This document shows, one piece after another, positions 1-17,359 of a stretch of 17,359 nucleotides of DNA. The notes below the pieces were generated by a model that did not search any database, had not been told where the DNA came from, and saw nothing but the letters and a program-made list of their open reading frames with translations. The position numbers and the translations under genes were made by a program. Source of the stretch: an uncultured Dictyoglomota bacterium (GTDB taxonomy: Bacteria; Dictyoglomota; Dictyoglomia; Dictyoglomales; Dictyoglomaceae); NCBI GenBank assembly GCA_964654465.1, contig CAZZIO010000008.1:1-17359 (forward strand). Reading direction: 5' to 3'. Position 1 is the first letter of the stretch. Each line of letters opens with the position of its first letter.

Positions 1-128
1 GACATTCTTATTGATGGTATGCCAAGTCTTTCAATGGGTTTTGTGTGCCAGAAATCAAGTCCAGAGCATAAAGAGGCTTTTTCTTCAAGAGTCATCTGTG
101 AGATAAGTTTTTTTATATCCCTCTCCAT
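1..128 (-). CDS. bglB: GH3 beta-glucosidase, N-terminal fragment (runs off the left edge)
   Basis: Not in the ORF track. Manual translation from ATG at 128 gives [42 protein letters not shown], the typical GH3 BglB N-terminus (MTLEEKA.LCSG.DFW.T...ERLGIP). SD GGGAGGT at 136-142. It lies downstream of a beta-glucoside ABC operon, as in Thermotoga. Confidence 0.9.
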
Positions 129-159
129 TTAATATACCTCCCTAACAAATTATATTTAT

Positions 160-190
160 AGTATATCATGAAAATTTCACGTTGGTACTA
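160..190 (-). promoter_or_regulatory. Putative sigma70 promoter (extended -10) and operator for the GH3 gene
   Basis: TGaTATACT on the minus strand at 160-168. Dyad TGAAA-A-TTTCA at 169-179. 172-190 (AAATTTCACGTTGGTACTA) matches the palindrome at 6080-6098 at 13/19 positions. Confidence 0.45.
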
Positions 191-249
191 ATAAAATAAT
201 TAAAAGGTAATTTTATAAAAGGGGATTAGGTAACGTGGATAATATTAAT

Positions 250-283
250 AAAAAAATAAAAGGGGAGAGAAAGCCTCTCCCCT
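250..283 (-). terminator. Rho-independent terminator of the ABC operon
   Basis: 9-bp stem AGGGGAGAG (261-269) / CTCTCCCCT (275-283), 5-nt loop, followed on the minus strand by TTTATTTTTTT. Overlaps the stop codon of the last ATPase gene. Confidence 0.85.
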
Positions 284-1106
284 ATGCTCTTTTTTCCAGT
301 TCTCCAATATCTTCCCACTTCTTATATAGGGTTGGTATACTTCCAATTAGGTTCTTTGTATAATCGTGTTTTGGAGATGAAATTATTTCATCAGGTGTTC
401 CTTCTTCTACTATTTCACCCTTATACATTATGAAGATTCTATTTGATATATAATAAGCAAGTCCCATATCATGGGTAATAAATATAATAGAAGTTCCTGT
501 TTCATCCCTTAATCTTTCAAATAGCTTTATTATACCACCACGAGTTGATGCATCAATCATGGATACAGGTTCATCAGCTATAATTAATGATGGTCTTAAA
601 ATCCAGCATCTTGCAATCATTATTCTTTGTTTTTCTCCTCCAGAAAGCTGGTGAGGATATTTTCCAAGAATGTTTTTGGGCTCTAAACCTACATTTACTA
701 ATGCTTCTTCGATTAGTTCCTTAGATCTTTCATTTTTGGGATCTATACCTATTAAATTTAAGGCTTGATGTAGTATTCTATCAATAGGATAAAATTGATT
801 ATAACTGGCAAAAGGGTCTTGGAATACTGCATGTACTTTTCTATAATAGTTTTTCTTGTCTTCCACTGTCTTTATATCTTTCCAAACATTTATACCATCC
901 ACAATAATATCTCCAGAGGTTGGTTTTTCAAGCCTTAATATCATCTTTGCAGTAGTAGTTTTACCAGAGCCGCTTTCTCCTACAAGAGATACTATCTCTC
1001 CCTTTTCTACTGTAAAATTAATACCTTTCACTGCATGTATATGTCTTCTTACAAAAAGACCCACTTCATATATTTTATTTAAATTCTTAACTTCTAAAAG
1101 TGCCAT
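282..1106 (-). CDS. Opp/Dpp-family ABC transporter ATP-binding subunit (OppF/BglL-like)
   Basis: Walker A GESGSGKT, signature LSGGEKQR, Walker B IIADEP, H-loop FITHD, C-terminal PKHDYTK motif. Confidence 0.92.
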   Translation of the reverse strand: MALLEVKNLNKIYEVGLFVRRHIHAVKGINFTVEKGEIVSLVGESGSGKTTTAKMILRLEKPTSGDIIVDGINVWKDIKTVEDKKNYYRKVHAVFQDPFASYNQFYPIDRILHQALNLIGIDPKNERSKELIEEALVNVGLEPKNILGKYPHQLSGGEKQRIMIARCWILRPSLIIADEPVSMIDASTRGGIIKLFERLRDETGTSIIFITHDMGLAYYISNRIFIMYKGEIVEEGTPDEIISSPKHDYTKNLIGSIPTLYKKWEDIGELEKRA

Positions 1107-1117
1107 TTTATCTCACC

Positions 1118-2113
1118 TCATTTATTAAATAGAAAACATGCTACTTCTCTATTTGTATCTATCTTTATAAGAGGAGGCTCCTCTTTTTCACATATTGGCA
1201 TCTTATTAGGACATCTGGTATTGAATCTGCAACCCATAGGTGGATTAGCAAGATCTGGGGGTGTACCTGGAATGAAAGATATACCACGTTTCTTTACTTC
1301 TGGCTCTGGAGTTACAACTGACATAAGTAGACCCTTTGTGTAAGGATGTAGAGGTTCTTTTACTATGTCATCAGTAGGGCTATTTTCAACAATTTTTCCT
1401 GCATACATAACCACCATTCTTGTGGCAATCTGTCTTACAGTAGCAATATCATGGGTTATAAATACTATAGACTCTACAATTTCTCTTACTCTTAATTGTT
1501 CAAGGGTTTTCAATACTAATTTTTGATTTGCCACATCAAGGGCGGATGTAGGCTCATCACATATAAGAAGTCTTGGATTTAAGAGAGTAGCAATAGCTAT
1601 TACTGCTCTTTGTCTCATACCACCAGAAAGTTCAAAAGGATATCTATATATATCGTTAGGGCTTATTCCTACATCGGTAAATCTTTGTTTAGCCCTTTCA
1701 ACGATTTCTTCCTCATTTAAGGCTCTTTCAAAATGATCTTTTACCAAGTCAGAGATGAAATCTCTTATTTTTTTTGTTGGCATAAGGGCATTCATTGCTG
1801 ATTGAGGAATAATGGAGGTTTCTCTCCCCCATATAATTTTTTGTAGCTCCTGTCTTGACATATTATTTAGCTCTAAGAAGTTTGCTCCCACATTTAATGT
1901 TACTTTTCCGTCAATAAAAGTTAATGGTTTTTTGATATTCATTATCATAACGTTTGATAGAGTAGATTTTCCAGAACCACTTTCACCTACAATTCCTACT
2001 GTTTCTCCTTTATAAACATTTAATGTTACTCCATCTACTGCCTTTACATAATATTCTCCTCTCGCATAGTATGCTTTTACATTATCTAAGCTTATTATTA
2101 ATGTTCCTTTCAT
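1118..2113 (-). CDS. Opp/Dpp-family ABC transporter ATP-binding subunit (OppD/BglK-like) with C-terminal Cys-rich oligo_HPY domain
   Basis: GESGSGKS, LSGGMRQR, ICDEPT, HPYT and GCRF..RC...C...AC motifs. ATG at 2113 is preferred over the track's GTG at 2122, which is part of the SD GAGGTGA overlapping the upstream stop. Confidence 0.92.
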   Translation of the reverse strand: MKGTLIISLDNVKAYYARGEYYVKAVDGVTLNVYKGETVGIVGESGSGKSTLSNVMIMNIKKPLTFIDGKVTLNVGANFLELNNMSRQELQKIIWGRETSIIPQSAMNALMPTKKIRDFISDLVKDHFERALNEEEIVERAKQRFTDVGISPNDIYRYPFELSGGMRQRAVIAIATLLNPRLLICDEPTSALDVANQKLVLKTLEQLRVREIVESIVFITHDIATVRQIATRMVVMYAGKIVENSPTDDIVKEPLHPYTKGLLMSVVTPEPEVKKRGISFIPGTPPDLANPPMGCRFNTRCPNKMPICEKEEPPLIKIDTNREVACFLFNK

Positions 2114-2118
2114 TTCTA

Positions 2119-2961
2119 TCACCTCTCTCTTAGCTTTGGATTAAATACTTCATCCATTGCTGTGGTTATTATTAGAAGAGAGGAAGTAAGAAGAACTATG
2201 ACAACACCAGGAGGGATAAACCACCACCATAATCCCCTTCTTACTGCTTCCATAAGTACTGCCCATTGTAGTACAACGCCAAGGGTTACTCCCTTTGTTG
2301 GTCCTAAGCCAATTAAACTTAATCCTGCTTCACCTAAAATACCACCATTAATAAAGAGTATAAAAGCCATAAAGGCATAGGTAGCTATTGCAGGAATTAG
2401 GTCTTCAATTGCAAGTCTGAAGTCGCTATATCCAGCAAGTCTTGAAAGATATACATATTCTCTATTTATCAAACTCATAAGTTGAGCTCTAATTGCTCTT
2501 GCAAACCATGGCCATGTAAGAACTCCTAAGATTACTGCTATGACTTCTAAGCTTCTAATTCTTAGGTAACTTGCAATTAATATGGCAAGAAGAATGCTTG
2601 GTATGGTTAGTACAATATTTGTAAAGGACATTAAAAGCTCATCTACTATTCCACCTTTCATTGCTGAGAAGATTCCTACTAATAAACCTATGATCATTGA
2701 GATAATAGCAACTAAGAATCCGATATAGAGTGAAGATCTAGTACCATTTAGAAGTTTAGCTAATAGGTCTCCCCCATAAGTATCTGTTCCTAAGGGATAA
2801 TCTTTACTTGGTGGTTGTTCTGGCATTCCTGCAAAGGAAGTGGGATCTTTGGGATAGACCACTGGTCCTATTAAAGCCATAAGAACTATTAATAGGAATA
2901 TGGTCAATCCAACAATAAATTTGGGATTTTTAAATAAAGGTCTTATCATTTGTTTCCACAT
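2119..2961 (-). CDS. Opp/Dpp-family ABC permease (OppC/BglG-like)
   Basis: PLGTD..G.DL N-terminal motif, about 6 hydrophobic segments, EAA-like loop (REYVYLSRLAG), C-terminal NPKLR. Confidence 0.92.
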   Translation of the reverse strand: MWKQMIRPLFKNPKFIVGLTIFLLIVLMALIGPVVYPKDPTSFAGMPEQPPSKDYPLGTDTYGGDLLAKLLNGTRSSLYIGFLVAIISMIIGLLVGIFSAMKGGIVDELLMSFTNIVLTIPSILLAILIASYLRIRSLEVIAVILGVLTWPWFARAIRAQLMSLINREYVYLSRLAGYSDFRLAIEDLIPAIATYAFMAFILFINGGILGEAGLSLIGLGPTKGVTLGVVLQWAVLMEAVRRGLWWWFIPPGVVIVLLTSSLLIITTAMDEVFNPKLRER

Positions 2962-2962
2962 T

Positions 2963-3994
2963 TTAGCTTCCCTCTCCTTGTCCTAATCTTATTCTTGGAT
3001 CTACAATGGCATAAACAAAATCAACAATAAAGTTGGCTAAATAAACAGCAACTATTAAGATTACAAATATGGCCTGTATTAAGGGGTAATCTAAGGTGCT
3101 CAATGCCCTAAATAGTATATATCCAGTACCGGGATAGTTGAAAATTAACTCTGTAATTAAAGCACCGCCAAGGGCAGAACCTAAGTTTAAAGCAAGACCT
3201 GTTATTTGGGGTAAGAGTATATTTCTGAAAACGTATTTAAAAACTGTGGAATCTCTCATTCCTAAGTTTACAGCAAAAACGGTATAATCTGCATCAAGTT
3301 CATAAATAACAAGAAGTCTTGTACCAATGGCCCATCCCCCTATAGCTGCAATTACTATAGAGAGAAAAGGTAGTATATAGTGATGAAGAACATCTAATAT
3401 AAATTTGATATTTAGACTTGGGATTATTCCTTGAGAATATCCTCCTTGGTTCGGAAATATATTTAGTTTTACTGCAAAAGTATAAATAAGTAACATACCT
3501 AACCAATAGTAAGGTATTTGGCTAATTACAAGAGAAGAATTTAGGACTATATTATCTATCCATGTACCTCTCTTATTTCCGGCTACTGCTCCTAAGGTAT
3601 TTCCAATTATCCAGGCTGTAAGGGTGGCTGGTATAAGTAAAAATAAAGTCCAAGGAATAAAAGGTGCTAATACATCAAGACATTTTTTAGGATAATAATG
3701 AATAGAAGTTCCAAGATTTCCTGTAAAAAGTCTTCCTATGAATCTTAAATATTGTATTATTATAGGTTTGTCTATATCAAATTCTTCCATAAGAGCTTTA
3801 TGTACATTTGATACGGTTTCTGGATTGGCTGCACCCTGTACAGCTATACGTTGAAGAAGGGTGGCAAGAGGATTTCCAGGGATTGCCCTTGGTAGTATGA
3901 AGATTATGGTTATGGCAACGAGATATGTTAGTACTAAGAAGAAAAGCCTTCTTCCTATATATTTTAAGAAAGGTTTTAAGGCTGATTTTGGCAT
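2963..3994 (-). CDS. Opp/Dpp-family ABC permease (OppB/BglF-like)
   Basis: PRAIPGNP, QY..F...LF.G.LG.S, ITELIFNYPG.G, DYPLIQ and C-terminal DPRIR motifs. SD AAGGAGG at 4006-4012. Confidence 0.92.
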   Translation of the reverse strand: MPKSALKPFLKYIGRRLFFLVLTYLVAITIIFILPRAIPGNPLATLLQRIAVQGAANPETVSNVHKALMEEFDIDKPIIIQYLRFIGRLFTGNLGTSIHYYPKKCLDVLAPFIPWTLFLLIPATLTAWIIGNTLGAVAGNKRGTWIDNIVLNSSLVISQIPYYWLGMLLIYTFAVKLNIFPNQGGYSQGIIPSLNIKFILDVLHHYILPFLSIVIAAIGGWAIGTRLLVIYELDADYTVFAVNLGMRDSTVFKYVFRNILLPQITGLALNLGSALGGALITELIFNYPGTGYILFRALSTLDYPLIQAIFVILIVAVYLANFIVDFVYAIVDPRIRLGQGEGS

Positions 3995-4047
3995 TTATTT
4001 ATAAGCCTCCTTTTGTATTGTTGTGTTTACCTATTGCATTTTTTAAT

Positions 4048-4080
4048 CAAAATATACCCCCCGGAATCTAATCCGGGGGG
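4048..4080 (-). terminator. GC-rich intercistronic stem-loop after the binding-protein gene (leaky terminator or 3' stabiliser)
   Basis: CCCCCCGGA (4057-4065) / TCCGGGGGG (4072-4080), 6-nt loop, followed on the minus strand by an imperfect U-tract TATATTTTG. Confidence 0.7.
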
Positions 4081-4103
4081 ATATGTTTCGTTATTAACCT
4101 TTA

Positions 4104-4123
4104 GGACCTTAGAGCATGATCCA
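4104..4123. repeat. Left copy of a 20-bp inverted repeat flanking the binding-protein gene (3' UTR copy)
   Basis: GGACCTTAGAGCATGATCCA is 19/20 identical to the reverse complement of 6013-6032 (GGACCTTAGAGCATGGTCCA). Confidence 0.9.
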
Positions 4124-4141
4124 TTTTGCTTTCCTAAATTA

Positions 4142-5977
4142 TTACTTGGCTTTTGCTTTTGCTAAGGCATTGAGTATATCGTTGGTTGGTATCAAGAGTC
4201 CGCCTTTTGCTTTAAATTCTACCCATGTAGGAACTTTGGGTGTTTGACCTTTTGGTGCAATACCAAAGAGAACAGGAAGTGCATATCCACTCCATGGAGC
4301 AGCTGGGAACCACCATGGTTTTTCTGCATTAGGCCATCCTGTCCATACTGTTTCGTTGTATTCATACCAGTGGGCACCATAGAAGAGAGGTATAGCAGGA
4401 AGGTCTCTGTAAATAATTCTTTGTATCTGGTAGAATAATGTCTTCTTTACTTTTGGATCAAGAGTTGCTGCAATCTTATCTAAGAGTTTTCCTACTTCTG
4501 GATTGTTATATCTTTCAAAGTTACCATATTGATCCTGACCAAATGGCTTATAGAGTGCTGGATCAAGTACTAATCTGTAGACGTTCCATGGATGATCAAA
4601 TCCGGGGCCAGCAGACCATCCAAGTATGAAATCAAATGTTCCTTGTGTCCATCTTGTCCACCATACAGAGAAGTCTGGGAATTCAGTCTTTACATCAAGT
4701 CCGATTGCTCTCATATTTGCTGCCATCATTTCACACATCATCATCCAGTCGGTCCAACCATTTGGAACTTGGATGGTGAAGGTACCCATTCTCTTTCCAT
4801 CTGGGCTAATTCTTATTCCATCTTTTCCTTTCTTGTATCCTGCCTTATCAAGTATCTCGTTTGCTTTCTTAAGATCAGTCTTAGGTTTTCCATCTGGAGA
4901 ACCCCAGTAATATCTTGCATATGCATGATCAATGTATTCATGATATGCTTCAAAGTCATCTATTACCATTGATGGATGGGCTTGGTTACCGTAGCCAAAG
5001 TATGCTTTATCAAGCATTTCTTTGTATGGAATAGCGTAGGCAATAGCTTTTCTTACAGCAGGATCTTTAAGAAGTGGGTTGTAGTAGCTTATGTAGAGTA
5101 AATCAAGTCCATCTGGCATGAAGTATGGTTTATCTTTGAACCATGTACCAATTGGGAGTTTCTTGGTTTTCCAGAGAGAGCTTACATCTGGTATAAATAC
5201 TCCTGCCCAATCAGCATTTCCTTTCTCAAAGTCTAAGTTTGCAACTGCGTTATCTCTATAAATCACGTTGGCAATATATTTTGGTACAGGAAGTCCAAAT
5301 ACAGATTTACCCCACCAATCATCAATCCTTCCGTATACAACGATGTTAGGATCTGTGTAGTAGAGTTTATATGGTCCAGATACTACTTGTTTGGCTGGAT
5401 CATCGTTTTGGAAGTCTTTTACAGCTTGAACGCCTTTCTTTAAAAGTGGTTCATATACGTGTTTAGGAACGATTCTTGTTGTTAATGCATAACCTAAGAA
5501 AGATGCATAGTTTTGAGCATCTGGTCTCATTACAAATTCTACAGTTTTATTATCTACTGCTTTTACAGATTTAATGTAATCCCACCAACCATTACCAGGA
5601 CCAAATCCTACTTCCTTTGTACAATTAAAAGTGAACTCAACATCTTGAGCTGTAATTGGTGTACCATCACTCCATTTTGCAATATCTCTAATCTTTACTC
5701 TTAATGTGGTTTTATTTACTGCTGTGAATGACTCAGCAATAACTGGTAACCATCCGTCTTTCATGTTGCTGTAGATAAAGAGTGGTAAGTACATGAAATG
5801 TTCTGTTCCATAGGTTGCTGAGGGTGCATATAAGCTATAAGTAGTTGCTGACCAAAGAGCTCCAACAGTATATACAGTCTCATTACGTGGTAAAGAAACT
5901 TGACCTAAGGTAGAAGGTACAAACAAAAGTGTTAAAAGTAAAACTGTTAAAAGTACCCCTAAAACCTTACCCCTCAT
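4142..5977 (-). CDS. bglE: Family 5 (OppA-like) solute-binding protein for beta-glucosides/cello-oligosaccharides (T. maritima BglE/TM0031-like)
   Basis: Cleavable signal peptide without lipobox. Mature start QVSLPR..TVY..GALW, KWSDG.PITA.DV, VVSGPYKLYY.DPNIVVY, VP.GWTDWMMMCEM and AHWYEY match my recollection of the Thermotoga cellobiose-binding protein. SD AGGAGG at 5985-5990. Confidence 0.85.
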   Translation of the reverse strand: MRGKVLGVLLTVLLLTLLFVPSTLGQVSLPRNETVYTVGALWSATTYSLYAPSATYGTEHFMYLPLFIYSNMKDGWLPVIAESFTAVNKTTLRVKIRDIAKWSDGTPITAQDVEFTFNCTKEVGFGPGNGWWDYIKSVKAVDNKTVEFVMRPDAQNYASFLGYALTTRIVPKHVYEPLLKKGVQAVKDFQNDDPAKQVVSGPYKLYYTDPNIVVYGRIDDWWGKSVFGLPVPKYIANVIYRDNAVANLDFEKGNADWAGVFIPDVSSLWKTKKLPIGTWFKDKPYFMPDGLDLLYISYYNPLLKDPAVRKAIAYAIPYKEMLDKAYFGYGNQAHPSMVIDDFEAYHEYIDHAYARYYWGSPDGKPKTDLKKANEILDKAGYKKGKDGIRISPDGKRMGTFTIQVPNGWTDWMMMCEMMAANMRAIGLDVKTEFPDFSVWWTRWTQGTFDFILGWSAGPGFDHPWNVYRLVLDPALYKPFGQDQYGNFERYNNPEVGKLLDKIAATLDPKVKKTLFYQIQRIIYRDLPAIPLFYGAHWYEYNETVWTGWPNAEKPWWFPAAPWSGYALPVLFGIAPKGQTPKVPTWVEFKAKGGLLIPTNDILNALAKAKAK

Positions 5978-6012
5978 CTTTACACCTCCTATATTTGGGG
6001 TAAATTAGATCT

Positions 6013-6032
6013 TGGACCATGCTCTAAGGTCC
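6013..6032. repeat. Right copy of the 20-bp inverted repeat (5' UTR copy)
   Basis: TGGACCATGCTCTAAGGTCC, itself a GGACC-N9-GGTCC dyad and the reverse complement of 4104-4123 with one mismatch. Confidence 0.9.
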
Positions 6033-6045
6033 CTTTGTGTTTAAA

Positions 6046-6074
6046 ATAATATCATATAGAAACAATCTTGTAAA
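6046..6074 (-). promoter_or_regulatory. Sigma70 promoter of the ABC operon
   Basis: -35 TTTACA (6074-6069), 17-bp spacer, extended -10 TGaTATTAT (6054-6046). Predicted TSS about 6038-6040. Confidence 0.65.
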
Positions 6075-6079
6075 GGGGG

Positions 6080-6098
6080 TAATTTCATTTTGAAATTA
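6080..6098. promoter_or_regulatory. Palindromic operator candidate upstream of the ABC operon promoter
   Basis: TAATTTCA-TTT-TGAAATTA, perfect 8-bp arms, 5 bp upstream of the -35 box. Confidence 0.6.
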
Positions 6099-6138
6099 TT
6101 AAAAAATTTTAACAAAAATTGTAAGAAAAATACTAAAG

Positions 6139-7599
6139 TTAGAGTTGGGGTACTTCTATGAAATTTATTTTATTTTCTGAAATATACTTTATAAGGAAAT
6201 AAAAAGGATTTTTAGGAATAATACCATTTATATCCTTCCAAAATATAAATATATTAGTACCATGATTAGGTACATTGAAAAAGGCTAGACAAGGCTTTCT
6301 ATCCTTATTTTCCCATATTTCTACTGCTTTATTAATGGCATATCTGCTCATTTCTTGCATAAGATCTACTCCACATCCAACTGGTGGATAATTTTCTATA
6401 TCTACTGGTACTTCTATGAATTCATCATTAAAAGAATGAATTTTATATCCTCTATGAAGATGAACAATTCCTCTTATAGGAGGCATATATTTCCCTTTTT
6501 CATCATATGAATAACCATTTTCTACCTTTTTAATTTTTATCTTTTTATCATGTTCCCATAATGGTATAACAAATTCTTCTGCTTCTACAGAGGGTCCTAA
6601 GGTTTCTTCGCCTTCCTTTTTTATTACTCCAATTCTTCTTTCTTCTATAGGAATGACAAAAGCTATGTCCTTAGAGGTAAGATTACTCTTTATAGTGCCA
6701 TATTTTCCTGAACATGTTACTGCAAAAACACCATTATATATATCAGGCTCATAAGCCATGAAAGCTCCTTCAGCCTGTCTTGAGTAATTGATTAATCTAG
6801 TAATAAATTTATATAATTTTTCGTCTTTTATTAGATTTTTTATCTCTACAGGAGAAGAAAGTAATCCTTTTTCTCCTAAGAATTTTCCAAGTTCAATCAC
6901 ACTATTTAAAACTATTGATTTTTGCCATACTTCTTTTGGAATTTCTATATTTTCTATTTCTTTCCAACCACCCACCTCTTTACATGAACCAAAAACCATA
7001 AGTCTTTTGGCAATTTCATTTAAAGAAAGGGATGGATGTCCTCCTTCTAAGGTTCCTAAGATAATTTTGTTATCTTTTATTTTATTTTCTTTTATCGGAA
7101 CTATTATATTTTTAAAGGCTCCTAATTTTGCCATAAGGAATCTTATAAAAAGCACCTTTGTGGAGGATTTAATATGATGAATGTCTATATTATCTTCCAT
7201 GAATATCATATTTATAAAATTGGGGTGAAGCTCTGGATAAATTTGTAGATTTTCACAAATTTTTTTGCCAATTTTTACAGCTAAGGGTTCTACCTCTGGG
7301 AGTTCCTCTCTTAAAAGGTTTATATCCTCTGTATTATTTTTGAGTACATTTTCTACTTTTTCATTTAGGCTAAGATAAACTGGATTAATTATTACTGCAT
7401 AAGTGGAATTTATTGGTTGATGATATTTATCTTTATCCCAAATAATAACCTCGCAATTTGCTTTTTTAAATTCTTCTTCCAAAATTCTATAAATATAATT
7501 TTTTTGATTTTCTATCTCTATTTTCTTCTCAGGTGTCAAGGGAGAGATAAATGTGATTTCATATATAAGAATAAGATAGGGTTTTTTAAACCACCACAT
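6139..7599 (-). CDS. Hypothetical protein with a C-terminal class II aldolase/adducin-like metal-binding domain
   Basis: Ordered motifs EG(A)F, TCSG..(K)SNLT..DI.FV, PSVE, IVHLH, YPP.GCG..L and VPNHG parallel FucA/AraD/MtnB. The N-terminal ~270 aa are not recognised. SD GGGAG at 7607-7611. Confidence 0.6.
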   Translation of the reverse strand: MWWFKKPYLILIYEITFISPLTPEKKIEIENQKNYIYRILEEEFKKANCEVIIWDKDKYHQPINSTYAVIINPVYLSLNEKVENVLKNNTEDINLLREELPEVEPLAVKIGKKICENLQIYPELHPNFINMIFMEDNIDIHHIKSSTKVLFIRFLMAKLGAFKNIIVPIKENKIKDNKIILGTLEGGHPSLSLNEIAKRLMVFGSCKEVGGWKEIENIEIPKEVWQKSIVLNSVIELGKFLGEKGLLSSPVEIKNLIKDEKLYKFITRLINYSRQAEGAFMAYEPDIYNGVFAVTCSGKYGTIKSNLTSKDIAFVIPIEERRIGVIKKEGEETLGPSVEAEEFVIPLWEHDKKIKIKKVENGYSYDEKGKYMPPIRGIVHLHRGYKIHSFNDEFIEVPVDIENYPPVGCGVDLMQEMSRYAINKAVEIWENKDRKPCLAFFNVPNHGTNIFIFWKDINGIIPKNPFYFLIKYISENKINFIEVPQL

Positions 7600-7683
7600 G
7601 TACTTGCTCCCTTTCCCTTTCCTCTTGTATTATTTATATTATTATAATCCTTCAAGATATTATTTTTAAGGAGGAATGATAAA

Positions 7684-8883
7684 GTGATAAAAGTAAAAAA
7701 TCCAATTGTAGAACTTGATGGAGATGAAATGGCAAGAGTTATGTGGAAATGGATAAAAGAAGAGCTTATATTTCCTTATCTTGATATACCTATAATCTAT
7801 TTTGATTTAGGAATTGAAAATCGAGATAGGACTGATGATATGGTAACTTTGGAATCCGCTAAGGCTATAAAAGAATATAAGGTAGGGGTAAAATGCGCCA
7901 CTATTACTCCTGATGATGAAAGAGTAAAAGAGTATAATCTAAAAAGAGCTTGGAAAAGTCCAAATGCAACAATAAGGGCATATTTAGATGGTACTGTTTT
8001 TAGGAAACCTATTATTGTAAAAAATATTCCACCTTTTGTTAGAACATGGAAAAAGCCTATTATTATTGGAAGACATGCATATGGAGATATCTATAATGCC
8101 TTTGAATACAAAGTGGAAGGTAATGTTTCTTTGGAAGTAAGTTTAAAAAATTCTGAAAACAAGAATTTCTCAGTTCATAATTTTGATGGTAAAGGTGTAT
8201 TTATGGTTATTCATAATACAGAGAAGTCTATTAGAAGTTTTGCGAAATCGTGTATAAACTATGCTTTAAGCGAAAAAGTTGATTTATGGTTTTCAGCAAA
8301 AGATACTATATCAAAAATTTATCATGGGTTTTTTAAGGAAATATTTAGAGATGAGGTAGAAAAAAGAAAGAAAGACTTTGAGAATAGTGGTATAAGTTAT
8401 AGATATTTTCTTATTGATGATGCAGTAGCCCAGATAATAAAAAGTGAGGGTGGAATTTTGTGGGCTTGTATGAACTATGAGGGGGATGTGATGTCTGATA
8501 TGATTGCTGCAGGGTTTGGAAGTCTTGGTTTAATGACATCAGTTTTAGTATCTCCATCCGGAGAATATGAGTATGAAGCTGCTCATGGAACTGTAAGAAG
8601 GCATTATTACGAGTATTTGAAAGGTAATAAGACATCTACTAATCCTACTGCTTCCATCTTTGCTTGGACCGGAGGTATAAGAAAAAGAGGAGAATTAGAT
8701 GGAGATAGGGATGTTATAGAATTTGCTGATAAGCTTGAAAAGTCGGTGATTATGACTATTGAAGGTGGAATAATGACAAAGGATCTTCAACCTCTTGCAG
8801 TACCGCCTGTTGATAAATATGTAGATACGGAAACTTTTATAAAGAGTATTAAGGAGAATTTAGAGAAATTATTAGAGAAGTAA
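7684..8883 (+). CDS. icd: NADP-dependent isocitrate dehydrogenase (subfamily II, eukaryote/Thermotoga type)
   Basis: [46 protein letters not shown] and [10 protein letters not shown] motifs. GTG start with SD AAGGAGG at 7668-7674. Confidence 0.96.
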
Positions 8884-9513
8884 ATCCTTAAAAAAATGAA
8901 AGATGTCATTTAGATCTTTAAAAATGAAATTAGGAGATGCCTCTTCTAATCTTTCTGGGGAGACAAATGAAGAATAAACTCCAATAGTTACTACCTTTAG
9001 TCTTTTTCCCATTAAAATATCTTGAGGGGCATCTCCTATATATATAATCTCATAGGGAGATAATTTCATCTTTAGTAAAATCTTTTTTAAAGGCATAGGA
9101 TCTGGTTTGGGTTTTTCTGAATCTTCCCAAAAAATCCATTCGTCTATAAATCTTTCGGGATGTAAATAGGGAGTTTCCGATTCAATATCTTTTCTTGTAC
9201 TTGCAGTTACCACTCCTAATTTAAGGCCAAAACCTTTTAAGAAATAAAGTAATTCTTCTGCCTTCTCTCTCCACTTAACTAGAGAATAGTCAAAATATTT
9301 TTTCCAAAGCTCATCTACTTTTTCCCAATATTCTTTTGGTAAACCGTGATTTTCATATATTTCATACCAATTTGGAGAAAAGTTTTTTCTATATTCTTCT
9401 TCTTTTACCTCTATACCAAAATGAGAAAAGATCTTTTTAGTGGTTACAATACAAGCTGTATAAGAGTCTACTAATGTACCATCCCAATCCCAAATTATCC
9501 CTTTAAGTTCCAT
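8872..9513 (-). CDS. HAD-superfamily hydrolase (phosphoglycolate phosphatase-like, subfamily IA)
   Basis: Motif [11 protein letters not shown], motif II VVT, motif III KPKPDP, motif [11 protein letters not shown]. Confidence 0.88.
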
Positions 9514-9516
9514 GGT

Positions 9517-10914
9517 TTATATAATTGTTAAAAATACTTCTACTAAATTTGGATCAAATTGAGATCCTGCACATTTTTTTAGCTCTTCTATTGCCTCTTC
9601 TTTTGTCTTTGCTTTCTTATATGGTCTTCCTGAGGTCATTACTTCATAGGCATCAATTATTGAAAAGATCCTTGATACAAGGGGAATTTCTTCTCTTTTT
9701 AATCCCCTTGGATATCCTTTACCATTCCACCACTCATGATGAGTAAGAATGTAGTCTGCAATTTTGGTTAATTCATAAGATGCTTCTGCTATTCTGTATC
9801 CTACCTCTGGATGGGTTTTTATTTTTTTAAATTCTTCCTTAGTAAGGGATGTATACTTTTTTAAAATTTCAGGGGGTATGGTAATTTCTCCTATATCATG
9901 AAAATAAGAAAGAAGTATTAAATCTTCTCTTTCTATATCAGAAAGATACAGTATATCAGACATCCTTATGGCAAGTTCCTTTATTCTTTCCTCATGCACC
10001 TTGCTTTCGTAAGAGTTTGACCAAAGCAATTCCTTTAAGGTTTGAAGCACCGTATCTCTAAATCCCTTTCCTTCTATTAATTTATTTCTATACATTCTAT
10101 CTTCTGCTATCTTTAATATTTCATCTATTTTTTCATCCTCTATTTCCTTTGTGGCATATCCTAAAGCGATGCTTAAAGGTATAGGGGTTTGATTATTGTT
10201 TTTATTATGTTCTTCACAGTTTTGCTTTATTCTATCACAGATTTTCTCTGCTATTTCTTTAGGTGTCTTAGGAAAGATTATTACAAATTCATCTCCGCCC
10301 CATCGGGCAATAATATCCTCTTTTCTACACGATTTTCTTAAAACATCCGCGATACTTATTAAAAGTTCATCTCCCTTTTCATGTCCGAAGGCATCATTTA
10401 CTAATTTTAGACCGTTTAAATCTCCTATTACAATGCTTATAGGAAGCTGTCTTTTTGTATCTAATCTTTTTAATTCTTCTTCAAAAAAGGCTCTATTGTA
10501 AAGACCTGTAAGTTTATCATGGAATGTTAAATATTGAATTTCTTTTTCCATTCTCTTTTTCTCTGTTATTTCTTGTACTATCTCTACAACACCTACTATA
10601 TCTTGATTTTCTTCATTTATTACAGGATACCCTTTTATATACCAGTATCTTCCATCGGGGGTTACCACTTCTCCTTCATCGGGTTCTTTTTTCTTCATTG
10701 CTCTTATTACTGGACAATTAATGCATGGTTCTTTTCTTTGATGCCATAATTCATAACAATATTTATTTATCATATCTTCTTTTTGAAGTTGTAGGGATTC
10801 TGCTGCCGAAGAATTGGCAAAAAGAATCTTTAAATTTTTATCCAAAAGAATTACAAACTCCTTTAATGTATCAAGTATTAAATTTTCAAGAATCTTTCCA
10901 TTTAGTTTTTTCAT
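9517..10914 (-). CDS. PAS-GGDEF-HD-GYP c-di-GMP signalling protein
   Basis: N-terminal PAS with CYE...C..CP. HDKLTGLYNR, LKLVNDAFGH..GD, I-site RKED five residues before an intact GGDEF, then HDIG, HHE..NG.GYP and RPY motifs. Confidence 0.9.
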   Translation of the reverse strand: MKKLNGKILENLILDTLKEFVILLDKNLKILFANSSAAESLQLQKEDMINKYCYELWHQRKEPCINCPVIRAMKKKEPDEGEVVTPDGRYWYIKGYPVINEENQDIVGVVEIVQEITEKKRMEKEIQYLTFHDKLTGLYNRAFFEEELKRLDTKRQLPISIVIGDLNGLKLVNDAFGHEKGDELLISIADVLRKSCRKEDIIARWGGDEFVIIFPKTPKEIAEKICDRIKQNCEEHNKNNNQTPIPLSIALGYATKEIEDEKIDEILKIAEDRMYRNKLIEGKGFRDTVLQTLKELLWSNSYESKVHEERIKELAIRMSDILYLSDIEREDLILLSYFHDIGEITIPPEILKKYTSLTKEEFKKIKTHPEVGYRIAEASYELTKIADYILTHHEWWNGKGYPRGLKREEIPLVSRIFSIIDAYEVMTSGRPYKKAKTKEEAIEELKKCAGSQFDPNLVEVFLTII

Positions 10915-10917
10915 AAT

Positions 10918-11739
10918 TTAGTCCAGAAATAATTTAATAATATTTTCTAACTCCTCCATACTTTTATACTCTATAGTAATTTTACCCTTATTAGGGGATT
11001 TAGGTTGTATCTTTACCTTAGTACCTAAGTGCCTTTGTAGTTTTTCTTCTATGGATCTTATTTCTGGAAGATCTATATTTTCCTTTACTTTTTTCTTTTT
11101 TACCAAATCTTCTGTTTCTCTTACTGAAAGCTTTTCTTTTATAACCTTTTGGGCAAGAAGTTTTTGAATGTAGGGGTCATCTACTCCAAGAAGTGTTCTT
11201 GCATGGCCATAGGTAAGATTTCCCCTTCTTACCTCTTCTTGGATTTCTGGAGGAAGCTGTAAAAGCCTGAGAAAGTTTGCTACCTCAGATCTACTAATTG
11301 ATAATCTCTCTGCTAATTCTTCTTGGGTCACATTAAAGGTTTCTATATAGTATTGGAAGGCTTTTGCTTTTTCAATAGGATTTAGATCTTCTCTTTGAAG
11401 ATTTTCTGTAAGGGCTATGTCCCATGCTGTTTGGTCATCGATATCTTTTATGATTACAGGTATTTCCTTTAAACCTGCTACTTTTGCAGCATGGTATCTT
11501 CTCTCACCAGCTATGATTTCATATAAATCATTTTTTGGTCTTACAAGAATAGGCTGTAAAAGTCCCACATTTTTTATCGAATCTATTAGTTCTTGTAATG
11601 TCTCAGGGTTAAGGGTCTCTCTTGGTTGTTTAGGATTTGGAATAATTTTATCTATGGGAACAAATTCTATTCCTTCCCTTTCATTTTCACCAAGAAGTGC
11701 TTCTAATCCTCTTCCTAAACCCTTCTTTTTAAGAGACAC
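10918..11739 (-). CDS. parB: Chromosome partitioning protein ParB/Spo0J
   Basis: N-terminal GLGRGL.ALL, NP.QPR, GLLQPI.VR, CTP-binding IAGERR, ENLQREDLNPIE, HTH QEELA.RL..SRS.VAN.LRLL. GTG start overlaps the parA stop. Confidence 0.95.
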   Translation of the reverse strand: MSLKKKGLGRGLEALLGENEREGIEFVPIDKIIPNPKQPRETLNPETLQELIDSIKNVGLLQPILVRPKNDLYEIIAGERRYHAAKVAGLKEIPVIIKDIDDQTAWDIALTENLQREDLNPIEKAKAFQYYIETFNVTQEELAERLSISRSEVANFLRLLQLPPEIQEEVRRGNLTYGHARTLLGVDDPYIQKLLAQKVIKEKLSVRETEDLVKKKKVKENIDLPEIRSIEEKLQRHLGTKVKIQPKSPNKGKITIEYKSMEELENIIKLFLD

Positions 11740-12505
11740 GTTCTACCACCTCTTTGGCAAATTCTTTATAGGCTTCTGCCCCTGTAGAATCGGGGGCGTA
11801 TTCAAATATGGAAAGGGAATAACTTGGTGCTTCACTTAAACGGACATTCCTTGGTATAAGGGTCTTGAACACTTTGTCTTTAAAATAATTATAGGCTTCT
11901 TCTACTACCTGCTGAGCAAGGGTAGTTCTTGCGTACATGGTAAGTACTACACCTAATATGTCTAAATCTTGATTTAAATTTTTCTTGATTATATTTATAG
12001 TCTTCAAAAGTTGGGATATTCCTTCTAAAGCATAATACTCACATTGAAGGGGTATTAATACAAAATCTGAAGCAACTAATGCATTAACAGTAAGAAGGCC
12101 AAGAGAGGGGGGTGAATCTATAATAATAAAATCAAAATTATCGGAGATTTTTTTCAACAAATCTTTTAATTTTAATTCTCTAAATAACATTGAAACCAGT
12201 TCAACCTCTGCCCCTGCCAGATCTATGTTAGAAGGTATTAGAAATAGCTTTTCTCTTATAGGATTTTTTCCATCCCTTAAAGGATATATAACTTTTTCTA
12301 TAGGTACCTCTCCTATAAGGGCTGAATAAAGATTTGGTTTTTTATTTTTTAATGGAGAGATTCCACTAGTAGCATTTCCCTGAGGATCTCCATCCACAAT
12401 AAGTACTTTTTTACCCATTTCTCCTAATGCATATCCCAAATTTATAACTGTAGTAGTTTTACCTACTCCTCCCTTTTGATTAGCAACAGATATGATCTTA
12501 CCCAT
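11729..12505 (-). CDS. parA: Chromosome partitioning ATPase ParA/Soj
   Basis: Deviant Walker A NQKGGVGKTTT, D.DPQGNAT, IIDSPPSLG, QCEYYALEG and IPRNVRLSEAPS. Confidence 0.95.
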   Translation of the reverse strand: MGKIISVANQKGGVGKTTTVINLGYALGEMGKKVLIVDGDPQGNATSGISPLKNKKPNLYSALIGEVPIEKVIYPLRDGKNPIREKLFLIPSNIDLAGAEVELVSMLFRELKLKDLLKKISDNFDFIIIDSPPSLGLLTVNALVASDFVLIPLQCEYYALEGISQLLKTINIIKKNLNQDLDILGVVLTMYARTTLAQQVVEEAYNYFKDKVFKTLIPRNVRLSEAPSYSLSIFEYAPDSTGAEAYKEFAKEVVERVS

Positions 12506-12521
12506 TCTATCCCCTCAAAAG

Positions 12522-12537
12522 TGTTTCACGTGAAACA
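12522..12537. other. parS: parS centromere-like site
   Basis: Perfect 16-bp palindrome TGTTTCACGTGAAACA, the canonical bacterial parS consensus, in the 36-bp gap upstream of parA. Confidence 0.95.
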
Positions 12538-12541
12538 TTTT

Positions 12542-12847
12542 TTACTCTTTTTCCTCTTTTATCATCTCTTCCACTTCTTCTTCGCCTTTTTTGTAGAAGT
12601 CTTCTTCCTCTTTATGTAATTCTTTCAAAAGTCTTAAGAATTCACCAGCATGAACTTTTTCTTCATTGGCTATATCATAAAGGACCTTTTTAGCAAGTGG
12701 ATCATCAGTAGCCTCTGCAATTTCCTCGTATAATTGGATAGCTTCATACTCTGCAGCAATGAATAATCTTATAGCTCTGATAAGTTCTTCCTTTGTAATT
12801 TTTCTTTCTAAGCCTAATACTGAAAATGGTGTACCAAATTCTGGCAT
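12542..12847 (-). CDS. Small ferritin-like protein (encapsulated-ferritin/Flp-like, rubrerythrin superfamily)
   Basis: Two-helix half-ferritin pattern AEYEAIQLY ... DIANEEKVHAGEF (E..A...Y and EExxH), resembling the Flp domain fused to Pyrococcus encapsulin. SD AAGGAG at 12856-12861. Confidence 0.8.
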   Translation of the reverse strand: MPEFGTPFSVLGLERKITKEELIRAIRLFIAAEYEAIQLYEEIAEATDDPLAKKVLYDIANEEKVHAGEFLRLLKELHKEEEDFYKKGEEEVEEMIKEEKE

Positions 12848-12878
12848 TTTGCACGCTCCTTTCTAAAAATTTTTATTT

Positions 12879-12887
12879 ATTATAGCA
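12879..12887 (-). promoter_or_regulatory. Extended -10 promoter for the ferritin-like/parAB operon
   Basis: TGcTATAAT on the minus strand about 30 bp upstream of the ATG. No convincing -35. Confidence 0.6.
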
Positions 12888-12897
12888 CAAATTATCT

Positions 12898-12957
12898 TTA
12901 ACAATTACTTAACCTTTTTTTATACAAATTTAACTGAAGATTAAATGGACTTTAAAT
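12898..12957 (+). promoter_or_regulatory. Pho-box-like direct repeat array
   Basis: TTAACA 12898, TTAACC 12909, TTATAC 12920, TTAACT 12930, TTAAAT 12941, TTAAAT 12952, a 10-11 bp period resembling B. subtilis PhoP TT(A/T/C)ACA repeats, upstream of pstS. Confidence 0.55.
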
Positions 12958-12979
12958 TATAAAAAATAGAATCTATAAT
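12951..12979 (+). promoter_or_regulatory. pstS promoter
   Basis: Perfect -10 TATAAT at 12974-12979. Weak -35 TTTAAA at 12951-12956 with 17-bp spacing, overlapped by the last repeat. Confidence 0.6.
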
Positions 12980-13063
12980 GGAAATAATTGGAAAGGGAGG
13001 TGATAATAGTTAAAAAATTAGATTTCTTTTAGGAATATTAATTCTTAAAAGGGAGGGAAATTC

Positions 13064-14089
13064 ATGAGAAAGGTTCTCATTTTAGTGTTTTTACTTCTTC
13101 TTTCTTCTATATCCTTAGGTCAAAGTATTCTTATAAACGGTGCGGGAGCAACTTTTCCCTATCCTCTTTATTCTCGTTGGTTTTATGAGTTTGAGAAAGA
13201 AACAGGCATTAAAATAAATTATCAATCTGTAGGAAGTGGGGCAGGTATTCAGCAAATAAAGGCAAGAACAGTAGATTTTGGGGCAACAGATGCACCTCTT
13301 CCTGGAAAAGATCAGGGAGAAAATGGTTTAATAATGATACCTACTGTTATAGGTGCTGTTGTGATGATCTATAATTTACCTAATATAAATAACTTAGTAC
13401 TCACAAGAGATCTTATAGCAGATATTTATCTTGGAAAAGTAAAGAACTGGAATGATCCCAAAATAAGAGCAGTAAATAAAGATTTAAATCTTCCCAATAT
13501 GCCTATTATTGTAGCAAGAAGATCTGATGGTAGTGGTACAACTGCTATTTTTACCAACTTTCTTTCTACTGTAAGTTCAGAGTGGAAGGAAAAAGTAGGA
13601 GCGGGTACATCTGTTAACTGGCCAGTAGGAATAGGTGGAAAAGGTAATGAGGGAGTGGCAGGAATTGTTAAAAATACTATAGGTGCTATTGGATATGTAG
13701 AGCTTGCTTATGCAAAGCAAAATAATCTTCCTTATGCAAAAATAAGAAATAAATTTGGTAATGTGGTAGATGCAACTTTTGAGACTATAAAGAGTTCAGC
13801 AGCTTTCTTTAAGGTACCAGATGATTTTGCAGTATATATAGTAGATGCTCCTGGAAGAAATAGCTATCCTATTACAGGTTACACTTTCTTATTGATCCCT
13901 AAGGAACAGAAAGATTTAGAAAAAGGAAAGGCTCTTGTAAAATTTATTAGATGGGCATATGAAAAGGGAGACAAATATGCTGAAGAACTCTTATATGTAC
14001 CTCTACCTGATAATGTGAAAAGATTGGCCCTCAAGAAATTGGACCTTTTAACCTATCAGGGCAAAAAGATAGTGGATCTTTTGAAGTAA
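13064..14089 (+). CDS. pstS: Phosphate ABC transporter substrate-binding protein PstS
   Basis: GAGATFP.PLY, NYQSVGSGAG, DFGATD, RSDGSGTT, GKGNEGV, IGYVE and YPI motifs. Signal peptide without lipobox. SD GGGAGG at 13051-13056. Confidence 0.95.
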   Translation: MRKVLILVFLLLLSSISLGQSILINGAGATFPYPLYSRWFYEFEKETGIKINYQSVGSGAGIQQIKARTVDFGATDAPLPGKDQGENGLIMIPTVIGAVVMIYNLPNINNLVLTRDLIADIYLGKVKNWNDPKIRAVNKDLNLPNMPIIVARRSDGSGTTAIFTNFLSTVSSEWKEKVGAGTSVNWPVGIGGKGNEGVAGIVKNTIGAIGYVELAYAKQNNLPYAKIRNKFGNVVDATFETIKSSAAFFKVPDDFAVYIVDAPGRNSYPITGYTFLLIPKEQKDLEKGKALVKFIRWAYEKGDKYAEELLYVPLPDNVKRLALKKLDLLTYQGKKIVDLLK

Positions 14090-14123
14090 ACATAAATAAT
14101 AAGTAATAACCTAATTTTATTTT

Positions 14124-14158
14124 GGGAGAAAGGAAATATATTCCTTTCTCCCTTTTAT
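14124..14158 (+). terminator. Rho-independent terminator after pstS
   Basis: 12-bp stem GGGAGAAAGGAA (14124-14135) / TTCCTTTCTCCC (14141-14152), 5-nt loop, then TTTTAT. Confidence 0.85.
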
Positions 14159-14166
14159 GTTATAAT
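14158..14166 (+). promoter_or_regulatory. Extended -10 promoter for sfsA (probably leaderless transcript)
   Basis: TGtTATAAT ends 7 nt before the ATG at 14174, with no SD in between. Confidence 0.6.
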
Positions 14167-14173
14167 TCATTCT

Positions 14174-14830
14174 ATGAGACTTCCTCTTTTAGAATCAGCG
14201 GAAGTTATAAGAAGAGAAAAAAGATTCAGATTATTTATAAAGTATGATGGAAAAGAGGTACTTTCATATCTTCCAAATCCTGGGAGATTGGAAAATATAA
14301 TTTATCCTTCATCTGTGGTTTATATATCTAAGAAAGAAGGAGAAAAAAGAAAAACATCTTTTGAGGCTGTTCTTGGGGTAGAGAACGGAAATCTTGTTTC
14401 TTTAAATGCATCCTTAGCCAATCGTATATTTGAAGAAAATCTATATAGATTTCCTGTAAAGGTCAAAGATTTAAGAAAAGAATTTACGTTCCATGGCAAA
14501 AGATATGATTTTCTAGTAAATAATAAAATACTTGTAGAAGTAAAATCAGTTACATTAGTAAAAAATCATATAGGATTTTTTCCAGATGCACCAACTTTAA
14601 GGGGGACAAGACATTTAGAATATATGGCAGATTGGATTTTTGAAAAATGGGTAGTGTTTGTGGTACAAAGGGAAGATGCTAAGTTAGTAAAACCAAATAA
14701 AGATCTTGATATGGATTTCTTTCTATCAGCGAGACTTTTAAAGGAAAGAGGAGGAATATTTTTCGCCTTTACTTGTAAAATAGATCTTAAGGAGATAGGG
14801 TTTAAGGAATTTATAGATGTGGAAGTATAG
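14174..14830 (+). CDS. sfsA: SfsA family DNA/RNA nuclease-fold protein (sugar fermentation stimulation protein)
   Basis: R.KRF, LPNPGRL, RKT, R.DFL, VEVKSVTL, FPDAPT.RG.RHL and FVVQR motifs. Confidence 0.92.
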   Translation: MRLPLLESAEVIRREKRFRLFIKYDGKEVLSYLPNPGRLENIIYPSSVVYISKKEGEKRKTSFEAVLGVENGNLVSLNASLANRIFEENLYRFPVKVKDLRKEFTFHGKRYDFLVNNKILVEVKSVTLVKNHIGFFPDAPTLRGTRHLEYMADWIFEKWVVFVVQREDAKLVKPNKDLDMDFFLSARLLKERGGIFFAFTCKIDLKEIGFKEFIDVEV

Positions 14831-15452
14831 ATCAGCAGTAGAAAAGATAAAAAGTATAGAAGAAGAGGCTTATCCTCTTGTTGAGAAAAGAATAAAGGAA
14901 TTTGAAAATTTAGGAAAATATGGAACTGAGCTTGATCTTTTTTCAGAGCTTTCCTTTTGTGTACTTACTGCCAATTGGTCTGCTCAAGGAGGTATAAAGG
15001 CCCAAAATTATATAGGAAAATTAAACTTTGCAAGACTTTCAGAAAATGAGTTAGCAGAGAAGTTAAAAGAAGTAGGTCATAGGTATCCTTTAATGAGAGC
15101 TCGGTATATTGTGGAAAATCGTAAGCTTATTGGAAGCTTAAGAGATCTTTTTAATCTACCTGAGAAAGAAGCAAGAAGGATTTTGGTAAAAGAGGCAAAA
15201 GGGATAGGTTGGAAGGAAGCAAGCCATTTTTTAAGAAATATTGGCAAATTGGATGTGGCAATTCTTGACAAACACATTTTGAGATTTCTTTTTAATGAAG
15301 GAATAATCAGGGAGATTCCAAAAGCTTGGACAGAAAAAAGGTACGAAGAAATAGAAATGGAATTTAAAGAGCTCTCCTTTTTACTCAATAAAGTCTCAGG
15401 AGAGTTGGATCTCTATATATGGTATCTATTAAAAGGGAGAGTAGATAAATAA
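14817..15452 (+). CDS. ogg: 8-oxoguanine DNA glycosylase/AP lyase (Ogg2, archaeal/Thermotoga type)
   Basis: LFSELSFCVLTAN.SA, GHRYP..RA.YIV, HhH KGIGWKEASHFLRN, AILDKH, ELDLYIWY and a terminal Lys (VDK). Overlaps sfsA by 14 nt. Confidence 0.92.
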   Translation: MWKYRSAVEKIKSIEEEAYPLVEKRIKEFENLGKYGTELDLFSELSFCVLTANWSAQGGIKAQNYIGKLNFARLSENELAEKLKEVGHRYPLMRARYIVENRKLIGSLRDLFNLPEKEARRILVKEAKGIGWKEASHFLRNIGKLDVAILDKHILRFLFNEGIIREIPKAWTEKRYEEIEMEFKELSFLLNKVSGELDLYIWYLLKGRVDK

Positions 15453-15453
15453 T

Positions 15454-16422
15454 CTATACTAAGAAATTTCTTATATCTTTCAAGGTAAATATTACTTCGC
15501 CTACTTCTCTTACCCGAATCTTTATCTTTGGATTTTCTTCTATTGCTTCTATCTCAAAATTGACCCTTTCTCCTATATTCCATACAAAAGGTATTTCTTT
15601 ATTTATCTTTATATTTCCACCTTCTATACTTAGTTCCTCTATATGTAGGGGAATAATATAGTTAACTGCTTCAAAACTTATTAATTTGTTTCCTTTTTTA
15701 ACAGTATCCTTATCAATCATTTGAAGAAAATAGGATAAATATGGACTGTTAAATACCATTTCTTTCCCTCCTTTAATACCTTCTAAAATTCTGTCAGGAA
15801 AATCTGTTATGATAGCGAAGGTGTCTCGTTTTTTAAAATATTTTGCTTTTTCTTCATCATTTACAGTCCAAGGTATGGTAACCTTAAAGTAATTCCTGTA
15901 ATCATCTGTTACATAGTTATAATTTGGTTTTAAAAAATCTGCAATTTGGAAATACTTTTCTAATTCTTCAGGTCTTGGTTCATGGACATAAAGAAGTCCT
16001 ATTTTTGCACTTTCTTGAAGCTTTAAAGCATAAAGTCCCTTGTGCCAAAAAGAAGATATCACATAATTTTCTAAGGAAAAATTCTTAACCATTTTGTATG
16101 TATCTATAAAATCCTCAGGGTTTTTTACTTCTATATCTACAAATTTATTTTTACTTTTAACAAAATCTAAGACCTCTGATAGGGTTGGTATCTTTTCTCC
16201 TTGAATATTTATCCTTTTTATATTTTCAAAGCTTGTTCTTCTTATGTTTAGATCTATTCCTGTAAGTCTTTTAAGATTTTCGTCATGAGAGATTACAAGA
16301 ATTCCATCTTCTGTTTTTTGTACATCAAGTTCTATACCGTCTGCTATTTTTAATGCTTCCTCAAAAGCCCTCATAGTATTTTCTGGATAATATGCACAGC
16401 CCCTATGTCCTAAAATTAACAT
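15454..16422 (-). CDS. Glycerophosphodiester phosphodiesterase (GDPD/UgpQ-like) with an extra ~100-aa C-terminal domain
   Basis: ILGHRG, PENT..AF, GIELDVQ.T.DG.LVISHD..L.R, IPTL.EVL, IEVK, ISSF, WTVND and IITDFPD motifs. The GDPD fold ends at about residue 215. Confidence 0.88.
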   Translation of the reverse strand: MLILGHRGCAYYPENTMRAFEEALKIADGIELDVQKTEDGILVISHDENLKRLTGIDLNIRRTSFENIKRINIQGEKIPTLSEVLDFVKSKNKFVDIEVKNPEDFIDTYKMVKNFSLENYVISSFWHKGLYALKLQESAKIGLLYVHEPRPEELEKYFQIADFLKPNYNYVTDDYRNYFKVTIPWTVNDEEKAKYFKKRDTFAIITDFPDRILEGIKGGKEMVFNSPYLSYFLQMIDKDTVKKGNKLISFEAVNYIIPLHIEELSIEGGNIKINKEIPFVWNIGERVNFEIEAIEENPKIKIRVREVGEVIFTLKDIRNFLV

Positions 16423-17359
16423 CTGCTTTTTTCTCCTTTACTTCTAAAATCGAGATTAGGGCAAGTATGGCAAAAAAGGCAGAAAAAGGAAATATGATAA
16501 ATCGCGTTTTAAATATATCGGCTAAAAAGCCAGCTAATGGGGGAGAAATAATACTGGCAAGTTGGGAAGAAAAATAATAAAAACCGGTATAGGTACCTTG
16601 AAATTGTAAAGAAGCAAAATCTAAAACCATAGGTAGAGAGTTTATATTTATTAATGCCCAAGATATTCCTCCAATTATAAAGAGATATCTTATTATATTT
16701 ATGTTTTTCAAAATAATAAGTCCCATTAAGGTTACAATCATGCCCAATATCCCCAAAAGAATAGCCTTTTTTCTACCAATCTTTTTGCCAATGAAACCTG
16801 ATGGAATAGAAAATATCATAAAGGATAAGGATAAAATTCCCAAATTTGTTTTGGCAAGGGTTTCTCCTACAGATGGGTCAAGACCAGATTCTAATGCCAT
16901 ATACACAGAATAGAAGGTTTCTATTGCATTAAAACTTATGAACCAGAATAAAATAGCTATTAGTAAAAATATAAGATTTTTATCCCTTATATTTAGAAGG
17001 TTTTTAAAGGATTCATTCCAGGAGACCTTTTCTGAAGATTTTAAAACTATGGAATCTTTATGCTCTTTTACAAAGATAAGTAAGATTAAAACAGCTATAA
17101 TCTGTATAATTCCAACGATAAGGAAGCCTAAGGGGCGATTTTCAGCGGATATTCTTCCAACAAAAAAATAAGCGATAAGAGCTCCTAATCCCCCCATAAA
17201 ATTTATAATCCCATTGGCAGGAGATCTTTCCTCAGGAGGTACCAGATCAGGCATTAAAGATATTACAGGACCTCTTCCTATTCCTTGTGCAATATTCATT
17301 AAGAAAATTACAAGAATGGTCAGAAGCAAGGAAGCAGTATTTATTCCCCATACAAGAGG
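16403..17359 (-). CDS. MFS transporter (GPH/SLC45-like sugar porter), 5'-truncated by the window edge
   Basis: Multiple TM helices, R.P..SLMPD..P...RS.ANG.IN.MGG motif and G.IG.KIGRK loop. The frame stays open from the track's TTG (17329) to 17359 (PLVWGINTAS), so the true start lies outside the window. Overlaps GDPD by 20 nt. Confidence 0.85.
   Translation of the reverse strand, partial: PLVWGINTASLLLTILVIFLMNIAQGIGRGPVISLMPDLVPPEERSPANGIINFMGGLGALIAYFFVGRISAENRPLGFLIVGIIQIIAVLILLIFVKEHKDSIVLKSSEKVSWNESFKNLLNIRDKNLIFLLIAILFWFISFNAIETFYSVYMALESGLDPSVGETLAKTNLGILSLSFMIFSIPSGFIGKKIGRKKAILLGILGMIVTLMGLIILKNINIIRYLFIIGGISWALININSLPMVLDFASLQFQGTYTGFYYFSSQLASIISPPLAGFLADIFKTRFIIFPFSAFFAILALISILEVKEKKADVNFRT

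What the first reader, a model, noticed from the sequence alone, without database searches (positions are those of the whole stretch)
4103..6033. Sugar-binding-protein mRNA appears clamped end-to-end by a ~21-bp 5'UTR/3'UTR duplex (panhandle)
Seen: 4104-4123 and 6013-6032 form a 19/20 inverted repeat enclosing exactly the bglE-like gene. On the mRNA (minus) strand, 5'-GGACCUUAGAGCAUGGUCCA pairs with 5'-UGGAUCAUGCUCUAAGGUCC. The single mismatch is a G-U wobble (it would be A-C on the other strand), and the next outer pair (6033/4103) is also G-U. The 5' copy begins about 6 nt after the predicted TSS. The 3' copy lies 18 nt after the stop codon and just before the strong hairpin at 4057-4080. 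Both copies are GC-rich within AT-rich UTRs, so chance is unlikely. Inference: the ends of the ~2-kb transcript are locked together. This could protect it from exonucleases at high temperature, raise binding-protein over permease stoichiometry, or form an RNase III processing stem like those around rRNAs. UTR-UTR pairing has precedent (B. subtilis hbs, S. aureus icaR), but I know of no description of such a long clamp on an ABC binding-protein mRNA.
Basis: partly seen in the sequence, partly recalled or inferred. Interest (0 to 1): 0.8.

Follow-up and report, generated by a model that had tools for sequence, protein, structure and literature searches.

The report
Conserved long-range helix enclosing sugar-binding-protein mRNA
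The messenger RNA for a sugar-binding protein has a 21-base-pair helix joining its start to the stretch just after the gene, and evolution has kept the two sides matching, so it probably helps the cell make more binding protein than membrane transporter.

Summary
On the minus strand, 6033-6013 and 4123-4103 form 19 Watson-Crick and 2 G-U pairs around a tmCBP/BglE-type binding-protein gene. The 20-mer occurs only as this pair in the 1.9 Mb genome. It gives the strongest 5'-flank/3'-flank duplex of the 1600 ORFs scored.

The complementarity is kept in every Dictyoglomaceae orthologue with both flanks readable:
- 215 of 226 alignment cells pair, against 24-50% when the partner columns are slid.
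- 9 of 21 pairs changed on both sides.
- Imperfect positions are almost all G-U on the mRNA strand.

This indicates a selected RNA helix, not a DNA site.

In the two sister genera the 3' arm is the first codons of the permease gene. In the window's genus it is a 7-codon relic of that start, followed by a terminator hairpin and a new permease start. One Thermotogota lineage has a 19-20 bp helix of unrelated sequence at the same place; the other 25 loci compared do not.

Most likely it sets binding-protein expression apart from permease expression, by hiding the next start site and defining or stabilising a binding-protein-only mRNA. No expression or probing data were available. It is a new variant of known 5'/3' mRNA pairing.

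The parts
6046..6074 (-). Predicted sigma-70-type promoter (TTTACA, 17 nt, TATTAT, with TG before the -10); predicted start near 6040-6038
   Evidence: Best match (10 of 12, with TG) in 3900-6300. The -10 region is nearly invariant in 11 Dictyoglomaceae orthologues: 91% pairwise identity. The -35 is seen in all three genera. Not mapped experimentally.
6013..6033 (-). 5' arm of the long-range helix, in the 5' UTR of the binding-protein mRNA
   Evidence: Columns 32-52 of alignment A1. 72.5% pairwise identity against 40-41% in the flanking UTR.
4142..5977 (-). Binding-protein gene (611 aa, SBP_bac_5), orthologue of the Thermotoga maritima cellobiose/laminarin-oligosaccharide binding protein tmCBP
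   Evidence: Pfam PF00496, E 3.3e-66. PDB 2o7i/3i5o E 2.4e-231 and 4jsd/4jso E 1.1e-229. 4JSD and 4JSO are tmCBP complexes (accession passage of PMC3850815).
4103..4123 (-). 3' arm of the long-range helix, 18 nt after the stop codon
   Evidence: Columns 1982-2002 of A1. 74.2% pairwise identity against 35-39% in the flanks.
4101..4124 (-). 7-codon mini-ORF (ATG to TAA) that contains the 3' arm; read as a relic of the ancestral permease start
   Evidence: Present in all 5 distinct loci of the window's genus, starting 12-17 nt after the stop. Its peptide begins M-[D/G]-H-A-L, like the permease N-terminus M-[R/K]-D-H-[A/T]-L of the sister genera. Whether it is translated is unknown.
4057..4080 (-). 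Intercistronic terminator-like hairpin (9 pairs, 8 of them G-C) followed by a U-rich tail
   Evidence: Present in the loci of the window's genus where that region was read and absent in the two sister genera.
2963..3994 (-). First permease gene (OppB-like); its real start lies 147 nt after the binding-protein stop
   Evidence: The 5' UTR pairs only weakly with this start site, -12.2 kcal/mol.
282..2961 (-). Rest of the operon: second permease (2961-2119) and two ATPases (2122-1118, 1106-282)

Best explanation
Shown by comparison: the two arms are the strands of an RNA helix of about 21 bp on the operon mRNA, and selection has kept them complementary. The helix closes the whole binding-protein cistron into a loop of about 1.9 kb.

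Inferred function: it sets expression of the binding protein apart from that of the membrane components. In the ancestral layout (sister genera, and one Thermotogota lineage) the 5' UTR pairs with the first 7-8 codons of the permease gene. A C-rich stretch of the UTR pairs with the permease Shine-Dalgarno region. Permease initiation would therefore be held down while the binding-protein start site stays free.

In the window's genus the permease start was duplicated. The upstream copy survives only as the 3' arm, inside a 7-codon relic ORF. A terminator hairpin follows it, and the new permease start no longer pairs with the 5' UTR. Here the helix plus terminator would define a binding-protein-only transcript. 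Its 5' end, about 5-7 free nt, is held in the helix, away from RNase J-type 5' attack. Its 3' end is capped by the hairpin.

Cleavage of the helix by RNase III is a possible additional step. All functional steps are inferred; none is measured.
For: (1) Conservation. A 5'UTR/post-stop duplex of -37.9 to -50.7 kcal/mol was found in 8 of 8 Dictyoglomaceae loci that matched my promoter pattern and had both flanks. L010, added later, has a perfect 22-bp helix.

(2) Covariation on alignment A1 (11 sequences). 215 of 226 cells form standard pairs (95.1%), against 24-50% when the 3' partner is slid by 1-3 columns. 9 of 21 pairs changed on both sides. Examples are A-U to G-C in L006 and in L010, and C-G to U-A with a U-G intermediate in the middle genus.

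(3) Strand bias. There are 17 G-U cells on the mRNA strand and 7 A-C cells. By my reading, six of the A-C cells lie at one-base bulges and one at the helix end. That leaves at least 9 separate G-U events against 1 terminal A-C, plus 2 more G-U events in L042/L043.

(4) The arms are far more conserved than their flanks: 72-74% against 35-41%. In the third genus, third codon positions of permease codons 2-9 differ in 7 of 48 comparisons, against 123 of 246 in the next 41 codons.

(5) A Thermotogota lineage (L042, L043; L049 is identical to L043) has a 19-20 bp helix of unrelated sequence between the same two places. A C-G to U-A change separates L042 from L043.

(6) Compensatory changes occur within the window's genus, where the 3' arm is non-coding (L006 against L003). 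So the helix itself is under selection there.

(7) The helix is in the minimum-energy fold of the 1996-nt transcript at 37, 70 and 75 C: 20 of 20 pairs, mean pair probability 0.989, 0.975 and 0.968.

(8) In the middle genus the duplex continues over the permease start codon and Shine-Dalgarno region.

(9) Most Thermotogota orthologues read by eye carry a strong local hairpin after the binding-protein stop, where this helix would otherwise stand. Such hairpins are the kind reported to set operon stoichiometry, ABC transporters included (PMC8219983, passages).
Against: There are no expression, end-mapping or probing data; no RNA run was available. The transcription start is only predicted.

A helix spanning 1.9 kb must form despite co-transcriptional folding and ribosome traffic, and the thermodynamic fold ignores both.

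Sampling is thin. There are 11 + 2 distinct sequences in a few tight groups, so independent events are few. The binomial odds for the G-U bias are only about 0.003-0.01 by my hand count.

Whole-flank duplex energies did not clearly favour the mRNA strand. The sense strand was better by more than 2 kcal/mol in 6 of 13 loci, the antisense strand in 1 of 13, and the two were within 2 kcal/mol in 6 of 13.

25 of 38 orthologous loci lack the helix, so the operon works without it.

One compensatory example (L010) comes from a locus whose binding-protein reading frame carries an in-frame TAG.

In the window's own sequence the second, Shine-Dalgarno-covering helix seen in relatives is not predicted.
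Confidence: 0.55

Rival explanations
1. RNase III processing stem. The helix exists mainly to be cut, as with the stems that flank rRNAs. Cutting would release a binding-protein mRNA from the operon transcript. In the sister genera it would also destroy the permease start.
For: About 21 bp of nearly perfect duplex. RNase III is encoded, 231.9 bits against a cut-off of 166.25. 5'/3' UTR pairing in icaR creates an RNase III substrate (PMC3868564, abstract).
Against: No cleavage data. Whether this thermophile's RNase III accepts this helix is unknown. It overlaps with the best explanation rather than excluding it.
Confidence: 0.25
2. Closed-loop mRNA. The helix brings the stop codon next to the start site of the same cistron, so that terminating ribosomes re-initiate on the binding-protein gene. 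This would raise its translation independently of any effect on the permease.
For: The arms sit just outside the reading frame: the 5' arm ends 36 nt before the start codon and the 3' arm starts 18 nt after the stop. The helix is kept in the window's genus even though it no longer covers the permease start.
Against: Purely geometric inference. I found no bacterial precedent in the searches made. It does not explain why the partner is the permease start in the other lineages.
Confidence: 0.12
3. A DNA-level element: two binding sites for one regulator (looping), or inverted repeats for a site-specific invertase or other recombination.
For: One arm lies next to the promoter. In the window's genus each arm has self-complementary ends.
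Against: Imperfect positions are G-U on one strand only. One-base indels occur in one arm only, in L004/L005 and L008. The arms of the third genus are not palindromic. No recombinase or regulator gene appears among the 17 ORFs annotated in the window. The unrelated arm sequence in L042/L043 keeps complementarity, not a motif.
Confidence: 0.03
4. Chance or a neutral leftover of a duplication, with no function.
For: AT-rich inverted repeats of 20-22 nt do occur by chance in this genome.
Against: Conserved across three genera with changes on both sides. The arms are more conserved than their flanks. The duplex ranks first of 1600 ORFs.
Confidence: 0.02

Closest known systems
Bacillus subtilis hbs mRNA 5'/3'-UTR interaction (PMC5737220, abstract read)
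   Same: Intramolecular long-range pairing between the leader and the region after the stop codon of one gene. It modulates nuclease access in an organism with RNase Y and RNase J, and both enzymes are encoded here.
   Different: hbs: 14 bp across a short monocistronic mRNA. Here: about 21 bp across 1.9 kb, inside an operon, with a partner that is (or derives from) the start site of the next cistron.
Staphylococcus aureus icaR 3'UTR pairing with its own Shine-Dalgarno region (PMC3868564, abstract read)
   Same: 5'/3' pairing within one mRNA that blocks initiation and makes an RNase III substrate.
   Different: icaR hides its own start site and lowers its own expression. Here the binding-protein start site is left free, and the site hidden in the sister genera belongs to the downstream gene.
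Selective RNA processing and stabilisation (SRPS) operons: intercistronic stem-loops that set stoichiometry (PMC8219983, abstract and passages). The malE-malF REP case is recalled, not checked.
   Same: A structure at the 3' boundary of the first, highly expressed cistron of a transporter operon. Most Thermotogota orthologues read by eye have such a local hairpin at this spot, and the window has one too.
   Different: SRPS elements are local hairpins. Here the 3' boundary pairs with the 5' UTR 1.9 kb away.
Long-distance occlusion of a downstream cistron's start site, as in phage MS2 coat/replicase (recalled), and long-range anti-Shine-Dalgarno pairing (PMC12697547, abstract)
   Same: A distant upstream sequence pairs with the start region of another cistron. 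A C-rich UTR stretch pairs with the permease Shine-Dalgarno region in the sister genera.
   Different: In MS2 the partner lies inside a translated gene, so translation opens it. Here the partner is untranslated leader.
Processing stems flanking rRNAs, and 5'-3' fold-back of type I toxin mRNAs such as hok and aapA1 (both recalled; PMC6733600 seen only in a search listing)
   Same: Sequences on either side of a long RNA pair end to end.
   Different: Those RNAs are non-coding, or are kept translationally silent. This one encloses a gene that is expected to be highly translated.

Membership tests
5'/3'-UTR interacting bacterial mRNAs (hbs, icaR type) | Complementary segments in the leader and after the stop codon of the same mRNA, able to pair | tested here: met
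   covariation.
5'/3'-UTR interacting bacterial mRNAs (hbs, icaR type) | The 3' partner lies in an untranslated 3' region | tested here: inconclusive
   True only in the window's genus, where it lies inside a 7-codon relic ORF. In the sister genera and in L042/L043 it is permease coding sequence.
5'/3'-UTR interacting bacterial mRNAs (icaR type) | The pairing covers the gene's own Shine-Dalgarno region | tested here: not met
   The 5' arm ends 36 nt before the start codon, and the Shine-Dalgarno region at 5990-5985 is outside the helix.
5'/3'-UTR interacting bacterial mRNAs | A measured effect of the pairing on stability or translation | not testable with these tools
   No RNA data.
SRPS / intercistronic stabiliser hairpin | A stable local stem-loop just after the favoured cistron | tested here: met
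   Hairpin at 4080-4057, 9 pairs. This is a separate element from the long-range helix.
SRPS / intercistronic stabiliser hairpin | The element under study is itself a local hairpin | tested here: not met
   The arms are 1890 nt apart.
RNase III processing stem | About two turns of near-perfect duplex, and RNase III present | tested here: met
   21 uninterrupted pairs; RNase III over its cut-off.
RNase III processing stem | Cleavage within the stem | not testable with these tools
   Needs end-mapping or an enzyme assay.
Dispersed repeat (REP or MITE) | Many copies in the genome | tested here: not met
   Only the two arms at up to 3 mismatches in 1.9 Mb.
DNA inverted repeats of an invertible segment, or an operator pair | Sequence, not strand-specific pairing, is what is conserved | tested here: not met
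   G-U-only imperfections, one-arm indels, and unrelated arm sequence in L042/L043.
Known RNA families (Rfam 15) | A match to a curated model | tested here: not met
   0 matches at E up to 1 in 3800-6400.

The most novel reading that the evidence does not exclude
A bacterial 'closed-loop' messenger. A whole-cistron panhandle ties the 5' leader to the boundary with the next cistron. It simultaneously insulates and stabilises the binding-protein message, places the stop codon beside the start site for ribosome re-use, and silences the permease start. It arose independently in Dictyoglomaceae and in a Thermotogota lineage as an alternative to the usual intercistronic hairpin.
Probability: 0.15. 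Interest if true: 0.85.

Novelty: new variant of a known kind. Interest (0 to 1): 0.72.

Why it matters
Helices spanning kilobases in bacterial mRNAs are rarely backed by comparative evidence. This one has covariation, a strand-specific G-U signature and frozen synonymous sites.

It also suggests a simple rule that can be tested. The boundary after the binding-protein gene of an ABC operon carries either a local hairpin or a helix to the 5' leader, and both would serve the known need for an excess of binding protein over membrane components.

The relic start codon in the window's genus shows the helix being kept after its original target moved away. That separates two functions, hiding a start site and clamping a message, which could be tested one at a time.

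The operon itself (uptake of beta-glucan oligosaccharides in thermophiles) is of interest for biomass conversion.

Tried and rejected
- The repeat finder did not list the pair among its 25 longest inverted repeats, which are long, low-identity AT-rich pairs. I checked the pair by reading the sequence and by pattern search instead.
- RNA runs: none was listed for 3900-6200.
- Rfam gave no match.
- The count of structure pairs failed because my typed structure string had 2057 characters instead of 2041. The tool's 500-shuffle control was therefore not run.
A stricter trimming rule cut the bulged helices short. It gave 224 Watson-Crick, 5 G-U, 0 A-C and 4 indel columns.
- The sense against antisense RNAduplex comparison was inconclusive, because flank pairs dominated it.
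- The careful tree did not finish; only the quick tree was used (37 rows, L077 dropped for an in-frame stop).
- The 'third position' figure for the binding-protein gene is not used, because the codon phase of the alignment columns was not verified.
- crashed after 4 loci and was completed.
- Rows dropped before the 38-locus count: L013, L041, L045, L078, L052 and L038 (truncated, doubtful start, or N). Also dropped: loci without both flanks or with no start set at that point (L007, L010, L040, L046, L073, L079), and duplicates.
- I looked for the same device at other genes of this genome. Nothing comparable was found among 1600 ORFs.
- Literature searches found no description of a leader paired to the second cistron's start in an ABC operon, nor any Dictyoglomus transcript map. 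Only open-access papers were searched.
Full report
THE OBSERVATION

On the minus strand, 6032-6013 and 4123-4104 are complementary at 19 of 20 positions, and the remaining position is a G-U. The next outer pair, 6033 with 4103, is also G-U, giving 21 uninterrupted pairs. The arms bracket one gene, 5977-4142. It is the first gene of a five-gene ABC operon on the minus strand: binding protein, two permeases and two ATPases.

The binding protein matches the solved Thermotoga maritima cellobiose/laminarin-oligosaccharide binding protein tmCBP at E about 1e-230 (identity of 4JSD and 4JSO from the accession passage of PMC3850815).

The best promoter match in the region, at 6074-6046 with an extended -10, predicts a start 5-7 nt before the helix. 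A hairpin of 9 pairs with a U-rich tail lies 23 nt after the 3' arm.

IS IT MORE THAN CHANCE?

The 20-mer has no third copy in the window or in the 1.9 Mb genome at up to 3 mismatches, so it is not a dispersed repeat.

Length alone is not remarkable. 13 inverted repeats of at least 20 nt with at most 1 mismatch lie within 5 kb of each other in this 31.6% GC genome. This is the only one of them with 50% GC; the rest have 30% or less.

I also scored the 150 nt before against the 130 nt after each of 1600 ORFs on the sense strand. This gene ranks first (-65.8 kcal/mol; mean -34.7, sd 8.0). It ties for the longest uninterrupted helix (21), and the other 21-run is G-U-rich and worth only -17 kcal/mol. 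No other gene of this genome shows a comparable device.

COMPARATIVE EVIDENCE

The family holds 11 genomes in three genera, and all have the orthologue. Record titles name relatives as Dictyoglomaceae or Dictyoglomus. Metagenome contigs added further copies.

A strong 5'UTR/post-stop duplex, -37.9 to -50.7 kcal/mol, was found in 8 of 8 loci that matched my promoter pattern and had both flanks. L010, added later, has a perfect 22-bp helix.

On an alignment of the 11 distinct Dictyoglomaceae sequences (A1), I fixed the helix as columns 32-52 paired with columns 2002-1982. The counts are:
- 215 of 226 cells form standard pairs (95.1%).
- The figure is 24-50% when the 3' partner is slid by 1 to 3 columns.
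- 9 of the 21 pairs show changes on both sides.

Clear cases of change on both sides are:
- A-U to G-C in L006;
- A-U to G-C in L010, within the third genus;
- A-U to U-A between genera;
- C-G (window's genus) to U-G (middle genus) to U-A (third genus).

In L006 both arms have lost one base at the same place.

WHICH STRAND, AND RNA OR DNA?

In one search the sense strand has 17 G-U cells and 7 A-C cells. The antisense reading reverses these numbers and pairs only 90.7% of cells.

I read the alignment against the RNAduplex structures. Six of the A-C cells come from columns thrown out of register by a one-base bulge in L004/L005 and in L008/L039. The seventh is the last pair of the helix in L009.

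By my hand count that leaves at least 9 separate G-U events against one terminal A-C in Dictyoglomaceae. Two more G-U events occur in L042/L043. A strict, strand-blind trimming gave 224 Watson-Crick, 5 G-U, 0 A-C and 4 indel columns.

A DNA-level site, whether an operator pair or recombination repeats, should show no such bias and should not tolerate an indel in one arm only. No regulator or recombinase gene is among the 17 ORFs annotated in the window.

A cruder test did not separate the strands. Whole-flank duplex energies favoured the sense strand by more than 2 kcal/mol in 6 of 13 loci and the antisense strand in 1 of 13, and the two were within 2 kcal/mol in 6 of 13.

CONSERVATION

The arms are far more conserved than their surroundings. 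The 5' arm has 72.5% pairwise identity against 41.4% and 40.3% in its flanks. The 3' arm has 74.2% against 38.9% and 34.9%.

In the third genus the arm lies in permease codons. There, third codon positions of codons 2-9 differ in 7 of 48 comparisons, against 123 of 246 in the next 41 codons.

WHAT THE 3' ARM REALLY IS

In the two sister genera there is no terminator hairpin. The permease gene starts 26-29 nt after the binding-protein stop, and the 3' arm is its codons 2-8, with N-terminus M-[R/K]-D-H-[A/T]-L. In the middle genus the predicted duplex runs on over the permease start codon, and through a C-rich leader stretch over its Shine-Dalgarno region.

In the window's genus (5 distinct loci):
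- The real permease start lies 128-147 nt downstream, with N-terminus M-P-K-[S/T]-A.
- It pairs only weakly with the leader, -12 to -21.5 kcal/mol.
- The 3' arm sits in a 7-codon ORF beginning M-[D/G]-H-A-L. In four of the five loci a Shine-Dalgarno-like AGGA or GGAG motif lies within the 16 nt before its start codon.

I read this as a duplication of the permease 5' end. The upstream copy was kept for its pairing, a terminator hairpin now lies between the copies, and the working copy drifted out of complementarity. Compensatory changes continued within this genus (L006 against L003). So the helix is selected for itself there, not only as a mask for a start site.

BEYOND THE FAMILY

Of 151 genomes of the phylum that holds L049's genome, 30 have an orthologue at E up to 1e-150. 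L049's record title reads 'uncultured Thermotoga sp.'.

Among 38 distinct loci with both flanks, 13 have a helix run of 14-21. These are the Dictyoglomaceae plus L042 and L043; L049 is identical to L043. The other 25 have runs of 8-13, about the level of mismatched controls, whose mean is 10.6.

Scanning the whole 3.3 kb upstream did not reveal hidden partners. In the 25 loci without the helix, Watson-Crick runs are 11 or less and runs counting G-U are 17 or less. In every helix-bearing locus the longest run counting G-U lies 46-56 nt before the binding-protein start.

L042 and L043 have a 19-20 bp helix of unrelated, GC-rich sequence between the leader and the start codon plus codons 2-7 of the permease. 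A C-G to U-A change and an A-U to G-U change separate the two.

Most of the Thermotogota loci I read by eye instead carry a strong local hairpin right after the stop codon.

On the quick protein tree the L042/L043 lineage is nested within the Thermotogota clade, apart from Dictyoglomaceae. The feature therefore needs two gains, or one gain and at least three losses. That tree is unrooted and the careful search did not finish, so I cannot decide between these.

FEASIBILITY

In a thermodynamic fold of the 1996-nt transcript, from the predicted start to the end of the terminator, all 20 pairs are in the minimum-energy structure at 37, 70 and 75 C. Mean pair probabilities are 0.989, 0.975 and 0.968, and the isolated arms keep -18 kcal/mol at 75 C. 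This ignores folding kinetics and ribosomes.

The genome encodes RNase III, RNase J and RNase Y, all above the curated cut-offs.

HOW IT MOST LIKELY WORKS

Shown: a selected RNA helix closes the binding-protein cistron.

Inferred: it sets the expression of the binding protein apart from that of the membrane components.
- In the ancestral layout it does this by hiding the permease start site while leaving the binding-protein start site free.
- In the window's genus it does this together with the terminator, by defining a binding-protein-only message. The 5' end of that message is tucked into the helix, and its 3' end is capped by the hairpin.

RNase III cleavage of the helix and a closed-loop effect on ribosome re-use are alternatives or additions that I cannot separate without experiments. 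I put about 0.9 on 'selected RNA helix' and about 0.55 on the differential-expression mechanism as stated.

COMPARISON WITH WHAT IS KNOWN

- hbs: a 14-bp 5'/3' UTR helix that modulates RNase Y access (PMC5737220, abstract).
- icaR: the 3' UTR pairs with its own Shine-Dalgarno region and creates an RNase III substrate (PMC3868564, abstract).
- SRPS: intercistronic stem-loops that set operon stoichiometry, ABC transporters included (PMC8219983, passages).
- Long-range anti-Shine-Dalgarno pairing (PMC12697547, abstract).
- MS2-type occlusion of a downstream start site, rRNA processing stems and hok-type fold-back (all recalled).

This case shares long-range intramolecular pairing with all of them. 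It differs in range (1.9 kb), in enclosing a whole translated cistron inside an operon, and in the partner being the next cistron's start site or a relic of it.

Rfam has no matching family. Four literature searches found no description of it; subscription journals were not searched. I rate it a new variant of a known kind.

CAVEATS

- There are no transcript or probing data.
- The start site is predicted only.
- Sequences are few and related.
- One covarying locus (L010) has an in-frame TAG in the binding-protein gene.
- The G-U event count is a hand count.

Noticed in passing
window 6081-6097 (minus strand), just upstream of the -35: A perfect 17-bp palindrome (AATTTCA-AAA-TGAAATT). It is conserved in most loci of the window's genus, with one base changed in some, and partly in the middle genus. 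It is a likely operator for a sugar-responsive regulator, but no regulator gene is in the window.
   Followed up: no
window 6139-7599 (minus strand): A 486-aa ORF directly upstream of the operon on the same strand has no Pfam, NCBIfam or PDB sequence match. ORFs of similar size lie upstream in loci of the window's genus and the middle genus.
   Followed up: partly
L010 (G008), near codon 31 of the binding-protein gene: An in-frame TAG stands where the other three loci of that genus have CAA or CAG, at the end of the signal peptide. It could be a pseudogene, a sequencing error or read-through. The helix is nevertheless perfect there.
   Followed up: no
G000 contig C22, flanks of 49770-50510: A 21-nt G-U-rich complementarity between the 5' and 3' flanks of a 246-aa gene. 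It is only -17 kcal/mol and is probably chance.
   Followed up: partly
G000 contig C10, 1-74 and 230-303: A 74-nt inverted repeat with at most one mismatch at the very start of a contig. It could be a mobile-element end or an assembly artefact.
   Followed up: no
Thermotogota loci read by eye (L051, L053-L057, L059, L061, L065, L067, L072, L076), just after the binding-protein stop: Nearly all carry a strong GC-rich hairpin between the binding-protein and permease genes; L058 does not. The binding-protein gene follows closely on an upstream gene on the same strand.
   Followed up: partly
L042, L043, L049: leader of the binding-protein gene: A 9-bp local hairpin encloses the 5' arm and competes with the long-range helix for four bases. 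It may act as a temporary fold until the partner is transcribed.
   Followed up: no
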